Program-made: the position numbers and the translations under genes | Sequence record: OP172789 | Reading direction: 5' to 3' (one strand) | DNA length: 64,000 nt | From: Escherichia phage ECO71P1 | Part shown: piece after piece, positions 1 to 64,000 of the stretch | Layout: the number at the start of each line of letters is the position of its first letter | Numbering within the stretch: position 1 is the stretch's first letter | Notes under the pieces: generated by a model | Seen by the model: only the letters and a program-made list of their open reading frames with translations | What the model was told of the DNA's origin: nothing | Databases searched by the model: none

Positions 1-110
1 TCGTCGAGTAGCTCTACCAGTGCCTTTGCATCGTCGAGTGTTAACACCACTGGCCGCGACCCATTAACGGCTTGTCGAAGCTTCCGCGCGGCAACGGCCA
101 ACTTAGTCAT
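1..110 (-). CDS. hypothetical protein, 5' part only (gene continues beyond the left edge of the window)
   Basis: ATG at 108-110 on minus strand with upstream AAGGG; open frame runs to window edge. Confidence 0.3.
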   Translation of the reverse strand, partial: MTKLAVAARKLRQAVNGSRPVVLTLDDAKALVELLD

Positions 111-121
111 CGGACCCTTGT

Positions 122-514
122 TCACGGCAACTCCTTATTCATTGGCGTAATGGAAAGCACCTTCACTTCAGTGATGTCACGGTTATATTCGCGCTTGATT
201 TGTAGAATCTGGGATTGGATGCGCGCGATAAAGTGCCACGTTATGCCTTCCTTAACGTTAATCCAGGCCGCAAGCTGCATCGAGTCAATGTCACTTCTCA
301 ATGTCATCGGTCTGTAAACAGCACTTGGTGCACCACTAGCACCGTAAGCCAGTTGCGCGTCATAAGCTGAATACTTGAATGACACCAGGAACATTCTTTC
401 TTCAAGTTGACTCTCGCTATTAGGATTCTTATCACAATTAGCCATATGCTGCACGAACTCTTCATGCGGAAGATGCATCACATCGTGGCAATACGGACAA
501 CGTTTCATTCTCAT
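122..514 (-). CDS. hypothetical early protein with Cys/His cluster (CPYCH...H..C), possible zinc-binding
   Basis: ORF track 130 aa; start overlaps stop of upstream gene (ATGA). Confidence 0.45.
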   Translation of the reverse strand: MRMKRCPYCHDVMHLPHEEFVQHMANCDKNPNSESQLEERMFLVSFKYSAYDAQLAYGASGAPSAVYRPMTLRSDIDSMQLAAWINVKEGITWHFIARIQSQILQIKREYNRDITEVKVLSITPMNKELP

Positions 515-747
515 TTTGCATACTCCATAGCATATTGCTGCAGCTTAAACGCAGCCTTTTGTAATTGTTTGTGGCGTTCAAATAACGTCTCACGCTTTTC
601 AGCATGGCAATCGGCGCGAAGCATTGTTATGGCAACGCTTGACATAGCATTCAATAAAAACTGAAAACGAGACACCATGCGCAGCTCATTGCGCTTGTTG
701 AAAGACAGCTTACCCAGCGCGGCATTCATAATTGCACCTCGACACAC
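511..747 (-). CDS. hypothetical protein
   Basis: 78 aa ORF in tight minus-strand array; 4-nt overlap with neighbour. Confidence 0.4.
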   Translation of the reverse strand: MCRGAIMNAALGKLSFNKRNELRMVSRFQFLLNAMSSVAITMLRADCHAEKRETLFERHKQLQKAAFKLQQYAMEYAK

Positions 748-1043
748 GATTCACTAGCCTTGAATCCCCAGCCTTCCAGACCGACTTCGCCGCAGCAGCG
801 CACCTTTGCCCAACCAGTCATGAGCCATTGGCGATACTTTTCGAAGTATGTTGGCTTTTCTGAATAACAATGAACAAGGCCGTCGTCATCAATGGCCACG
901 TAACGCGTCCAAGGCGCAACGGGTACAACTACGTCGGGGTGCGACTCTGGCCAAGGCTTGATGTGTACAGCTGTGTTCAAGTCTACGTTTAACACGCTGC
1001 CTAACCGCTCGTCTTGTTCCTGGTCAATGCCTAAGTAAATCAT
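726..1043 (-). CDS. hypothetical protein
   Basis: 105 aa ORF, co-oriented with neighbours. Confidence 0.4.
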   Translation of the reverse strand: MIYLGIDQEQDERLGSVLNVDLNTAVHIKPWPESHPDVVVPVAPWTRYVAIDDDGLVHCYSEKPTYFEKYRQWLMTGWAKVRCCGEVGLEGWGFKASESCVEVQL

Positions 1044-1127
1044 AATTCACCTCGCTTGTTAGTCTTGATGAACAGAGTATAAGTATTGATAAAAGAAAAG
1101 GCAAGCATTTAGCTCACCTTTTGATAT

Positions 1128-1460
1128 TCATTTTACATAGTGGAGTAGGTCAATCTCTATCTCGTGCCTTGTCCTTGTTATCTTTGTATCGCCCGTCCGG
1201 TGGGTGACTTGAGAGAAGAAAGAGTCTTTGTGAGCACATCTTTCAAACATCACGCTGGCAAATCTGCAGCCGCATATTGCATCAAGTTTTGCTCCGTTAG
1301 ACAAAAGGTTGAATGTCAATACAGTGTTATCCATCCTTGCATTTTGCTTGATGCAGGACTTTAAGAAGGCGTAAGAATCGGCAAATGATTTGTGCCTTTT
1401 ACAAATATCTTTAACCTTTTCACGTTCATACGCGGCGAGTATCTGATCACGGGTCATCAC
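1128..1460 (-). CDS. hypothetical protein
   Basis: 110 aa ORF. Confidence 0.45.
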   Translation of the reverse strand: MMTRDQILAAYEREKVKDICKRHKSFADSYAFLKSCIKQNARMDNTVLTFNLLSNGAKLDAICGCRFASVMFERCAHKDSFFSQVTHRTGDTKITRTRHEIEIDLLHYVK

Positions 1461-1696
1461 TGCACCTCTGTTATTCCGGTTATACGAACGATGACTGTGT
1501 CATCCAAATTAAACTGCTGCCGCGCAACGCGCTTGATGTCGTCCTTAAGGTCCGCAATCAACTCCCTTGTTAACACTGTACGCTCTGAGACGCCATATTG
1601 CACGTCAAAGGTATACTCGCCATAAAACACCGCGCCATTGGGAAGTTGCACGACATAGAATGCCATATACATGGCGTTGATATAATCTTCCATTAT
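1457..1696 (-). CDS. hypothetical protein (start trimmed to internal Met MEDYINAM)
   Basis: Longest ORF 1457-1807 overlaps next gene by 115 nt; internal ATG gives 4-nt ATGA overlap. Confidence 0.35.
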   Translation of the reverse strand: MMEDYINAMYMAFYVVQLPNGAVFYGEYTFDVQYGVSERTVLTRELIADLKDDIKRVARQQFNLDDTVIVRITGITEVQ

Positions 1697-2040
1697 ACAT
1701 TCTCCACGGGTCGACGAATGAGTTTGCGTAATCCTTCGGGCCAGACCTTCTTGATGACGGCCTTTGCTGGGCTGGATGAAAGCTTCTTCAGCTTCAATAG
1801 GACACAACCTTCATCATCGTTCGGTTGCACCTGGATAACGACTCGCGCTTGTCGGTCAATGACCATGACATCCCCAACGCGAATGTCTTTCACCAACACG
1901 CCCATCTCCTTCGTGCCGGATACGCCAATCACGTGGTCGCAACGGACTCGCGACGGTAGCAACGTGCCGCCTTCAGCCATCTCACGCACACGCTTCTTAA
2001 TCTCTGCGCCATACAGCGTTTCATCTTTAACATGAGCCAT
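1693..2040 (-). CDS. hypothetical protein (start trimmed to MAHVKDE)
   Basis: Internal ATG preceded by AAGG; avoids overlap with upstream gene. Confidence 0.4.
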   Translation of the reverse strand: MAHVKDETLYGAEIKKRVREMAEGGTLLPSRVRCDHVIGVSGTKEMGVLVKDIRVGDVMVIDRQARVVIQVQPNDDEGCVLLKLKKLSSSPAKAVIKKVWPEGLRKLIRRPVENV

Positions 2041-2521
2041 GTTCAAGTACCTTATAGAATTTAGTGGTGAATCGCTCGTCGCCATAGTAGCGATAATTTC
2101 CGCCACCTGTGTGATCAAACCTTACCCATTGAATTAAAGTCTGGTCAGCGTCATGCGACACGTGAATCACTCGGCCATTAACAGGAATTGCACCCTCTTC
2201 CGCGTCCTTGCTTATGATTGAGTCGCCGTTCTTTATGTCAAATATGTCAATTGGCTTAAGGCGCGGCTTGTTATCAGCATAAGTTTTAATAGGTAAGGCA
2301 ATGCAGCGAGAATTTGAATGATACACAGGTCTTGTTGCACCCTTGACGTTGCGCTTCAGCAATTCATCAATGGCATAGTCAACATCATCACTTTCAAACT
2401 CCTTCATGATGAAGTCTCTTACCCTTACACGAAGGTTGACATCTGCTTCTGCACGTCTCAATGCGTGTAAAATTTCTTTAGCTTCTTCTTTGTTTAACAT
2501 TAAAGGGCGATGAATGATCAT
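2027..2521 (-). CDS. hypothetical protein
   Basis: 164 aa ORF. Confidence 0.45.
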   Translation of the reverse strand: MIIHRPLMLNKEEAKEILHALRRAEADVNLRVRVRDFIMKEFESDDVDYAIDELLKRNVKGATRPVYHSNSRCIALPIKTYADNKPRLKPIDIFDIKNGDSIISKDAEEGAIPVNGRVIHVSHDADQTLIQWVRFDHTGGGNYRYYGDERFTTKFYKVLEHGSC

Positions 2522-2675
2522 AATTAACCTCTGATTTGTGACACAAAACGTTTATAATGTTCTTTGGCTAAGACGCGTGCACGCTCTTTCGTATGGCCAC
2601 TGGCTTCGAGTACGCGACGAAGCTGCTTGATTGCGTCCGCTTTACTAATCTTGTTATCGCTAAATTGATATTTAT

Positions 2676-2897
2676 TCATGCTTCACAAGCCGCCTTAATT
2701 TGACGTGGAGTAACGATGACCACTTCACCAACCAGTGACTTGTCGTCTTCTTTTACCGTGTCGATTCGAACGCGGTAATGATTGCGACCGCGCGAATCAG
2801 TAAGGTATTGATCCAGCTCAAGGATGGTGCCTGCGCGCATATTCTGTCCTGACATCCAACGGATGCGGTCCCCAGCCTTAAGAGTTTTCTTTCTCAT
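2676..2897 (-). CDS. hypothetical small protein (start trimmed to MRKKTLKAGD)
   Basis: Longest ORF would overlap the next gene extensively; internal start fits gene packing. Confidence 0.35.
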   Translation of the reverse strand: MRKKTLKAGDRIRWMSGQNMRAGTILELDQYLTDSRGRNHYRVRIDTVKEDDKSLVGEVVIVTPRQIKAACEA

Positions 2898-2904
2898 CTT
2901 CAAC

Positions 2905-3183
2905 TCACTTATAGTATTTAAACATAGCCGCGCAAAAGTCTTGCATGGCATTCTTAATCTGCTTCTTGAACAACGGGTCATGCATCGTTTCAACATTCGT
3001 CTTAATCCGAACGTGACCGATAACATCAAACGCAGTCGCTGGCATCGGCTCATAGATTTCATGATCGTTCAAGATTATATCTAGTTTTGACTCAGAAATC
3101 ACGGGATAATTCTTTCCAGCAGTAAACTGGTCATCAATCGATGACGTGCACTTGACAAAGAACACTTTGTATGTAGTAATCAT
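2905..3183 (-). CDS. hypothetical protein
   Basis: 92 aa ORF. Confidence 0.4.
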   Translation of the reverse strand: MITTYKVFFVKCTSSIDDQFTAGKNYPVISESKLDIILNDHEIYEPMPATAFDVIGHVRIKTNVETMHDPLFKKQIKNAMQDFCAAMFKYYK

Positions 3184-3389
3184 AGTGAGTCCTTCGGGCC
3201 GCAGTAGCGCCCGTCCAGGTAGCGGTCATATTGGATTAAGGCGAACGTTTTCAACGAAAGGTTACGGCGCTTAAACAGGTGACCCGTTGATGGATTCTGC
3301 TCGTGCGCCGTTGGATAAAGGCGTGACAGGTAGTGGATGAGGACTTGTAAAGCTCTACGTTGCTTTGTTATTCTCCCTTGTGTATTCAT
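3180..3389 (-). CDS. hypothetical protein
   Basis: 69 aa ORF, ATGA overlap with downstream gene. Confidence 0.3.
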   Translation of the reverse strand: MNTQGRITKQRRALQVLIHYLSRLYPTAHEQNPSTGHLFKRRNLSLKTFALIQYDRYLDGRYCGPKDSL

Positions 3390-3618
3390 GGCTGAATCTA
3401 CCCTCTGTCAATATCCGGTCGTGGATGACTATACCAGTGCAGCGCAGTCGGTTGGCATTGCTTCGCGCCTTTGCTGCTTGATGAGGATTGAACAAGCCAA
3501 ACAAACTAGCCTTAAAAGCAAACTGGTAATATTTGATTAAGGTACTAAGTGCTAACTCAATCCTGTCTAAATTAATCATAATATCACCTCGTCAGAAAAG
3601 CAAATATTTTGATGATAA

Positions 3619-4266
3619 TTATCCTGTGGCCTGCATATTGCGTACATACTTCTGCTCTAATGAATAGATGAAGTCGGCGACCGTCAATCCTTTGGTGTGC
3701 CACTCATACATTGTGTAGCCTGTATTCAGGAAATAGCCGCGCACCTTGTCCATTGCTTCAGATTCCTCCATGGAAGCCATCAGCGCGGCGACGTTATCAT
3801 AAGAAGGCACAAATCCCTTCTTGCGTAGCGCATTGCGCAAATCTTTAGTTCTGAATCCAATCTTGCACAGGTCATCACGGCCCGTTGAAGATGCAACCTT
3901 CGGCAGCGCAAGGAACTCTTTGAGGAACATTGAGATGTTCAAGTCGCCTGCGTCATCAAGCTTCTGGAGTCGGTTGCGACCGCGACCCTTGAATTCACTC
4001 GCACGAGGGTGAGCACCAAAGCAGTGCGCCCCTTCCAGTTTTGGGTCGATGATCATCAAATCTTTGCCTACGCGCAATTCAACATAGTAAAGGTATGTCT
4101 CATCGATAAGCTTCGTGCGCTTACAGTTGATGGAGTCCTTATCGTAACCAAAACCACGCAACACGGTTGAAATCATCCGGTTCATTTCTTCTCCGTGAAC
4201 GTCACTCTCTTTGTTCAGTTCACCAAGATGTTGAAAGAATTTAGCGATGTTGATTGCTTTATTCAT
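3619..4266 (-). CDS. hypothetical protein
   Basis: 215 aa ORF immediately upstream of the helicase gene, stop/start adjacent. Confidence 0.5.
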   Translation of the reverse strand: MNKAINIAKFFQHLGELNKESDVHGEEMNRMISTVLRGFGYDKDSINCKRTKLIDETYLYYVELRVGKDLMIIDPKLEGAHCFGAHPRASEFKGRGRNRLQKLDDAGDLNISMFLKEFLALPKVASSTGRDDLCKIGFRTKDLRNALRKKGFVPSYDNVAALMASMEESEAMDKVRGYFLNTGYTMYEWHTKGLTVADFIYSLEQKYVRNMQATG

Positions 4267-5936
4267 CAGAATTCATCCTTATCTCTTCCTAAAGAACGTT
4301 TGCGTTCAATAACCTTCTTCAAGAATTCAATATCTTCAGGGTCAGATTCATCGCGGATAAGATACGCCAAAATAGTCATCAGGTCAGAAATGTATTCCCC
4401 TGCTTCATTCTTAATCAGCGGCGTAAAGTAACCACGCTGGTTGCGATAGGTTGCAGGCTCAAATCCAAGCTTCGACATGTGCGGCGCAAGGGTACGTGAG
4501 AAAGGCGACTTGCCGCACTTAGCTCTGAAGCCCATAGCGATTGCACCACTAGTGATGTGCCAGCGTCCGCTGTGATGTCGGTCATAAGGCGCGGTGATGA
4601 CGACTTCAACAAGGTCGTTGTCGACCATCTCGTCACGGATAACGCCGCGAGCACGTTCCATTTCGTTCTTGCTGAACTCAGTAAGCATGCGAGACGTTTC
4701 ACCAACAAAAGCGTTGTAACCTGCTTCGCCGTGCTTCTCCATCCACGCAGCACACTCAGCCATCAACTGCCAAACATCTTCTTTCAAAGTGGAAAGGTCA
4801 GCTTGGAAGTCTTTCGACCAGTTCGGTTGCCCGTCCTTGTCTGCGAGTTGGCCAACAAAGATAGGATACACACGACGGTTGCCCGTATCGTCACGCTGCA
4901 TGCCTGCGTATTCGTTGCCGTCCATGATAGCAATCCACTGGCGCGGTTTAACCTGCGTATCTTCAAATTTGAAGTCCAGGTCATCTTCCGTCTTAGTCAG
5001 GAATGCTTTCATGTTTTCGATGTCGGCCTTTTTAAAGCCTGTCATCTCGCCAACGTTCGCGATAATTGAGCGACCCGTAATAGCTCGCAAGAACGGGTTG
5101 AAGTTCTGCGCGGCCAAGTTCAACGGAATCGGTGTTGCGTGGCGGTCGTTCATAATAGCTTCGCAAAGCAGCTTACTGAAATAACTCTTCCCTGCGTTCT
5201 GGCCGCCGATGAGCGCAATGGAGATTGGCGCTTGACAGCCAGGGTTGGTCAGGCGGTTATAGAGCGATAGCCAAAAATACACACCGATTTGTCGGTTTAA
5301 CTCTGTATCGAACGGTCGGAATAGCTCGATAAGGTATTTCTCAATGCGCGCAGTACCGTCCCATTCAGGCAGCTTCTTGTAGAAGAAGTCCATCAGGTCG
5401 TCGCGCTGATAACGCATGGCCCATTCCTTATAGGATTGAGCGACCTGACGTGAGTTTGGGTTGGACAGGCCTGCTGCGTCGACAGCGGCAACTATCTCTG
5501 TGACTTCCAACGTCCGGTCGGTGAATGTTTCTCCGCGATGGTCGACTAAGCGTCCACGAAAAGTATCTTTGTGAGGGAATGGGACAATGCCGCTTCCCTT
5601 ATCAAACAACGCGTCGAAAACCGCATAACGGTTCATGTCACTCGTCCGGTCCGCCTGAAGAACAAAATCATCTTTCGTCGGTTTGTAGTGAGGGAACTTG
5701 ATTACCTGAAGTGAGGCGAGCAAACGTGCTCTTTCAACCAAGTCTTCTTCACCGTAGCACTCCATGCGCTCTGCATCTTTCTCAACAGCCTTATGCTGGA
5801 GGCTGATTTTAGCTCTGGTGCCTTGCTGCTCTGCCGCTTGCATCTCTTCTGAAACACCAGCGTCTTGAATTTCGTCAAAGGTTGCACCAAATTCATCACC
5901 TGTATCCTCTGGAAGATTGTCATGTTCAATTGACAT
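4266..5936 (-). CDS. P-loop NTPase, putative replicative helicase (D5 / primase-C-terminal-like)
   Basis: Walker A-like IALIGGQNAGKSYFSKLL in 556 aa protein; strong AGGAGG RBS before ATG at 5936. Confidence 0.55.
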   Translation of the reverse strand: MSIEHDNLPEDTGDEFGATFDEIQDAGVSEEMQAAEQQGTRAKISLQHKAVEKDAERMECYGEEDLVERARLLASLQVIKFPHYKPTKDDFVLQADRTSDMNRYAVFDALFDKGSGIVPFPHKDTFRGRLVDHRGETFTDRTLEVTEIVAAVDAAGLSNPNSRQVAQSYKEWAMRYQRDDLMDFFYKKLPEWDGTARIEKYLIELFRPFDTELNRQIGVYFWLSLYNRLTNPGCQAPISIALIGGQNAGKSYFSKLLCEAIMNDRHATPIPLNLAAQNFNPFLRAITGRSIIANVGEMTGFKKADIENMKAFLTKTEDDLDFKFEDTQVKPRQWIAIMDGNEYAGMQRDDTGNRRVYPIFVGQLADKDGQPNWSKDFQADLSTLKEDVWQLMAECAAWMEKHGEAGYNAFVGETSRMLTEFSKNEMERARGVIRDEMVDNDLVEVVITAPYDRHHSGRWHITSGAIAMGFRAKCGKSPFSRTLAPHMSKLGFEPATYRNQRGYFTPLIKNEAGEYISDLMTILAYLIRDESDPEDIEFLKKVIERKRSLGRDKDEF

Positions 5937-6002
5937 TTAATCCTCCTGATACGGCTTTGTTATATTGTTGCATGGATATATCCTTTCAGGGTGCGGTAAA
6001 TA

Positions 6003-6022
6003 AACGCCAGAAATCTGGCGTT
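6003..6022 (-). terminator. putative rho-independent terminator for the minus-strand unit
   Basis: Hairpin AACGCCAGAAATCTGGCGTT; T-rich run follows on minus strand. Confidence 0.4.
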
Positions 6023-6072
6023 GTATATTAATATAGTAAAACTCAGTTTAAAGCAATATAACTGGTGAACTA

Positions 6073-6363
6073 TCAGCAAGGAAATTGGTCAGCGTATGCC
6101 TTTCTCAATTTGTTTACTGACTGAACAGAATGAAGGTATTGGCAATCGGTGAAGATGCGGCGCAAACAATCCATAGAAGACAGGTCATCGTTAGTAACCA
6201 CCAGAATCTCTTCCGAAGGGCAACCAGCTTCTTTGGCAATCTCATTAAGATTTGAGCCATTAATTTCTTCAACACGTTTCACCTCATCGATACCGTAAAC
6301 ATCAACGGCAACTTCGATGTCGTCATCGCTGATATTCTCACCATAAAGAATTACAATATTCAT
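6073..6363 (-). CDS. hypothetical acidic protein
   Basis: 96 aa ORF. Confidence 0.45.
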   Translation of the reverse strand: MNIVILYGENISDDDIEVAVDVYGIDEVKRVEEINGSNLNEIAKEAGCPSEEILVVTNDDLSSMDCLRRIFTDCQYLHSVQSVNKLRKAYADQFPC

Positions 6364-6464
6364 TTACTCACCCCTGCCAAATAATATGCCATATCCAATA
6401 CATATAATAGCCCCAGGATGATAACAAGGGAAATGATTAATGTGTATTTCTTTACGGCTTTCAT
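6360..6464 (-). CDS. small hydrophobic protein (about 34 aa, one predicted TM helix)
   Basis: Hand translation MKAVKKYTLIISLVIILGLLYVLDMAYYLAGVSK; stop overlaps next start (ATGA); below ORF-track size cut-off. Confidence 0.3.
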   Translation of the reverse strand: MKAVKKYTLIISLVIILGLLYVLDMAYYLAGVSK

Positions 6465-6482
6465 ATGTATCTATACCTAAAT

Positions 6483-6746
6483 TTACTGTTGAGGATCACC
6501 GATGGAGCCTGTCGCATCCCATTCAACGCGTGCTGAACGGTCTGCTGGTGGACAACCTTCTCCGGCGTAAAGCTCCACCACGCCTTCGTGAGAGCAGCAC
6601 TGGCACTCTACAAGGTCGCCGTCCTCCCAGGCACCTTCCTCTGCATTGCGATGCTGCCGCACCTTGATCACATCGCTTGCACAGTTAGGACAAGTCGAAA
6701 GACTGCTTGTGACGTTCCAAACAAACTCGTTGCGGAAAGCACCCAT
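6483..6746 (-). CDS. hypothetical protein with zinc-ribbon-like Cys pairs (CPNC...CQCC)
   Basis: Start trimmed to MGAFRNEF to abut upstream gene. Confidence 0.4.
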   Translation of the reverse strand: MGAFRNEFVWNVTSSLSTCPNCASDVIKVRQHRNAEEGAWEDGDLVECQCCSHEGVVELYAGEGCPPADRSARVEWDATGSIGDPQQ

Positions 6747-6747
6747 G

Positions 6748-7038
6748 CTACACCTCTTGATCTCGCTGTTGTTGAATCGCGGCTGCAGCTTCTTCAAAAT
6801 TCACTGGCTCAACGGTAAACGTTGCACTGACAGTGAAGTTGTTAATCGTCAGCAAAGTATTGAAACGCTCTGCATTCAGATTCATCGCCACGTGAGTCGA
6901 AACATTAAGGATTGCGCCAACAACTTCTTCAACCGCATAGCCTTTAAACAGAGGAAGAATTTCATTGACAAGCTTCAGCTCGTTCTCCACGCGAAGTTTT
7001 TGCGCTTCTTCAGTGGTCATCATTTTTGGTTCGTTCAT
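6748..7038 (-). CDS. hypothetical protein
   Basis: 96 aa ORF. Confidence 0.45.
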   Translation of the reverse strand: MNEPKMMTTEEAQKLRVENELKLVNEILPLFKGYAVEEVVGAILNVSTHVAMNLNAERFNTLLTINNFTVSATFTVEPVNFEEAAAAIQQQRDQEV

Positions 7039-7040
7039 TT

Positions 7041-7187
7041 TTATTCCTTAACAAATTCAGAGTAGTGTTTGGCCGCAGCCGATTGGTGGTGAGCCATAAC
7101 ACCTTCAAGGGTGGGAAGCTCTACGTGCTTAGGTTCTGACGAATTTAACAGACCTTCAAGCTCGATGTTCAATTCTTCGCTTTGCAT
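7041..7187 (-). CDS. small hypothetical protein (48 aa)
   Basis: Hand translation MQSEELNIELEGLL...; GAGGTG RBS before ATG; below ORF-track cut-off. Confidence 0.35.
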   Translation of the reverse strand: MQSEELNIELEGLLNSSEPKHVELPTLEGVMAHHQSAAAKHYSEFVKE

Positions 7188-7245
7188 AAATCACCTCTGC
7201 TTCAGTTCATAAAATGATTATAGTTGCTAGAAAAATAAAAGCAAA

Positions 7246-8328
7246 CTATTTTATGCCACCTGCGCGACGATTTATCATATCAAGTTGATTCTCAATATAA
7301 GGCATTACTACTGCTTCGACAAAAGCGGTCCATCCTTTCTTGCCTTCCCCTTTCCGGTGACAGTCGTGAGCGCAACCGAAAACGAATTCATGTTCAGCGC
7401 CAGGGATTGGGCCGCGAAAATAAGCGCCGTATGGGTCGCCGTTGGTGTGCTCTTCACCCCAAGGACAGATGATGCGGCATTTACCTGACATGTTTTCAAC
7501 CACATCGCCATCGGACCCTTCGCCCATCTTATTGCGCGCAAGGATTTGCTGGGCTATCTTATACCAAACAGCGTCATATTTGTATTCGTCAACGTCGATT
7601 TGAATTTCACGCTTTTGCGGCATAACGACGTGGAAACCGAAGGCTTGGCAAATCTCTTCGATTGTGTAGCGCAAAGAATAGTCTGCATGAACAAGTCGGC
7701 AGCGGAACGGGTCGCCGTTCTCATCGACATATTTATAGGGGCCGTCGTGAGTCACACGCTTATTGTTGATGCACCCAGGAACACGACCCACGCGTGTCAC
7801 ATCTTTAATCGTATTGTCGCCGCCCTTCTTGAGTACCATGTTTACGAAAGACCCAAGGAATGCTTTGAACTGAATAAGATGGTCAATCGGTTCTTTAAAG
7901 AAGTACCACAGCTGATGGTTGTTCGGTGAAGTCTCAACAATGACGGTGGGCTTCAGGCGCTCGAAAAAGAATTCCAAATCTAAATCGCCCTTTGACCCTT
8001 TACCGTGTCCGATGTCGTCGACCATCATCGCCATGCCATGACCGAAAGCCGATTCCGTGCGCCAGTATCGCATCTCGCCTGTCTTTGGGTTGGGAGACTT
8101 ACGCATTGAACTTATGCAGGCGTAACCGTTCTGATGTTGCATCAGCGGCTTGCCAAGCTTCCAAGGCTTAGGCCAGAAGCTGCTGTTAATCTTTTTGCCG
8201 CGCTCGTCGGTCTGCACCGTTGCTTCAGGCGCAAACACTGTCATGACGCGTTCATCTTCTGGAATGCCTCTTTGGAGTTCCGTCAAAAACTCTTCGATTA
8301 TTTTTGCTTCTTCTCTTAAACTAGCCAT
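7246..8328 (-). CDS. putative primase-like replication protein (AEP/prim-pol-like DxD motif plus C-terminal Cys/His cluster)
   Basis: MMVDDIGHG acidic motif, C-terminal CPWGEEH...GCAHDCH; GAAGGAAAG RBS; sits beside helicase gene. Confidence 0.4.
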   Translation of the reverse strand: MASLREEAKIIEEFLTELQRGIPEDERVMTVFAPEATVQTDERGKKINSSFWPKPWKLGKPLMQHQNGYACISSMRKSPNPKTGEMRYWRTESAFGHGMAMMVDDIGHGKGSKGDLDLEFFFERLKPTVIVETSPNNHQLWYFFKEPIDHLIQFKAFLGSFVNMVLKKGGDNTIKDVTRVGRVPGCINNKRVTHDGPYKYVDENGDPFRCRLVHADYSLRYTIEEICQAFGFHVVMPQKREIQIDVDEYKYDAVWYKIAQQILARNKMGEGSDGDVVENMSGKCRIICPWGEEHTNGDPYGAYFRGPIPGAEHEFVFGCAHDCHRKGEGKKGWTAFVEAVVMPYIENQLDMINRRAGGIK

Positions 8329-8488
8329 CTTTCTTTCCTTCGGTGATCAATACCTGCAGTATAATATTGAGTGATACAAAGTCAACAATATTTACCATTT
8401 AGTTCACAATTTCGATTTACTTTGCTTTATACTATATCTGCAATTATACTATCAGAAAATATTTCCGCACTAACAAAGGTCGCCTGAA
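8329..8488. promoter_or_regulatory. divergent intergenic region with three TGC-N-TATA(A/C)TAT boxes, candidate host-RNAP promoters
   Basis: Switch point between minus-strand and plus-strand gene blocks; repeated -10-like hexamers. Confidence 0.3.
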
Positions 8489-8815
8489 ATGAACGAAAAA
8501 GATACGAAGCAACGAGAACGTGCAACACACGTCGGCATCGTTGAGTCCTTCCTTAATACAAGACTGAATTCAAGTCTTACAATTATGCGATTCCTGGGTC
8601 AACCAGACAGAATCAAATTCATCTTTGCCGCAAATCCGGTATCGCTTTACATCCCTGTTGAATCCATGGCGTACCTGGTGCGCGACGAGCAAGGGTGGAA
8701 GATACCAAACACGACTGTTTTCTTCAGTCACGTTGACGGTGAGATGTTTGAACGAAAAGAAGATTGCCATTTTATTCCAGTATATCTGGACCTTGAAAGC
8801 GTAGTGGAGTTATAA
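8489..8815 (+). CDS. hypothetical protein
   Basis: 108 aa ORF, first gene of plus-strand block. Confidence 0.45.
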   Translation: MNEKDTKQRERATHVGIVESFLNTRLNSSLTIMRFLGQPDRIKFIFAANPVSLYIPVESMAYLVRDEQGWKIPNTTVFFSHVDGEMFERKEDCHFIPVYLDLESVVEL

Positions 8816-9999
8816 TGAACATTCCAGAATTTAATAATGAGCCAGTGATTCAGTTCAACGCGCAACAGATTGATGCCATCGAAAAGGCCGTTGCATGGTA
8901 CAAGCGATTGCAGGACGGTAAAACGACGAAGCGCGTGTTTTTCATCGCTGGCTATGCAGGAACAGGTAAAACCTCTATTGCGCGTGAGATTGTGCGCCGT
9001 TGTGTCGGTGAGTACGGTGCCATTTATATTGCGCCGACCGGAAAGGCAGCCAGCCGATTGAAGCAGAAAGGGTGTCGTGGCGCGAAGACACTTCACCAGT
9101 TCATCTATAACGTGCGCGGCGTAAATGACGACAATGAGCCAATATTTTCGAGAAAGTCAAAGCTGGACGAAAAGCCGCATCTTGTAGTCCTTGATGAAGC
9201 TTCAATGGTTGGCGAGTGGGATACAGAGCGCCTTCTTGATCACCGCATCCCTGTGCTGGCATTAGGCGACATTGGACAAGTCCCTCCGGTAAAAGCCGCC
9301 GCCTACTTTACTGAAGATGCCGTTGACGTACTGTTAACCGAAATCATGCGGCAAGGGAAAGAGTCCAACATAATCCGCGCTTCCTTCTTCGTGCGACAGG
9401 GCAACCGACTTCCTCCGCGTGAATACGATGACGTCAAGGTGTTGGCTGAATCGCCGCGCGTTACCGCACTGAAGAAATTCATGGGCGAAGATGATCAGAT
9501 TATTTGTTCATATAACAGCACCAAAGATAAATGGAATTCATTATTGCGGCAAGTGAGCGGACGTATAACGCCAATGCCAGGAATCGGTGAGAAAGTTATT
9601 TGCACATTCAACCAACACGGTCCAGGATTCTGTAATGGCGAGCAAGGGATTGTTATTAGTTATGAGCCAGTACCGGACTTTGAAAGGGATGAAGATGAGT
9701 CCAATGAAATAATGTATGTAAATTTGCGCTCGCTTACCGATGGCAAAGATATAAAGGTCAAGATAAATCCTCTTTCCTTCTCTACTGATCAGGAAGTGCG
9801 CAAAGAGGCTCAACGCGCTGTTGGAGGAATGGACTATGGCTATGTCATAACGGTGCACAAATCGCAAGGCAGCGAGTGGGATAATGTGTGCGTTCTGGAA
9901 GAAATCTTGCGCGGCGTTCCGTATGCCAAGATGATGTACACAGCCATCACCCGTGCTAAGAAGAATCTGACTGTGTACCGTGATTTGAAAGCGCGTTAA
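8815..9999 (+). CDS. Dda/RecD-like superfamily 1 DNA helicase
   Basis: Walker A GYAGTGKTS, Walker B VLDEASMV, C-terminal YVITVHKSQGSEWD motif. Confidence 0.75.
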   Translation: MNIPEFNNEPVIQFNAQQIDAIEKAVAWYKRLQDGKTTKRVFFIAGYAGTGKTSIAREIVRRCVGEYGAIYIAPTGKAASRLKQKGCRGAKTLHQFIYNVRGVNDDNEPIFSRKSKLDEKPHLVVLDEASMVGEWDTERLLDHRIPVLALGDIGQVPPVKAAAYFTEDAVDVLLTEIMRQGKESNIIRASFFVRQGNRLPPREYDDVKVLAESPRVTALKKFMGEDDQIICSYNSTKDKWNSLLRQVSGRITPMPGIGEKVICTFNQHGPGFCNGEQGIVISYEPVPDFERDEDESNEIMYVNLRSLTDGKDIKVKINPLSFSTDQEVRKEAQRAVGGMDYGYVITVHKSQGSEWDNVCVLEEILRGVPYAKMMYTAITRAKKNLTVYRDLKAR

Positions 10000-10152
10000 T
10001 GTTGACGTAAATTTACGAAAAATAAAACTGAAAATCAGTTTAATTAAAGTGGCATTGCCGCCAGAGTTTTTAGTTGCTACTGGCGGCGACTGAAGGCATA
10101 ATTAAGTTATCCCAAACGGGGAATATAAAATAAACTAATTTATTTAAGGACT

Positions 10153-10998
10153 GTGAATATGGCCGAAGCAATCAAAGTATTATCTAAAGAAGAAAAACAA
10201 GCAGCTGCAGCAGAACGTCGTCGCGTGGCTGAAGAAAAACGCCTGGCTAAAAAGAAAGAAGCCGAAGAAAAACGCCAGAAGCGTGAGCAGGAAAAACAAG
10301 CCAAGCGTGAAGAAGCTGCACTGAAACGCAAGCAGGCCGCTGATGAGAAAGCACAGAAACGTGCTGAAGAAGCAGCGAAGAAAGCCAAAGAGCGTGCAGA
10401 AAAAGCTGCTGCTAAGAAAGCAGAGCGTGAAGCCGCTAAAGCAGCAAAAGAAATCGAAAAGGCAAAGGCTAAAGAAGAAGCCAAGCGCCTGAAAGCTGAA
10501 CAAGCTGCTGCTAAGAAAGCAGAGCGTGATCAAGCCCGTGCTGCAGCGAAGGCCGAAAAAGAGAAGGCCAAAGAAGAAGCTAAAGCGAAACGCAAGGCAG
10601 AGCGTGAAGCTGCTAAGATTGCGGCTAAAGAAGCTGCAGAAAAGCAGAAAGAACAGCGTAAGAAAGAAGCTGAAGAACGTCGCAAAGCCATCGCAGAACG
10701 TAAGGCTGCTAAAAAGGCAAACGGTCAGCGTCGTGCAAAAGCAACCCACTTCATCTACACTGGCAATGGCCTGAGCCAGCCGCAAGAGCATTCCACCCGT
10801 GGACGCGTTCTGGCGGCGATCAAAGAAGGCGAAGTTGGCGTGGCGCAGTCTATCGATGAGCTGGGCGAAAAAGTTAAAGATCAACTGTTTGGCGCTTCCG
10901 TTCGCTCCTACCTGAGCAAGCTGGAAGAGATGGGCCACATCGAGTTTGTCGATGTTGAATCCAACGAAGATGCCGAAGACGGTGATCAAGCGGAATAA
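10153..10998 (+). CDS. Lys/Ala/Glu-rich charged repeat protein with C-terminal globular domain
   Basis: About 180 aa of KAE low-complexity repeats (AAKKAERE-type), then about 90 aa non-repetitive tail; AAGGA RBS. Confidence 0.6.
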   Translation: MNMAEAIKVLSKEEKQAAAAERRRVAEEKRLAKKKEAEEKRQKREQEKQAKREEAALKRKQAADEKAQKRAEEAAKKAKERAEKAAAKKAEREAAKAAKEIEKAKAKEEAKRLKAEQAAAKKAERDQARAAAKAEKEKAKEEAKAKRKAEREAAKIAAKEAAEKQKEQRKKEAEERRKAIAERKAAKKANGQRRAKATHFIYTGNGLSQPQEHSTRGRVLAAIKEGEVGVAQSIDELGEKVKDQLFGASVRSYLSKLEEMGHIEFVDVESNEDAEDGDQAE

Positions 10999-11025
10999 CC
11001 TTAGGACGGTTATGCAGCGGTAATT

Positions 11026-11052
11026 GACCCACACTTGTTGTGGGTCTTTTTT
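11026..11052 (+). terminator. rho-independent terminator
   Basis: GACCCACACTTGTTGTGGGTC hairpin followed by TTTTTT. Confidence 0.65.
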
Positions 11053-11130
11053 CATCTGTACTAAATAAAATGACTTGTTGCTGTAAAATAATTTAGCTAT
11101 TATACTTATCATATCACCCACAAAGGACAA

Positions 11131-12126
11131 ATGAACATGAAACAACCTGTAATGATTATCGGCGGCGGACTGGCAGGACTTATCACCGCTTGTCACTTCC
11201 CGAACTCTGTTGTGTACGAAGCAGGGGAACGAGCGCAACAGCACAAGGCGCTGCTACGCTTTCGCAGCGAAGAAGTAAGCCGTATTACCGGAATCCCTTT
11301 TAAGGCTGTGACAGTTGACAAGGCTGTGTATTTTCGCGGCCACTACTACCACGACCATTGCCCAATCAACCTTGCCAATATGTATTCCATGAAGGTCACC
11401 AATCAATTTGGCAGCCGTTCAATCATGAAGCTTAAGACTGCAACGCGTTATATTGCGCCTGATGACTTTTATGATCAGCTTGTCGACAAACTGGGTGACC
11501 GAATATTCTTTAATACTCCGGTTGATACTCTTTGCGGCTATAGCGAGACGCCAATCATCAACACGTCGCCGCTGCCAGTCATGATGAAGCTGGCTGGGAT
11601 TGATCAAAAGCTTGATTTCTCATTTGATAAAGCAAACATTCGTGTTTACCGCTTTAAGATTAAACGTAAGTGTGATTTGTATCAGACAATTTACTTCCCT
11701 GACTACTCCGTCAGAACTTACCGCGCATCAATTACTGGTGACACGCTTATCATTGAAACAATTCCTTTGGTCAGCGTGAGTGAAGCTGCAGTTGAAGCCG
11801 CTGGCGGCATCACTCGTTACCGTGACATGAAGCTGCGCGCAGAAGTCGACGAAGTGTTGACAGCCTTTGGCCTCTCATGGAGCGACATCGCTCTTGAAGA
11901 AGTTGAAAAGGTCGACCAGAAATATGGCAAGATTGTCGACATTCCGAAAGACTTGCGACACGCCCTACTCCTGCAGCTGACTATGGATTTGAACGTGTTC
12001 AGTGTCGGTCGATTTGCTACCTGGCGCAACATTTTGCTTGATGACGTTGCCCATGACCTTGTTGAAGTTGAAAAACTCATCAAAGCAAATAACTATCAAA
12101 AATTTGCTTATATTGCTAATAAATAA
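11131..12126 (+). CDS. FAD/NAD(P)-binding Rossmann-fold protein, function unknown
   Basis: N-terminal VMIIGGGLAGL dinucleotide-binding motif. Confidence 0.5.
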   Translation: MNMKQPVMIIGGGLAGLITACHFPNSVVYEAGERAQQHKALLRFRSEEVSRITGIPFKAVTVDKAVYFRGHYYHDHCPINLANMYSMKVTNQFGSRSIMKLKTATRYIAPDDFYDQLVDKLGDRIFFNTPVDTLCGYSETPIINTSPLPVMMKLAGIDQKLDFSFDKANIRVYRFKIKRKCDLYQTIYFPDYSVRTYRASITGDTLIIETIPLVSVSEAAVEAAGGITRYRDMKLRAEVDEVLTAFGLSWSDIALEEVEKVDQKYGKIVDIPKDLRHALLLQLTMDLNVFSVGRFATWRNILLDDVAHDLVEVEKLIKANNYQKFAYIANK

Positions 12127-12191
12127 TTTGCTTTCTGCTTCAATGGGCGTATACTTTAATCATTGAAGCAGAACTCATAGAGGAAACGAAA

Positions 12192-12638
12192 ATGAAACGA
12201 ATCACTGGAATCGCGCTTGCCGCTACTGCTATTCTCGGCACCATGTATATGGAAGCAACTGAAGCTGCCATCCGCACTTCCGATTCAGTCGCTGTTTACG
12301 ATTGCGAAGCGATGGACGGTAAGACCGCAGCAACGACTGGTGCGAAGATTACCACTTACATCGGTGTGAATGAGCAAGAAGGTCTGAATATTCAGATTCA
12401 GGGATTCACAGGGAAAGGTGCCAACCGTACTCCGTGGATGCAACGTTTCACTTTCGTCCAGCCTCGTTCAACTGGCGGCTTTATCAATCTGATTGGTGAA
12501 AACCGTTCTGGTGCAGAAATCTTTACATCAATGAGTTCTAATAATGAACCAAAGAAAAGTTTTCAGTTGCTTTATAACGCACAATTCGTTTATCATTGCA
12601 CCTTCTCTGGTGATCAGCAACTAGTGAATTACCGTTAA
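12192..12638 (+). CDS. secreted protein (signal peptide), function unknown
   Basis: MKRITGIALAATAILG hydrophobic leader; GAGGA RBS. Confidence 0.5.
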   Translation: MKRITGIALAATAILGTMYMEATEAAIRTSDSVAVYDCEAMDGKTAATTGAKITTYIGVNEQEGLNIQIQGFTGKGANRTPWMQRFTFVQPRSTGGFINLIGENRSGAEIFTSMSSNNEPKKSFQLLYNAQFVYHCTFSGDQQLVNYR

Positions 12639-12651
12639 TAGGACAATTAAA

Positions 12652-13425
12652 ATGAAAGTTGAATTAATTCGATACACCCAAGATGCACTTGACCTTTTGC
12701 TGGAAACAAAGAACACGCGCATGACTGGTAAGCCTGTCTCTGAGATGACGGAATCAGAGAAGCAAGAGCATTGGCGCTACATGCTTGATACAATCAAGTC
12801 ACCTTTTGACTTTGTGGACTATATCTTTGACATAACCGTTGTTTCAAAGAATATGACTCATCAGATGGTCCGAACACGCGCAGGCGCATATCAAGAACGC
12901 ACCAGTCGCGCTCAGGAATCTTCTGCATTTGATGCGATTCGCCCTAAAGCATTTGAGCACCCTGACGGCTCCACAAGCGAGCTTGGCGAGAAGTGGGATG
13001 ATGCGATGGCGACTATTGATGCCATATATCAAGAGCTTCGCGCGGCTGGCGCAGAGATTCAGGATGCGCGTGCCGTGTTGCCTTCTAATATGCAAACGCA
13101 TATCATGGCAAAGTTCAACTTGCGCACGCTGCAGCAGATGGCGTCAAACCGCTTGTGCACGCGCACTCAAGGCGAGTATCAAGAAGTATTCCGCGCAATG
13201 GTTGCGGAAGTCCTCAAGGTGCACCCGTGGGCTAATCCTTTGCTGCAGCCGCAATGCATCGGTATGGGTAAGTGTGCGTTTCCTCGTCACGGTAAAGCCC
13301 ATTGCCCTTGGTATCGTGATTGGATGGATACCACTGCACAGCAGGAAGAGTTGCGCATTCAGTTTTGGGATGCCGCGCCAATCACCAACAATCCAGTTGC
13401 TAAAGATGGAGTATCAAAAGGATGA
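12652..13425 (+). CDS. ThyX-like (flavin-dependent thymidylate synthase family) protein with variant signature
   Basis: HQMVRTRAGAYQERTSR resembles ThyX RHR-X7-S region but with RTR in place of RHR. Confidence 0.45.
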   Translation: MKVELIRYTQDALDLLLETKNTRMTGKPVSEMTESEKQEHWRYMLDTIKSPFDFVDYIFDITVVSKNMTHQMVRTRAGAYQERTSRAQESSAFDAIRPKAFEHPDGSTSELGEKWDDAMATIDAIYQELRAAGAEIQDARAVLPSNMQTHIMAKFNLRTLQQMASNRLCTRTQGEYQEVFRAMVAEVLKVHPWANPLLQPQCIGMGKCAFPRHGKAHCPWYRDWMDTTAQQEELRIQFWDAAPITNNPVAKDGVSKG

Positions 13426-14294
13426 GTTTTAAAAATAACCAAATCTTGAACGTATTCGACCTTGACGGAACTCTGTTTGATGACCGTTGGCGCTTAGACC
13501 GCATCAAGATTGCAGGTCCGTTGTCAGACTATGATGACTATCACAGCGGTATTGGTTATGATCAGTTCTATCCTCACATTGCAGCAGCAGTAGAGTCAGC
13601 ATCTCTTCGCGGTGAGGCGGTTGAATATTGGACTGCAAGGCCAGAAAAATACAGACAAGTGACTTTTGAACGTCTGGACAATGTTTTTCCTTTTGATGAA
13701 TTTACAATCAAGATGAGAGACTCTGGCGACAAACGTCCATCAACTATTATGAAATCTGAATGGCTATCGCACGCTTTGCGGCACGGCGATTATCGAATCA
13801 TCAATATATTCGACGACCGACAAGACGTACTCGCGCGGATGCAAGATGAAGCCTTGTATTATAATTCCGTTGCTCAAAATAAAATCGCTTTTACGTTTAA
13901 TCTTTGCAAGGCAGGTGAAGTGGTGCAACAATTAGCAATTGATCCAAGCGCAACGGGGCAAGAAGAGACTAAGGCTGTGGAAATTGAACAATCTCCGGCA
14001 ACCGCCGCCGATATTCTTGATGCGATGGCAGCAACCTTCCGTGAGCGCAACGCTGTCTATGGCGATAACGCTGTGATGGTAGGCCAGGTTATGCAGGTGC
14101 TTTTCCCTAATGGCGTAACGTTGAAAACGCCGGAAGACTACCACATGTGGCATCTGTTCGAGCTTAAGATTGTCAAGCTTACACGCTTTGCAATCAGCGG
14201 CCTGAAGCACGAAGACTCTATACACGACGATGGTGTTTACAGCGCCATGTGTGAACGTCTTGTCAACACCCATAATATTAATTTCAATAAATAG
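13422..14294 (+). CDS. HAD-superfamily phosphatase domain protein with extra C-terminal domain
   Basis: N-terminal VFDLDGTLFDD (DxDGT) motif; 290 aa. Confidence 0.5.
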   Translation: MSFKNNQILNVFDLDGTLFDDRWRLDRIKIAGPLSDYDDYHSGIGYDQFYPHIAAAVESASLRGEAVEYWTARPEKYRQVTFERLDNVFPFDEFTIKMRDSGDKRPSTIMKSEWLSHALRHGDYRIINIFDDRQDVLARMQDEALYYNSVAQNKIAFTFNLCKAGEVVQQLAIDPSATGQEETKAVEIEQSPATAADILDAMAATFRERNAVYGDNAVMVGQVMQVLFPNGVTLKTPEDYHMWHLFELKIVKLTRFAISGLKHEDSIHDDGVYSAMCERLVNTHNINFNK

Positions 14295-14359
14295 TTTACT
14301 TGTGCGTTTCGATGAGTTATATTTATCTCATCGAAACGAAGTCCAAAAAGGATAAATAA

Positions 14360-15043
14360 ATGAAAAAAGTAATTGTTGTAACTGGCTGCAATTCCGGTCT
14401 TGGTAAATCCATTTTTGACACCCTTGGCGCTTACGGTCACGAAGTTGTCGGTATTGATTTGGACAACGGTTATGACATCCGTAACGCGAAACAGATGAAA
14501 GAGCTTCTCTCTCAATACGACGTAGAGGGCTTGATCAACTGCGCTGGCGTCAACTCCAACAACTGGTTTGAAGACGTTAACTACGAAGAGTTTAATCGCG
14601 TTATGCACACCAACGCCTTCTCTTTCGTTAACACGACTCAGGCCGCGCTGAAAAGTCTTATTGACAACAAAGGTTTTGTGATCAACATCGTTTCCAACGC
14701 TGCGCATATTCCTATGACGTCCAGCTTGTGTTATAATGCTTCCAAGGCCGCTGCGCTTATGATTAGCAAGCAGATGGCTCACGAGCTTACGCCTAAATAC
14801 GGGATCACGGTCTTCTCTATTAGTCCTAACAAGTTGCGTGGCACTGGTATGTCTAAACAGATTGAAGATGCTGTTTGCGCGACTCGCGGCTGGACTCCTG
14901 AGTATGCTGCTGAATACCAGAAAAAGGCGTTGATGAATGGATTGGAGACTGAGCCGCAAGTAATTGCTGACTTCATTCGCCATATCTTAATTACGGGCGC
15001 ATGGCGCTTTATGTCTGGTACTGATATTCCATTTGGGAAATAA
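14360..15043 (+). CDS. short-chain dehydrogenase/reductase (SDR) family oxidoreductase
   Basis: VTGCNSGLGKS cofactor motif and YNASKAA catalytic YxxxK. Confidence 0.65.
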   Translation: MKKVIVVTGCNSGLGKSIFDTLGAYGHEVVGIDLDNGYDIRNAKQMKELLSQYDVEGLINCAGVNSNNWFEDVNYEEFNRVMHTNAFSFVNTTQAALKSLIDNKGFVINIVSNAAHIPMTSSLCYNASKAAALMISKQMAHELTPKYGITVFSISPNKLRGTGMSKQIEDAVCATRGWTPEYAAEYQKKALMNGLETEPQVIADFIRHILITGAWRFMSGTDIPFGK

Positions 15044-15046
15044 ATC

Positions 15047-15262
15047 ATGAACAAAGCCTGGGTAGCGGTAATCGGTTTAGTGCTTCTTGTTGTATTAGGA
15101 TACACAATCAAATTTGAAGTTCCAAATCCTGTTGAGCCTGACAAAAAGATTGTCGTTGAAGTCCCAGGCGCTAAAGGTGAATTACCAAAACCTAAATTTG
15201 AAGTTGTCACACCCGCTCCTGAAAAGCAACAGGACGAAGACAACACAGTAATTAATCAATAA
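15047..15262 (+). CDS. small membrane-anchored protein
   Basis: N-terminal VAVIGLVLLVVLGY hydrophobic segment; 71 aa. Confidence 0.4.
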   Translation: MNKAWVAVIGLVLLVVLGYTIKFEVPNPVEPDKKIVVEVPGAKGELPKPKFEVVTPAPEKQQDEDNTVINQ

Positions 15263-15282
15263 TATTTAATTAAGGAAACAAA

Positions 15283-15834
15283 ATGCCACACTTTAAAATT
15301 GAACAAATCGCCCTGTCAATTCCAGATGCTCAGCGTGCACAGGATTTTCTGGCTAAAATCGGCCTGACAGAATGGTTCCATGATCATGTTGTTGCTACTG
15401 GTCGCGTATTTGAAAATGACGAGTTTAAAGGTCGTCGCGACGATTGCACCAACGAAGCTGACTTGCGATTCAACTATCAGGCTGGCAACGGCACCGATGG
15501 CGGCGCTGGTAAGCCTCTTGAGCTTGAAATCCTTGACTACACAATGGGTTGCAACTGGATCAACGAAAACATCGACATGCTTGATGCGCACGATAATCAG
15601 GTCAGCCATCTTGGCATGCATGTGACTGCCGCTGAACTTGCTGAATGGCGTAAGTTCTTTAAAGAAGAAGGCATTCAGGTTGCGCAGGAAGTCGTAACTG
15701 ACTCTCACACCAACCCAAATATTGCTGGTCAGCGTCGTTACAACTATGTGATCTTTGATACGCGTGAAATCATCGGTGTCGACCTTAAGTTCATTGTGCG
15801 GTTGAATCAAGACGGTACTCCGTACACTGCATAA
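15283..15834 (+). CDS. hypothetical protein, possibly glyoxalase/VOC-like fold
   Basis: 183 aa; weak resemblance only; AAGGAAA RBS. Confidence 0.35.
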   Translation: MPHFKIEQIALSIPDAQRAQDFLAKIGLTEWFHDHVVATGRVFENDEFKGRRDDCTNEADLRFNYQAGNGTDGGAGKPLELEILDYTMGCNWINENIDMLDAHDNQVSHLGMHVTAAELAEWRKFFKEEGIQVAQEVVTDSHTNPNIAGQRRYNYVIFDTREIIGVDLKFIVRLNQDGTPYTA

Positions 15835-15849
15835 CGAATCGTGAATCTG

Positions 15850-15875
15850 TGGCCGTCCTAATGGGCGGCCTTTTT
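15850..15875 (+). terminator. rho-independent terminator
   Basis: GGCCGTCCTAATGGGCGGCC hairpin followed by TTTTT. Confidence 0.65.
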
Positions 15876-15888
15876 GTAGGAGGCCAAT

Positions 15889-16431
15889 GTGTTATTTCTT
15901 CCTTATGACTTCGAAACAACCGGATTAACCGTGCACCCGAAAGCGCCGCTTGGGATGCAGCCGCGCCCTATTGAATTTGCAGGCCTGTTGACGGACGGCA
16001 AAGAGATTCTTGAAACGTTCGAGTTCATAATCAACCCTGAAATCGTGATTGAAGAAATCATCACAAAGATTACCGGATTAACAAATGAAGACCTTGAGTG
16101 CAATCCGCCATTCATCAATTTTGTTCCGCAGCTAAAAGAAATCTTCAAGAAGACTGATGCCACTATCGCGCACAACCATGCGTTCGATAAGAACATTCTT
16201 GATTATGCACTACAGCGCGAAGGACTTACACTTGATGATGTTAATTTCCCAGAAATAAACATCTGTACAGTTGAGCAAACCTTGCCTATTTTTGGCCGAA
16301 GAGTTAAGCTTCAAGAGCTGTATGAATTATATTTCGGAAAATATGAACAGAAGCACCGTGCATTAGACGACGTAATATTACTGCACAAAGTCTGCCAACA
16401 AATTGGCGTATATGACATCTGGAGTAAATAA
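15889..16431 (+). CDS. DnaQ-like 3'-5' proofreading exonuclease
   Basis: Exo motifs DFETTG, HNHAFD, HRALDD; GTG start after AGGAGG. Confidence 0.8.
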   Translation: MLFLPYDFETTGLTVHPKAPLGMQPRPIEFAGLLTDGKEILETFEFIINPEIVIEEIITKITGLTNEDLECNPPFINFVPQLKEIFKKTDATIAHNHAFDKNILDYALQREGLTLDDVNFPEINICTVEQTLPIFGRRVKLQELYELYFGKYEQKHRALDDVILLHKVCQQIGVYDIWSK

Positions 16432-19328
16432 TGTTTCCACAATTGAGAGTTCGCAGCGGTTACACGTTCAAAGAAGTATATGGACGGCATCCTGAAATTA
16501 TAGCACGGCTCAAAGAGTTGGGCTGCGAAGTCGCGGCATTAGTTGATAACAATACATGGGGTCACGTTCGCTGGGAAAAGGAATGTCAGAAGAATGATAT
16601 CAAGCCTATGTTCGGCATGGAAATTCCAATCATCGACCCTGATGCGGACCCGAAAAAGGGATTCAAACCGAAGGCTTGGATATTGGCGCTTGACCTGAAA
16701 TCTTTTTACAACGCTACGACACTTGCAACACAGCGCGGCGGACTGACCCGTGCAGAGTTCGGGGCGCTGGATGGCGTCGTTAAATTCTGTGGCGGGGCTG
16801 TGGAGTTGCTGCGACCAGAGGACTACGATTATATAGACGTCAACCCATCATCGTTCCTTTTGGCCAAGCGCCAGGTATTGGCTCACCGCAACAACGGAAG
16901 GCCGCTGGTTTTAACCGGATACAACCACATGCCTTCACCTGAGCACGTTGACTTTGCTTATGCTTGGGAAGTGCGCGACACGGTCAAGCCGCACTGCATC
17001 GTTGACGCGGAAGACTTGTGCAAACAGCTTAAAGGAATCCTGACCGAAGATGAGTTGAATCAAGCAACGGCCAATGCGGTTGATATTGCAAACGGAATCG
17101 TTGGGCTTGGCCTGAAGCTGCGCAAGGCACCGATTATCCACCTTGCTGGTGACATGGTAAAGCTTGCTCGTGAGGGTATGGAGTACCGCCTTAAGGCAGG
17201 TCACATCAAAGAATGGACTCAGGAATACGAGGACCGATTCAACGAAGAGATTCACCAGATTCAGCTGAAAGACTTTGACTCATACTTTCTGGTGGTAGCG
17301 GACCTTGTACGATTCGCAAAAACAAAAATGCTTGTCGGACCCGCTCGCGGCTCATCGGCTGGTTCACTGGTTTGTTATTGCCTCGGCATCACGGAAGTTG
17401 ACCCAATCCCGTATAAGCTGCTGTTCGCCCGATTCATCGACGTAAGCCGCGCCGACCTTCCTGATATTGATATTGACTTTGAGGATACCAAACGCTATAT
17501 GGTGTTTGATTACCTTAAAGAAAAATACGGCGAAATGAACGTTGCAAAGCTTGGCAACATCAACACTCTTAAGGCCAACTCAGTAATGGCTCAGGTTGGT
17601 AAGAAATTCAACATTGGATATCACGAAACGGCCAACATTAAAAACGCATTGCTTGAATACTCATCTGGTGACGCCCGTTATGGTCACGGCCTGGAGGATA
17701 CCTTTGCAACAACTACCACGGGTCAAGAGTTTGTGGCGAAATATCCTGACGCCGCGCGTTGCATGGGTGACCTTGAGATTCACCCGTCCCACACAGGTGT
17801 TCACGCAGCGGGAATCATCGTGTGTAATGATCCAATCTCTGATTACTGTACTGTAACGGCGGAAGGGATTGCGCAAATTGATAAGCCTGACAGCGAATAC
17901 CTTAACCTTTTGAAGCTTGATGCATTGGGTCTTCGCACCCTCGGAATCATTTCTGATACTGGCGTGATAGACGCTGAAACGCTGTACGGAATCAAGCTTG
18001 ATGATCAAAGCGTCCTTGACATCCTTAACGAAAACAAGATGTCAGGAATATTCCAGTTTGAAGGCGACGCTGTACGCTCAGTAACCAACTTTGTGCACGT
18101 TGATAACTTTAACAAAATCGATAACCTGACAGCACTTGGCAGACCTGGCCCGTTGTCATCCGGTATGGCCCAGAAATACATCGAACGCGCGGCAGGACGT
18201 GCGCCGATTGAGTACGACGTGCCGCAGCTTGAGCCGTACTTAAAAGAGACTTACGGCGTGTTTCTTTACCAAGAGCAAATCATGGCCGTGGTTAAAGAGA
18301 TTGGTTCATTCGACTGGGCGAAAACATCAGCTGTACGTAAGGCAATGTCAGGTCGTAAGGGTGAAGAATACTTTAACAAGCTTGGCGAAGACTTCGTTGC
18401 AGGCGCAATAAATAACGGCGTACCGGAAGCGGATGCAAGAAAGCTTTGGCAGGCGATGGCGACGTTCGGGTCATGGGGCTTTAACAAGTCACACTCCGTG
18501 TCATACGCGGTCGTGACTTACTGGACCTTGTGGCTTAAACGACACTACCCGCTGGAATTTGCCGCTGCTTGCTTACGCGCTGCTAAGGACGAAGACCAGA
18601 CGATTGCGATATTACGTGAACTTGCAAAGGAAGGCGTGGATTATGTGCCAATCGACCCTGATCACTCTTCAATGAACTGGACCATCGCTAACGGAAAGCT
18701 AATCGGCGGCATCATGAACGCTAAAGGGTACGGAATGGTAAAAGCGATGAAGTACATCGAAGCACGTGAAGCCGGAACCTTAACGCAAAAACAAAAGGAC
18801 GCATTGGCCAATGCTGAAGTCAAATACGGCGACCTTACAGAGATGCACACCAAGTTCGGTTGGGCGTATAATGACCCCTATCTGATTGGCGTTACTTCCG
18901 GTGCTTCAATACGCCAGATGAAGGAAGTCGGTGATGACGAGCGTGCAATAGTGATCGGCAAGCTGACCAAGAAAGTGCTGGCTGACGAGAACGAAGCAAC
19001 ACGCATCCGTAAACGTCTTGAGCGCGGCATTTATACAAAGCACGGCAAACTTAAAAAGGGTCTTCAAGCTGATGGTCGCTACGCAGAGTTTGACCAGTAT
19101 GGAAACAAGCTTGAGACTCAGTTCATTGACCTTATGTGCAAGGACGATTCGACCGACTCGCCAATGCGCTTCAGGATTCGCCCAGAGAAGTTCCAGAAAT
19201 ACGGTAAATACATTGCAGAGAACGTCGGGAACGGCGCATTCTTCCTGATGAAAGGCCGCAAGCTTGAAGGTATTGACATGTTTATCGTCGACGTGATCAA
19301 ACAGGTGTATCCAGATGGCAACAAATAA
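16431..19328 (+). CDS. DnaE-type (Pol III alpha / family C) DNA polymerase catalytic subunit
   Basis: PARGSSAGSLVCYCLGITEVDP...PDIDIDF and GFNKSHSVSYAVVTYWTLWLK match hallmark DnaE segments. Confidence 0.85.
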   Translation: MFPQLRVRSGYTFKEVYGRHPEIIARLKELGCEVAALVDNNTWGHVRWEKECQKNDIKPMFGMEIPIIDPDADPKKGFKPKAWILALDLKSFYNATTLATQRGGLTRAEFGALDGVVKFCGGAVELLRPEDYDYIDVNPSSFLLAKRQVLAHRNNGRPLVLTGYNHMPSPEHVDFAYAWEVRDTVKPHCIVDAEDLCKQLKGILTEDELNQATANAVDIANGIVGLGLKLRKAPIIHLAGDMVKLAREGMEYRLKAGHIKEWTQEYEDRFNEEIHQIQLKDFDSYFLVVADLVRFAKTKMLVGPARGSSAGSLVCYCLGITEVDPIPYKLLFARFIDVSRADLPDIDIDFEDTKRYMVFDYLKEKYGEMNVAKLGNINTLKANSVMAQVGKKFNIGYHETANIKNALLEYSSGDARYGHGLEDTFATTTTGQEFVAKYPDAARCMGDLEIHPSHTGVHAAGIIVCNDPISDYCTVTAEGIAQIDKPDSEYLNLLKLDALGLRTLGIISDTGVIDAETLYGIKLDDQSVLDILNENKMSGIFQFEGDAVRSVTNFVHVDNFNKIDNLTALGRPGPLSSGMAQKYIERAAGRAPIEYDVPQLEPYLKETYGVFLYQEQIMAVVKEIGSFDWAKTSAVRKAMSGRKGEEYFNKLGEDFVAGAINNGVPEADARKLWQAMATFGSWGFNKSHSVSYAVVTYWTLWLKRHYPLEFAAACLRAAKDEDQTIAILRELAKEGVDYVPIDPDHSSMNWTIANGKLIGGIMNAKGYGMVKAMKYIEAREAGTLTQKQKDALANAEVKYGDLTEMHTKFGWAYNDPYLIGVTSGASIRQMKEVGDDERAIVIGKLTKKVLADENEATRIRKRLERGIYTKHGKLKKGLQADGRYAEFDQYGNKLETQFIDLMCKDDSTDSPMRFRIRPEKFQKYGKYIAENVGNGAFFLMKGRKLEGIDMFIVDVIKQVYPDGNK

Positions 19329-19737
19329 CCGTGAACAGAAATACATATTCGTGCCTTTGAAGAAGCATTCAGAATCAATATTGAAGCTTCAACGAATCGA
19401 ATCGATGACTGGTGATGGCGTGCCGGACGTAATCGGCACCAACCGGAAAGGTCGCGGCTTTTGGCTTGAAATGAAGTTCTTTGAATCGTGGCCTGCAAGG
19501 GCCAACACTGCACCTTTCAGAAATGCATTTGAGAAAGGTCAGTGCAGCTTTCTTTCTTCGTGGAATGATTGGAAATACCCATCATTTGTTTTGCTTAAAG
19601 TCGATTCTGAGAAGATGTTTTATTTAGTCCACCCTTCGATTGAATTAAAGCGTTATAATATTGCAGACGTTCAACGTGAGATAATCGTGAAGGGAACTAT
19701 TCATCACATCATCAAGTATTTAGAGGAATTGTCATGA
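19315..19737 (+). CDS. VRR-NUC family (PD-(D/E)xK) nuclease
   Basis: GVPDV...EMK motif; directly upstream of SNF2 ATPase. Confidence 0.5.
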   Translation: MATNNREQKYIFVPLKKHSESILKLQRIESMTGDGVPDVIGTNRKGRGFWLEMKFFESWPARANTAPFRNAFEKGQCSFLSSWNDWKYPSFVLLKVDSEKMFYLVHPSIELKRYNIADVQREIIVKGTIHHIIKYLEELS

Positions 19738-21257
19738 AAACACAAGGGATGCGCCACCAGCTTCTGGCGCTTGATAAAGCAGGCCGCAGAAAATACTTTG
19801 CCTATTTCATGGAACAGGGTCTTGGTAAAACTTGGACCGCTTTGGCAGAGTTTGAAAAGCACTTCGCCGCTGGCGCGTTCGATGCCATGGTCGTCATCGC
19901 TCCAAACGGTGTCCACTCAAACTGGATTCGTCGTGAAGCACCAGAACACCTTTCCATCAAGTGGATTGGGCACTACTGGCGCGGCAATGACAAGATGAAG
20001 ACTAAAAAGGGCAAGGCGCTTTGGGAGAAGATGTTTGCTGATCACTACCCTGAAGGCGAAGTGCCTGCGCGCATCTTCTCATTCAACATTGATACCGTCA
20101 ACACACCAGTCGGTTATCAACACATAGAGTCGGTCTTGAAGAAATACCGCTGCCTGATGATCATCGACGAATCAACGCGCATCAAGAATAACACAGCCAA
20201 ACGCTCCATCAAGGTTGTGGAATTGGGACGGCTGGCAAAGGCCCGTCGAATCCTTTCCGGTACGCCGTTGCCGCGCTCGCCTGCGGATATTTACATGCAA
20301 TACCACTTCCTTGAAGCAGGATTGCTCGGCACCAAATCATTCCGTGCCTTTAACTCTGAATTCACGGTGCTACTTGAAGCGCACGACCCAGAGATGCAAG
20401 CCATCCTCAAGAAAATCGGCGGCAATGGCTATGGGATTCCGCAAGTGCCGCGCAAAGACCAGTTTGGCCGACCGATGTACAAGAACCTTGACAAGCTTAT
20501 CCGGCTGATGGAACCGCACTATTTTCGTGCAACAAAAGCAGAATACTTGCCTGACCTTCCAGAGAAGGTGTATAAGTTTATCGACTTCGAGTTGTCGCCT
20601 AAACAACGCGATGTTTACGATGAACTCAAGAATGAGTACAACTATTTGATGGAATACAAGGGCGAAGAAGAAAACGTCAAGTTTGAGATGATCGCATCGC
20701 GCACCAAGATGAAGCAGGTTACATCCGGCTTTGTCAAGGTGTATGATGAGATGGTCTACATGGAAGACAACCCACGCTTCACGGCCTTTAAGGATTATGT
20801 GGAAGGGGTGTTGGAAGACGACCCAGAGCGCAAATTCATCGTTTGGGCCATCTTTAAGGAAGAGATGAACCAGATTAAGGAATGGCTTGAGTCTGAAGGC
20901 GTGGTCACTGGTGTATACAACGGTGAAACATCAAAAGAGCAGCGCGAGTTCTTGATTGATGACTTCCAGAAAAACACAGTCGCGAATGGTGGAACACAGG
21001 TATTGGTTTGCCACGCTGCAGCGGCAGGCATCGGCATCACACTTACCGCCGCTGACTTGGCAATCTATTATTCTTGCAACTATGACAATGAGTTGCGCAA
21101 GCAATCCGAAGACCGAAATCACCGCATCGGCACCAAATCAAGCGTGTTGTATGTTGATTTTATTGGTGTTGATACCATCGACGAAGAAATTCAGCGTTCA
21201 CTCAGTATGAAGTCAATGCTTGCTGATCACATCCTCGACGGCAAAAAGATGAATTAA
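19734..21257 (+). CDS. SNF2-family helicase-like ATPase
   Basis: GLGKT Walker A, IIDEST DExx box, C-terminal helicase-like region. Confidence 0.8.
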   Translation: MKTQGMRHQLLALDKAGRRKYFAYFMEQGLGKTWTALAEFEKHFAAGAFDAMVVIAPNGVHSNWIRREAPEHLSIKWIGHYWRGNDKMKTKKGKALWEKMFADHYPEGEVPARIFSFNIDTVNTPVGYQHIESVLKKYRCLMIIDESTRIKNNTAKRSIKVVELGRLAKARRILSGTPLPRSPADIYMQYHFLEAGLLGTKSFRAFNSEFTVLLEAHDPEMQAILKKIGGNGYGIPQVPRKDQFGRPMYKNLDKLIRLMEPHYFRATKAEYLPDLPEKVYKFIDFELSPKQRDVYDELKNEYNYLMEYKGEEENVKFEMIASRTKMKQVTSGFVKVYDEMVYMEDNPRFTAFKDYVEGVLEDDPERKFIVWAIFKEEMNQIKEWLESEGVVTGVYNGETSKEQREFLIDDFQKNTVANGGTQVLVCHAAAAGIGITLTAADLAIYYSCNYDNELRKQSEDRNHRIGTKSSVLYVDFIGVDTIDEEIQRSLSMKSMLADHILDGKKMN

Positions 21258-21331
21258 TATCAAAAATAATTTGACTTGTCAGGTAAGATGAGTCATAATT
21301 ATTTCATCGAAACGAAACAGAGGAATACAAA

Positions 21332-21595
21332 ATGGTACGCATCCTTGAACGTTACAAAAATGAAGCTACTGGCGCAATCGCGTTCAAACGTCTTTTGGTC
21401 AAAGAAATTGACGGCATGTTCCGCGTTGTAAAAGAGTTTGATTATGGAAACGGTGCTGGGGTGAATACCGTCATTATGCCTGGCATCAAGGCATATAAAA
21501 CTTTGAAAGGCGCTGAGAAGGCTTTGGCGGCTTGGAAACCTGAACGTTATCAAATGACCCGTGTTGAAGGGCTAATGCAAGAAGGTAAAATATGA
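21332..21595 (+). CDS. hypothetical protein
   Basis: 87 aa ORF with GAGGAA RBS. Confidence 0.45.
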   Translation: MVRILERYKNEATGAIAFKRLLVKEIDGMFRVVKEFDYGNGAGVNTVIMPGIKAYKTLKGAEKALAAWKPERYQMTRVEGLMQEGKI

Positions 21596-22149
21596 GCAAT
21601 ATTAATTGGGAAGATGATTTGCCGCAGGTCGCTCCTGAGAGCATCCAAGAGCGCCTTGCGCGCTTAGTATCGGAATTGGCAGAACGCCAAGAAGCTTTGA
21701 CAGAGCTTGAAGATGAAGCTGATATGCAAAAGCAGCGCATCAGTGAAATCAAAACTGTTTTGCTTCCTGGCGTTATGGATGAGCTTGGCGTGTCCGAAAT
21801 CAAGCTTGAAGACAAGACCAAGATCAAGGTCGAGTCAAAAGTTAATGCTTCAATTAAGAAAGAAAATGAATTGAAGGTATTCGATTGGCTTGTCAACAAC
21901 GGTTACGGCGGCTTGATCAAGTCCAGCGTCACGGCTGAGTTCGGTCGCGAAGAAATCGAACAAGCGCAAGAGATTGTTGCCGCGCTGCGTGAAGACGGTG
22001 TTGAAGCCACGTTGAAACAAGGTGTTCATTCTGCTACACTGAAGTCATTTGTAAAAGAACAGCTGGAAGCGGGTAATCCAGTTAGTGAAGATATTAGCGT
22101 TTTTGAGTATAAAGAAGCTAAAATAACCTTGCCTAAAAGCAAAAAGTAA
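21592..22149 (+). CDS. hypothetical acidic protein, possibly recombination-associated
   Basis: 185 aa, coiled-coil-like N-terminus; position next to SSB-like gene. Confidence 0.4.
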   Translation: MSNINWEDDLPQVAPESIQERLARLVSELAERQEALTELEDEADMQKQRISEIKTVLLPGVMDELGVSEIKLEDKTKIKVESKVNASIKKENELKVFDWLVNNGYGGLIKSSVTAEFGREEIEQAQEIVAALREDGVEATLKQGVHSATLKSFVKEQLEAGNPVSEDISVFEYKEAKITLPKSKK

Positions 22150-22208
22150 TTTAACCTTTATCTTGAAATCAGGTTGCCACGAAACTTGATACTATAGGAA
22201 AACATCAA

Positions 22209-23069
22209 ATGTCTAAGAAAGAAACTACCGAAGTTGCAGTGAAAAACACCCAGATGTCCGCTATGGCTGATTTTGTCGATATGACCGATTTTGGCGCTGG
22301 TTTTGAAGGTGCCGATGCCGACGCTTATGCCATTCCTTTTATCGTCGTACTGCAAAAGATGTCTCCGATGGTCGACGAAGATGATCCAAAACACGTTCCT
22401 GGCGCAAAAGCTGGCATGTTGTACAACACCGTTACTGGTGAGTTGTATGACGGCAAGAAAGGCGTGCAGATCATCCCTTGCGCATTCAAACGCACCTTCA
22501 TCCTTTGGGGCGGTCGCGAGTCCGACGATAAAGGCTTTAAAGGTGAATTCACCAAAGAGCACGTTGATGCAGAAGTCGCGGCAGGCCGCGCTGTTGAAAT
22601 CAACGGTAAGGTATTCGTGCCAGACGAAAACGGCAAAGTGCACGAGAAGAAATCACCTTACTACGCAGATACACGTAACCACTTTGTGATCCTGTTAAAC
22701 GAAGAGACTGGTGAATTTGGTAGCGCAATGCTGTCTCTGACTTCTTCCATGATCAAGCCGTCTCGCATGCTGATGACCGCTCTGCAGCAGAAGAAAGTTC
22801 AGACTCCGCAGGGCCTGAAAACTCCGCCGACCTTCATGAACATCGTTCGCATGGGTACTGCGTCTCAGTCCAAAGATGGCAACACCTGGTCAGTTCTGAA
22901 GTTTGAGCTGGAAGGTCTGGTGCAGGATAAAGGTCTGTATGAAGTCGCCAAAGCATTCCACAACGACGTAGTTGGCGGCAACGTTAACATCGACCGCAGC
23001 AAGCAGGAAGAAGCAAGCGGTGCCGCTGGTCCTGTCAATGAAACTCCGACCGACGCAGAAGAGTTTTAA
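22209..23069 (+). CDS. putative single-stranded DNA-binding protein (acidic C-terminal tail ending in Phe)
   Basis: C-terminus ...TDAEEF resembles the acidic tails of T7 gp2.5 and bacterial SSB; inference only. Confidence 0.3.
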   Translation: MSKKETTEVAVKNTQMSAMADFVDMTDFGAGFEGADADAYAIPFIVVLQKMSPMVDEDDPKHVPGAKAGMLYNTVTGELYDGKKGVQIIPCAFKRTFILWGGRESDDKGFKGEFTKEHVDAEVAAGRAVEINGKVFVPDENGKVHEKKSPYYADTRNHFVILLNEETGEFGSAMLSLTSSMIKPSRMLMTALQQKKVQTPQGLKTPPTFMNIVRMGTASQSKDGNTWSVLKFELEGLVQDKGLYEVAKAFHNDVVGGNVNIDRSKQEEASGAAGPVNETPTDAEEF

Positions 23070-23087
23070 TCGACAATCAAATCAACA

Positions 23088-23112
23088 AGGCTGCCGATTG
23101 GCGGCCTTTTAT
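23088..23112 (+). terminator. putative terminator
   Basis: AAGGCTGCC-loop-GGCGGCCTT imperfect hairpin followed by TTTATTT. Confidence 0.4.
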
Positions 23113-23126
23113 TTATCTGGTGCATC

Positions 23127-23645
23127 ATGATAGAAAGAATTGTACCGTTACTGAAGATTCTTGCCCTTGTTGGCGCGTTCGCCGCTGGGTCATACGTTGA
23201 AGACCTTAAGCAAACCAACGCATCACTGGCCAAGGATAATCAATATCTTACATCGCTTAATGAGCGTAAGGACAAGATAAATGTACTCGAAGAGCAAATT
23301 GCATCTTTACAGGTTGAATCGGCATCGGCATATGAGAAGGGTCGCCAGGAAGCGCAACTGGTTGCTGATGACACTATTGCTCGTTACAAGTCTGGGAATA
23401 TCAAGCTGCGCGAGCAACTCAGCTGCTCCCGTGAATTACTCAGGAGTGTGCCCGACTCTGCGACCACTGGACGCCTCTCTATCCCAGAAGGAAACTGTGG
23501 ACTATCAGAAGAGGATGTCAGATTTCTTGTTCAGTTCGCCGCAGAAACAAACCGATTAAAAGAGAAGGTTAATAGCTTGATTGATACTTATAATCAGGCT
23601 AAAATTAAAATCGACCAATTCAACGCATCAAAGGAAAATAAATGA
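23127..23645 (+). CDS. putative i-spanin (Rz-like): N-terminal TM anchor plus coiled coil
   Basis: IVPLLKILALVGAFAAGSYV TM then heptad-like region; contains an embedded +1 frame lipoprotein ORF. Confidence 0.4.
   Translation: MIERIVPLLKILALVGAFAAGSYVEDLKQTNASLAKDNQYLTSLNERKDKINVLEEQIASLQVESASAYEKGRQEAQLVADDTIARYKSGNIKLREQLSCSRELLRSVPDSATTGRLSIPEGNCGLSEEDVRFLVQFAAETNRLKEKVNSLIDTYNQAKIKIDQFNASKENK
23332..23559 (+). CDS. putative o-spanin (Rz1-like) lipoprotein embedded in the i-spanin gene
   Basis: Embedded ORF with LLLVTSLGISSC lipobox-like signal; start codon uncertain. Confidence 0.35.
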   Translation: MRRVARKRNWLLMTLLLVTSLGISSCASNSAAPVNYSGVCPTLRPLDASLSQKETVDYQKRMSDFLFSSPQKQTD

Positions 23646-24235
23646 ACCAGATTTATGCAAACATTCGCCAGTGGGCTTCTGACCGTAACATCATCAAAGG
23701 TTGCGACCTTAAGGACCAATACCCGAAGCTTATTAGCGAGTTTGGGGAGTTGACCGACCACGTGGATCAACTCCATGACCTTGTGTTCTTTGACCCTGAA
23801 ATCGGATATACAGAGCAGGCCATCTGTGATTTACAAGCCGCAATCAAGGACGACATCGGCGATTGCCTTGTTGTGTTAACTATCCTTGCCGCGCAAAATG
23901 GTGCAAAAATCGAAGACATCAACGGCGGCGGTTGCGCCGACAAAGGTGCCCACCCTCACTCGTTTATCCTTCGCTTGGCAAAGACTCTCGGACGGCTTGG
24001 TGATGCCATTGCTAAAAATCAGAGTATGGATATTGATGTCACCATCATGGCCGCAGTCGATTACCTTTCCGGCGTAGCACATGATTATGGACTTCGACTG
24101 TCTGATTGCGCTCAGGCCGCCTATGAAGACATCAAGGACCGTAAAGGCGTGATGTACAACGGAACGTTCATCAAATCGACTGATCAGGCTTACGCCTATG
24201 CGCTGGAACAAGTGATGAATAAGGAGTTTGAGTGA
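23642..24235 (+). CDS. MazG-like nucleoside triphosphate pyrophosphohydrolase (all-alpha NTP-PPase)
   Basis: ISEFGELTDHV and DDIGDCLVVLTILA resemble MazG EExGEL / DxL motifs. Confidence 0.45.
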   Translation: MNQIYANIRQWASDRNIIKGCDLKDQYPKLISEFGELTDHVDQLHDLVFFDPEIGYTEQAICDLQAAIKDDIGDCLVVLTILAAQNGAKIEDINGGGCADKGAHPHSFILRLAKTLGRLGDAIAKNQSMDIDVTIMAAVDYLSGVAHDYGLRLSDCAQAAYEDIKDRKGVMYNGTFIKSTDQAYAYALEQVMNKEFE

Positions 24236-25209
24236 TGGCAGGAGAAATCAAAGCACTAAAACCGATGAAAGGTTGCCAGCGTAAACAAATCATTGAGCGC
24301 GGCGAAGACGTGCCGCTGCCTTGCGGGTTGTCATTCAAGGTCGATGGCATACGCGCGATGGCGTATGACAACTTGCCAATGGGTACGTCCGGCATGGCGT
24401 TGCGAAACGTTCAGATTAAAAAAGAGTTCCTCTTTTTGGGTGAATTGATTCACGGCCTTGATGGAGAGCTTATTGACGGCAATCCGAATGATAAGAACGT
24501 CATGCAGCAAGCCTATACCGCATGCATGAATACCGATGCTATAACAAACTTCACATGGTGGGTGTTTGATGACTTTAGCGACCCTGATTTGCCTTTCTCG
24601 GCACGTTATGAGCAATACAATCGACGCGTTGCTGAGGTCAATCAATACCTCATTGACCATGGCCGACGTCCATTCCTTCGCGCTCTCGAATATCGCAACA
24701 TCGAAAATATGGAACAGTACGCGGCAATGCAAATCGAAGCAGACCAGCTTGGCTATGAAGGCTTGTATGGCAAGTCTTGGACGGGCAAATACAAGCATGG
24801 CCGCGCGACGCCAAAGTCACGTGATGTGTGGAAGGACAAGCCGTGGACCGATGAAGAAGGACTGATCATAGACTTCGTTGAGATGATGGAGAACAACAAC
24901 GAAGCGTTCATTGATGAGTTGGGTCGCACTAAGCGTTCAAAAGAGGCTGAAGGCTTAGTCGCAAAAGGATACCTTGGCTCATTCGTAGTTGTCAATCCAA
25001 AGTATGTGGATGAGAAAGGTGAAATGATTCCTTTCCGCGTCTCCGCTGGTTCAATGCCTATGGCAGAGAGAAAAATGCTTTGGGAGAATCGCGAGAATTA
25101 TCGCAACAAATATCTGACATATAAATTCTTTAACTTTGGCATCGTTGACGTGCCGCGCTCTGCCTTGTATAAGTGCTTCCGTGATATTACCGATATGGAG
25201 TATTTTTAA
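24235..25209 (+). CDS. ATP-dependent DNA ligase
   Basis: Adenylation motif I FKVDGIRA (KxDGxR); size similar to small phage ligases. Confidence 0.6.
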   Translation: MAGEIKALKPMKGCQRKQIIERGEDVPLPCGLSFKVDGIRAMAYDNLPMGTSGMALRNVQIKKEFLFLGELIHGLDGELIDGNPNDKNVMQQAYTACMNTDAITNFTWWVFDDFSDPDLPFSARYEQYNRRVAEVNQYLIDHGRRPFLRALEYRNIENMEQYAAMQIEADQLGYEGLYGKSWTGKYKHGRATPKSRDVWKDKPWTDEEGLIIDFVEMMENNNEAFIDELGRTKRSKEAEGLVAKGYLGSFVVVNPKYVDEKGEMIPFRVSAGSMPMAERKMLWENRENYRNKYLTYKFFNFGIVDVPRSALYKCFRDITDMEYF

Positions 25210-25282
25210 CACACTGGATAAATAATTGGTGCGTATAATCTATCGCGCCGTTTTCTAGAATTTAATATACAGTGTATACATA

Positions 25283-25305
25283 AAGCCGGAAATTTCCGGC
25301 TTTTC
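25283..25305 (+). terminator. rho-independent terminator
   Basis: AGCCGGAAATTTCCGGCT hairpin followed by TTTTCTTTT. Confidence 0.65.
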
Positions 25306-25384
25306 TTTTATTTACTTTCGGCGTATTTACTTTCAAAACCTTGAGCCTATACTATTAATATTCATAATCAAAAGGTGAATTATA

Positions 25385-25927
25385 ATGAAAGCGAACAAAT
25401 TAAAGATTGTTTTGATCATCATCATGGCTATGCTGACAGTTATATTCTTCACCAAGACTGCATCGGCTGAAAATATGTTTGCGCCGCCGAATGGAAGTGC
25501 AAAAGTTTTGACAAGATATTTCAACAATGGGCAATCCTTTGAGTTCTGCTGGAGCAAATACGACGTAATAAAAGAAAGATTTGACAAAGAAAAGATGTGC
25601 GTAATGAATGATCGCGGTCGACAAGTCGTGTCGTTTGTGTTCGGAATGTCAATGGCAAAAGTTGATGCCCCTGAAATCGTTGTCAGGTATAATACATTGG
25701 ACAGCGGCCTTGTCGACAAGACATACCCTGTTGCAGTAGACAGCAGGACAGGCGGCGCACTAATACTCACTCCAGAAGATAAATCAGATGTCGTTAACAT
25801 GCTCATCAACAGCAAAGACGTAATCGTGTTTTATCACATTGAAGGCGTATCAGACTACCAAATGGCCTACTATCCACTGCCCTTGAGAGATGCTTCAGGT
25901 AATGTTAAGACACAGGAAGTGCGTTGA
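25385..25927 (+). CDS. secreted or periplasmic protein (signal peptide)
   Basis: KIVLIIIMAMLTVIFFTKTASA leader; 180 aa. Confidence 0.5.
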   Translation: MKANKLKIVLIIIMAMLTVIFFTKTASAENMFAPPNGSAKVLTRYFNNGQSFEFCWSKYDVIKERFDKEKMCVMNDRGRQVVSFVFGMSMAKVDAPEIVVRYNTLDSGLVDKTYPVAVDSRTGGALILTPEDKSDVVNMLINSKDVIVFYHIEGVSDYQMAYYPLPLRDASGNVKTQEVR

Positions 25928-25941
25928 CATGGGTGGTAGTT

Positions 25942-26154
25942 ATGCAGAAAGATTTGGAAGAAAACAAAAGGCTGAAAAAGGCTTTGACGTCTCAAATCTT
26001 ATCCCTGTTGGTAAAGCTTATTGGGGAGTCAATTAGCAGCAAGGTGGCACGGGCCGCGATTGTAGGCGTGATTGGCATGGCGGGGTATTACTTCGACTTG
26101 CCAGACATTGATACAAGTTCCGCTCCGCCCGTCCAAGTTGAAGCCGTAAAATAA
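25942..26154 (+). CDS. small single-TM membrane protein, holin candidate
   Basis: AAIVGVIGMAGYYF TM; start moved to ATG after GGGTGG (track used TTG at 25924). Confidence 0.3.
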   Translation: MQKDLEENKRLKKALTSQILSLLVKLIGESISSKVARAAIVGVIGMAGYYFDLPDIDTSSAPPVQVEAVK

Positions 26155-26157
26155 ACA

Positions 26158-26179
26158 AAGGCCCATATGGGCCTTTTTC
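26158..26179. terminator. bidirectional terminator between converging units
   Basis: AAAGGCCCATATGGGCCTTTTT perfect palindromic hairpin flanked by A and T runs. Confidence 0.7.
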
Positions 26180-26824
26180 TTACATAACTGCTAATGCATC
26201 CTTGTAACGCTTTCTTCGCAACTCACCGTGGTTTGCTGCGTTCGGCGCGGCCCCGTTAATCCGCTTAACGGTTGAATCAAAATTACCTGCGTCAGCAAGA
26301 GGAATACATCCGCTATTCTTGAAGAACCATGCCGCGCTGTCTGCAATATATTTTGGTTCAGTCAGAATATCAGGGTTGTTCAATGCGTCATAGCCTGATT
26401 GGCGTGTATATTCCGCATAGTTTGCCTTGCCAGTCAGCTGAATGGCACCACGGCCACGGTACTTCCAACCGTCGCCAGATGCTACCGAACCGTTGCCCAT
26501 GCGGTTTGCATATGTATTATTGGCGATTTCCATAGGTTTACGTGCAATCGACAGGGCCAATGAGTTCGGGGCGCTTCCAGAACGACCGTTGACGCTGTAA
26601 CGACTAGGCCATGTATTGGCAAGACCTTGAGCAGAGTAGTTGAGATTTTCCACAAATGTTTTCAAGCTGCCTGTCTCCACTCCTACGTTTGCAAGGAATG
26701 CCGCGATGGCATTCTTGCTTTTGATTCCGTAGTGCTCACACGCCTGCTTGAAAGGGTCCACCCATTTCTCTGCGACATCCATGCTGCATCCGGTCCCTTT
26801 AGATATTACGTTTGCGTTAATCAT
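26180..26824 (-). CDS. endolysin, glycoside hydrolase family 19 (chitinase-like lysozyme)
   Basis: FLANVGVETG...GDGWKYRGRGAIQLTGKANY matches GH19 catalytic core. Confidence 0.75.
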   Translation of the reverse strand: MINANVISKGTGCSMDVAEKWVDPFKQACEHYGIKSKNAIAAFLANVGVETGSLKTFVENLNYSAQGLANTWPSRYSVNGRSGSAPNSLALSIARKPMEIANNTYANRMGNGSVASGDGWKYRGRGAIQLTGKANYAEYTRQSGYDALNNPDILTEPKYIADSAAWFFKNSGCIPLADAGNFDSTVKRINGAAPNAANHGELRRKRYKDALAVM

Positions 26825-26832
26825 AAATCACC

Positions 26833-28620
26833 TTATGCGCTTCTGTACCAGCCATTCAAAACAACGTATCGCGGCAAAGTCGCAACAGCCGTTGGCACCG
26901 ACTGCCCTGCGTTGCCAGTGTTACCGACCACATCGTGAGTGTGAGCGGGAAGGGTATAACTGTGGCTGTGATTGCCAGCGTAATTTATATTCAACCCATG
27001 GGTGTGTGATCCAGAAGATTGAATATTATGTACGTGATTGCCATTAGTTGAAGTGTTGTATTTGTAGTTATCCCAGTCGCCGCCTTTGCGACTTCCGAAG
27101 TTGTTGTGTGTCCCATCATAAACGCCGTACCGCGCATCACTAATATTGGATTCACCCCAGCTGCTGTCATGGTGGTGGTTGCCTGCCGTGCTCATTCCGT
27201 GCACGTGAGCGCCGTTTTGGCTGGTATCGCCTGTGTGGTTGTGGTTGCCTGCGTCTCCAGTGGTATTGGACCATGGACCGCTTTGTCGCGTGGTAATGTT
27301 CACGCTGTGATTGTGGAGAGGAAGCATAGCGGCGGTAAGAGTAACAGAGTCCGCGCCACCAGTGGCAAGACCGTTTCGTGCCGTGCCGGACGTGCGAATA
27401 ACCATGTTATCAGGCAGCCGTGTCCAAACCTGACCGTAAGCACCCAGCTTGGTATTTGGGTTGGTCCCGTTTGTCAAGAATCGAGTCTCACCTACTTCGA
27501 ATACATCACCCATAGTGATCAACTTCGCAGCCAAAGCATCGAGTTGGCGCTTTGTAACAAAATGTTGCGGCTCAGTAGCGTCAACGCCGATTTGCGCCGC
27601 GCCAAACGCCTGAAGGAGACGCCAAACAGTGCCGTCATAAATGATGGTGAATGGCAACAAGCCTACGATAGCGCCAGCTGGTAACTCGCCGCCGTCGAAT
27701 CCAAGAACGGCAACTTTGTTTACACCAATGGTCACGGTGACAGGTCCGGTAGTAGTCAAGTCATTGACGATTGTCAAACGACTACCCGCAGAAGGTGGCC
27801 ATGAATACCCTGCTGGAACGGTAAGGATTATATCTTGCGCTCCTTTACCAGATGCAAGGTTTGGAGTTCCGATTTGCACGTCTTGAACAGTGGCATTTTG
27901 AATCCAAGCACTCCAAGCACCAGAAGTGTAAGAGCGAGTAAACAAATAGCCATTCATTGATGTATATTGCTGCAGCGCAAACGTTTGTGCATCGACCTGC
28001 CAAGCGCAAACCTGAAGGCGACCTGCAACCTTCGTCGCGCCAACCGCATTCGGGATGTTAGAACACAGAGCGGCGACGGCATCGGACTGGATGACGATAG
28101 TTGTGGAAGTCGTAATATTATCGAAGTCCACAAAGCTTGAAATCAATCCGCGAACGAAGTACGGGTTTTGCGCATCGCCGCCAGCAGGCATTGGAATGTA
28201 TTTTCGCGCTTCGCTGGGCAGTGTTAATTCCTGCCAAGATTCCGTTTCTCCGTTGGCTGGCACGGCACTTGTGTTGCCGTCGACCACGCTTTGAAAAATG
28301 CGCCACTCAGGCGCTGAAGGCGTTCCAGAGTTGCTGACAACAATGGCGTTTTTCGGGTATCCATCCGGCTTCAAGTCAGAAGAGAAATATTGTTGAGCGC
28401 CATGATCTTGAATAAACATAAGGTTGTCTGTAATCAAATTCAGCAACCAGTTCATTGATTCGCGCTCAACAGCTTTCGCGGCGACGTTTCCGGCCTCCAG
28501 AGCAAGCGCATAGTCAGGAGTGTAGCCGCGCTGGAAGTTCACATAACCGCTTGGGCTTGCATCCGGCACCACGGATACATCACCGCTTTGCGCGAAAGGT
28601 CTGTTAATAAGTGTTGGCAT
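26833..28620 (-). CDS. tail fibre protein, T4 gp12-like, with His-rich HxH repeats in the C-terminal region
   Basis: VVPDAS N-terminal motif and GSRKGGDWDN plus HNH/HVH/HHH/HTH/HSH repeats; start trimmed to MPTLIN after GAGGAA. Confidence 0.6.
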   Translation of the reverse strand: MPTLINRPFAQSGDVSVVPDASPSGYVNFQRGYTPDYALALEAGNVAAKAVERESMNWLLNLITDNLMFIQDHGAQQYFSSDLKPDGYPKNAIVVSNSGTPSAPEWRIFQSVVDGNTSAVPANGETESWQELTLPSEARKYIPMPAGGDAQNPYFVRGLISSFVDFDNITTSTTIVIQSDAVAALCSNIPNAVGATKVAGRLQVCAWQVDAQTFALQQYTSMNGYLFTRSYTSGAWSAWIQNATVQDVQIGTPNLASGKGAQDIILTVPAGYSWPPSAGSRLTIVNDLTTTGPVTVTIGVNKVAVLGFDGGELPAGAIVGLLPFTIIYDGTVWRLLQAFGAAQIGVDATEPQHFVTKRQLDALAAKLITMGDVFEVGETRFLTNGTNPNTKLGAYGQVWTRLPDNMVIRTSGTARNGLATGGADSVTLTAAMLPLHNHSVNITTRQSGPWSNTTGDAGNHNHTGDTSQNGAHVHGMSTAGNHHHDSSWGESNISDARYGVYDGTHNNFGSRKGGDWDNYKYNTSTNGNHVHNIQSSGSHTHGLNINYAGNHSHSYTLPAHTHDVVGNTGNAGQSVPTAVATLPRYVVLNGWYRSA

Positions 28621-28630
28621 TGCCGTTCCT

Positions 28631-31369
28631 CTACACGATGTATTTAATTTTTGATAAAAGGGTTGATGCCCAATCACCAGTTAAGTCAGTTATATTCATG
28701 CTTGAAACATAACCACCAGCAGCACTTCTTGGAAAGTTTACTGTCGCTACAACATCCCCATTCGAAGCTATCAATTGAACTCCAGTAGCCAGTGACCCTG
28801 GGTTTTTGATGTATATAGAAGTTGCAGTTTTCTTTGCAAAATCTTCGCTTGTTGAAATAGCAAGCGCATTCATCGTATCACCAGACACAAGCATCAAGCT
28901 TAAAATGTCAAGTTCAAGAGTTGTGCCAACTTCGGTCGGCAAGTCTTTCCCTGATATCAAGCCAATACTGATTCCACCTGTCGACCCGTCCCAAGTCGCT
29001 CCTTCAACAATCTCAGCGGCAAGGTCAATTTCGATACGCTGCAAATCGCCTACGCCTATGTTGTAGAATTTAGGAATATAGCCGCCCATCCCATCCGGTA
29101 CAGTCACAAAAAGTTTTTGACCGTTAACCGTGTTGTTTTTGACTATTGCGATAAACGACAAAGGGCCAGTCAGGGTGCCAGTGTATTTAGTGGCCAGTAC
29201 GGCGCGTGCATAACCGGATGCTGGCACAGTCCCTATTGTAGCGGAAAGCTTGAATGATGGGAACTGGTTGGGAACACCGCTGATTGGCGTTGCCGTTACC
29301 GTGTTAGCTCCGTCCTTGACGATATTGCCAAAAGATGTGCCGTCATTGGGCTGTGTGTATCGCCAGTAGTTTGTGATTGCGGCACGTGGGATTTCACGAC
29401 CAAAGTCATCTCTTGATGCTTTTGAGATTGAATAATCGTTGACAAGTGCGCCGTCGATGACTTGGTTTACACCTTTCAAAGATTCAAGCTGTCTTATGAC
29501 ACCGTTAAAGTTGTTCAACGGCCACTCGTTAATGCCGCCAACTCTGATTATCCCGTCAGTGTTAATCCATGCAACACCTTCCGTTTCAAATCCGATTCTG
29601 GTGTCTGTGATGTCGCTTACTGTCAAGTCAATATCTGAAAGGTCTGCTTCTTCCTGGTAAAGTTGCCAACGTATCCCAGCGTTTGCTGGCAAGAATCCTT
29701 CACTCCTGTCGCCAACTAGCGTCTTAAAGTTATCAGACAAGTTGTTGGCAAAATAAGGCCCGATGACATATTCCATGTAATAGGCAGCGGTCGGCGGCGG
29801 CGGTACTCCGTCCAATCGGCTAACGTTCCATGAGCGTCTGATGCCGTCTGTTTCTGCGATCAGAGTGGCGTTGCCTGGGTACGGATAGCCGCCGATTGAA
29901 CCAGAGTACGCAAGCGATGAGCCAGGCTGCATGAATGACTCGCCTACCACGCCATCTCTTGTTGTCAACGGCCCGTTCGCGCAAGAGATGTTGTTGAGCG
30001 TTCCTGCCGTAACAGACAAGATTGCCGTTCCATCTGCAGGAGGATTTTGAGTCCCATAGAAATAAGGCTCAGGCCCATTAGGATTCTGAACAGGGTCGCA
30101 AACGCAAATGGAGTATCCAAAAAGAAGTGCATCAGACCCTTCAGGCAATTCGCGAGTCTGGGTTGATCCAGCGGCAGTTGCTTTCAACTCAATTGAAAAG
30201 CTTGTTTTCACCCCAGCTGTCGCGTTTGCAGTTTGCTCTACAATCCAGATTCTGTACCAATCGCCGCCGATGGCCTTGATGCCACCACGGCTTGATTCCC
30301 TTCTCACACCGTCGAACTTTCCTGTGATGAAATAACTCAAAGAAGGGTCAAGGTTGAATTGACCAGTAACTGGGTCGAAAAGCTTGCCATTACTCGATGC
30401 ATCACTGTTCTCTGTTACGGAAACAGAAGCCACGTTTTCAGAAAGCACTTTTATGTAGAAGCTATAGCAAACGTTGACACCAGCCTGAGAAGGAAGCGCA
30501 ATAGATTGGGCGCTTGGATTATTGGCCAAAGAATACACAGGCTCGCCGCTGGAAGCGGTCTTGATGACCCGTACTGCGTTGGCGAAATTCTCTATGGCCT
30601 CTCCTGGGTAATCACCGCACAGTTGGCCGTAATAGTCAGGGCCGCCATATTGTCGTGTATCACCGCCGACAATGCCAGCGTCGGAACCATTGCCCCATGA
30701 ATACCAGTCTGGGTGTGCCATTCGCGAAACGGTCCCTGCCACCCCACTTATGGTAAGTCCTGCGTTGTTGCCGTGACTCAAAAGAACTTGTTTATAATCG
30801 TGCTGAATCTCAGTTGACCCCTGCCAGTCGTACAGAAGGAATGAACCGTTTGTTGATTCAGAAGAAGACACTGCGCCTTGAGTATTGTCTGTCACGTATG
30901 CGTAGCGCGATGAAGAGTAATCCCAATCTTCTCCACGGTTAAAAATCCACTTAAGCATACGGTTGATGCTTTCTATGCGGCCATCGCTTGTGAGCGTCAA
31001 ATAACGAAGCTTAAGAAGGATTCGCGCTTCTTCAATGTTTTTCACAACCTTTCCGCCAGCACCAAAGAAGTTGCCGCCGATGTTGTCCGGCCCTTCGAAG
31101 TTGTCGCGTGTGGGTCCAAATGCCCAGTTGTGCTCATAGTTGCTTAAGTCAACAAAATCCCTTGGTATGCATAGGATGTCACACCAAATATAGATGCCCA
31201 TTGCATCGCAAGTATCAATGTTGAATATGTTTTTGTACCAGTCAATCCAAAACTGATCTTGATATCGCTCATACCAGTCACTTTTCTTTTGAACCAAAGA
31301 TGTGATGTTTGGCGCGTTGTTCTGCATCCACTTAAGGTTTTGCAACAGGTTTGTGTCAAACTTTTGCAT
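28631..31369 (-). CDS. large tail fibre or baseplate wedge structural protein
   Basis: 912 aa Gly/Ser/Thr/Asn-rich protein between baseplate genes and fibre; GAGGAA RBS. Confidence 0.5.
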   Translation of the reverse strand: MQKFDTNLLQNLKWMQNNAPNITSLVQKKSDWYERYQDQFWIDWYKNIFNIDTCDAMGIYIWCDILCIPRDFVDLSNYEHNWAFGPTRDNFEGPDNIGGNFFGAGGKVVKNIEEARILLKLRYLTLTSDGRIESINRMLKWIFNRGEDWDYSSSRYAYVTDNTQGAVSSSESTNGSFLLYDWQGSTEIQHDYKQVLLSHGNNAGLTISGVAGTVSRMAHPDWYSWGNGSDAGIVGGDTRQYGGPDYYGQLCGDYPGEAIENFANAVRVIKTASSGEPVYSLANNPSAQSIALPSQAGVNVCYSFYIKVLSENVASVSVTENSDASSNGKLFDPVTGQFNLDPSLSYFITGKFDGVRRESSRGGIKAIGGDWYRIWIVEQTANATAGVKTSFSIELKATAAGSTQTRELPEGSDALLFGYSICVCDPVQNPNGPEPYFYGTQNPPADGTAILSVTAGTLNNISCANGPLTTRDGVVGESFMQPGSSLAYSGSIGGYPYPGNATLIAETDGIRRSWNVSRLDGVPPPPTAAYYMEYVIGPYFANNLSDNFKTLVGDRSEGFLPANAGIRWQLYQEEADLSDIDLTVSDITDTRIGFETEGVAWINTDGIIRVGGINEWPLNNFNGVIRQLESLKGVNQVIDGALVNDYSISKASRDDFGREIPRAAITNYWRYTQPNDGTSFGNIVKDGANTVTATPISGVPNQFPSFKLSATIGTVPASGYARAVLATKYTGTLTGPLSFIAIVKNNTVNGQKLFVTVPDGMGGYIPKFYNIGVGDLQRIEIDLAAEIVEGATWDGSTGGISIGLISGKDLPTEVGTTLELDILSLMLVSGDTMNALAISTSEDFAKKTATSIYIKNPGSLATGVQLIASNGDVVATVNFPRSAAGGYVSSMNITDLTGDWASTLLSKIKYIV

Positions 31370-31375
31370 AGTTCC

Positions 31376-32647
31376 TCACACAAATTTAACGTTGATGAAG
31401 CCGCGCATGGTATTGGCCTTATCCCAAGGATTTGCAATCCACTCGCTGCCATAATCGGAAGGATAAGTTGGCGCTGCCTGTCCGCTTTTAACTGCTGCAA
31501 TTTTGCAATCTTTGATATAAAGTCCTGGATATTCGCATGATACTGCTGAAGCAATTTCAAAAGAAGATTGAGATTGACCTACTGCATACCCCTGCTCACC
31601 GTTGAAATTGCCATTGCCGTAATTCAGTACAGCGGCAATAATAGACTCTGCATCAGCGGTCGCCGTTCCTCTTGAAACGGTTATGTCAACATACAAATCA
31701 TATATCACTGCAGTGTTAAATTTGACGAAATAAGACAGTTGTGATTCTGAATCAACCACTTCGATTCCATCAGGCGAGTTTACCGGATTGCCTTGATTAG
31801 TAGCGCCAAAGTCCCAAGGTTGACCGCCCATCTTCGCCTTGAATATCGTCTCCGCAAACACTTGCTTGTCAAATGTTCCGCTTGCGCATACCCAAACACC
31901 GTTAGGCGTTGAGAAGGTGATGCCGCGCACCGTTCCAGGGACTCCCGTGTCATTCTCCACGACCATCACAGACTCTACACCGTCGACCGACATGGCGCGA
32001 GCGCGTATGGCACCAAGCGATGCGATGCCCTGCTGGTAAAGACGCTTAACGCGAGCGGCCTTTAATGCTCCGTCGCCCATGTATTGTGTTCCTGGCACGG
32101 TTGTCGTTGCCGACGTTGAATAAGTTCTTGACCATCCGATGACGTCATAACCTTGCACCACTGTGAACTCTTCATCAGGTGCAACAGTGAATGATCCATA
32201 GTCTTTTGACGCAAGAGTCATGTTGCTTGTCTTGCCAGTCGAAGTGATTTGAACGTCTTCCAGCACATACCAGTATGTGCCATTTGAATCAGTAAGAAGA
32301 CTTCCAGCAGGAATTTCCAACAGCGGCGTTCCCTCTGCAGTCACACCTTTCAGCATCGTGCTTACGTTCTTTGTTCGCTCGATACCAAGAAGCGCCGCGA
32401 TTGCATCAAGATATACTCCATATGAGTAGTTAGGGTTGATGAGGCTTCCCAATTCGGCATTGTTCTTCATCACTGAAGTTCTTGCCAACGTCTCTGTTGC
32501 GATTAGCGTGCCTTGCGGCGTCGAAGCATCAACATCAAGCCCGACCCCTAAAGACTCAATCCATTCACCTTGAACATCAGCCAATAAATCTGCCGTGTCA
32601 ATGGTGATCACACCAGTGCTTACTATGTAAGAATATTGTGCACTCAT
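31376..32647 (-). CDS. baseplate wedge protein (baseplate J-like)
   Basis: 423 aa; position and size in baseplate module. Confidence 0.4.
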   Translation of the reverse strand: MSAQYSYIVSTGVITIDTADLLADVQGEWIESLGVGLDVDASTPQGTLIATETLARTSVMKNNAELGSLINPNYSYGVYLDAIAALLGIERTKNVSTMLKGVTAEGTPLLEIPAGSLLTDSNGTYWYVLEDVQITSTGKTSNMTLASKDYGSFTVAPDEEFTVVQGYDVIGWSRTYSTSATTTVPGTQYMGDGALKAARVKRLYQQGIASLGAIRARAMSVDGVESVMVVENDTGVPGTVRGITFSTPNGVWVCASGTFDKQVFAETIFKAKMGGQPWDFGATNQGNPVNSPDGIEVVDSESQLSYFVKFNTAVIYDLYVDITVSRGTATADAESIIAAVLNYGNGNFNGEQGYAVGQSQSSFEIASAVSCEYPGLYIKDCKIAAVKSGQAAPTYPSDYGSEWIANPWDKANTMRGFINVKFV

Positions 32648-33396
32648 TCTATCATATTCCCAGTTCTGTTTCCAGGCCCGTTACCGATATGCCCGTGAGT
32701 GGATACATCAATGCCGCCGACCGTTGTGCCAGTCGGAAGCGTTGCCGTCGTTCCTTCTTTGCCTTCTATCCCGCCATTGAATGTTGCCTTTCCATTTACT
32801 ATCAATTGTTGATCGATAGTGGTTATCGGGGTCTTGACGTTTACTCCAGCAGATGCAGTAATGTTTATTGAGTCATCACTTAGTGCAATTCTCACAGCGC
32901 CGCTGAGGGACTGGATTACCATTGACCCTGCATCCTCTCCGCTTATGGTGTATTTTCGGAATACATCCGGTATGAACAGCCCATCAGCGAAAGTTTTTAC
33001 ACGGCCATTGGTAGGCGCTGTCGGCTTCAATTCTTCAAGGAATGTCGACAACTCGCGGTCGCCAGCGAATATCCAGCCCAAGTCGCCTTCCTTCAAAGGG
33101 AAGTTGATCACGAATCCGCCGCCGCCGATTGCCAATACCGGAATTGACACCAAAGGTTGACGCTCCACTGGCTTATCATCAAGACTTACGAAATGAATAA
33201 CAGGTTTTATGACTGCTAAATTTTTCTTGCGGTCATAAGATATTACTTGCGCAGGAATCATGCCATCAGTGGTATACTTGCCACGGTCCAGCATTCCCTG
33301 AAGCGCGGCAAACATACTTGATTTGTCAGTTTGGTTGGGGCTTGTAAGTTGGGTTAACTTTTCTGCCATCATAGACTCCTTATATCTGATCAACAA
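32644..33396 (-). CDS. baseplate central spike or assembly protein (gpV-like)
   Basis: 250 aa with Gly-rich beta-like segment; synteny. Confidence 0.35.
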   Translation of the reverse strand: MLIRYKESMMAEKLTQLTSPNQTDKSSMFAALQGMLDRGKYTTDGMIPAQVISYDRKKNLAVIKPVIHFVSLDDKPVERQPLVSIPVLAIGGGGFVINFPLKEGDLGWIFAGDRELSTFLEELKPTAPTNGRVKTFADGLFIPDVFRKYTISGEDAGSMVIQSLSGAVRIALSDDSINITASAGVNVKTPITTIDQQLIVNGKATFNGGIEGKEGTTATLPTGTTVGGIDVSTHGHIGNGPGNRTGNMIE

Positions 33397-33429
33397 ATTA
33401 TAATCTATAAGGAGTCTATAAGCAATATT

Positions 33430-33951
33430 TTAGCGATTTGACTTTGATTCTTTAATGGCAGCTTCGTTTGAGTAGGCTTCATTAAGTGATTTTGCTATTA
33501 AACCATCAAACATAGCAAATGCATCACGCAGTGAATAGTATTCTTCCAACTCCTTTAAAGATGCAAGGCCGTTATTTATTAGACTTGCAACCATTGGCTC
33601 AAGATAATTAGGCTCTACTGTCGGTGCATCCGCCAAGAATCTATTTGGAATTTTGGTGCTTTTCCAATCGCTAAGGAATCCAAAGTTGTGCTTTTTAACG
33701 GCTTCCATTAACACTTTCAACACAAGATTAGGCGGCAAGTGATTAGGAATACTTTTCACTTCTTCACTAATTACTTTTTCAGAATTAAGCCTTACTTTGG
33801 ACCCGTCGTATTTTATTACATAACATTCACTCAATAATTCAAGTGGGGTTAATATACTTATGTCATCGACCATTTCAAATGCATCTATTGCGCTGAATTG
33901 ATGAATTTCATAAGTTACGCCAAACAAGTCGATTATTTTATTCTTTCTCAT
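33430..33951 (-). CDS. hypothetical tail/baseplate protein
   Basis: 173 aa ORF in baseplate module. Confidence 0.4.
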   Translation of the reverse strand: MRKNKIIDLFGVTYEIHQFSAIDAFEMVDDISILTPLELLSECYVIKYDGSKVRLNSEKVISEEVKSIPNHLPPNLVLKVLMEAVKKHNFGFLSDWKSTKIPNRFLADAPTVEPNYLEPMVASLINNGLASLKELEEYYSLRDAFAMFDGLIAKSLNEAYSNEAAIKESKSNR

Positions 33952-33953
33952 AT

Positions 33954-34826
33954 TTATGCCGATGGTGCAACGCCGCCCGTCACCGTAAATATGTCATCAC
34001 GACTCGCTAAATCATATTCAAGTTGCATGATGACAAATGTGGTGTCGTTCAAGCTTGGGTTTAAGACTGATTTGAATTTAACACCTTGTGCAAGCTTCAA
34101 ATCTGCGTTATACATACAAGTGAAGTCTGCACCCCACTCGTTCCACATCGGTATTCCGACAAATTCCTCAATGACCGTAATCTGGTCTGGATTTAGAATT
34201 TTGTCTTTATCCTTAACAATTAACGTATCGTCATCAATGTATGCCGCGATGGAGTTGCGTTGATAGTTCTGGATCTCAAGCAGCAGCGCAGCAGCAACAT
34301 ATGTCGTTCTTCCTGGGTTTACAAGGCGCTGATTGTTAATCGACGTGTCGCAAATAACAGTATCAATGTCCATTTGCTTTGCAGACCATTCCACAAACTC
34401 TTTGAAAGTCGGGTTGGATGGCGCGGCTTGAGTTATGAACTTCGTTCTGTTTATTTGGTTTGTATAACACGTGATTCTGATGACGATATTCGGCGGCGGC
34501 GCTGTTATCTCCACCGTAGTCACCTGTCCCTTGTATACCAAGTTGCTGCTGATTACGCTCCCCTCTCTGTATCCAGCTTCAATAGTCACGTTAACGTAGT
34601 TCGCCGCCAACTGACCTTGGTCACGCAGACGTTTGTTGAATGCCGTGAAGTTGGAAAGCAGATACTCTCTCAAGTACCCTGTCAATCCTGCGACTTCAAT
34701 CGTGGCCTTATTCTGAACGGAAAGTGCTGCCTTTTTGATTCGGCATCTGAGCATCAATCCTTCATCAAGAACTTGGCTTGTGCCATCCGGCATAGATAAG
34801 GTGACCTTAAGGATTCTCTTTTTCAA
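33954..34826 (-). CDS. baseplate hub / tail-associated protein
   Basis: 290 aa, immediately downstream of tape measure gene. Confidence 0.4.
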   Translation of the reverse strand: MKKRILKVTLSMPDGTSQVLDEGLMLRCRIKKAALSVQNKATIEVAGLTGYLREYLLSNFTAFNKRLRDQGQLAANYVNVTIEAGYREGSVISSNLVYKGQVTTVEITAPPPNIVIRITCYTNQINRTKFITQAAPSNPTFKEFVEWSAKQMDIDTVICDTSINNQRLVNPGRTTYVAAALLLEIQNYQRNSIAAYIDDDTLIVKDKDKILNPDQITVIEEFVGIPMWNEWGADFTCMYNADLKLAQGVKFKSVLNPSLNDTTFVIMQLEYDLASRDDIFTVTGGVAPSA

Positions 34827-34830
34827 ATTA

Positions 34831-37011
34831 TCACCACTTCAAAGGTGTAGCAGTAAGGTTGTTTATGTCGTTGATATCATCTTGTTCAAGCACACGCTTA
34901 GTCTCAATCGCCGTGCTTCTTGGGTCTTGAGCGCCGTTGACGTTGATGACAACGTTTTTCTGACCCATAGTAATATCACGCCCACCAGGTCGACTATTCG
35001 CGGAAAGGTCGCCGCCGTATTTCTGGAATGCTTCAAGCTGGAATGCCGCAAGACGAGCATTCTTCATGGCTTCGGCCTGAATGTTCGGCCTTACACCTGG
35101 AGTTGAAGCCAGCTGCATGTTTTTAATATAATCCCTTTGCGTTCCAAGTTTAAGGTAAGTTTGAGCAAAGTCAATATCACCTTTGTTGACTTGTCCTTGC
35201 ATCAGCTGCTCAACTGGCACGTTGAGGTATCCTGCAATAGCTTCTTGCAGCTGTCTATATTGCACCGTTTGGCGGGATTGGCCCTGTACTGGAGCGTAGC
35301 TGCCTTTTGGCGCTTCTACTCCGCTACCGCTAAGCACTGGAGTAACTGGTGCACCTTGCGGCGCTCCCGTGGCGTATTCTCCATTCGCCTGTCGTTCGAG
35401 AGCGGCCATCACCTTGCCAGGGTATGCACGGGTGTTCTTTCCCCATCCGCTGCGGTCATATCCGCCGTGATACATAGTCAGTGCAAGATTCCAATCGCCA
35501 TTGGCAGCAGTTAAATATTCCTTGAGAAGTTGAGCGCCGCCCATAATGTTTTGTCTTGGGTCATTACCGTCTGTGATACCAAGTCCCTTGAAGTTGGAAG
35601 GCATTATTTGCATCAGTCCGGTCGCGCCTGCTCCGCTTACGGCATTAGGGTTGAATCCAGATTCGACTTCTGTGACGGCCTTCATCATCGCAACAGGGAT
35701 TCCATAACGCTTGGAGGCTTCCTCATAGATTGAGTCATATGCAGTCGGATTTCCTGACCCCAAGTTGTTGCCTACGGTCGCACCAGTGCTTAGTGCTGGC
35801 GTGCCAGGCATTGCGGATTGGCCTGCGCTTCGTCCTATCTCACCAGCCCATGCAGCCCACGCTTGTCGCTCATCAATAACACCAGCAAAGGTTGAAACGG
35901 CGCTTGAAAACAGGTTTATATCGCGAGTGAAAAGTGCTTGCGCAGAACGTTGTTCAGCCGCGTTTTGCTCCTGATTCCTCTGGCGTTTCACATCGCCGTC
36001 AGCCATCTGGGTGATCCATCTATCAACGGCACGCTCGTGGCGCTCGTTGACAGCCGCCTGTTTATCAAACGGGTGCTTCAAGTCAGCAATGAAATTGTCG
36101 ACAAATTCGGACCATCCATCAGACATTCTTTGGAACATCATCTGGAATCCTTCGACTGTATCGGCGGTTTTGCTGACAAGCGTCGAGAATGCAGGCATCA
36201 CGTTCTCACCGATTACCAGTTCAATGCGTCGCCAGTCTTCTTGAATTTGGCCCATGCTGTTTCGTATCGTTTCAAGAGCGGCCTGCTGTCTTTGCAGCTT
36301 CGCGGTTTCTTCGTCGCTTATACGGGTGCTTTCTTTGACTGATTGATTTCGCTCACGAAGCGCACGGACTTCATCGGCGGTAAAACCTGCCAGAGCACCA
36401 ATAGCACGAGCGGTTTGCTCATTCACACTTCTCAGCTTTGTGCCAATTTCATCAAGAAGCTGGTTTGTGTCTTTGATGCCGCCGTTACTGTTGAAAGGAC
36501 TAGTGCCCATCTTGTTCAGCAACAAGTTGTCCTTGTTCATCACATCTGGGTTGGTGTATGCGTTGAATGCGAGATTAGAAGCTTTGCTGATCAAATCCCT
36601 TGACCCCTGCGCACCAAGAATGCCACCTGAACTTTCATTCAATTGTCGCTGTAATTGCTCCACGCCAATTGGTGAAAGACCTGCTTCAAATCCCAGCTTC
36701 CTTTGCGCTTCATATTCTTTTCGAACATCAACAATGGATTTGACGACGACGGCCAATCCTGCGACAACAGGAACGAGCGCGGCAAAGCGGTAAGTAAGCC
36801 GCGCAAGGATTCCGTCAATGGACCCCAGTTCAGCTGTGAGAGGCTTCAGCTCACCAAACACATCTTTGAATGCTCCGGTGAAGTCCTTACCAGCGGCCTT
36901 TGCCTTTTTGTTTGTCTGATCAACCTTATCTTGCAATTGCTCAAGACGATTGATGGACTCTTTCAAGTCCACCGTATATTGAAGAACAAATTTTTCTAAT
37001 GAGTCAGACAC
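34831..37011 (-). CDS. tail tape measure protein with lytic transglycosylase (SLT) domain
   Basis: 726 aa, coiled-coil-rich, SGAGATGLMQIMPSNF motif; GTG start after AAGGGG. Confidence 0.7.
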   Translation of the reverse strand: MSDSLEKFVLQYTVDLKESINRLEQLQDKVDQTNKKAKAAGKDFTGAFKDVFGELKPLTAELGSIDGILARLTYRFAALVPVVAGLAVVVKSIVDVRKEYEAQRKLGFEAGLSPIGVEQLQRQLNESSGGILGAQGSRDLISKASNLAFNAYTNPDVMNKDNLLLNKMGTSPFNSNGGIKDTNQLLDEIGTKLRSVNEQTARAIGALAGFTADEVRALRERNQSVKESTRISDEETAKLQRQQAALETIRNSMGQIQEDWRRIELVIGENVMPAFSTLVSKTADTVEGFQMMFQRMSDGWSEFVDNFIADLKHPFDKQAAVNERHERAVDRWITQMADGDVKRQRNQEQNAAEQRSAQALFTRDINLFSSAVSTFAGVIDERQAWAAWAGEIGRSAGQSAMPGTPALSTGATVGNNLGSGNPTAYDSIYEEASKRYGIPVAMMKAVTEVESGFNPNAVSGAGATGLMQIMPSNFKGLGITDGNDPRQNIMGGAQLLKEYLTAANGDWNLALTMYHGGYDRSGWGKNTRAYPGKVMAALERQANGEYATGAPQGAPVTPVLSGSGVEAPKGSYAPVQGQSRQTVQYRQLQEAIAGYLNVPVEQLMQGQVNKGDIDFAQTYLKLGTQRDYIKNMQLASTPGVRPNIQAEAMKNARLAAFQLEAFQKYGGDLSANSRPGGRDITMGQKNVVINVNGAQDPRSTAIETKRVLEQDDINDINNLTATPLKW

Positions 37012-37014
37012 AGT

Positions 37015-37431
37015 TTACCCCTTGTTTGGAGTCTCGCCGCTGAGGAATGGCGCGATTAATCGCATCGATTCGCCAATAAATGCTGCAGCCATTTCGCCGC
37101 CAGCTTGTTCCCAGTATCCTTCACGTTCAGCGTGAGTCTCTGGGTTTATTCCGTTTTCCATCAACACTGCTTCGAAAACCAATTTTAAGTTTTCCCAGTC
37201 GCCAAGATGGTTGTCAATAAGTGCGCCAGTGCTCAGAGGAATTTCTTGCCCGACATCAAGTTCAACCTTCGCAAAGCTTAATACTTCCATTGTGTATTCT
37301 GAACGAAAGGCAGGGTCTTTTGACATCGCAAATTCGATGAATCGGCGCTGTATGTTCCAACCTTCCATCGCAGTCATTTTGCTGATTTTAATTTCTACTT
37401 TACGACCAGTTTGTTTATTGGTGATCTTCAT
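37015..37431 (-). CDS. putative tail assembly chaperone
   Basis: 138 aa acidic protein immediately upstream of tape measure. Confidence 0.35.
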   Translation of the reverse strand: MKITNKQTGRKVEIKISKMTAMEGWNIQRRFIEFAMSKDPAFRSEYTMEVLSFAKVELDVGQEIPLSTGALIDNHLGDWENLKLVFEAVLMENGINPETHAEREGYWEQAGGEMAAAFIGESMRLIAPFLSGETPNKG

Positions 37432-37432
37432 T

Positions 37433-37993
37433 TTATATTCCTACTGTTGATTTTATTTTATTATATAACGAACTCACAGTTGTAGTCAAACTGACTGGCT
37501 CTTTAATAGCCACGCCATTTGACGATTCATCTGCGGACTGTTTAGGGTCAAAGCTTCCCTGAATACTAAATGACGTCTGTTCAAATGTTATTACAATTGA
37601 GACTCCATTCAGGTTTTCTTCTGACTGAGTTATTTCGACATCAGACATCGACATTTTGCTTGCAATTATGCTTCGAGAAGTTATTGAAAATGTAACTTCA
37701 TCATTGTCGAATGTATTAATTATGTTTTCAATAGTCGATTGGTCGTTGCAAATTACGTTTAGCGCCATGTGCGCTGGCATTATTACTTTTGCCGCCTGTA
37801 GATTGCTTACTGAGGATGTGCTTGATACTTCCACCACCTGCATCGCCGTTCCAGCAAGTGGAAATTGAGTAGTTTCTGCTGGTGATGTTATTTCTGCAGA
37901 TACTGGAGAAAGCTTTGTCCATACAGGAATCCCTGTTGACTCATTCGTTATGGTCAGAGATTGACCAGAGAGCAGAATCGAAACAAAGTCCAT
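37433..37993 (-). CDS. hypothetical tail protein
   Basis: 186 aa ORF in tail module. Confidence 0.4.
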   Translation of the reverse strand: MDFVSILLSGQSLTITNESTGIPVWTKLSPVSAEITSPAETTQFPLAGTAMQVVEVSSTSSVSNLQAAKVIMPAHMALNVICNDQSTIENIINTFDNDEVTFSITSRSIIASKMSMSDVEITQSEENLNGVSIVITFEQTSFSIQGSFDPKQSADESSNGVAIKEPVSLTTTVSSLYNKIKSTVGI

Positions 37994-38526
37994 CAGAACA
38001 TCCCCTTGATGCCATTCATCACCTTTGTTGCAACGCCAGTGACGCTGGCAGTAGTCTCTTTTATATAAGCGATGCCGCGCTCAATGACAGTGGAGTCGGC
38101 TGCTTGCGCTGTTTGAATAGACACATCCTGCTGTGTTAATATCTCATGGAAGACCAGTTGTATGGGTTGTGAGGTTATATTGTCAGCATCTTGGCTGAAA
38201 TTGTTATTTTGCAGCACCATACGTTCAAAGATTAGCCCACGAGAATTTATTGTGTATATCGTGGACCTGTTCTGCAACATCTTTGCGATTGCGTCGGACG
38301 CGCTTTTTGTCTGTGCTATTACAGTCACAGTCAATATTCTAGGCATTTTGACTCTGCCATCGACGATATAGCTTCCGTCTTCCCTTTGGTTTTTGAATAT
38401 CTTTGCTTGGAGTCTTATTTTTACGTTAACAATAGCCCAACCAAGCGTTGACACTTCCCCAAGGTTGAAGCTTCTTATTTTGAAGCTTCTGTTTGAAAGA
38501 CTATATGACAATAAATCGATAGCCAT
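37993..38526 (-). CDS. hypothetical tail protein
   Basis: 177 aa ORF. Confidence 0.4.
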   Translation of the reverse strand: MAIDLLSYSLSNRSFKIRSFNLGEVSTLGWAIVNVKIRLQAKIFKNQREDGSYIVDGRVKMPRILTVTVIAQTKSASDAIAKMLQNRSTIYTINSRGLIFERMVLQNNNFSQDADNITSQPIQLVFHEILTQQDVSIQTAQAADSTVIERGIAYIKETTASVTGVATKVMNGIKGMF

Positions 38527-39023
38527 TAAATTGACCCCAATATGCTCTGCACCACGCCTTTTGCAATTTGCGATGTGCTCTGTGCGCCGCCGTAGCTGGC
38601 AAACACGAATGTGTATCTGTTTGTCTTGCGACGACCTGATTGCTCAATGGAGTCGCCAAGCGGACCGCTGATGATGGTCCCGTTCGAAAATGCTACTCTG
38701 CCGCCGTCAGGATATGTAATAAGCATTGATGTGACATCCTGGATAGGAAGCCACTTGAATCCGCCTTTACGAGCGGAAAGCAAAAGCTTTAGGTTTATGT
38801 CGTCTTCAGTGTTTGGGATCACTGCAATGGATACGCGAACGACGGCGGCCTTGTCATAAATACAAATGCCGCCGTCGTAAGTAAGTTGATAGCCTACTGA
38901 TTCAACTTCCTCAATAATTAGCGAATCCTGGTCATCAGACAAAGAACTGATATTCAGCCCAACAGGAAAAGATTGGAGAGCGACAATTCTAATGCTTGTG
39001 CCAAATCCACTAATATTGACCAT
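38526..39023 (-). CDS. tail tube-family protein, paralogue A
   Basis: MVNISGFGTSIRIVALQSFP... paralogous to the 39974-40441 product. Confidence 0.45.
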   Translation of the reverse strand: MVNISGFGTSIRIVALQSFPVGLNISSLSDDQDSLIIEEVESVGYQLTYDGGICIYDKAAVVRVSIAVIPNTEDDINLKLLLSARKGGFKWLPIQDVTSMLITYPDGGRVAFSNGTIISGPLGDSIEQSGRRKTNRYTFVFASYGGAQSTSQIAKGVVQSILGSI

Positions 39024-39025
39024 GT

Positions 39026-39292
39026 TTACTCCGCAGATGCAGATTTAACTGCTGCAAGAATTTCATCCTTATAAGAAAGACCTTTGATGTCAATCTCATG
39101 TTCCTTTGCATAAGCCTTCAATGCAGAGACGCTCATTGAATCAAAATCAACTTTCGATTCTACTGCCCTCTCTTCAACCTGTTCTTTCTTCTCCGCAACA
39201 GGGTTTGAAGTCTTTTTGAATAATTCCGATGCGTCTTCAAATTTTTCGCCAAATTTCATGACGCCATTAGCAAAATGAATTACTTGTGCCAT
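39026..39292 (-). CDS. hypothetical protein
   Basis: 88 aa ORF. Confidence 0.4.
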   Translation of the reverse strand: MAQVIHFANGVMKFGEKFEDASELFKKTSNPVAEKKEQVEERAVESKVDFDSMSVSALKAYAKEHEIDIKGLSYKDEILAAVKSASAE

Positions 39293-39648
39293 TATTGATT
39301 ACTCACCTTTATACGTTCGCCATAAATAGTCACCACTTCAGCGGTGAATCCAAGAATACCGTTTTGGATGGTGACAGTCAATGAGTCGATTCCGGCAACG
39401 TCTGCTTTCTTCAGAATAGCATCTGCAATCGACTTTCTCGCACCGTCTTCATCAACGGGCGATTTGAAAACAGTGCCTAAATAATCGACTCCGTTTTCAA
39501 CATCGTACAAGTCTTCACCAAGTCGCATTTGATGCGCTGCCTTGATAACTTGTACCATGGCCTTTTCTCCTGACAGAATATTCAAATTTCTTCCATCAGG
39601 CAGAAACAGGTCGTTGTTATCATTAACTTCAATCGTTAGAGTTGTCAA
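39292..39648 (-). CDS. hypothetical tail protein
   Basis: 118 aa ORF. Confidence 0.4.
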   Translation of the reverse strand: MTTLTIEVNDNNDLFLPDGRNLNILSGEKAMVQVIKAAHQMRLGEDLYDVENGVDYLGTVFKSPVDEDGARKSIADAILKKADVAGIDSLTVTIQNGILGFTAEVVTIYGERIKVSNQ

Positions 39649-39974
39649 ATTGCAAACTCCGCTTCAGCAGTTTTCTGGAATTCAGCCAACTCAGATTCTG
39701 ACATGTAATATAAATTACAGCCACCAGAGTTAAAATTCTCATAATCGGGTGCGCTGTCAAAAATAAAATTGCCGTACCCAATCATGAGATATTTATAAGG
39801 CACCATTGGTATACCACCAAAACAGCGCACCCCTTGAATCAACAATTCGCCATTGCGGTAAACATCTGCGCACATGTGCTCAATTGCGGCGAATATGTGC
39901 AGCTGCCAATAAGCCCCGTCAACGTTAAAGCTGATATTCTGGTTAGGTACGCTGTCAAGTGGTATTTGATACAT
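39645..39974 (-). CDS. hypothetical protein
   Basis: 109 aa ORF. Confidence 0.4.
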   Translation of the reverse strand: MYQIPLDSVPNQNISFNVDGAYWQLHIFAAIEHMCADVYRNGELLIQGVRCFGGIPMVPYKYLMIGYGNFIFDSAPDYENFNSGGCNLYYMSESELAEFQKTAEAEFAI

Positions 39975-40441
39975 TATAAAATCTCTTGGTTGCTCACGCC
40001 AGTTTTGACTACGTTCTCAAACTTAAAGCGATATTGACGTGTTTTTACACGACCCTGAGACTGGATGCCAGGAATTACTGAACCAGTCGTCAAAGTGCCC
40101 TTGTTCAGTGTAATGACCATGCCAGAAGGGTAGGTCAGAATAAGGGTGATCACGTCTTTCGCAGAGTTCTTGCGCTTGCCTACACGGTTAGCCGCAGCCA
40201 GAACATCTAAGTTCACATCGCTTTCAGAAGTAGGGATGATGTTGACGCCTACTTCAAGAGGGTTGGCACGGTTCCAGACTACCAGGTCACCGTTCAATCC
40301 CATTGCCGCTTCAGAGATTTGAAGATCAGGCGCGTCAATCGGATCAGCATCATCTGCGAAATCAGAAAGAGTTACACCATTTGGAAAAGTGCTTGATGCC
40401 ACTAAACGAATCGAAGCGCCAAAACCGGAAACGTTAATCAT
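39974..40441 (-). CDS. tail tube protein, paralogue B (likely the main tube, adjacent to sheath)
   Basis: MINVSGFGASIRLVASSTFP...; directly downstream of sheath gene. Confidence 0.45.
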   Translation of the reverse strand: MINVSGFGASIRLVASSTFPNGVTLSDFADDADPIDAPDLQISEAAMGLNGDLVVWNRANPLEVGVNIIPTSESDVNLDVLAAANRVGKRKNSAKDVITLILTYPSGMVITLNKGTLTTGSVIPGIQSQGRVKTRQYRFKFENVVKTGVSNQEIL

Positions 40442-40488
40442 TACAGATTCCTCTCAGAGAGATGGCCGCCAGTTACGGCGGCAATTAT

Positions 40489-42027
40489 TTAGATAAGAAC
40501 GTCACGACCTTCAACGCGACGCACAGCATCATCTTTAGAGTAGATTAGCGTGTATGTTGCATAGTATTCGGTGCGCCCATCGGAAGTGGTTTCAGTATCA
40601 AAATCTACAGTCAGCCAGTAACCGATAGTTTCAACCTGCCGCCAAGCGGTGTTGTCACCGGAAGTTTGCGTGATGTATTGTTTCTGAATCTCAGTCAGCG
40701 CCTTGCCAACAGAGATGGTGCCGTTAACCTTCGCATTGTCAACAGCAACTTGAATCATGGCTTGTACAGTCGCTTTACCTTCTTCGTTTGCAGGCACGCG
40801 ACCAAGATTCAAGAACATGCTGAACAGCTGAGAAGTGATAGCAGATTTAAGCCACATCTCGTTGGCATAAGTGTTCATGTCAACTGCTGCGGTAGACCCG
40901 CCCATCAATACGCCGCGCTGGAAGAATGCCAAGGTTTGTCCGGCCTGCTGAGTAGCACCGATGTAGTTCGCACGGTTTTGATCAGCAGTATCTGCGCGAG
41001 AGTCAGTTGAAACAGTCACGTTGCGAGTATCAAACTGATAATACATGTAGTTTTGAGTCGCATTCACAGTATTATAGTTTGTTGCCGCGAGGATTTCAGC
41101 AGGTGCTTGGTCGATGTAATCGTTTGCAAGGTTAGTTGCGCGAATCATCATGCCAACGCCTGAGTACCCTTTCAGAGCGGTGTAGTATGACCCGATATTA
41201 GCGAACGAAGTCGAGAATAAATACATGTACATATTATTCTGCGAATGAGTCCACGCTGCCACAGCGGTAATTTCTTCCAGAGTTCGGTCAGCCCCAGCAA
41301 AAAGGAATGAGCCAAAGTTGTTGGAGATTTCCACAGATGCCGCGATGGCTTCTACCGGACTTGAAACGCCCTGGCCTGCAACGGTTACGGTGCCAGTGGT
41401 GGTCCAACCCAATGCCTGAGACGGGTCGGTCGGTTGGCCTGTGACGTTGATAGACAGATTGCCTGCACCAGCGGTCGACGGCGCTGCTTCCAGCGTGAAC
41501 TGCTGAGTATTAGCGTTCCAATACACTTCTGCATCAGCAAGTGCAGGCACCGACGTGCCACCTTCTGCTGCAAATTTAGTATTGATTGCCGTTTCCAGAA
41601 GTTCAGCCACATTTGCCAGGCTTGTTGCCGCTGAAAGGTTAATTGCGTCAGTCAGGTAGTCTGTGCCATCATAAGTGATGCTTAAGATAGCGCCAGTGAA
41701 TGCTTGAAACGTAGCAAGCACTTTAGGCTCAGTATCACCGATGACCATTGCTGGAATCGCAGTTGAAACAATACGCGAGAAGCTGATTGAATCAGGCGAG
41801 TTAATTTGCTTGCTGATGAATCCAAAATATAATGCTGCGCGCTTATATTCTTCGGAAGAATAACCGAAATATGATCCAACAGCATCAGCCGTTGAAAATT
41901 CTGCTACAATGCCTGGCGGCAGAACTGTATTAGAAGTCATGACGCGAAGCGACAGTTTGCGAACTGCAACAGCCGCGCCTGCTCCGACCCCTGATACAAT
42001 TTTAATATAACGAGATTGACTGATCAC
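40489..42027 (-). CDS. tail sheath protein
   Basis: 512 aa, position before the tube gene, size typical of contractile sheath. Confidence 0.5.
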   Translation of the reverse strand: MISQSRYIKIVSGVGAGAAVAVRKLSLRVMTSNTVLPPGIVAEFSTADAVGSYFGYSSEEYKRAALYFGFISKQINSPDSISFSRIVSTAIPAMVIGDTEPKVLATFQAFTGAILSITYDGTDYLTDAINLSAATSLANVAELLETAINTKFAAEGGTSVPALADAEVYWNANTQQFTLEAAPSTAGAGNLSINVTGQPTDPSQALGWTTTGTVTVAGQGVSSPVEAIAASVEISNNFGSFLFAGADRTLEEITAVAAWTHSQNNMYMYLFSTSFANIGSYYTALKGYSGVGMMIRATNLANDYIDQAPAEILAATNYNTVNATQNYMYYQFDTRNVTVSTDSRADTADQNRANYIGATQQAGQTLAFFQRGVLMGGSTAAVDMNTYANEMWLKSAITSQLFSMFLNLGRVPANEEGKATVQAMIQVAVDNAKVNGTISVGKALTEIQKQYITQTSGDNTAWRQVETIGYWLTVDFDTETTSDGRTEYYATYTLIYSKDDAVRRVEGRDVLI

Positions 42028-42039
42028 GTCGGTGTCCTC

Positions 42040-42525
42040 TTATTTAATGACTTGGCTGCTGACAGATTGCCACATGAGGCTAGTGTGAATCAAAGGCTTG
42101 TCGAATCCCTTCACACGTACAGTATATCTGGCGTTTGGTTGCCACGGTCCGTTTTTAATTGATTCGACAATCTTTGCTTCCATCGCAAGCCCAATTTGAC
42201 CCAATGCCTGTCTAGCGTCTATTTTACCGGAAAAAATCTTTTTAGCAATTTTATTCTCTATTTCACTGCGCTCACTAACGAATAATTCATAGGCATATCT
42301 CATGAATGGTCTGGGTGGCACTTCTACCCTGACTGGGCCTTGTCCAAAGTTCAAAACGGCTATGTGACCAAACTCGTTAAGCCGCGCGACTTCTGACACC
42401 AGCATGCCTTCTCCACCAGTTTCTGAAGGGTATCTGGTAGAATCAAACCATCCTGCCTCAACAGTAAGACCCTTCATAGATTGAAGTGCCTTAATCTGTT
42501 TTTCTATCATTTTTGATTTTGTCAT
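42040..42525 (-). CDS. head-tail joining / tail completion protein
   Basis: Start trimmed to MTKSKMIEK; synteny between head and tail modules. Confidence 0.35.
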   Translation of the reverse strand: MTKSKMIEKQIKALQSMKGLTVEAGWFDSTRYPSETGGEGMLVSEVARLNEFGHIAVLNFGQGPVRVEVPPRPFMRYAYELFVSERSEIENKIAKKIFSGKIDARQALGQIGLAMEAKIVESIKNGPWQPNARYTVRVKGFDKPLIHTSLMWQSVSSQVIK

Positions 42526-42526
42526 A

Positions 42527-43102
42527 TTACACCGGAACGTCACCCAAATCATTATTAACAGCTCTTGCCACTGCAGGAGTATCAATTGAAATTGCGTTTC
42601 TGTGAAGTATTACTAAATCAAAAGAAGGGAATGATTCGAATTGTGACATGTCATCATAAAACTTTTCATTATTATTCATGTCGATTCGATATACTGATGC
42701 CTGATGCTTTTTGAACCAATCTCTCAGATTAGCTTTATGAGTTATGAATCTTGCCAAATAAGTCAATACGTCATTAGCAGTAGGCTTTTCTGGGTCGCCA
42801 GGGACTTCTGGAAATAAGCCACTAATTTGAAAACGTGTTGCGTATATCTGATCTTCAATGTCTTTAAATTTGCCGTTTACAAATTGAGACTCATCATTGA
42901 CAAATTCACTTTTCCTCATGGACCATCCAAAAGGAACTGAGAATAAAAGGTTAAACCAAATTTGATCACCAGTCGGAATGCCCTGTTGAGTCGGTTGATA
43001 CTTTTTCTGGACCGGAACAGCAGAAAGGTCTGCACGACTATACGCCGCCAGACCTTCTTCAATTCGCGTTGCCAGCATGTCAATCAGGTCGACATCTGTC
43101 AT
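42527..43102 (-). CDS. hypothetical head-tail connector protein
   Basis: About 191 aa; GAGGTG RBS before internal ATG. Confidence 0.35.
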   Translation of the reverse strand: MTDVDLIDMLATRIEEGLAAYSRADLSAVPVQKKYQPTQQGIPTGDQIWFNLLFSVPFGWSMRKSEFVNDESQFVNGKFKDIEDQIYATRFQISGLFPEVPGDPEKPTANDVLTYLARFITHKANLRDWFKKHQASVYRIDMNNNEKFYDDMSQFESFPSFDLVILHRNAISIDTPAVARAVNNDLGDVPV

Positions 43103-43109
43103 ATACACC

Positions 43110-43496
43110 TCAAGTAGACACTGGAAAGCTTTGTTTTACTTCCACGGCAAGGCAAGACGTCCAACCATCTTGGTCAAACCATGTCGTTTCATCTTCCATT
43201 TTATACGTTTTCCCACCAAACACAAAATAGTCGCCGGAAGCGTCGCGGTCAAGGTCAACAATGTCTTTGTCTACCCAGATTTTGACATAGTTCTTTTGAA
43301 GCTCTAATCCAAGCTCGACGTATTGATTTCGAAGAACAGCCTGCACCGAAGCAAGTAGCGTGATTGGTTCTTCATAAGTGGTAACGTAGTTGCGCATTTT
43401 ATCAAGAGTGCGCCCCTTGTACATGTAATATTGAATCGGTTGGCGACCGATGACCTTTGTCGCAACTCGATATAAGTTTACGCCAGGAATCCTCAC
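43110..43496 (-). CDS. hypothetical head-tail protein
   Basis: 128 aa ORF. Confidence 0.4.
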   Translation of the reverse strand: MRIPGVNLYRVATKVIGRQPIQYYMYKGRTLDKMRNYVTTYEEPITLLASVQAVLRNQYVELGLELQKNYVKIWVDKDIVDLDRDASGDYFVFGGKTYKMEDETTWFDQDGWTSCLAVEVKQSFPVST

Positions 43497-43957
43497 CAGA
43501 ATACCCCACCAATTTTACGAAATCCTTCGCGCTCTGGAAGCCCACCGAATGACAAGCCGCCAACGGCCAGTGCTTGAAGAAGCGCCCACAGCGCCATGCC
43601 ATAAGGAGTGCTTGACAGCCAGTATTCCCAACCATCACTCGCAGGCGGCGCTACCTTATTCACAGTGATGTCACCGATTGTTGCACCAGTTACGAAGCCG
43701 CCTTGTTCAACTCCGTCACCAGAAGACACAGACACCTGTTGGTCTGCGGCTATGCATAAAAGATGAGCCGTCATATATTCCAATGCCAGCTCCAATTTAC
43801 TGCCATTCAAAACACGACAAGGACTGTCTTGTGATTCAATAAATTCACATGCCATGTCATAGAATACTTGAAGCGTTGTGTCAGGGAATTTTACCTGATC
43901 GGCAAACTGTGGAAATTTTATTCTGAACTTTTCGTAATCTAATGACATGGCATTCAC
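43493..43957 (-). CDS. hypothetical head completion protein
   Basis: 154 aa ORF. Confidence 0.4.
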   Translation of the reverse strand: MNAMSLDYEKFRIKFPQFADQVKFPDTTLQVFYDMACEFIESQDSPCRVLNGSKLELALEYMTAHLLCIAADQQVSVSSGDGVEQGGFVTGATIGDITVNKVAPPASDGWEYWLSSTPYGMALWALLQALAVGGLSFGGLPEREGFRKIGGVFW

Positions 43958-43962
43958 CTTAT

Positions 43963-44427
43963 TTAAACGCGGAACAAATCATCTTCTTGTTCGCCGCTCA
44001 ATTTAACCTTGATGCGCTTGTCAGCCGTCTCACGCGTCATAGGTGCGAACGGGTCATCTGACATGCCGCGCACCTCTTTAGCGACAGCTTTGTGATTGCC
44101 AACAATGTCGTGGTTTACGACTTTAACCAGACCTTTTTCAAGGTGTTGCTTGAATACGTGATGATCTTTTAAATGTTCAAAATCAGCATCGCTTACAACG
44201 GTGACGATTCCTTCAGGAGTCCACAAAGGTGCACCATCAGCGCCTTTTGCCATTTCACCAAAGCCGGAAGTTGCAGAAGTAAGACCCGCGCCGCCCTTAA
44301 TCAGAATCTGTTTGCGAATATTTGGAAGAGCGCCTGAACCAGCTTTTGCGTTCGGGTTTTCTTTCACTTCCGTATAGAAAGTGTAGTTGACTGACATAGA
44401 CATAGTTGAAACGATGTATTTTGGCAT
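43963..44427 (-). CDS. hypothetical structural protein
   Basis: 154 aa; AGGA RBS. Confidence 0.4.
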   Translation of the reverse strand: MPKYIVSTMSMSVNYTFYTEVKENPNAKAGSGALPNIRKQILIKGGAGLTSATSGFGEMAKGADGAPLWTPEGIVTVVSDADFEHLKDHHVFKQHLEKGLVKVVNHDIVGNHKAVAKEVRGMSDDPFAPMTRETADKRIKVKLSGEQEDDLFRV

Positions 44428-44487
44428 TTTGTAGTCCTATTTATATAAGCCTCAGATAAGCCCCTACAGCCCTTGAGGTCTATTGAT

Positions 44488-44517
44488 ATGGGGCGAAGCC
44501 TTTCGACCACGCCCCAT
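44488..44517 (-). terminator. stem-loop immediately downstream of the putative capsid gene
   Basis: ATGGGGCG ... CGCCCCAT 8-bp stem with long loop. Confidence 0.3.
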
Positions 44518-44542
44518 GTGTTTTACTGTGTAATCACAGCAA

Positions 44543-45682
44543 TTAGATACCAGTCATACGGACGACTGCGAAAGGACGCTTAAGCAGAACGCCTGCTGTT
44601 GCGTTTGCGTAGTCTTCAACGTAGCTCTTAGCACGTTTCTCAACGCCCAGAGTCATGAACTTAGTCTGAACCAGCTGGCTGAATACGGAACCATCATCGC
44701 TTGAGCCATCAATTGAGGAATCGATGTGATCAGCGTACAGATATGCCACGTTCAGGAAAGTCGGGTCACTGCCAAGTGCGCCGTTGAGTTCCGGTGCAGA
44801 TTTGATCTTCATCTTCGGATAAGTCTGGGTGATCCAGTCACGTACAGAAATACCGAAGTCGGTGGTGTTTGACAGCCAATCAATAGAGTTGGTCGGCAGC
44901 GCCAGAGTCATATCAACCTTCTCTGGATCAATCTGGTCCTGAGAGTTGACACGGATTTGACGAACCATCAAACGGATGTCTGCAGTCACCTGTTGGAAGG
45001 TCGCAGTAGCCCAGCCGGAAGTGGTGTTTGAAGTCATTGCCGCTGGCAGGTTTGGATCATTCAGGAAGCCGAACGTGCGGTTGTTCCCGTTATACCAACC
45101 ATAGAAGCCGATTGCGTTACGCATGATTTCCAGAGATACAGCAGCCTGCTGGCGCTTGGTCTCTGCAGAGTTCAGACGCATCGCAGACGCGCGGCCTTCT
45201 TCCAGCATGCCGACTGCCATGCCCATTTCACCGCGAACGATGGAACGGCGTTCAAAGTTCACGTTCCAGCTTGCCAGAGGAATAGAGGTGAAATCACCAT
45301 ATTCAACTGCGGTGCCAGCTGGTTCAACGATGCCCTGAACGATTTCTGCATCTTCCCACTGACCAACGGTGTCAATACCAACCAGCTCGTCAATTTTACG
45401 GGCAGCGGTCATGATTTTGACGAAGCCAGGCAGCCACTGTTGCAGGAACTGCAGCGGGGTCGGGATTGATGGCGTGGTCTGCGGCGCAGTAAATGCGGCG
45501 TCACCTACGCGGAAAGCGCCTGCACGGTTTAAGTGCTCAATCTGATCACGCACAATCGCGGAATCAAACACAATACCGATACGCGCAAGCTGGGAAACAG
45601 CCGCGTCGGTCACGGATTGCATATCAAAAGGGCGCACCTTGCTCGCTGGGAGGCGAGAGTGTGTTTGGCTAATGCGAGTCAT
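44543..45682 (-). CDS. putative major capsid protein
   Basis: 379 aa; position after scaffold gene; downstream hairpin. Confidence 0.45.
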
Positions 45683-45696
45683 TATTCACCTGCCTA

Positions 45697-46314
45697 TTAA
45701 CGAGTCAATTGTACAATGGTATAAGTGGAAGACTGGACGCTTGGGCCGGAAAGGGCAATAGTCGTCGGGTCAATCACAATACCGCCTGGGATGGCAACCA
45801 TGCCAGTTGGCAATGAGCCAGTATAGGCGATAATTGCACCAATAGGCAAGTTGTTCGGGTTGTTACCGCTGGAAATGCCTTTAGGTACATAAGCAAGCAG
45901 GTCGCCATAGTTAAGCGTCTGCGGACTGGTGCTTGGGTTGAATACTTCAACTACGAGGCCCGTGCACATATCATAGAACTCGCCTTCGCTATATTGAGGC
46001 AGAACCATGCTGGCACCCAAAGGACCAGTAGAGTTGCCATACAGCGCGTAACGCTTGCTATTGCCGAGGATGCCGTAGTAGTTAGTGCCGCCCAGCTCAA
46101 CTTCAAAGTCCTGCGCGCCCAAAGTTTTGGTTTGACCAGTACCCATTAAGGATACGTCAGTCTTAAAACCGAACACACGGCTGATGGCGTTTACGTTTGC
46201 GCCTTCGTTAGCGTTGGCAATTCGGCCTGGCTTCCCACGCTGTGGGCCGTCGCGAACGATGTCGCCAGGAAAGCCAGTTGTATATTGACGGCCTACACTA
46301 GTTTGGAAAGTCAT
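45697..46314 (-). CDS. hypothetical head protein (decoration or accessory)
   Basis: Start trimmed to MTFQTSVG to abut scaffold gene. Confidence 0.35.
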   Translation of the reverse strand: MTFQTSVGRQYTTGFPGDIVRDGPQRGKPGRIANANEGANVNAISRVFGFKTDVSLMGTGQTKTLGAQDFEVELGGTNYYGILGNSKRYALYGNSTGPLGASMVLPQYSEGEFYDMCTGLVVEVFNPSTSPQTLNYGDLLAYVPKGISSGNNPNNLPIGAIIAYTGSLPTGMVAIPGGIVIDPTTIALSGPSVQSSTYTIVQLTR

Positions 46315-46316
46315 GT

Positions 46317-47735
46317 TTATTCCCCTTTCAACCAAGCTTCAAATGCTTCGTCAGTTGCTGCAGAATCCGCAGCGGCCTTTTGTTTTGCGACTACACGCTG
46401 TTTTTGACCGTGTTCAACGCCGCGCAGATAATTATCCACCACGTCAAACTCAGCACCATCAACGCACTTCAAGCCTAACTTTTTAGCGCCATATTTCGCT
46501 ACGGACTTGGAGTCCATAGTTGCATGATCAAAGGCACCAACAACTTTAGACAGGCGCTGGTAGAGGCTATTCTTACGAGCAGAATCAGCGTAGAAAGCAG
46601 CAACTGCTGAATCAGATGCCATTGAGTGTTCCCCTTTTGCTGGACCTGGCGACGCTTTCGCCGCTTTTGTCGGTTTGTCATCTTTTTCGACCGAAGCCCC
46701 CTTTACGTTGCTGTTTTGCAGGCCGCTAACCACATCTTCAGCTTTGTCGCAAGGTGATACATCTTCAGCCTTGACTTCAACTTCTTCGTCTTTGACTTCG
46801 GCTTCAACTTCTTCTTCATCACCTACCGCGCCACCTTTAAGTTTTGCAATAAGTGCTTCGATTTGGCTGATCAGTTGCGGAAGCTCGCCGCCAGCGTGAG
46901 ATTCAGTTTCAACTTCAAACTTCTCTTCACCTTCTGGAGTCTCTTCAGCTTCTGCTTTAACTTCTGGATCAACCATCACTTCTTCACGTTCTTCGGTTGA
47001 ATCCTTCTCTTCTGCTTTCACTTCAACTTCGTCCTGATGAGCAGCTTCGGTGCTCTCTTCATTCAGAAATTGTTCGAGCGCAGGGATCAGTGATTTCAGC
47101 TGTTCAACAGCATTATCACGCGCTTTACCTTTTAACGGTTTTGGCATGTCTAAATCCTCGTTGGATGGTGTTACAGTCGTCAAACAAAGATGGTCAAAGC
47201 AACGACCATCCAGCACCCGTGCACCTGGTACTCGACCAACGTCCACGAGAGCAATGTGGTTGCCGCGAAGAGTTGTCTGTACCACTTCATACGGCTGCCC
47301 GTCAAACTCTCCAGACTGTATGATGAATTCACAGTCATAGCCCAAAGACAAGTCAACCTTTCCAGAATCGATGGCCTTCTTCAGACGACGGCTAAAAACT
47401 TTAAGGTCGCCGCGCATCCATGGCTTGTCATAATAAACATTGCCAGTTAGAACGCCATCAACGCCATACTCTTCGGGTGCTGTGTTATCCTCATCACCTT
47501 CGAATCCAGAAAGCATTTCGTGATTGTCGATGAAAGGGATATTTTTGAATGAATCTATCGCTTCGGGGTCTTTCACCGCTGACTCTGGGCGATAAACTTT
47601 TACGATGCGATTCGGATCACCATCAAGTCCAACCTGACCTGCAGAATAATCAAAAATGCCAAATGACGAAATGGGACAACCCACAATCGTCAAGAATCCA
47701 TTTTTGTCAATTTCGCGTGCCGTTTGCATTCGCAT
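46317..47735 (-). CDS. prohead scaffold/protease-like protein with long acidic Glu-rich linker
   Basis: 472 aa, central EEVEAEVKDEEVEVKAED-type acidic region; GAGGGTGG RBS. Confidence 0.45.
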   Translation of the reverse strand: MRMQTAREIDKNGFLTIVGCPISSFGIFDYSAGQVGLDGDPNRIVKVYRPESAVKDPEAIDSFKNIPFIDNHEMLSGFEGDEDNTAPEEYGVDGVLTGNVYYDKPWMRGDLKVFSRRLKKAIDSGKVDLSLGYDCEFIIQSGEFDGQPYEVVQTTLRGNHIALVDVGRVPGARVLDGRCFDHLCLTTVTPSNEDLDMPKPLKGKARDNAVEQLKSLIPALEQFLNEESTEAAHQDEVEVKAEEKDSTEEREEVMVDPEVKAEAEETPEGEEKFEVETESHAGGELPQLISQIEALIAKLKGGAVGDEEEVEAEVKDEEVEVKAEDVSPCDKAEDVVSGLQNSNVKGASVEKDDKPTKAAKASPGPAKGEHSMASDSAVAAFYADSARKNSLYQRLSKVVGAFDHATMDSKSVAKYGAKKLGLKCVDGAEFDVVDNYLRGVEHGQKQRVVAKQKAAADSAATDEAFEAWLKGE

Positions 47736-47845
47736 CCACCCTCAAATAAGTATTGTGTATTATATCTAATGAAAAAAACTTAGGCAAACAATAATTATGG
47801 TTTGAATATGTATAACAACCGATATAGCCGCGCCTTAATTAGTGT

Positions 47846-48107
47846 GATACGGATGATACGGATAAAATGAGGCGTATTTTTATCCGTATCGGTGTATAAG
47901 CCGCGCTATCACTGGTGTGCTACGGATGATACGGATGATACGGATACTTTTCATATATAAGAGTTTATAAAAAAATAAAATTAAATTAGATATATAATTT
48001 TAAATTAATTTATTTGAATTCCTATAAAGTATCGCGGCAACGCGTATCATCCGTATCATCCGTAAGATTCTTTTGAAAACAACTACTTACTTGATACGGA
48101 TGATACG
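47846..48107. repeat. iteron cluster: direct and inverted copies of TACGGATGATACG flanking an AT-rich core
   Basis: 47846-47863, 47921-47947 (triple), inverted copy 48043-48064, 48093-48107; AT-rich 47948-48030. Confidence 0.7.
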
Positions 48108-48151
48108 TCATTATACGCGTAAAATCCTGCGGCAATCCATTGCCAGGCGAT

Positions 48152-48289
48152 TCAGTGAATATTAAAAAGCACTCCAGCAACTAAAACGCCAATCAGCATC
48201 GAGTCGTAAACAGCCCATTTCCAAGAAAGCAAAGAGTTGCAATTAATATTTCGCACTTTAACGTAACGTGACTGAATAATCTTTTGCAT
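48152..48289 (-). CDS. small hydrophobic protein (45 aa)
   Basis: Hand translation MQKIIQSRYVKVRNINCNSLLSWKWAVYDSMLIGVLVAGVLFNIH; AAAGAGGAAG RBS. Confidence 0.3.
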   Translation of the reverse strand: MQKIIQSRYVKVRNINCNSLLSWKWAVYDSMLIGVLVAGVLFNIH

Positions 48290-48299
48290 AACTTCCTCT

Positions 48300-49220
48300 T
48301 TAGTTCAACTTAATTGCGGTGATCTGTCCGTAAACGGTAGATGTCAATTCGTCTGTGCATTGATAGTTTAGATACACGTTGCCAGGCGCGGCAAGAGTAA
48401 TTATCTTTGTTGGAATATTGCCGCCGAAACGACCTGCAGCCCGAATGCCAGCAGACATCGTGAATGCATCATCCGTAATATCTGAATTACTTGTTGACAA
48501 TTTTACTGTAATTCCGGTATTCGCTTGAACTCCTTCTGTTGCGACAGTCAACTGACTTGCTGTCACAAGCCATTTCCCTGCAGGCAGGTTTAATGTTGCC
48601 AGATTCACCAGAGTTGTCGGAGGATTGCTTACACTATTGCTTGTGTTTTGCACATTGCTTGCAGCAGCATTAAGAACTCCAGAACCATCAATTGATAGTG
48701 TCGCTCCTACTTTTACGCCACCCAAGGTTGATGCTGATGCAATCGGTAACGAGTATTGAGTAACACTAATTGTACCGTCACCTGCAACACTTATGCCACT
48801 TCCTATCTTGACGCCGCCGAGAACAGAAGCCGTTGCCGCTGGTAACGTGTATTGGTTGCCGCTGGATTTGACTACCTTAACGGCGACAGCATTCTTGGAC
48901 CCTCCAGACTCCATGCCTATAATCACCGCTTCTCCAAAAGCGATGGTGATTGTAGATGCAGTTAAACCAGTCTGCACGTCTGTTATGTCCATTTTGGGAA
49001 CTGAAAGTGTCAGATTCGGCTTGCTGGTAGAATCGCCATCATTACCGATCATAAAGAATTGGCCGACTGAATTGTATCCAGATGCCAATGGCGGACTCAA
49101 TGGAACAATCAAATTTTTATCGGATGTAAATTCTGAAACAATCGCCAAACCGTTCGCATATACAGCAGGTAATACTGGCGTTTGTCCAGATATAGGAAAC
49201 GTGCTGATTGGTATCGTCAT
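48300..49220 (-). CDS. fibre-repeat protein in the head module (LPxAxASxLGGVKxG repeats)
   Basis: QYTLPAATASVLGGVKIG and QYSLPIASASTLGGVKVG tandem motifs; GAGG RBS before internal ATG. Confidence 0.4.
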   Translation of the reverse strand: MTIPISTFPISGQTPVLPAVYANGLAIVSEFTSDKNLIVPLSPPLASGYNSVGQFFMIGNDGDSTSKPNLTLSVPKMDITDVQTGLTASTITIAFGEAVIIGMESGGSKNAVAVKVVKSSGNQYTLPAATASVLGGVKIGSGISVAGDGTISVTQYSLPIASASTLGGVKVGATLSIDGSGVLNAAASNVQNTSNSVSNPPTTLVNLATLNLPAGKWLVTASQLTVATEGVQANTGITVKLSTSNSDITDDAFTMSAGIRAAGRFGGNIPTKIITLAAPGNVYLNYQCTDELTSTVYGQITAIKLN

Positions 49221-49227
49221 AATGACC

Positions 49228-50079
49228 TCAAATGATTGGTATTTTCCTGCACTTGCAGTGTATTGCCCATCCAGGAGGACCGATGTCACCCTTTTTGAAC
49301 TTCAATTCTCCGCCAACTTCCCATAGGCGCTTGTCATCAAGTTTAAATCTCATTCCGTCGACGTGTTCATGAGAGATTCGCGGCTCCTTTCCTGCTCCTG
49401 AGTGCGCCCATTCAAATTCTTCAACTCCATTCTGGCGCATCCTTTCATCGCTTAGAACGCAATACAATTTGCTTGTCTGGTCTTTAGCGATTAAGTCGAC
49501 TCTCTTTGCAGAGAAGTGTTTTACGTTTCGCAGCGCCGCCTGAATGCCTGACGTGCCTTGCTGGGCTGGGTCGGGCGAAGTCAGCGAAAGCATTACTGCT
49601 TCGTACACTCTGTTGTGAATATCCTCGCCGACCTTAGTCACTAGAGTCGTGTTAAACGTCTCGCTTGTTCTAAGAGTGTTCTCAACGAATTTGTTATATG
49701 TGGCCTTTGGCGCTTCTATGCCTGCGGACTTAAGGCTGGCGAATGTAGCAGAAGTAGCACCCTTTTCGACCGATTTGATAAAATCAGCGGCAATCTTTGA
49801 CCCAACACGAGCAAACGCCCTTGCCCATTTCAGCTGCAGACGTTTCATAAGAGTTTGGAATGTTGAATCAGCAGAGTCTTGCGCAAAGAACTTCTGCACC
49901 TGCTTCTTTTCAAGCCACTCTGAAATTCCTGCCTGATAGTCATCAATCATCGCATAGCAAAGACCTTTCATCTCACGACGGTAGGCCATTGCAATAGCGT
50001 TTGATGGGATTATCGGACTGCCGCGCCCGATTCTATCGGGTGAGCGGCGTTCACGTTTTTTCGAAGCTTTAAAAGCCAT
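49228..50079 (-). CDS. head morphogenesis protein (Mu F / SPP1 gp7-like)
   Basis: Position directly after portal; start trimmed to MAFKASKK. Confidence 0.45.
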   Translation of the reverse strand: MAFKASKKRERRSPDRIGRGSPIIPSNAIAMAYRREMKGLCYAMIDDYQAGISEWLEKKQVQKFFAQDSADSTFQTLMKRLQLKWARAFARVGSKIAADFIKSVEKGATSATFASLKSAGIEAPKATYNKFVENTLRTSETFNTTLVTKVGEDIHNRVYEAVMLSLTSPDPAQQGTSGIQAALRNVKHFSAKRVDLIAKDQTSKLYCVLSDERMRQNGVEEFEWAHSGAGKEPRISHEHVDGMRFKLDDKRLWEVGGELKFKKGDIGPPGWAIHCKCRKIPII

Positions 50080-50080
50080 A

Positions 50081-52456
50081 TCAACCTTGCTTCGGTGAAT
50101 TAGTAGGATTATTGAGTGCTCCGTATGCTTGAGAGCAATCACCCTTCAACCACTCCTTGAATGAGTTCACATCTAATTCGTGGATTGAGTCGAATCCATT
50201 CCAACCGTTACCAAATGATGCTTGATAAGCTTCTTTCGCTTCTTCTGCTGAATCGAATCCAAGCATACACTTGTGTTCATCAAACTCGCCAGAGTAGTTA
50301 TCGTTTTGGTTCACGATAAAGACTTTCGGCGACTTCAGATTTGGACCCACAAAGCAGTCTACTTCATCACCGTCTGCACCCTTGGTGCCCTTGATGAATC
50401 CGTAGTGGTGCGGCATCTTCACGGCCCATTCACCGTCAAGGCTGTTTCCTCTACGAATGCTGTTGCGCGGATTCTCAATGCCAAGAATCATTCCGTGCAA
50501 CTTCATCTTAGGTAATGATGCTGCGTCCATTTTACCAACGTTGTGGCGTAAGTTGACGACGTGTCCTTTAACGCTTGGAAGGGTAGACGGTTGCACCGAC
50601 CGTGAATCTTTTTGAGGGTCAAAATCCACATCCTGACCTTCTTTCAGGTAGTAATCCGCAATACCCTCCAGACCTTCTTTCAACTGCGTTAGGACATCAA
50701 CCTGATGGCTTGATTCATCATCGGTGTCGTCCATGTTGATTTCGACAGGTGCTCTGTCAGGGTTTTCTGCCAACTCACCACGCGCGGCACCCTCTGGCAT
50801 AATACCTGTTTCGCTATAGAACTGGCCGCCCATCTTGACAACATCAGCTTTCGCCTGTTCAATATCGGCCTTACCTTGCAGGACTTCACCAGCAGACTTG
50901 CCAAGCAATGCCATATTCTCTGGAGACATCCCTGGGGTTTCTTCTGCTGCGTCTTCCGGCAGACGGTTGTAGCCGCTGTTTTTGTCGTCTTTGATGCGGT
51001 CGCGCTCTTCATCAGGAGAAATGACGCCAGCATCAATAAGAGTTTTGCCAGTGTTGGCTCGCTTATCATTGATTTCTGCAAGTTGAGTAGCAGTAAGTGA
51101 GCCAACTGGTTCCCATGCAACCTTAACATCGACATCCACCCCTTCTGATTTGAGAAGGATTTTGTAATGGCGGTCGAGAATTTTTGTCAGGTCATGCTGC
51201 TGGCACGTTTCCAACTCTTCGTGATAGCTGACCATCTCGAATTCACCAGTAGCGTTAAAGCCTTTCGGCGAAGTCCCAAGTAGTTTGGTTGACGGAACTT
51301 TTGCGATTGCGGCCACCAGCTGGTACTGGTTCATGATGATGCTGTCGAAGTCTGACAAGTTGATGTCGAACTGGTCCATCTCTTCTTTTTGGCCAAGCAC
51401 TTTGACTGCATAGTTATCGCGGTACTTGATCCACATCATCAGACGTTCTGCAAAAGACCGCTCATTGGCAATCGCCTTGTCAACGTCGGTCCGCAGCGTG
51501 GTTGTACGCTTGGACATCGCCAGCAATGGCGCTTCGTTAGCGGTACGTTCAGCGGCATAGATGCGTTCATAAATCTGCTGAGTCAGAGGAATGCCGCCGT
51601 AAATATAAGTTGGCTTGAGAATATCAGCTGGCTCATCATTGCGCAAGATGATGAGGTGACTGCGATGATAACGTTGTCCGCTGATCACCCAGTATTCTGG
51701 ATCATAGAAGTGCTGTGATGCAGGGTCGGCGGTGTTTTCAGACGTTAAAAATGGCATCATCCAATAAGGGTCAACCTGAATGATTCCCTTATAAGACCCC
51801 TTTGTCACACCATCAATGTTAAAAGGCTTGCTGTAATATTCTGGATCATCGCTACGCACATCAAATATGATGACGCGGATACCAAAAATATTTTTGAATC
51901 GTTCGGCTTCAACTAAGTGCTCTTTGATATTAAATTCTTTATCAATTTGCTTTAGGCGTTCGCTTGCCTGCACTGACAATTCTGACTCAGAACTGGATTT
52001 GACTTCCCAACCTTTACGGACCGCATCGCGTCCTACCATGGAACACGCCTTGTTCACCAGCCAATGCTGTGCGATGATGGCACAAGCTTGATAGCCGATG
52101 AATGACTGTGACAAATACCAGTTTTGAAGTTGAATAGGTACTGTGTATGGGTTGACCTGCCCTTCTGAACTGATGTTCTTCAAGGCATTATCCATGACTT
52201 TTTTGGATACTGTTGCGGAATCGACTGAACGGCCTTTTATGATAGCAACACCGTCGCCATTAATATCAGGCTCATATAAAGGGAAGTCATCAACCGTTTT
52301 AAAGGTCGGTCGATTGCTTTCAGTCTTTTCCCAGCGTTGACCGCTGCCGCGCCTTTCAAGGCGTTCAAACGGTGCCAATGGGTCGCCTGGCGGCATCTCC
52401 GCTGGTTCGGCTTCTGGTTGCGTCTTCTCCCAGAGTTTTATGCCAAGAATTTTCAT
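50081..52456 (-). CDS. portal protein with C-terminal extension domain
   Basis: About 790 aa, between terminase and head morphogenesis genes; AGGTGG RBS before MKILGIK. Confidence 0.55.
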   Translation of the reverse strand: MKILGIKLWEKTQPEAEPAEMPPGDPLAPFERLERRGSGQRWEKTESNRPTFKTVDDFPLYEPDINGDGVAIIKGRSVDSATVSKKVMDNALKNISSEGQVNPYTVPIQLQNWYLSQSFIGYQACAIIAQHWLVNKACSMVGRDAVRKGWEVKSSSESELSVQASERLKQIDKEFNIKEHLVEAERFKNIFGIRVIIFDVRSDDPEYYSKPFNIDGVTKGSYKGIIQVDPYWMMPFLTSENTADPASQHFYDPEYWVISGQRYHRSHLIILRNDEPADILKPTYIYGGIPLTQQIYERIYAAERTANEAPLLAMSKRTTTLRTDVDKAIANERSFAERLMMWIKYRDNYAVKVLGQKEEMDQFDINLSDFDSIIMNQYQLVAAIAKVPSTKLLGTSPKGFNATGEFEMVSYHEELETCQQHDLTKILDRHYKILLKSEGVDVDVKVAWEPVGSLTATQLAEINDKRANTGKTLIDAGVISPDEERDRIKDDKNSGYNRLPEDAAEETPGMSPENMALLGKSAGEVLQGKADIEQAKADVVKMGGQFYSETGIMPEGAARGELAENPDRAPVEINMDDTDDESSHQVDVLTQLKEGLEGIADYYLKEGQDVDFDPQKDSRSVQPSTLPSVKGHVVNLRHNVGKMDAASLPKMKLHGMILGIENPRNSIRRGNSLDGEWAVKMPHHYGFIKGTKGADGDEVDCFVGPNLKSPKVFIVNQNDNYSGEFDEHKCMLGFDSAEEAKEAYQASFGNGWNGFDSIHELDVNSFKEWLKGDCSQAYGALNNPTNSPKQG

Positions 52457-52618
52457 TGTTAACGCCACCTGACAGTGAAAGGGAATCAATCTATATTATA
52501 AATATTCATGTGTTTGTAAGCAAATGATATGTATGGTGATCATAAATAGTTCATAAAATATTTTGCTTTTGTATCATTTTGAGTTATATTTTAGTTAACC
52601 AAACGAAAGGAGATTGAA

Positions 52619-53035
52619 ATGAGCACAACAATTGTATTTGTCGTCCTGCACAACGGCGAAGTCGTTAACGTATGTGAATGTGAAGAACTGGCAAAGGCCA
52701 CTGCCGCGCGATACGAAGGTGCTACTATTGACCCGTGGATTTTAGATGCGCGAAACGTCTTGCAGGCGACTTTGGATGAGTGGCTGTTGGGTCGCAAAGT
52801 CTATCCAGTAGACAATATCGACTCCATTCAAGGTGAAACAGTATACTTTGAAGATGAATGCGTTCGCGGAATCGGCAAATTCATGGGATTGTGCCCATCT
52901 TCATCCAAAAACAAATTTTATCGTATTCAAGTTGAAGAAAACGATATGTTTGACAAAGTCACGCGCTCGATTGTTCCTGGCGGCGGCACTCCAATTTTTA
53001 TGGCAGAATCAGACATCAAGGGGATTATCAAATGA
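52619..53035 (+). CDS. hypothetical protein
   Basis: 138 aa; AAGGAGA RBS. Confidence 0.45.
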   Translation: MSTTIVFVVLHNGEVVNVCECEELAKATAARYEGATIDPWILDARNVLQATLDEWLLGRKVYPVDNIDSIQGETVYFEDECVRGIGKFMGLCPSSSKNKFYRIQVEENDMFDKVTRSIVPGGGTPIFMAESDIKGIIK

Positions 53036-53271
53036 GAACTTTAACCGAACTCGATGTTCTGAAAGATGTTGCAGCCGCGCTGGGCGTTGAAGTCTCCGAA
53101 AAGTCGACACTGGGCGCGCTGCGTCGCGATTTACTCGAAGCCGTCGACCGCAACGATTTTGACCGTAAGTGTTTGCAAAAGAAGATTCGACAGGCAGTAA
53201 GGGCGGGTAAGCGATTCCGTGCCAGGTCGTTTGCCGCGAGAAAACTCGACCTTCAGCACGGAATGCTTTAA
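53032..53271 (+). CDS. hypothetical protein
   Basis: 79 aa; ATGA overlap with upstream gene. Confidence 0.4.
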   Translation: MRTLTELDVLKDVAAALGVEVSEKSTLGALRRDLLEAVDRNDFDRKCLQKKIRQAVRAGKRFRARSFAARKLDLQHGML

Positions 53272-53274
53272 TTG

Positions 53275-54735
53275 TTAAAGGTTAGAGAAGAAGCCGGATG
53301 CTGCAACAATTGGTTTCATCAATGCCATGATTGCTGCGTCCGCTTTGTTAGGCGATTTGACTCCACGCTTTGCCATATCCTTTTTCGATTCAACTTTGAA
53401 CTTGCCAAGTACAGACGTGTCTTTGCGCGGCGCTGACATTTCAAAAAGAAACGTCTCAATTTCTTCCGCAGACCAAGCAGGAATCCCAAGTTCTGGGATG
53501 CCGTCTGTGTCGATGGAAATCAACTCATCAGTCGGGTATACGGCCTGCCCTGTTGCATACTCATATGTCTTCCTGAATCGTTCGGCAATCTCAGTCCATT
53601 TTTGCGCTTTTATGTTTGCGAAATGGTCTTTATTGAGTATTTCAACGTGTGGTAACTCAAGGAAAACGTCATCAGGATCATCAACAGCACCTTGCGCGTT
53701 GAACGCATTAAATTCGATTCTTGGGAATGTTGGATTTTCATGGATTGCATACTCATTGAGCTCATCAAATTTTGAACCAGCAAATGCACCAACACCGATT
53801 GCGTCATAGGTAATTGATGCGCCGAATGTCAATGCGTCTTTCCAAACTCCGCTTGCGGACTTAAGCAATTCATCTTCCAGACCTTCCCATGTCTTGATGC
53901 CGCGCAATACGTTGCCCGTGACAAATGCTGTGGCGTTTAAGTCGTCGCCGTCGTCCGCCACGTCAAAGCCTATACGGTTAGACCCTGACAAGCTCCATCC
54001 CAGCGTAGGGTGTTTGTGGAGGTTTAGCGCGGCCTTGACGAATGCACGGTTAATGACCGACTTGTCGCCGCCTGTCTTCGGTACTCCGCCATAAACGTGC
54101 TCTGCCTTTTTCGGGTCGCGCTCATACATGCCAGCAATAACGTCCAGCATTGTTTGCGACAAGAATGGGTTGTCTTGCCAGTTGATCTTCTTAACGATGG
54201 CATTCTTCGGCGGTCGCATGACAAAGTTCTGGTAAACGAAATCGGCCTCTTCATCAGGGTTAAATATGATCCATATTTCGGACCCTTCCTTACGAATTGT
54301 CGGCTCAATAATGTCCCACTGCTCTTCAGTCAGTGCGTGCGCTTCCTCAAGCCAAAGAACATCAACGCCTTCGGTTGATTTGATTTCGTCAACGTTGCGT
54401 GCGATACCGTAAAATAAGAATTCAGATTTTGTTCTTTTATGCTCAATGGAGTTTTTTAATAAGTTGAACTCGTCTTTAAAATCAGAAATCTCTATCTTAT
54501 CTTTTAATAGCGTATATACTGATTCAGAAATCTTGTTCTGGAATTGTCGAACGCAAAGGAATTTTAATTTAAAGTTTGCCGCCAAATAAATAGCAAAACC
54601 AGCGGCATCATGCGATTTGGAAGATGCACGACCGCCGTATATAACTTTGTATCGCGCTTTCGTCTTCCAGACTTCTCTTAAAGCAGGATTCAACTGGTAC
54701 ATGACTTTCCAATTATGTGTTAATATTTTATTCAT
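53275..54735 (-). CDS. terminase large subunit
   Basis: N-terminal Walker A VIYGGRASSKS; 486 aa with C-terminal nuclease-like acidic residues. Confidence 0.75.
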   Translation of the reverse strand: MNKILTHNWKVMYQLNPALREVWKTKARYKVIYGGRASSKSHDAAGFAIYLAANFKLKFLCVRQFQNKISESVYTLLKDKIEISDFKDEFNLLKNSIEHKRTKSEFLFYGIARNVDEIKSTEGVDVLWLEEAHALTEEQWDIIEPTIRKEGSEIWIIFNPDEEADFVYQNFVMRPPKNAIVKKINWQDNPFLSQTMLDVIAGMYERDPKKAEHVYGGVPKTGGDKSVINRAFVKAALNLHKHPTLGWSLSGSNRIGFDVADDGDDLNATAFVTGNVLRGIKTWEGLEDELLKSASGVWKDALTFGASITYDAIGVGAFAGSKFDELNEYAIHENPTFPRIEFNAFNAQGAVDDPDDVFLELPHVEILNKDHFANIKAQKWTEIAERFRKTYEYATGQAVYPTDELISIDTDGIPELGIPAWSAEEIETFLFEMSAPRKDTSVLGKFKVESKKDMAKRGVKSPNKADAAIMALMKPIVAASGFFSNL

Positions 54736-54812
54736 ATTATAGTTTGCTTGAGACAGCTATATCAAGTAAAATTATGATTCCAGCTTAGTAGTGGATAAAG
54801 GGTGATCTTTTT

Positions 54813-54840
54813 GGCCAGATTATTTCTGGCCATTTTTTTA
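54813..54840. terminator. hairpin terminator / insulator at a strand switch
   Basis: GGCCAGATTATTTCTGGCC flanked by T runs on both sides. Confidence 0.5.
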
Positions 54841-54913
54841 ATTTAAATTCACAAAAAGTTTGCCTTTCTGAAATTCTGCATTATAATCATATTAACTCAA
54901 AACCGGAGGTAAT

Positions 54914-55129
54914 ATGAAACTCATCGACCGTGCCATCAAAGCCATTGATAACCACTCCACCGCGCTTGCTTTCGTGATGGGATTTTGTTTTACTGCTGCG
55001 TTTGGCGACGTTCACACATTCAAGTCTGTCATCTTGTGCTGGTCCATTTGGTCACTTATTTCTCTGGTTTTGATTCTTCCGATGACGTGGCTTGTTCTTA
55101 CTTGTCTGGAATCTCAAGGTGAAGACTGA
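54914..55129 (+). CDS. small membrane protein (two hydrophobic segments)
   Basis: 71 aa; GGAGG RBS. Confidence 0.4.
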   Translation: MKLIDRAIKAIDNHSTALAFVMGFCFTAAFGDVHTFKSVILCWSIWSLISLVLILPMTWLVLTCLESQGED

Positions 55130-55350
55130 TGAGACTATCAATCAAAGAGCGGGCGAAGCGGCCCAAAAGGAGTGAGCCAAAGGCCAAATACGCATGCATC
55201 GGCGGACCATTCGACGGTCAAGCGATGTGGCTTTCAAAATCTAATCCATCGACGGTTGAGTTTAGCCTTCATGGAATGCGCGGCAGATACCTGCTAAATA
55301 GAGAAACAAGTGGCAGTACATTTGTGGAGTGGAAAGAAAATGGCAAATGA
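55129..55350 (+). CDS. hypothetical small basic protein
   Basis: 73 aa ORF. Confidence 0.35.
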   Translation: MRLSIKERAKRPKRSEPKAKYACIGGPFDGQAMWLSKSNPSTVEFSLHGMRGRYLLNRETSGSTFVEWKENGK

Positions 55351-55573
55351 ATTGACTTTAACAGTACCAAAAGAAGTGCTAGACAAGGCATATGCAGATT
55401 CTGTAAAAGAATTAGCTGGAGTGCTTGGAATTGAAAATGAATTCAACGTTCAGCTGCAATTCCTTAAGGATACTCTTCAAATCAAAGAGAATAGAGAAGC
55501 TGGAAGTGGTGCGCCTTTAGCTTTAGCAATCCTCTATGCGGGACTTGTTTTGCAATCTGGAGATGAACTGTGA
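55340..55573 (+). CDS. hypothetical small protein (start trimmed to MANELTL)
   Basis: Internal ATG with GGAAAG RBS. Confidence 0.35.
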   Translation: MANELTLTVPKEVLDKAYADSVKELAGVLGIENEFNVQLQFLKDTLQIKENREAGSGAPLALAILYAGLVLQSGDEL

Positions 55574-55768
55574 ATCGTTGGTGCAGTTGGAAGCTTAAAC
55601 GACTCGCCTGGGCCAATGCCGCCAATTCTGCTGGACCAATCGCTGCTGGTGTTGGGTCGATATGGGATGGTGAGGGCCGTTGGGACTCGCTGTGTGGCAC
55701 GCGCCTATTCTTTCGCGTAAAATAATATTTGCCCTTCCCGATATGGGAAGGGAATTAAAGAGGTTATC

Positions 55769-56110
55769 ATGAACAACACTTTATCACAACTGCTAATCTG
55801 GACAATCGCTGCTATCATTGGCACCGTTATTATGATGTCAAGCGCAAAGGCTGAAACGGATATTTGCGGCAGGCTTATTTCTGAGAATGGCGAGATTTAT
55901 TATGGCAACTCAAAAGGCGATTATATATCACCTGAAGTCTGCGCTCAGAAGAAAGCAGAAATGCAAAAGCAGTATCATGAAGATCAATCCATATCTCAAG
56001 CCGCGCTGATTGAATTAAGTATATCAGCCATCATCTTTCTAATCGTTTTTATGCTCATTATTAAACCAAATAATGACAGCAACCGTCATATTCCTCTCAA
56101 AAGAAATTAA
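55769..56110 (+). CDS. membrane protein (N-terminal signal/anchor and C-terminal TM)
   Basis: 113 aa; preceded by hairpin 55732-55752. Confidence 0.45.
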   Translation: MNNTLSQLLIWTIAAIIGTVIMMSSAKAETDICGRLISENGEIYYGNSKGDYISPEVCAQKKAEMQKQYHEDQSISQAALIELSISAIIFLIVFMLIIKPNNDSNRHIPLKRN

Positions 56111-56148
56111 GGTTATAATACGGTTGTCGACAAAACGAGGACCGTAAA

Positions 56149-58464
56149 ATGCCAAGGCTAATATTCAAAAACAACTTTGAGGTCGCGCTGGCTCAACCAA
56201 CGACGACTTCAGACACCACAATCACAATTCGCTCAGGGTCGGGCTTTCCGACCTTGGGCGCAAACGAGCGTGTAGTGGCGACAATCGTCGATGCTGCAAC
56301 AGGCCTCCAATTCGAAATCGTCACAGTAACAGCCGTTGTTGGAAACGTCCTGACCGTGCAGCGTGCACAAGAAGGAACTGCAGCGCGTGCGTGGTCGGCT
56401 GGTGACATGCTTTCCATTCGAACTACTGCTGCGACACTGACAAATTCTTTTCGAAACTTCGGGGAAATTCCTAGCGGAATAAATCTTAATGCTTTGACTG
56501 GCACTTGGTTTGGCATATATTATCAAACTCAAGATTCAAACGCATCAACGACTCTAAATTACCCCATTGCAGTTGGTGGATCACTTGAGGTGTTTACAAG
56601 TGGTGCAGGGCAAGAAGGTTGCATCCAAGTTTATAAAGTAAGGAACTCGGCCAGGTCTTATACCAGGACTTACAATCCACAATCAGGATGGACTAGTTGG
56701 AATTCATACAGGATGACTGATGACACCGTGCCTATTCAATTTGGCGGAACGGGGCAAACCACAATTCAGGGAATGAAAACAGCTTTTGGATTCGGAACGG
56801 TTGCTGATCAGAACATCGTTCCAACTTCAATGGGCGGCACCGGATCAGGGGATAATGCTCAGGCTTGGCTAAACATCCGTCCACAAGGATCAACACCGCT
56901 GGCTGGTGACCCAGTAAACGATTATGATGCCGCGACTAAGCGTTGGGTTGAGAACTTGGTGAATACAGGCACCGTTGGTCCAAGTATGAACGGTGTTATG
57001 AACTATGGCGTCGGTGATTTCCACTTACGGGACAGCCGTGCTTATATTCAACCTTATGAAGTCGTTTCTGACGGACAATTGTTAAATCGTGCAGACTGGC
57101 CTGAGCTTTGGGCTTATGCGCAAATGCTTACCCCTATTGCTGATGCTGACTGGCTTGCCGATGCATCCAAGCGCGGCAAATATTCTTTGGGCAACGGAAC
57201 GACAACATTCCGCGTGCCAGACCGTAACGGCGTCCAAGCAGGGTCCATTCCTGGCCTATTTGGTCGAGGTGATGGTGGAGTGTCTTCTTTTGACGGTCGC
57301 GTAAGACAAAACGCAGCGCCAAACATAACCGGTTCAGTTGGCACTTCAATATCAACGCAATATAACACGGCAGGTAACACAGGGACAGGGGCAATAGTTC
57401 CAGCACCTGTTGTTATTCCAGGCCTAAGAGTTGGTCCAGAAGGAGGTACAACAAGCCTTAACTATAGGAACGGATTGAACATTGATGCAAGCCTTTCCAA
57501 TGCTGCTTATGGTCGAGATGGCTCCGCAGAGGTTCGACCTAATGCTTTTGAAGGCGTTTGGGTGATTCGTGCATCTGGTGGATTTGTCGCGGCGAATACG
57601 CAGTGGAGTGTAATTACTGGTGACTCATCCCGTCCATCAACAGGGGTGACAACGGATGGCGGTGAAATAATTTCAAGATACAATATTGGAACGGCACAGG
57701 AAGCCCAAATGAGCTGGCGCGTTCGCGCTTTAATTGGAGGTACATATTATGCTCGCCTTAATGTGTCAAACGCCACAAAAGGCACAACTACTGTATTTGA
57801 TTTTGATGATACTGGTGCAATGGCTGCTCCTGGCCCAATTTCTGCTGGTGCTGCTGGTTCAAATTTCAAAAGCACAATAGAAGTAAATAATGTCTCTTAT
57901 CCAGGACTTTTGTTCAAGCCTACGTACACCAATGGAAACGTGATACCTGATACTGTTGTTGGAGGGAATACATTCTTTGAGTGCTCATTCATCCAGGGGC
58001 AGATATCAGGTGTTCAATTGTATCGTAGGAGGAAAGACGGAAATGCCACAGGACAAATAGCGATTTCCTTCCCGACTACTGCCGGAACGATTGCGCTTCA
58101 AGGTACATCAGGCATTGAATATAAAAAGGACGTTGTAGATGCAGATGCCAAGGAAGCGATGGATAGAATCAATTCACAGCGCCTTGTCAATTTCGTTTAT
58201 AAGGATGATGAGCAAGAGCGTGTGAGATTTGGTATAATCGCTGAAGAAGCGGAATTGATTGCGCCACAATATATCAAGCACAATCAAGAAAACATTTCTG
58301 ACATTCTTGATGAAGAAGGAAACAAGATAGGTGAAGAGACTCGTGACAGACCTTCAGTTGACACAAACCCAATCGTCATGGACTTGATGGGCTGTGTGCA
58401 GTATCTCAATAAGCAAATTGAAGATTTGAAGGCAGAGATAGCCGCGCTAAAGGCAGCAAAATAA
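56149..58464 (+). CDS. tail fibre/spike protein with C-terminal intramolecular chaperone (S74-like) domain
   Basis: C-terminal GTSGIEYKKDVVDADAKEAMDRINS...IEDLKAEIAALKAAK typical of auto-cleaving chaperone. Confidence 0.6.
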   Translation: MPRLIFKNNFEVALAQPTTTSDTTITIRSGSGFPTLGANERVVATIVDAATGLQFEIVTVTAVVGNVLTVQRAQEGTAARAWSAGDMLSIRTTAATLTNSFRNFGEIPSGINLNALTGTWFGIYYQTQDSNASTTLNYPIAVGGSLEVFTSGAGQEGCIQVYKVRNSARSYTRTYNPQSGWTSWNSYRMTDDTVPIQFGGTGQTTIQGMKTAFGFGTVADQNIVPTSMGGTGSGDNAQAWLNIRPQGSTPLAGDPVNDYDAATKRWVENLVNTGTVGPSMNGVMNYGVGDFHLRDSRAYIQPYEVVSDGQLLNRADWPELWAYAQMLTPIADADWLADASKRGKYSLGNGTTTFRVPDRNGVQAGSIPGLFGRGDGGVSSFDGRVRQNAAPNITGSVGTSISTQYNTAGNTGTGAIVPAPVVIPGLRVGPEGGTTSLNYRNGLNIDASLSNAAYGRDGSAEVRPNAFEGVWVIRASGGFVAANTQWSVITGDSSRPSTGVTTDGGEIISRYNIGTAQEAQMSWRVRALIGGTYYARLNVSNATKGTTTVFDFDDTGAMAAPGPISAGAAGSNFKSTIEVNNVSYPGLLFKPTYTNGNVIPDTVVGGNTFFECSFIQGQISGVQLYRRRKDGNATGQIAISFPTTAGTIALQGTSGIEYKKDVVDADAKEAMDRINSQRLVNFVYKDDEQERVRFGIIAEEAELIAPQYIKHNQENISDILDEEGNKIGEETRDRPSVDTNPIVMDLMGCVQYLNKQIEDLKAEIAALKAAK

Positions 58465-58471
58465 TTCACTC

Positions 58472-58499
58472 AAGGCGCTGAAAAGCGCCTTTACTTTAT
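58472..58499 (+). terminator. rho-independent terminator
   Basis: AAGGCGCTGAAAAGCGCCTT hairpin followed by T-rich tract. Confidence 0.55.
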
Positions 58500-58533
58500 G
58501 CGCTATTAAGTTATACTCATTATACGTTAACAA

Positions 58534-58755
58534 GTGAGGTGTATTATGGAAATTAAATTGTTGTCCGATTTCGTAAAAAGTATTGAAGCCAAAGGCATGA
58601 CAATCAAGGCTAAGAAAGGCGGCATTGTCTGCATTGACAAACAACAAAGCGATCAAGGCATATCACTTGATGATATCAAAACTATGCAAAAGCTTAATAA
58701 GAAAGGCGACTTGCACAAGTTCTTGAAGGATATTGGGGCGGTGGACAATGGATAA
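58534..58755 (+). CDS. hypothetical protein
   Basis: 73 aa; GAGGTG RBS. Confidence 0.4.
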   Translation: MRCIMEIKLLSDFVKSIEAKGMTIKAKKGGIVCIDKQQSDQGISLDDIKTMQKLNKKGDLHKFLKDIGAVDNG

Positions 58756-58848
58756 AGAGTCACGACGCTTTGCATTTTGGGGCACGGTATGCATTGCCGC
58801 GCTGTTTGGAATTGCTTATGCAATTGTTTACGCTGCAGCGGCATAATT

Positions 58849-59244
58849 ATGATCATCGATATTGAAAAGGCACTCAAGCGAGAATTGACGCCAGGTGCGA
58901 CTCCTGGCGAAGAAGCCTACTACCGACCGAAAGCGCAGCGCACCAATGAGATTCCGGTCGTTAAGCGGACAGTGAATAAGAACGGTCAGCGGTCGCGACT
59001 GCGCTCTATCCGGTCCGGTGAAAGGATTAAAACGATTCGCCAGTGTCTACAACGACTCGAAATCATGGGTTGTCGCGCTTATATCGACCCTGATGGAAAG
59101 GTCATGGTGAGAATTGGCAATAGTACACAACTACAAGACGGATTGCCTTGCGGAGAATCCAGACCCATAGCAAAGACCGACCGTGTGGCTACTGGCCGCG
59201 AGGTTGAGGAAAGTTGGTTGGGTGCTTTCTTATTAAAATATTGA
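58849..59244 (+). CDS. hypothetical basic protein (start trimmed to MIIDIEKAL)
   Basis: Longest ORF has implausible Cys-rich N-terminal extension. Confidence 0.35.
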   Translation: MIIDIEKALKRELTPGATPGEEAYYRPKAQRTNEIPVVKRTVNKNGQRSRLRSIRSGERIKTIRQCLQRLEIMGCRAYIDPDGKVMVRIGNSTQLQDGLPCGESRPIAKTDRVATGREVEESWLGAFLLKY

Positions 59245-59251
59245 GGTTAAT

Positions 59252-59446
59252 ATGAATAAAAATGAATCAGTAGCATTCTTACAATGGCTGGAAGGTGTGG
59301 TGGAGTATCGCGCGGCAAGCGACCGTTTCATCTTTCAAGGCAAAAGCTTCAAGCGCAAAGGACAAGCCCAGAAAGCAGCCCGTAAATACTGGAAGGAAGT
59401 TTATTCAGAGTTCTTTCAGCACATCGGCTCAGTTGGTATCGATTGA
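59252..59446 (+). CDS. hypothetical protein
   Basis: 64 aa; GAGG RBS. Confidence 0.4.
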   Translation: MNKNESVAFLQWLEGVVEYRAASDRFIFQGKSFKRKGQAQKAARKYWKEVYSEFFQHIGSVGID

Positions 59447-59483
59447 TGAATCCAATCGTTACAATTAACAAACCGATTTGAAT

Positions 59484-59505
59484 GCCGCGCTATGCGGCTT
59501 TATTA
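59484..59505 (+). terminator. putative terminator
   Basis: GCCGCGCTATGCGGC hairpin followed by TTTATTAT. Confidence 0.45.
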
Positions 59506-59543
59506 TAGTTATTGTTAATCACCCAAATATTGAAGGTAATGAT

Positions 59544-59957
59544 ATGCCAAATAAAAATGATTCTATTCACAATACATATACTAAAGGCAGCGGAATGGCC
59601 TTTGGTGGCAGCATCAAAATTGACGCTCCTGGGATTCACATCCATAATGTTGATGCAAGTTCTGATGTAAGCAGTCGTGATTTGTCCTTGGTCCTCAAGA
59701 ATCAACTCGCTTTGGAATCGCGGTTGGATAGCATCGAGAAATCTCTCGAAAGTCTGCGCGACCAGCTTTATGGGCCTTGCCCCGTTGCGGATGAGTCTAA
59801 GACTGTTAATGTCAACTACGGTCTGATTGACAATATGCTTGGTGCTACATCACGCTCTGCCGTTAAGGCGTATAACATCGAGAATCTGATTGGGCAGATT
59901 TCTGATGGATTTGGCACATCTTGTGTTGCAGGTCGTGAAAGCGATTGTGGTGAGTAG
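59544..59957 (+). CDS. hypothetical protein (start trimmed to MPNKNDS)
   Basis: GAAGG RBS before internal ATG. Confidence 0.4.
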   Translation: MPNKNDSIHNTYTKGSGMAFGGSIKIDAPGIHIHNVDASSDVSSRDLSLVLKNQLALESRLDSIEKSLESLRDQLYGPCPVADESKTVNVNYGLIDNMLGATSRSAVKAYNIENLIGQISDGFGTSCVAGRESDCGE

Positions 59958-59988
59958 ATTTGATCGTTAGTCTTGGATAGTGAATCGT

Positions 59989-60015
59989 GGGTCGCTGTTG
60001 GCGGCCCTTTCTTTT
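59989..60015 (+). terminator. rho-independent terminator closing the plus-strand late unit
   Basis: GGGTCGC-TGTTG-GCGGCCC stem (one G-U pair) followed by TTTCTTTT. Confidence 0.5.
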
Positions 60016-60605
60016 GCCTGCCGCGCAGGAGTGTACTGAAAATTTACTGTGGGTACAAAATAGTACGGTACTGTCTGGGACTTTTTCTTTGAAAAGTTAG
60101 TGGACCAAATGTGTCGTATTTTGATTAGTGTACTGCAAATTTCATCAAGTACCAAAACGCACCAAAAGACCCATGCCCTAAAAACCACACGAACGCAATA
60201 ATCAATCGCCGTTACAGTTTCCAGCGTTACAATTCGAAAGAGAATGATTCGACGCATAATAACATGAAGCATAATGATTCAAAAGCGAATGATTGCGTGT
60301 AGGATAATATCGGTGGGGATTATTCTAGATGTCGGTAATTTCGCATGCGTACTATTTTCGGGCGAAGGGTCGGCATATTTCTCGTTTTAGTTCGGAACGA
60401 AGGGAAAGTTTTGCGCCTTTATAAAACAACGACTTACGCGACCCTCCCTAACGGTCCGATATAGGTGTCTATATAAAACAACGACTTACGCGATGTTCTC
60501 CATTTAACGTAATACCTGTTATGCGAACTAAGGCGCATCTAGACGAAGATTATGCGACGACGAAGGGAAGGATAAAGGAGTTTTCTCGTAGGAGCGCATC
60601 GAGAT

Positions 60606-60637
60606 AGGGACGAAGAAAAGCCGCGACTAAGCGCGGC
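60606..60637 (-). terminator. rho-independent terminator downstream of the 60658-60948 gene
   Basis: GCCGCG-ACTAA-GCGCGGC hairpin; TTTTCTT follows on minus strand. Confidence 0.5.
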
Positions 60638-60657
60638 CTATTAGTAACGGAAGGGTA

Positions 60658-60948
60658 TTATAAGGAGGCGATTTTAAAATAAGTTACTTCGCCGCCGAGT
60701 TGCGGTACAGCGATATATTCGCCGCCGATTTCGGTAATCGTATAGACGAAGCCGTTAATCGTTACGCGGTAGGATACTACGTCCTCGTCGCGATACTTGT
60801 AAAGGTCGAGGAAGTTGATCGGTTCATAAATAGACTCGATAGTTGCGTCTACGTTAGAGAGATAAACGCTCTCTAAAGTCTCGCCAAATACGTTAGAGTT
60901 TTCGGAAGTCTCGACGCGAGCGGAACGGATAGCGGCTAAAGTAATCAT
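60658..60948 (-). CDS. small acidic protein, island paralogue 1
   Basis: 96 aa; paralogous to 61758-62042 product; AGGAG RBS; CG-rich codon usage. Confidence 0.5.
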   Translation of the reverse strand: MITLAAIRSARVETSENSNVFGETLESVYLSNVDATIESIYEPINFLDLYKYRDEDVVSYRVTINGFVYTITEIGGEYIAVPQLGGEVTYFKIASL

Positions 60949-61054
60949 AATATTCTCCTAGTTAGTCGGGAGGGTAGCGACCTATTCGCTACCTCACCCC
61001 TCTCGATATAAATAAGTATAATCTTAGTGTACGGATAAGTAAAGCACTTTTTTT
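60949..61054 (-). promoter_or_regulatory. promoter-leader cassette copy 1 (TTTACT / TATACT sigma70-like boxes, leader stem-loop, anti-SD CTCCC)
   Basis: Aligns with copies at 61537-61618 and 61654-61757. Confidence 0.5.
60973..60993 (-). ncRNA. 5' leader stem-loop (transcript GGTAGCG-AATAGGT-CGCTACC)
   Basis: Covaries with 61713-61733 stem while loop AATAGGT is conserved. Confidence 0.45.
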
Positions 61055-61063
61055 CGTTTTTTT

Positions 61064-61216
61064 CTATTTATTTAAAGCGCGTCTTCCAAGTTCGACGACC
61101 CAAGCGGCGGCATCTTCCGCCTTATTAAATTCGTATAGATGCTTCTTATCTTCGAAGACGTAAAATAAAATACGTCCGAACTTATTAGCCTTCGCGCTTA
61201 ACTCGATAGTTTTCAT
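61064..61216 (-). CDS. small hypothetical protein (50 aa)
   Basis: Hand translation MKTIELSAKANKFGRILFYVFEDKKHLYEFNKAEDAAAWVVELGRRALNK; AAGGAG RBS. Confidence 0.3.
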   Translation of the reverse strand: MKTIELSAKANKFGRILFYVFEDKKHLYEFNKAEDAAAWVVELGRRALNK

Positions 61217-61233
61217 CTTCTACTCCTTTTTCG

Positions 61234-61536
61234 TTATTTTGCGATAAAATATTTATAAGCCTTATCGCCTTCTACGTCGATATACTCGACGATAATTAAC
61301 GCTTCGCCGCGCGGCGTAACCGACTCGATAAGGGTAACGGCTTCGTCGTCGGTCTTCGCGAAGCGGATGGCGCTACGTTCGGCGTACTTTATATCGTCGA
61401 AGGATAATCCGACGAAGGCGACGGCGCGCGCTTTAATAATTCCCTTTTCGAGTTCCGCGTTAACGGCGGCGATAAGAGAGCGAACGGTTAAGCGGTCTTC
61501 GTCGTAAGTAAGAATAGAAGAAATTAAAGTAGCCAT
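61234..61536 (-). CDS. small acidic hypothetical protein
   Basis: 100 aa; AGGAG RBS; leader shares cassette with the paralogue genes. Confidence 0.45.
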   Translation of the reverse strand: MATLISSILTYDEDRLTVRSLIAAVNAELEKGIIKARAVAFVGLSFDDIKYAERSAIRFAKTDDEAVTLIESVTPRGEALIIVEYIDVEGDKAYKYFIAK

Positions 61537-61618
61537 AATAAAACTCCTAATGCTAGTAAGGGAGAACGCCTCCCGTCTCGATATAAATAAGTATACGCGA
61601 GTGTACGAAGAAGTAAAG
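61537..61618 (-). promoter_or_regulatory. promoter-leader cassette copy 2 (drives the 61234-61536 gene)
   Basis: Imperfect inverted repeat with copy 3 around a 35-bp spacer. Confidence 0.45.
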
Positions 61619-61653
61619 AAAAAAGATAAAATAATTTATCGCATTTTTATCGA

Positions 61654-61757
61654 AAAAGTGCTTTACTTTTTTCTACACTATATTATAATGTACTCATATC
61701 GGGACGGGATGAGTTAACGAATAGGTCGTTAACGCCTCTCCCAACTAGGAGTTTAAA
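61654..61757 (+). promoter_or_regulatory. promoter-leader cassette copy 3 (TTTACT-N17-TATTATAAT, leader stem-loop, anti-SD, AGGAG)
   Basis: Strong -10 at 61681-61689; hairpin 61713-61733; SD 61747-61751. Confidence 0.5.
61713..61733 (+). ncRNA. 5' leader stem-loop (GTTAACG-AATAGGT-CGTTAAC)
   Basis: Compensatory stem changes relative to the 60973-60993 hairpin. Confidence 0.45.
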
Positions 61758-62042
61758 ATGGCTATTCTTAACGTTTCTTCTATCCGTAACGCTATCGTCG
61801 AGAACTACGGCGTAAAACAAAATTTATCCGAAGTCTACGCCGCGAACGTAGACCAAACTATCGAAGCGGGTGGGGTAACGGTCGCCGAGGCTTTTAAACT
61901 TTACGCGGCGTTACCGGAATCGGACCGCGAAGCCTTCGAAGTAAACGTTAACGGATACTTCTTCGAAGCGGTCGAAATCGGTAATATTTTACTCGTTATG
62001 GGCGAAGAAGAATTTGAGACCTTCTCCCTCGTCGAAGCGTAA
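61758..62042 (+). CDS. small acidic protein, island paralogue 2
   Basis: 94 aa; shared MxxLxxxSIRxAxVExxxxxxxLxxVYxxNVDxTIE pattern with paralogue 1. Confidence 0.5.
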   Translation: MAILNVSSIRNAIVENYGVKQNLSEVYAANVDQTIEAGGVTVAEAFKLYAALPESDREAFEVNVNGYFFEAVEIGNILLVMGEEEFETFSLVEA

Positions 62043-62122
62043 GAGAGGATTTTTAGAGCGTCGTGCGCGGCGCTTTAATAAAATTCTTTCGCGCCTAGCG
62101 CCCTAACAAATAGGAGTTTATT

Positions 62123-62749
62123 ATGGTTAGCTTAAATCGCTTCTCGACTAGCGGCGACGTTATCGCAACTAAGACCGCCGACCTCGTTGCATTCTATAAT
62201 GCAAATTCCGGCTCAAAACCGATTAAGAAGTTTGCGGACCGCCGGACCGCCGAGACTCGCGTAATCGCGTTAATCGAGTCCTTAAACGCGCTCGATGAGC
62301 CGTCCAACGAATCGCCCATCCCCGACGCGAAGCCGCGCGAGGAAGTGCCCAGCGATGTAAAAACGCATAAGGCGCGTGCGGTCGTTAAAAAGGCCGAGCC
62401 GACTCAGGAAGAACTCGACGCGATGACCGACGAAGAGTATGAAGCCTTCGTTAAAAGCGGCCTAAACGATAGTGCAAATTGCGTAGTGCAAAATGGAACT
62501 CCTTCTCATCGCCGTTCGAATAGCGAAGGTATTGCAAAAAGTTGGGATAACAAGGAAGTAGCGCAAAAGCGTCTCACCCGTAACGCCGTTATGGTCGAGG
62601 GTGTAGGAGAGTTCAAATCGGTCCGCGTAGCGTTCGCCGCGCTGGGCTTACCGGATAGCAAGCACATTCGCTTCCGTATGAAGCTCAAGGAAGCTGGGCG
62701 CTTGAACTTTGAGTTCGGCAACAAGTCCTACACCTTCCAGATCATCTAA
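62123..62749 (+). CDS. hypothetical protein (contains two in-frame copies of the TAGTGCAAA repeat)
   Basis: 208 aa; AGGAG RBS; CG-rich codon usage. Confidence 0.45.
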   Translation: MVSLNRFSTSGDVIATKTADLVAFYNANSGSKPIKKFADRRTAETRVIALIESLNALDEPSNESPIPDAKPREEVPSDVKTHKARAVVKKAEPTQEELDAMTDEEYEAFVKSGLNDSANCVVQNGTPSHRRSNSEGIAKSWDNKEVAQKRLTRNAVMVEGVGEFKSVRVAFAALGLPDSKHIRFRMKLKEAGRLNFEFGNKSYTFQII

Positions 62750-62755
62750 TCGAAT

Positions 62756-62778
62756 GGCGGCCCTTCGGGGTCGCTTTT
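62756..62778 (+). terminator. rho-independent terminator with UUCG tetraloop
   Basis: GCGGCCC-TTCG-GGGTCGC followed by TTTTC. Confidence 0.55.
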
Positions 62779-62799
62779 CATAGTGCAAATTGGTGGCTT

Positions 62800-63063
62800 A
62801 TGAATACGCTTATTCTCATCGCTACGTTGTCCATCGGAAGTGGTCGCACCTTATCCCTTTATGATCATAGTGCAAATTGCGCTTACCCAACGCGAGTTGC
62901 GGCGATAGTTAATAGTGCAAATCGAATGCTATTCGAGACTTGTTGGCGGGTTGATAACGAGAAAGGGCGCATCGTCTTAGGTTATAGTGCAAATCTGCTG
63001 GTGGAGTCGTTCGACTGGACGGCGGAAGGTCGTAAATTGTTACGTAAAGTGACTAAAAGATGA
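62800..63063 (+). CDS. questionable ORF spanning three repeat copies
   Basis: 87 aa ORF whose SAN tripeptides are encoded by the repeat; may be non-coding. Confidence 0.2.
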   Translation: MNTLILIATLSIGSGRTLSLYDHSANCAYPTRVAAIVNSANRMLFETCWRVDNEKGRIVLGYSANLLVESFDWTAEGRKLLRKVTKR

Positions 63064-63124
63064 CTTATAATAATACACTTTCTAACGCGTTTATGGTTGT
63101 AACCTTCCCCGTCGTATTACCGAT

Positions 63125-63165
63125 GGCCCTAGAAGTGGAGAAAATGTGTTCTAGGGCCGTTTTAT
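63125..63165. terminator. hairpin between converging transcription units
   Basis: GGCCCTAG ... CTAGGGCC 8-bp perfect stem, followed by GTTTTA. Confidence 0.4.
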
Positions 63166-63177
63166 AGTGCAAATTGG

Positions 63178-63650
63178 CTAGTGGCGGGAGAATTGCTCAC
63201 CCTCTTTGGCAGCCTCTCCAAAATCCTTGTAGAAATCGTCCATGGAACGGCCCATTTTACTATTGCCGTTTTCATCAATCATCGTGATGCCGTAGATGAT
63301 ATTCAGTTCACGAATGGCATTAAGCTTGGCTGAAGCCGCGACTTCTGGATCACGCACAAGCTTCACTAAATTGTGGATGGAACTCTTTACGCTCCACAAT
63401 TCCTTCAATGGCATCTCTTCCATACGCTTCTTGTAGCGCATCTTGTAGTACGGATTGCGTTGCGTGCACAGGATTCGCTGGCCAGTGTAGTTATCGGTCG
63501 CAACCTCCATGCCAAATACTAGTGCAAAAGCTGCGCGCATGTCATGGCCCTGAATAACAAGGTCAATGAACTCATCGAATAATGCCTGATTATGCTCTGC
63601 AAATCGTGGGTCTTCAAAGTCTTCAGGCATTGCTACATAATCTTGACTCA
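63178..63650 (-). CDS. hypothetical protein (start set to MSQDYVAMPEDF; start codon lies inside a repeat copy)
   Basis: ORF track extends via TTG through the repeat array; ATG start favoured. Confidence 0.4.
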
Positions 63651-64000
63651 TAGTGCAAATCCCATAGTGCAAATTAATAGTGTGAATTATACAATGATTG
63701 AACATTATATTCAAGTGCAGATTGATGTTCAAATTGGCTGTAAACGTACACAAATCATAGTGCTAAATGAATATCGGACCGTGGTGCGTGGTGTACTGTT
63801 TGATACGTATAAAAGAAATCCATCCCTTTCGCCGCTTGTTATGCAAATCAATGACTTAGCCGCTGCTGGCTGGTTGAAGCGTATCATGACGTATCATCCG
63901 TATTGCCGCAAGTCTTTGTTTTTACTTATATCTTACGGATAATACGTATAAATATAAGTTTAGTATAAGTATGAGGATGTAGAAAAAATTAATTTAAATT

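Follow-up and report, generated by a model that had tools for sequence, protein, structure and literature searches.

Repeated recognition sites for the small terminase subunit (TerS) include R1–R3 of lambda cosB and the hexamer repeats of P1 pac. Sites of this pac and cos kind are short, repeated or asymmetric, occupy one locus at the small terminase gene (terS), and lie near an end made by terminase (PMC9611059), with the pacL and pacR boxes of SPP1 and the pac site inside gene 3 of P22 as further examples. In P22, SPP1 and lambda, recognition sites within or next to terS are usual (PMC9611059). The array of TAGTGCAAAT repeats described here resembles these sites in its short repeated units and in its confinement to one locus at terS, and it lies 0.25–1.5 kb from a genome end. 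However, known pac and cos sites hold 1 to 7 copies in ~100–250 bp, whereas the array, with 12 copies in 1.3 kb that lie mostly in genes, is far larger and more irregular than known pac or cosB sites. It also differs from them in that all copies use one strand and the phage genome has exact ends with a terminal repeat of 3.8 kb.

Oriented signals offer another comparison. The Chi (GCTGGTGG) clusters at the ends of P1 and the lambdoid phages (LLS) share with the array many oriented copies that face one end, tolerance within genes and turnover of sites, and in relatives of the phage studied here Chi and the motif occupy the same 2 kb. The two sequences are nonetheless unrelated, and one exact Chi is left in the DNA analysed. 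Lambda cosQ works in one orientation, precedes the end cut and is recognised by a terminase that approaches from one side, but it is a single short element ~100 bp from cosN, unlike the multi-copy array. The T7 genome has the SRL and SRR short-repeat arrays next to its terminal repeat; these, and the terminal-repeat arrays of T5, are like the array in being associated with a direct terminal repeat (DTR) in a virulent E. coli phage and in their conservation among relatives. In contrast to the coding-embedded, strictly oriented copies here, the T7 and T5 arrays are non-coding and consist of other sequences, in mixed orientation in T5. Origin iterons, such as those of lambda ori in gene O, are also direct repeats that in part lie inside a gene, and contigs L085, L070 and L123, from unrelated phages, carry apparent iterons with a TAGTGCAAAAT core that is the same 9–11-nt core as here. 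Iterons are tandem, with a 20–23-bp period and an adjacent initiator gene, whereas the array is irregularly spaced and no initiator gene was found beside it.

A strand-specific array confined to one locus

The window, by which we mean the whole 64,000-nucleotide stretch analysed (Escherichia phage ECO71P1, record OP172789), comes from a Wifcevirus, a myovirus of E. coli and a distant relative of PB1 and E217. A first-pass annotation of this DNA had described at least nine repeats in the same orientation at 62469–63768. The span and the orientation stand, while the number of exact ATAGTGCAAAT copies is eight rather than nine, or twelve when the four near-copies (copies 2, 8, 11 and 12) are included:

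62469..62479, plus strand: copy 1, exact ATAGTGCAAAT, in the ORF at 62123–62749, in the frame GAT-AGT-GCA-AAT (D-S-A-N)
62484..62494, plus strand: copy 2, variant TAGTGCAAAAT with one extra A, 14 nt past copy 1, read as V-V-Q-N in the same ORF
62780..62790, plus strand: copy 3, exact, abutting a terminator hairpin (62757–62779) and followed by TGGTGG (62791–62796); ends 9 nt ahead of the ATG at 62800
62867..62877, plus strand: copy 4, exact, in the ORF at 62800–63063 (H-S-A-N)
62912..62922, plus strand: copy 5, exact, in the ORF at 62800–63063 (N-S-A-N)
62984..62994, plus strand: copy 6, exact, in the ORF at 62800–63063 (Y-S-A-N), with an exact Chi 2 nt downstream
62997..63004, plus strand: Chi GCTGGTGG, the sole exact Chi of the window, on the motif's strand, its 3′ side facing the left physical end
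63164..63174, plus strand: copy 7, exact, abutting a bidirectional terminator (63125–63163) and followed by a near-Chi, GCTAGTGG (63177–63184)
63520..63528, plus strand: copy 8, variant TAGTGCAAA(ag), antisense within terS
63650..63660, plus strand: copy 9, exact, its first two bases belonging to the terS start codon (CAT, 63649–63651)
63664..63674, plus strand: copy 10, exact, in the terS 5′ leader, 14 nt past copy 9
63678..63688, plus strand: copy 11, variant ATAGTGTGAAT, 14 nt past copy 10
63757..63768, plus strand: copy 12, a degenerate form, ATAGTGCTAAAT, lying upstream of both predicted terS promoters

Shuffled sequence is expected to contain 0.02 copies of ATAGTGCAAAT (maximum 1) against the eight observed, and no ATAGTGCAAAT lies outside 62469–63768 elsewhere in the genome, so that the motif is confined to the array and not spread at similar density. 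All 10 occurrences of TAGTGCAAA in the 64-kb window fall within the same 1.3 kb, and TAGTGC is absent from both strands of the ~4 kb of genome beyond the window, as read from phage Mansfield. Start-to-start spacing is 14–486 nt for exact copies and at most 355 nt with the near-copies included, and copies occur both between and within ORFs, in agreement with the earlier description of an irregularly spaced, strand-specific array. Its dismissal of a CRISPR also holds: the motif has 11 nt and the spacing just given, against CRISPR repeats of 23–48 nt and near-constant spacers. The consensus of the motif, derived from 57 sites, is rTAGTGCAAATyG.

The array lies inside the terminal repeat

Alignment with the genome ends of relatives places the array inside a long DTR, with the following features at its inner boundary:

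60098..60110, plus strand: first split variant, TAGTGGACCAAAT
60123..60164, plus strand: inner-boundary element, GATTAGTGTACTGCAAATTTCATCAAGTACCAAAACGCACCA, just outside the DTR; it holds the second split variant
60165..64000, on to ~64011, no strand: DTR of ~3.8 kb

On alignment to the window, WFH has its right physical end at position 60165, and Mansfield, WFH and WFC have their left ends 10–11 nt beyond position 64000, so the DTR runs 10–11 nt past the window to the left physical terminus (...TTCAAAAT). The Mansfield record annotates a DTR of 3673 bp from PhageTerm, and a terminal repeat of ~3.7 kb was reported for WFC and WFH (Korf 2019). Measured from the left physical end, the array covers 0.25–1.5 kb of the DTR; ~250 nt separate the outer cut from the copy closest to it, and the 250 nt next to each DTR boundary are free of copies.

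The boundary itself is marked differently. An element of the form tGA-nnAGTGTACnG-N~16-AAGTACCAA is common to all five lineages that carry the array, and its AGTGTAC ... AAGTACCAA portion ends 24 nt ahead of the inner DTR boundary, likewise in Kyle. It has only AGTG in common with the motif. The first-pass annotation had noted split forms of the motif at 60098–60110 and 60126–60140; both are present, but we rejected them as spaced half-sites, as the CAAAT half is not conserved in L169, L170 and PA1, and of the second variant relatives keep the AGTG part alone. These comparisons indicate that the split variants are part of a distinct element conserved beside the inner edge of the repeat, less surely so for the first, TAGTGGACCAAAT, which had no counterpart in Kyle or PA1. 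A search of 59500–64000 with Rfam covariance models gave no match at E ≤ 1.

Motif copies surround and overlap the small terminase gene

The minus-strand gene in the array encodes TerS and is preceded by predicted promoters:

63178..63651, minus strand: terS, small terminase subunit, 157 aa (phmmer match to the E217 structure PDB 7UXE, 'Small terminase', E=9e-33)
63686..63732, minus strand: two overlapping sigma-70-like terS promoters (TTGAAC-17-TATAAT and TTGAAT-17-TATAAT), from a consensus scan only

A profile search supports the assignment (E=3e-67), and the product is 100% identical to that of a Mansfield CDS annotated as terminase small subunit. Motif copies flank terS, overlap it and sit within it, and copies 9–11 lie between the predicted −10 boxes and the ATG. 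The first-pass annotation had one repeat supplying the ATG of this gene, which it placed at 63178–63650. The gene extends to 63651 instead, and since CAT at 63649–63651 reads as its ATG on the minus strand, the repeat at 63650 supplies only two of the three start-codon bases. An AF2 model of TerS from a single sequence was unusable (pLDDT 44). In E217, terS lies far from terL.

Among the eight ORFs in or next to the terminal repeat, Pfam gave nothing above threshold and PHROGs gave unknown-function families only; neither collection placed an initiator gene in the repeat. The 208-aa neighbouring protein (phrog_4730) was considered as a specific binder and rejected, its C-terminal LPDSKHIRFRMKLK motif being equally conserved in lineages without the array. 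Going beyond the first-pass annotation are the identities of the region as a terminal repeat and of the minus-strand gene as terS, and the presence of Chi beside the motif in relatives.

Conservation, turnover and selection on DNA

Same-strand arrays occupy the same place in two Pantoea phages, Kyle (14 copies) and PA1 (13 copies), and in two metagenomic lineages, L169 (9 copies) and L170 (10 copies), so the motif is not absent from relatives. Kyle has no TAGTGC[AG]A in the 49 kb outside its repeat, and the array is thus unique to one genome locus there as in the window. The TerS proteins of the array lineages are just 40–52% identical, and the DNA around the array is near saturation across lineages, while the motif persists.

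Single copies are gained and lost between lineages. In the array region Kyle and PA1 are 63–73% identical and differ in the copies that they carry, which is consistent with selection for a cluster of sites. Copy 6 has positional homologues, TAGTGC(A/G)AATCTGGT, in Kyle, PA1, L169 and L170, and Kyle and PA1 have a motif copy just past the gene homologous to that preceding copy 3. Closer to the window, copies 3 and 8 and the Chi at 62997..63004 are invariant in 10 Wifceviruses, as is copy 11 among the Wifceviruses compared. Copies 1 and 2 together are swapped for an unrelated patch of equal length (~30 nt) in Eco4M-7, RCIP0319 and ECML-117; copy 5 has single-base variants in Mansfield and RCIP0319; in the WFC clade copy 6 is ATAGTGCGAAT and copy 9 has an extra A; and copy 12 varies among relatives, being a perfect ATAGTGCAAAT in Eco4M-7.

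Codon choice bears on the level at which the motif is kept. S-A-N occurs four times in the two ORFs and is encoded each time by AGTGCAAAT (P ~0.015 each from codon usage), and the other two SAN tripeptides of the genome both use other codons. This synonymous-codon evidence indicates that selection acts on the DNA of the array. A protein-level S-A-N repeat was rejected as an explanation, given that copies are also intergenic and antisense in terS and that codon choice is fixed.

Outside these five lineages, the array is absent from other lineages with TerS homologues, including Pbunavirus and Serratia MTx. A search for arrays of different motifs near terS in ~13 other TerS-homologue lineages found none comparable, the weak candidates being CGCGGCAA (four times in L034) and CGCGGCA (five times in L178). 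Scanning a viral collection for two nearby TAGTGCAAA revealed no further phage group with a dispersed array, the hits being mostly unrelated tandem repeats and origin-type iterons, and a literature search with the motif string returned primers and unrelated sequences only. In the TerS tree the array lineages form one clade (149/200 bootstraps). Their TerS proteins have (K/R/Q)-R-N-P-Y-Y where E-x-N/T is found in 13 of 13 lineages without the array, including E217, and this acidic-to-basic change sits in a predicted N-terminal helix. The presence of the array and the change from E to K/R/Q coincide, as a single phylogenetic event, and the motif is invariant within the clade.

Candidate functions of the array

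Its retention in five distantly related phage lineages argues that the array is a real signal, and judging from the sequence comparisons it is most likely an undescribed cis-acting signal for DNA packaging or genome-end handling. We tentatively regard it as a putative small-terminase or packaging recognition signal, because of its place, its exclusivity to one locus, its deep conservation with turnover, the selection at the DNA level and the match with TerS; no other candidate binder was found near the array. The first-pass annotation had proposed sites for a sequence-specific factor and named packaging among several options, and that option is the best supported of those it listed. We infer both TerS as the reader and packaging as the outcome, a pairing that we hold to be plausible but short of probable. 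In such a mechanism, rings of TerS would bind the clustered rTAGTGCAAATyG sites around and within terS, and the bound sites would mark the copy of the terminal repeat at every concatemer junction. Since all sites point to the left genome end, these one-way sites would give terminase a polarity, and TerL would cut at the repeat boundaries, each with its own separate conserved elements. The three 14-nt-spaced sites over the terS leader and start codon could allow TerS to limit its own synthesis in Wifceviruses. Such autoregulation would not be general, because Kyle and PA1, like L169 and L170, have no motif copies upstream of terS. In a variant of the mechanism, the sites would act on a translocating terminase as a polar signal for slowing or for termination before the end cut, in the manner of lambda cosQ. 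Against the packaging reading, TerS of E217, the solved homologue, showed no appreciable DNA binding in vitro (PMC9611059). Serratia MTx, with a similar repeat, and Pbunavirus, with a similar layout, have homologous TerS and no array, so the array would be dispensable for the common packaging chemistry. The size and irregularity of the array, the absence of the motif from both repeat boundaries and the origin of the TerS substitution in one phylogenetic event also count against this reading.

An unlikely but still credible explanation is that the array is a polar end-processing signal that works with Chi or replaces it. A helicase-nuclease or other motor would enter the left end and read the motif on the 3′-ending strand, or meet a protein bound there, and the signal would protect the end or trigger recombination between repeats, leading to concatemers and recombination-dependent replication. 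Chi is active for RecBCD when its 3′ side faces the DNA end entered. All motif copies are on the strand ending 3′ at the left terminus, the strand that carries the Chi cluster in relatives, and the motif is interleaved with a same-strand Chi cluster in Kyle (9), PA1 (7), L169 (7) and L170 (9), so that four of the five array lineages have interleaved Chi in the correct orientation; Kyle has 3 Chi in the 49 kb outside its repeat. Terminally clustered Chi matters in P1 and the lambdoid phages (PMC12315714). Three copies in the window have Chi or a near-Chi 0–2 nt downstream, and one 23-nt motif-plus-Chi unit (family D4) is duplicated, the unit at copy 7 being 87% identical to 62982–63004. These adjacencies are not independent, however, as several of them are positional homologues inside one small ORF, and the common orientation of motif and Chi is one inherited event. 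The number of sites is kept despite turnover of single sites, as expected for signals of modest probability, and Wifcevirus, with the sharpest motif, has nearly lost Chi (one exact), which is consistent with replacement but is a pattern with n=1. The motif rTAGTGCAAATyG is also not Chi, matching the last 7 Chi positions at 4 of 7 by eye; TAGTGCAAAT has, to our knowledge, no real similarity to GCTGGTGG or other Chi sequences, and we know of no enzyme that reads it. The motif is lacking in Myosmarviruses, which do carry the Chi cluster. We give only a limited chance to the motif being a new orientation-dependent signal of the Chi, KOPS or cosQ kind, read on one strand by a translocating machine. 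In that unlikely case, the machine would be either terminase reaching the repeat or a helicase-nuclease entering the genome end. The signal would have arisen in one enterobacterial PB1-like clade, beside terminal Chi clusters that it would largely have replaced in Wifcevirus, and it would govern the fate of the DNA end through protection, repeat-to-repeat recombination or a packaging stop.

The remaining explanations are less probable. It seems improbable to us that the copies are operators of a regulator encoded by the phage, a repressor with asymmetric sites in the manner of P1 C1 that would time or shut off transcription of the genes of the repeat, terS included. P1 C1 uses repeated asymmetric operators scattered in one orientation, the stretch from the predicted terS −10 boxes to the ATG holds three copies at 14-nt spacing, and two copies abut terminators at gene ends; against this, most copies are in ORFs, distant from predicted promoters, and the lack of copies upstream of terS in Kyle, PA1, L169 and L170 makes the promoter-overlapping layout specific to Wifcevirus. 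No clade-specific DNA-binding protein was identified, and the window has nothing that corresponds to the 'transcriptional regulator' of the ECML-117 annotation. There is little probability that the array is a replication origin, in which iteron-like sites would bind a phage or host initiator and the A+T-rich stretch at 63690–63760 would unwind. The repeats are direct, three tandem copies sit beside that stretch and a near-DnaA box, TGTGAATTA (63681–63689, one mismatch by eye from the consensus TGTGNATAA), the linker region of a gene for a conserved protein holds two copies, comparable to lambda ori within gene O, and unrelated viral contigs have 22–23-bp iterons with a TAGTGCAAAAT core in a replisome-organiser gene beside a DnaC-like loader. 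Yet the spacing is irregular over 1.3 kb and not helically phased, with only three tandem copies, at 14 nt; the arrangement of tandem triplet and A+T-rich stretch is missing in Kyle, PA1, L169 and L170; no initiator gene is adjacent, the phrog_4730 protein being equally conserved in lineages without the array; and the canonical motif is 3 mismatches from a DnaA box (8 specified positions, by eye). Compared with TTATNCACA and TGTGNATAA, the motif does not behave as a DnaA box, the variant at 63678–63689 alone lying within one mismatch. The replication-initiator and partition options of the first-pass annotation find no gene context in support. It is slightly less probable again that the copies are sites for a conserved Enterobacterales host protein on the DNA that enters first, serving to anchor or pause entry or to titrate a host factor. 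The constancy of a 10–12-nt motif while nearby phage proteins diverge to 40–50% identity favours such a factor, and the Chi clusters point to enterobacterial hosts that use Chi. In T5-like phages the terminal repeat retains arrays of repeats and DnaA boxes, and DnaA boxes in the T5 injection-stop region were proposed to anchor or pause entry (bioRxiv 10.1101/866236). The T5 arrays are non-coding, whereas TAGTGCAAAT copies are mostly in genes, and Serratia MTx, with an enterobacterial host and the same genome layout, is without the motif. We know of no E. coli factor with this recognition sequence. A phage-specific promoter element, also suggested in the first-pass annotation, is close to refuted: the motif is a short, conserved, oriented sequence and two intergenic copies precede ORFs, but copies also lie inside ORFs and 14–87 nt apart, the 9 nt from the end of the copy at 62780 to the following ATG leave no space for a leader with a Shine-Dalgarno sequence, the motif has no sigma-70 hexamer match and is antisense to terS, and it is missing from the remaining ~64 kb, over which promoters of a phage class would be expected to recur. 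Compared by eye, the consensus sequences of sigma-54, MotA-box, ops, marbox and DnaA-box likewise do not fit the motif.

Implications

PB1-like myoviruses include the Pbunavirus therapy phages, and the recognition target of their TerS is the question at stake. For the enterobacterial branch, the array offers a concrete and conserved candidate for the TerS recognition sequence, and the residue changed from E to K/R/Q in TerS is a candidate for a change in specificity. If instead an enzyme in motion reads the motif as a polar signal, a very short list (Chi, KOPS and cosQ) would gain a new member, and in phages with long terminal repeats packaging or end protection would be linked to recombination. 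In assemblies of the array-bearing phages, the motif shows where the repeat and the ends of the genome lie, and its careless recoding should be avoided in phage engineering.

Array position and composition

Counting the motif genome-wide against shuffled sequence, as the first-pass annotation had proposed, gives 8 exact + strand copies of ATAGTGCAAAT, and no others, for the 64-kb window, spanning 62469 to 63674, versus 0.02 in dinucleotide-preserving shuffles of the window. That annotation's figure of at least nine copies is too high for exact copies and holds once near-copies are counted.

Near-copies of the motif (variation allowed)
62484, + strand, TAGTGCAAAAT
63520, + strand, TAGTGCAAA
63678, + strand, ATAGTGTGAAT
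63757, + strand, ATAGTGCTAAAT

The 9-mer TAGTGCAAA occurs ten times in the window, each time within the array's 1.3 kb, and TAGTGC is absent from both strands of the ~4 kb of genome outside the window, as read from the Wifcevirus Mansfield. The single orientation and irregular spacing described earlier are borne out, with spacings of 14-486 nt, and these spacings together with the 11-nt units exclude a CRISPR array, as the first-pass annotation had concluded. Its proposal that one copy supplies the ATG of the minus-strand gene is partly right: the start codon shares bases with the copy at 63650, but only two, and the gene spans 63178-63651.

The window is from a Wifcevirus (an E. coli myovirus), is reversed relative to the deposited genomes, and is 93-96% identical to Mansfield, WFH, ECML-117, and about 25 others among the best matches. 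The Mansfield record carries a PhageTerm-derived direct terminal repeat (DTR) of 3673 bp at exactly the array-bearing end, and the terminal repeat of WFC and WFH is ~3.7 kb (Korf et al., PMC6563267). Alignment of the right physical end of WFH places the inner DTR boundary at 60165, and the genomes of Mansfield, WFH, and WFC run on for 10-11 nt past the window end to their left physical terminus. The array therefore falls within the DTR, with the left genome end 0.25-1.5 kb away. Small terminase, TerS, is the product of the minus-strand gene (E=9e-33 to PDB 7UXE, the E217 TerS decamer; E=3e-67 by profile search). terS is the outermost gene at the left genome end, with two near-consensus sigma-70-type promoters at 63686-63732 on the minus strand, about 300 nt from the terminus. 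Small terminase expression is normally a late function.

Selection on the DNA sequence

Copies within + strand ORFs translate as S-A-N (AGT-GCA-AAT) or V-V-Q-N, and the remaining third frame would put a TAG stop in the ORF. All four SAN tripeptides in array ORFs are spelled AGTGCAAAT (codon-usage P about 0.015 for that spelling), and the only two others in the window's long ORFs use different codons. Because the SAN spelling is fixed and further copies lie between genes or run antisense within terS, it is the DNA that is constrained. The small ORF at 62800-63063 is shaped by this DNA-level constraint. It encodes 87 aa with a signal-peptide-like N-terminus and has homologues in Pantoea phages Kyle and PA1, metagenomic contigs L169 and L170, and Serratia phage MTx, where it sits outside the terminal repeat. 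No Rfam family matches the array region, and a literature search for the motif or array found no description. The array is a real, strongly selected cis element without earlier description.

Conservation and turnover

Among ten Wifcevirus genomes (92-98% identical), copies stay in place with few changes: copies 1 and 2 are exchanged for an unrelated equal-length patch in three (Eco4M-7, RCIP0319, and ECML-117), copy 6 has an A-to-G change in the WFC clade, and copy 12 varies. At this patch (62469-62500, in the ORF at 62123-62749), the window encodes DSANCVVQNGT and the three relatives DAPVGANKIA (alignment A1, columns 370-400), apparently a local replacement that gained or lost two sites with protein length unchanged.

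Strong evidence for conservation comes from distant relatives traced through TerS. Looking for the motif in related phages, also proposed in the first-pass annotation, revealed arrays in Kyle, PA1, L169, and L170, each on one strand and at the same position relative to terS.

Array copies and Chi sites in the terminal region (TerS identity is to the window)
Kyle (Pantoea phage, Kylevirus; L003): 14 TAGTGC copies, 482-1483 nt from its own left end; TerS 44%; 9 Chi (record 260-1980) vs 3 in 49 kb elsewhere
PA1 (Pantoea phage; L004): 13 copies, same region as Kyle; TerS 40%; 7 Chi (5858-7430)
L169: 9 copies, same region; TerS 52%; 7 Chi
L170: 10 copies, same region; TerS 48%; 9 Chi
Two Myosmarviruses, without motif array: 4 Chi each (MTx, L005 record 186-1283)
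Window: 1 exact Chi (62997-63004); near-Chi GCTAGTGG (63177) and GCTGGTTG (63869)

No shuffle reached the observed array count in either Kyle or PA1, and TAGTGC[AG]A was not found in Kyle's 49 kb beyond its repeat. The DNA between copies is hardly alignable, with 90 bp in common between the window and Kyle; Kyle and PA1 are 63-73% identical over the array region, with some copies common and others different. Across 57 sites the consensus reads rTAGTGCAAATyG. No such array was found in about 13 other TerS-homolog lineages, including Pbunavirus and the Serratia Myosmarviruses, the latter with a similar DTR, and in the TerS tree the array lineages group as a single clade (149/200 bootstraps).

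In the relatives, Chi (GCTGGTGG) crowds the array's 2 kb on the motif strand, with its 3' side pointing to the left physical end. This clustering is a further instance of a pattern known in P1 and in lambdoid phages without anti-RecBCD function (PMC12315714). The clusters indicate that the left end is exposed to RecBCD and that the terminal repeat probably serves in RecA-mediated recombination between repeat copies.

Elements at the repeat boundaries

The second of two spaced motif variants in the first-pass annotation (60126-60140) belongs to GATTAGTGTACTGCAAATTTCATCAAGTACCAAAACGCACCA, an element running up to the inner DTR boundary; its Kyle counterpart, GATTAGTGTACTGTGAAAT, ends 24 nt before Kyle's own boundary, as in Wifcevirus. 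The arrangement recurs in PA1, L169, and L170, and the conserved part is AGTGTAC ... AAGTACCAA. Because the CAAAT half is not conserved, this variant is a distinct boundary element rather than a spaced motif copy. It probably belongs to the end-cutting signal. At the outer boundary, a further repeat family, CGTATCATCCGTA and its inverse, lies on either side of the cut.

Boundary elements and other repeats
60123-60164 (Kyle, L003 record 3604-3650, reverse strand; PA1, L004 3610-3670; L169; L170): boundary element tGA-nnAGTGTACnG-N~16-AAGTACCAA, directly outside the inner DTR boundary
63884-63950 and, in collapsed assemblies L009, L011, and L012, the DNA past the left terminus: CGTATCATCCGTA, ~120 nt inside the cut and doubled 45-75 nt outside
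~75 nt inside the outer cut: inverted copy ATCTTACGGATAATACG
60031, 60128, and 63791, + strand: GTGTACTG, its only three window occurrences
60417-60441 and 60469-60493: 25-nt direct repeat CTnTATAAAACAACGACTTACGCGA, 52 nt apart, non-coding, near the repeat's inner end
60997-61052, 61572-61620, and 61653-61708: near-identical 24-56-nt promoter-like blocks in a variable gene island of the repeat

The island blocks consist of TTTACT-16/17-TATACT or TATAAT with GTGTAC in every spacer and divergent small genes downstream. Island gene content varies among Wifceviruses, and ECML-117 annotates a 'transcriptional regulator' there.

Candidate readers of the array

Our best reading, held tentatively and at less than even probability, is a terminase recognition array: the small terminase, the candidate binder, would read the array as a packaging-recognition signal. 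The array lies in and around terS, inside the repeat, and is limited to that locus; conservation of the cluster rather than of fixed sites also favors packaging, and no other candidate binder was found near the array. TerS residues 60-70 (window 63181-63651) include (K/R/Q)-R-N-P-Y-Y in the five array lineages, versus E-x-N/T, always with glutamate, in 13 array-less lineages including E217, whose TerS showed no appreciable binding to DNA in vitro. The acidic-to-basic switch is a candidate determinant of specificity, and analogy to other small terminases would put it in helix 3 of the N-terminal domain. Against packaging, known pac and cosB sites are all much smaller, the array is away from the cut sites, and the existence of array-less relatives argues the same way. 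The chief rival, on balance unlikely, is a polar signal resembling Chi and read by an enzyme that enters at the end or reaches it; this would account equally well for the single orientation, for the mingling of motif copies with Chi, and for the site turnover.

Operator sites are a more doubtful proposition. Origin iterons are improbable: typical iterons are contradicted by the irregular spacing and lack of a nearby initiator gene, and the origin reading keeps a low weight because unrelated viral contigs carry real-looking iterons with the same core. Three IMG/VR contigs, L085 (7455-7530), L070, and L123, have 4-5 tandem 22-23-bp iterons, GGTAGTGCAAAATnTGCAC, within a DnaD/replisome-organiser-like gene, with a DnaC-like loader next in line. 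The arrangement resembles an intragenic origin; the iterons share their 9-11-nt core with the Wifcevirus motif, a match treated as coincidence. Contig L119 has six tandem 15-nt copies of CCGACTAGTGCAAAA. A host-factor array like the T5 injection-stop type seems slightly less probable still. Least credible is the promoter element offered in the first-pass annotation, which fails on the single locus, the location of copies mostly within ORFs, and the lack of a hexamer match; moreover, the 62780 copy ends 9 nt before an ATG, so that the Shine-Dalgarno would be lost.

A Chi-like polar signal, if true, would be a newer kind of outcome than a packaging array. The array makes a question about packaging in PB1-like phages directly testable.

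Follow-up and report, generated by a model that had tools for sequence, protein, structure and literature searches.

Two paralogous iteron loci in Escherichia phage ECO71P1: putative replication origins, one of which would hold the packaging cut

Escherichia phage ECO71P1 carries two paralogous iteron loci, named here locus A and locus B, that are ~16 kb apart in the stretch of 64,000 nucleotides from sequence record OP172789 that was analysed (the window). In each of them, oppositely oriented sets of a short iteron flank an AT-rich core, and in close relatives of this phage the genome starts within the core of locus B. With a confidence slightly better than even, we read these loci as two Rep-type origins of replication, with the packaging cut embedded in the one at locus B (oriB). 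According to this reading, both origins would fire, and the iterons would be recognized by a Rep-like helicase-initiator encoded by the phage rather than by the small terminase subunit, TerS.

The PB1-like phages (Pbunavirus, Wifcevirus and their relatives) are among those most used for therapy; to our knowledge, neither their origins nor their packaging signals have been described. A terminal repeat is already annotated in relatives of ECO71P1; new with respect to the papers searched are the two iteron loci, their connection with a Rep1-like initiator and the fact that the genome end falls at a dyad centre, and our literature search found no paper joining 'Pbunavirus' and 'iteron'. Should the reading be correct, the two origins and the packaging cut would have exact coordinates, the starting points of the genome records of PB1-like phages would be accounted for, and there would be a rule for rebooting or engineering these genomes, i.e., to retain the two loci and the two boundaries of the repeat. 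Two phenomena would also become tractable: an origin that shares its dyad with a pac site, and a change from headful packaging to exact repeats, or the reverse, with homologous terminases.

The right edge of the window, 63880-64000, had been singled out in a preliminary description as a second copy of the iteron motif followed by an AT-rich tract. Both strings quoted there lie where they were placed, GCGTATCATGACGTATCATCCGTATT at 63879-63905 and CTTACGGATAATACGTATAAAT at 63931-63952, and the adjoining tract is AT-rich (84% A+T over 63940-64000). The box drawn in that description takes in the left half of locus B only. The sequence past base 64000 was taken from phage RCIP0363 (97.9% identity to the window in 62500-64000); there, the rest of the AT core is followed by GCGTATCATCCGTATCATCCGTA and by the outer arm TACGTCATTATACGC, the continuation reading AATTTAAAATGGAGTTAATTGTTTTTTTCAAAGTTGTATAAAGTATAGCGGCGACGCGTATCATCCGTATCATCCGTATG…TACGTCATTATACGCTTAAA. 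Coding DNA beyond the edge, together with the loss of the similarity on alignment, had been named as the outcome that would speak against two related iteron loci. The opposite was found: the continuation is the other half of the locus and not coding DNA, and loci A and B are colinear, with 76% identity over ~300 nt and one 42-nt block at 95% in our own blastn searches and alignment. Locus B is a dyad element of ~300 bp, paralogous to locus A, that the end of the window cuts within its AT core. Its parts inside the window are the following.

63879-63905: outer arm on the terminal-repeat side, GCGTATCATGACGTATCATCCGTATT
63931-63951: inner arm, CTTACGGATAATACGTATAAA, with one TACGGAT and a degenerate TACGTAT
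63949-64000: AT-rich core, cut by the window end; assigned from its A+T content and the genome starts of relatives

Locus A spans 47845-48120 and lies within the head-gene cluster, 111 nt upstream of the gene for the head maturation protease (46317-47735, minus strand). It comprises five parts.

47845-47890: outer left arm, two TACGGAT followed by the inverted TTTTATCCGTATC
47918-47946: inner left arm, three tandem 9-bp units, TACGGATGA
47947-48039: AT-rich core, 86% A+T, the top AT stretch of the genome
48040-48066: inner right arm, GCGTATCATCCGTATCATCCGTAAG, two units in the orientation opposite to the left arm
48092-48120: outer right arm, GATACGGATGATACGTCATTATACGCG

The iteron unit in both loci has the heptamer core ATCCGTA and a period of 9 bp, and its sets are oppositely oriented across an AT-rich tract of ~90-100 bp. 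In locus A, a perfect 22-nt inverted repeat is formed by TACGGATGATACGGATGATACG at 47921-47942 and its complement at 48043-48064, with the arms 100 nt apart. In locus B, the outer arm GCGTATCATGACGTATCATCCGTATT is the inverted copy of TACGTCATTATACGC, found ~260 nt away beyond the window (L002 5375-5394 and 5654-5673; 20 nt long, 90% complementary, 259 nt apart), and the inner arm CTTACGGATAATACGTATAAA is inverted relative to ATCCGTATCATCCGTA, also beyond the window (L002 5432-5450 and 5565-5583; 19 nt long, 84% complementary, 114 nt apart); one exact and one degenerate unit are present on one side and two on the other. When the extension from the relative is added, no stretch of the ~67.5-kb genome is more AT-rich than the core of A, and that of B ranks second, whether 60, 80 or 100 nt are considered. 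The motif is also over-represented in the window. With at most one mismatch, ATCATCCGTA is present 13 times in the window versus 3.15 ± 1.65 expected, a number that none of 100 shuffles reached, and its exact copies are confined to 47848-48104, 48468 and 63893. Likewise, ATCCGTA was found 19 times (5.1 expected), nine of them in locus A and two in 63896-63940. A third copy of the locus was considered, given that BLAST returned three to four places per genome; our own blastn traced all of them back to parts of loci A and B.

Some additional observations were made around both loci. The exact ATCATCCGTA at 48468-48477 (plus strand) is isolated, ~350 nt to the right of locus A and inside a large ORF on the minus strand (48300-49289). 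A 45-aa ORF (48152-48289, minus strand) adjoins locus A, and a 52-aa ORF (63729-63887, minus strand), annotated in relatives as Mansfield gp001 and Bas100_0091, overlaps the outer arm of locus B; these two ORFs could be spurious or small real genes. On the unique side of locus B, a non-coding tract of 250-300 nt (L002 5700-5950) shows a GC skew of -0.4 to -0.7 and an AT skew of +0.3 to +0.4, and in Pa193, KKP 3709, L020 and L021, GT-rich and CA-rich tracts are, by eye, mirrored across locus B. The heptamer GCGGCAA occurs 45 times in the window (12.5 ± 3.4 expected; e.g., 48034, 48129 and 63903), mostly on the plus strand in 26.8-36.8 kb and mostly on the minus strand in 37.8-47.3 kb. It has copies at homologous positions of loci A and B, and motifs of the CGCGGCA type recur in the loci of Kyle and Pa193; GCGGCAA/CGCGGC was rejected as a locus-specific element because the heptamer is over-represented throughout the genome.

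The vicinity of a genome terminus had been one of the meanings suggested for the locus at the edge, and the records of relatives bear this out. At least four Wifcevirus records (Mansfield, WFH, Ro157lw and ECP_WGS_SA1) begin 10-11 nt past base 64000, and in SP13 the terS gene is at the same offset from the start of the record as in Mansfield. The start of Mansfield is the left boundary of a direct terminal repeat of 3673 bp (1-3673) called with PhageTerm (PMC6753283). The record of WFH, which comes from a different laboratory, contains twice an exact repeat of 3701 bp (0 mismatches) whose two boundaries are identical to those of Mansfield, the right one being …GGGCATGGGTCTTT/TGGTGCG (the slash marks the boundary); terminal repeats of about 3.7 kb have been reported (PMC6563267). 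Pantoea phage Kyle has an exact repeat of 3603 bp, again with 0 mismatches, that also begins in the AT core of its locus B; its second boundary is homologous to that of WFH and Mansfield, and total lengths differ by up to 1.9 kb. The distance from the terminus to the dyad centre is 5.0 bp in WFH and 6.0 bp in Kyle. Taken together, the starts of the relatives and the repeat shared by WFH and Mansfield place the left genome end beside terS, at 5 bp from the centre of the locus B dyad. Relatives that are 97-98% identical to ECO71P1 in this region are the basis on which the following terminus and repeat are proposed for ECO71P1 itself.

63181-63651, minus strand: terS, small terminase of 157 aa (phmmer E 9e-33 to PDB 7uxe; annotation of Mansfield)
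between virtual positions 64010 and 64011: putative left genome end, …TTAATTTAAAAT/GGAGTT, from the starts of relatives
60165-64000: putative direct terminal repeat, the part inside the window, with its other boundary …CGCACCA/AAAGACCCATGCCC at 60164/60165

In coordinates of the window, this repeat would extend from 60165 to 10 nt past 64000, i.e., ~3.8 kb (~3846 bp). Since the exact boundaries are common to WFH and Mansfield, both ends are defined by sequence and not by a headful mechanism; a headful origin of the repeat was also discarded because two phages that were sequenced independently have the same second boundary and Kyle has a homologous one. Termination by headful with permuted DNA, as in pac-type phages, is not observed in WFH, Mansfield or Kyle, and exact direct repeats at both ends, as in T7, are present in WFH and Kyle and would be present in ECO71P1. 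Around the cut, Wifcevirus phages keep a block TAAAATGGAGTTAATT that is distinct from the iterons and particular to locus B. The fixed end of Pbunavirus also falls between the iteron arms of locus B, as does the genome start of Ab27, but it is ~60 bp from the best dyad centre. Members of this genus have been reported as headful packagers (PMC4482731, PMC12390725), and reports on their genome ends are contradictory (PMC12390725).

The two loci are conserved beyond the closest relatives. For the region 62500-64000 there are 28 matching phage records, with 90-98% identity, and around 47300-48600 the identity of the matches reaches 99.7%. Nearly all the matching records belong to Wifcevirus phages of Escherichia or Shigella, e.g., WFH, WFC, ECML-117, FEC19, Mansfield and Bas99-101, this genus being formed by virulent myophages of 66-72 kb that are distantly related to the PB1-like phages of Pseudomonas. 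ECO71P1 itself belongs to Wifcevirus. The pair of loci is also present in Kylevirus (Pantoea phage Kyle), Pbunavirus (Pa193) and Myosmarvirus (Serratia phage KKP 3709), and in these three genera one locus is located at the junction of rep and terS and the other upstream of the head protease. Its presence in four genera indicates that the loci have been kept since before these genera split. The iteron itself is different in each genus: ATCCGTA in Wifcevirus, AATAACC in Kylevirus, AATTTGG in Pbunavirus and ACTTTTC in Myosmarvirus. Several copies of each one are present in both loci of its own genus, and it is essentially absent elsewhere (one stray copy in two cells of the tabulated counts); in two metagenomic relatives (L020 and L021), locus B contains the further iterons ATCCGCAAGA and GTTGCGG. 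An iteron that is particular to a genus and common to its two loci suggests that a sequence-specific protein encoded by the phage reads both. A host reader, DnaA or another, was discarded, given that the iterons differ between phages of related hosts; a common host protein is an unlikely reader of sequences that differ between E. coli and Pantoea phages.

These comparisons also bear on the possibility that locus B is a decaying, functionless duplicate of locus A, or the reverse, and that the terminus is there by coincidence. The units of locus B are fewer and more degenerate than those of locus A, and its arm on the unique side has diverged within Wifcevirus, while locus A, core included, is 97% identical across the subgroups of this genus that were compared. 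However, the ATCCGTA units and the TAAAATGGAGTTAATT block persist in spite of this divergence, both loci have been kept in four genera with their iteron changing in concert, and the terminus is at the same offset of 5-6 bp from the dyad centre in two genera. We regard a functionless duplicate as highly improbable.

A candidate for the protein that reads the iterons, and a primase that could act with it, are encoded at the other end of the window.

4269-5936, minus strand: Rep-like SF3 (VapE-family) helicase-initiator, 556 aa (Pfam VapE-like, 1.6e-28)
7249-8328, minus strand: RepB-type DNA primase, 360 aa (Pfam RepB_primase, 1.6e-36)

The only solved structure related to this Rep by sequence is 7pds, that of SaPI1 Rep1 on DNA (phmmer E 4e-11). 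An AlphaFold2 model obtained from 44 homologues has a mean pLDDT of 87, and in a Foldseek search with it the top match, far ahead of the others, was again 7pds (E 3e-16, ~480 aligned columns for a target of 451-457 residues), the next ones being at 1e-7. As judged from this model, Rep is a full-length structural homologue of SaPI Rep1, and a C-terminal winged-helix domain is placed at residues ~436-505, with residues 459-504 predicted to adopt the helix-strand-helix-helix-hairpin topology of a winged helix. Among the folded parts of the Rep family, this region has diverged most, with a mean pairwise identity of 25% versus 56% for the ATPase, and Rep is a candidate reader of the iterons. On the circular map, ~8 kb separate rep from locus B and ~24-26 kb separate it from locus A. 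In Wifcevirus, ~7.5 kb of small genes are inserted between rep and locus B; in Pa193, the two metagenomic relatives and an island of Caballeronia, locus B comes directly after rep or after rep and one more gene. Locus A never adjoins rep in the genomes compared.

The inverted iterons around the most AT-rich tracts, the helicase similar to SaPI Rep1 and the ancestral order pri-rep-locus B-terS lead to the reading of the loci as origins. In the mechanism that we propose, Rep hexamers would be positioned on each side of the core, with their C-terminal winged helices on the iterons; the AT core would melt, the RepB-type primase would prime, and the Pol III-type polymerase that the genome carries would take over. 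The terminase would also cut the core of locus B 5 bp from the dyad centre, giving rise to the left end of virion DNA and the left boundary of the repeat, and packaging would probably proceed toward terS until it reached the second sequence-defined boundary, one genome and ~3.8 kb later. Locus A would remain uncut. The GC skew counts against this reading, as it gives no origin signal at either locus; as an origin marker it was considered uninformative, given that the cumulative skew tracks the direction of transcription. In a study of Pbunavirus genomes, putative origins were placed at GC-skew minima inside replication genes (PMC12390725). The loci do not have the design of a plasmid or lambda-type iteron origin, with iterons of 17-22 bp in helical phase and DnaA boxes TTATCCACA: their units are contiguous at a 9-bp period, and the closest likeness to a DnaA box is TTATCCGTA, which matches 7/9 positions.

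The preliminary description had also proposed that the two loci could mark paired regulatory sites. In this sense, the arrays might be operators that time the promoters downstream of them, one for the protease-capsid operon at locus A and the other for terS at locus B. Both loci are directly upstream, in the same orientation, of strong sigma-70-like promoters that face late genes.

47759-47787, minus strand: sigma-70-like promoter TTGCCT-17-TATAAT, between locus A and the gene for the head maturation protease
63686-63714, minus strand: sigma-70-like promoter TTGAAT-17-TATAAT, between locus B and terS (L002 5215-5187)

Nevertheless, promoter-like sites were found only in these flanks and not inside either AT core, no candidate for a regulator was found adjoining the loci, and scans with Pfam, PHROG and NCBIfam revealed no DNA-binding candidate among the small ORFs of the terminal repeat. 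For an operator, an AT core of ~100 nt between inverted arrays would be superfluous, and the terminus would be left unexplained. We therefore consider paired regulation improbable as the main role of the loci; the architecture, the Rep1-like protein and the order pri-rep-locus B-terS point instead to origins, and an operator role would be consistent with origins if it were a side effect. No known RNA families were found in the window.

A more serious alternative, which we still find rather unlikely, is that both loci are pac-type arrays bound by TerS, and that the large terminase, TerL, cuts at locus B between the arms. TerS would in this case also bind locus A, which would not be cut and would serve for titration, for regulation of the head operon or for a two-site synapsis. 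There are precedents for these arrangements: G1P of SPP1 binds pacL and pacR, sets of hexamers flank the cleavage region of P1 pac, and a two-site synapsis has been proposed for T4 gp16 (gene 16/19). As in a pac-type site, the cut is located inside locus B in relatives, the start being in the core in Mansfield, WFH and Kyle, and it lies between the iteron arms in Wifcevirus and Kylevirus. In addition, TerL is SPP1-like and terS adjoins locus B invariably, even in a chromosomal island; in ECO71P1, the start of terS is 228 nt from locus B and the gene is transcribed away from it. The N-terminal region of TerS is variable between genera in an alignment of the four (the TerS of Kyle is 42-44% identical), and its specificity could thus co-vary with the iterons; this variability cannot decide between Rep and TerS as the reader, and the alignment was discarded as a discriminator. 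The same happened with the phyletic pattern, because both proteins always accompany the iteron locus: downstream of every Rep homologue inspected, also of the one from a bacterial chromosome, an iteron locus comes first and a TerS homologue next, so that terS flanks locus B as consistently as rep does and synteny does not separate the candidate readers. On the other hand, the array of locus A is more perfect and better conserved than that of locus B, yet it has neither a terminus nor a nearby terS. The conserved block at the cut, TAAAATGGAGTTAATT, is specific to locus B and distinct from the iterons, which suggests that what the terminase reads may be the core and not the iterons. The inverted sets around the most AT-rich DNA and the Rep1-like initiator fit in detail the published design of an origin. 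Finally, the decameric TerS of Pbunavirus E217, which is the structural homologue of the ECO71P1 TerS and whose structure is 7uxe, showed no appreciable DNA binding in vitro (PMC9611059).

Within the reading of the loci as origins, a bolder version, which we put forward tentatively and hold to be unlikely, is that the origin and the packaging site are one element, with a double hexamer of Rep opening the core and the terminase cutting at the opened dyad centre. Replication started at oriB would pass through the neighbouring 3.8 kb, and each packaged genome would obtain in this way the second terminal repeat that it needs; locus A would be a pure origin. The cassette rep-ori/pac-terS would carry the specificity of replication and packaging as a portable unit, which satellite-like islands such as that of Caballeronia would also use. 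If the second site-specific cut were lost or gained, the lineage would switch between exact repeats (Wifcevirus and Kylevirus) and headful packaging (Pbunavirus).

Among the known systems that were compared, the origins of the Staphylococcus aureus pathogenicity islands (SaPIs) appear, by analogy, to be the most similar. These origins contain 6-12 short iterons located just downstream of rep, and their AT-rich centre separates two sets of at least two iterons that face opposite ways; SaPI Reps are self-loading helicase-initiators whose C-terminal winged helix recognizes the iterons, one hexamer being thought to load on each side (PMC9371898). Loci A and B both have two sets of short iterons in opposite orientation around an AT-rich centre; the protein encoded by 4269-5936 is a VapE-like helicase with a predicted C-terminal winged helix, a separate primase is present, and the order pri-rep-ori is kept in relatives of ECO71P1. 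Still, the loci would not be plain members of this class. ECO71P1 is a virulent myophage of 68 kb and SaPI a satellite; its two copies are unlinked and neither adjoins rep, locus B being right downstream of this gene, or one gene further on, in Pa193, L020, L021 and L023, the Caballeronia island; its iteron has a core of 7 nt and a 9-bp period, in contrast with the 5-6 nt of SaPI; and one copy would hold the packaging cut and the genome end.

Other phages share some of these features. In the satellite phage P4, ori and crr are 4.5 kb apart and contain the same 8-bp iterons, bound by the alpha primase-helicase. The likeness to ECO71P1 consists in two separated cis loci with common iterons and in an SF3 helicase with a winged helix as the reader (putative in ECO71P1); nevertheless, alpha is a fused primase-helicase, ori and crr differ in structure, and neither is a genome end, given that P4 uses cos. 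In Bacillus phage SPP1, the pac site (pacL-pacC-pacR) read by G1P and the origins oriL and oriR read by G38P are separate elements. This phage has a related terminase, a cleavage region between two arms just upstream of terS, and two distant loci with the same initiator-binding repeats beside AT-rich DNA, but its genomes are permuted by headful packaging, in contrast with the exact terminal repeats of 3.7-3.8 kb in Wifcevirus. The hexamers of P1 pac are Dam sites and its cleavage is controlled by methylation; sets of a short motif are present on both sides of a central cleavage region, but P1 pac has no AT-rich centre, second copy or Rep-type initiator. T7 has a direct terminal repeat of 160 bp, and an origin-like element near the boundary of the repeat has been implicated in processing. 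It shares with ECO71P1 exact, sequence-defined repeat boundaries (putative in ECO71P1) with short repeat arrays adjoining them; it differs in the length of the repeat (160 bp versus 3.7-3.8 kb), the lack of an iteron dyad, an unrelated terminase and the lack of phage RNA polymerase promoters in common with ECO71P1.

The island of Caballeronia sp. AZ10_KS36 (L023; JALQDQ010000018.1, 173877-183604) includes an integrase, a Rep homologue (P0079), a gap of 640 nt, a TerS homologue (26% identity, E 1e-17) and a resolvase. In the 640-nt gap, GTAACTC/GAGTTAC iterons flank a central region on both sides. From its gene content, this island looks like a satellite built on the same cassette of rep, iteron locus and terS.

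Several short repeats were noticed around the second boundary of the putative terminal repeat of ECO71P1. At 60164/60165, AATGATT is present three times just inside the repeat (60245-60300), and AGTGTACTG(a/c)AAATTT twice just outside it (60029-60050 and 60126-60146); the motifs CTAATCA and CAGTACACTAATCA are conserved at the same boundary of Kyle. The short repeats at 60029-60300 are probably the recognition site for the terminating cut. The repeat in the window (~3846 bp) is longer than those of Mansfield (3673 bp) and WFH (3701 bp), and in the region 61064-61216 the window and RCIP0363 have an extra small ORF.
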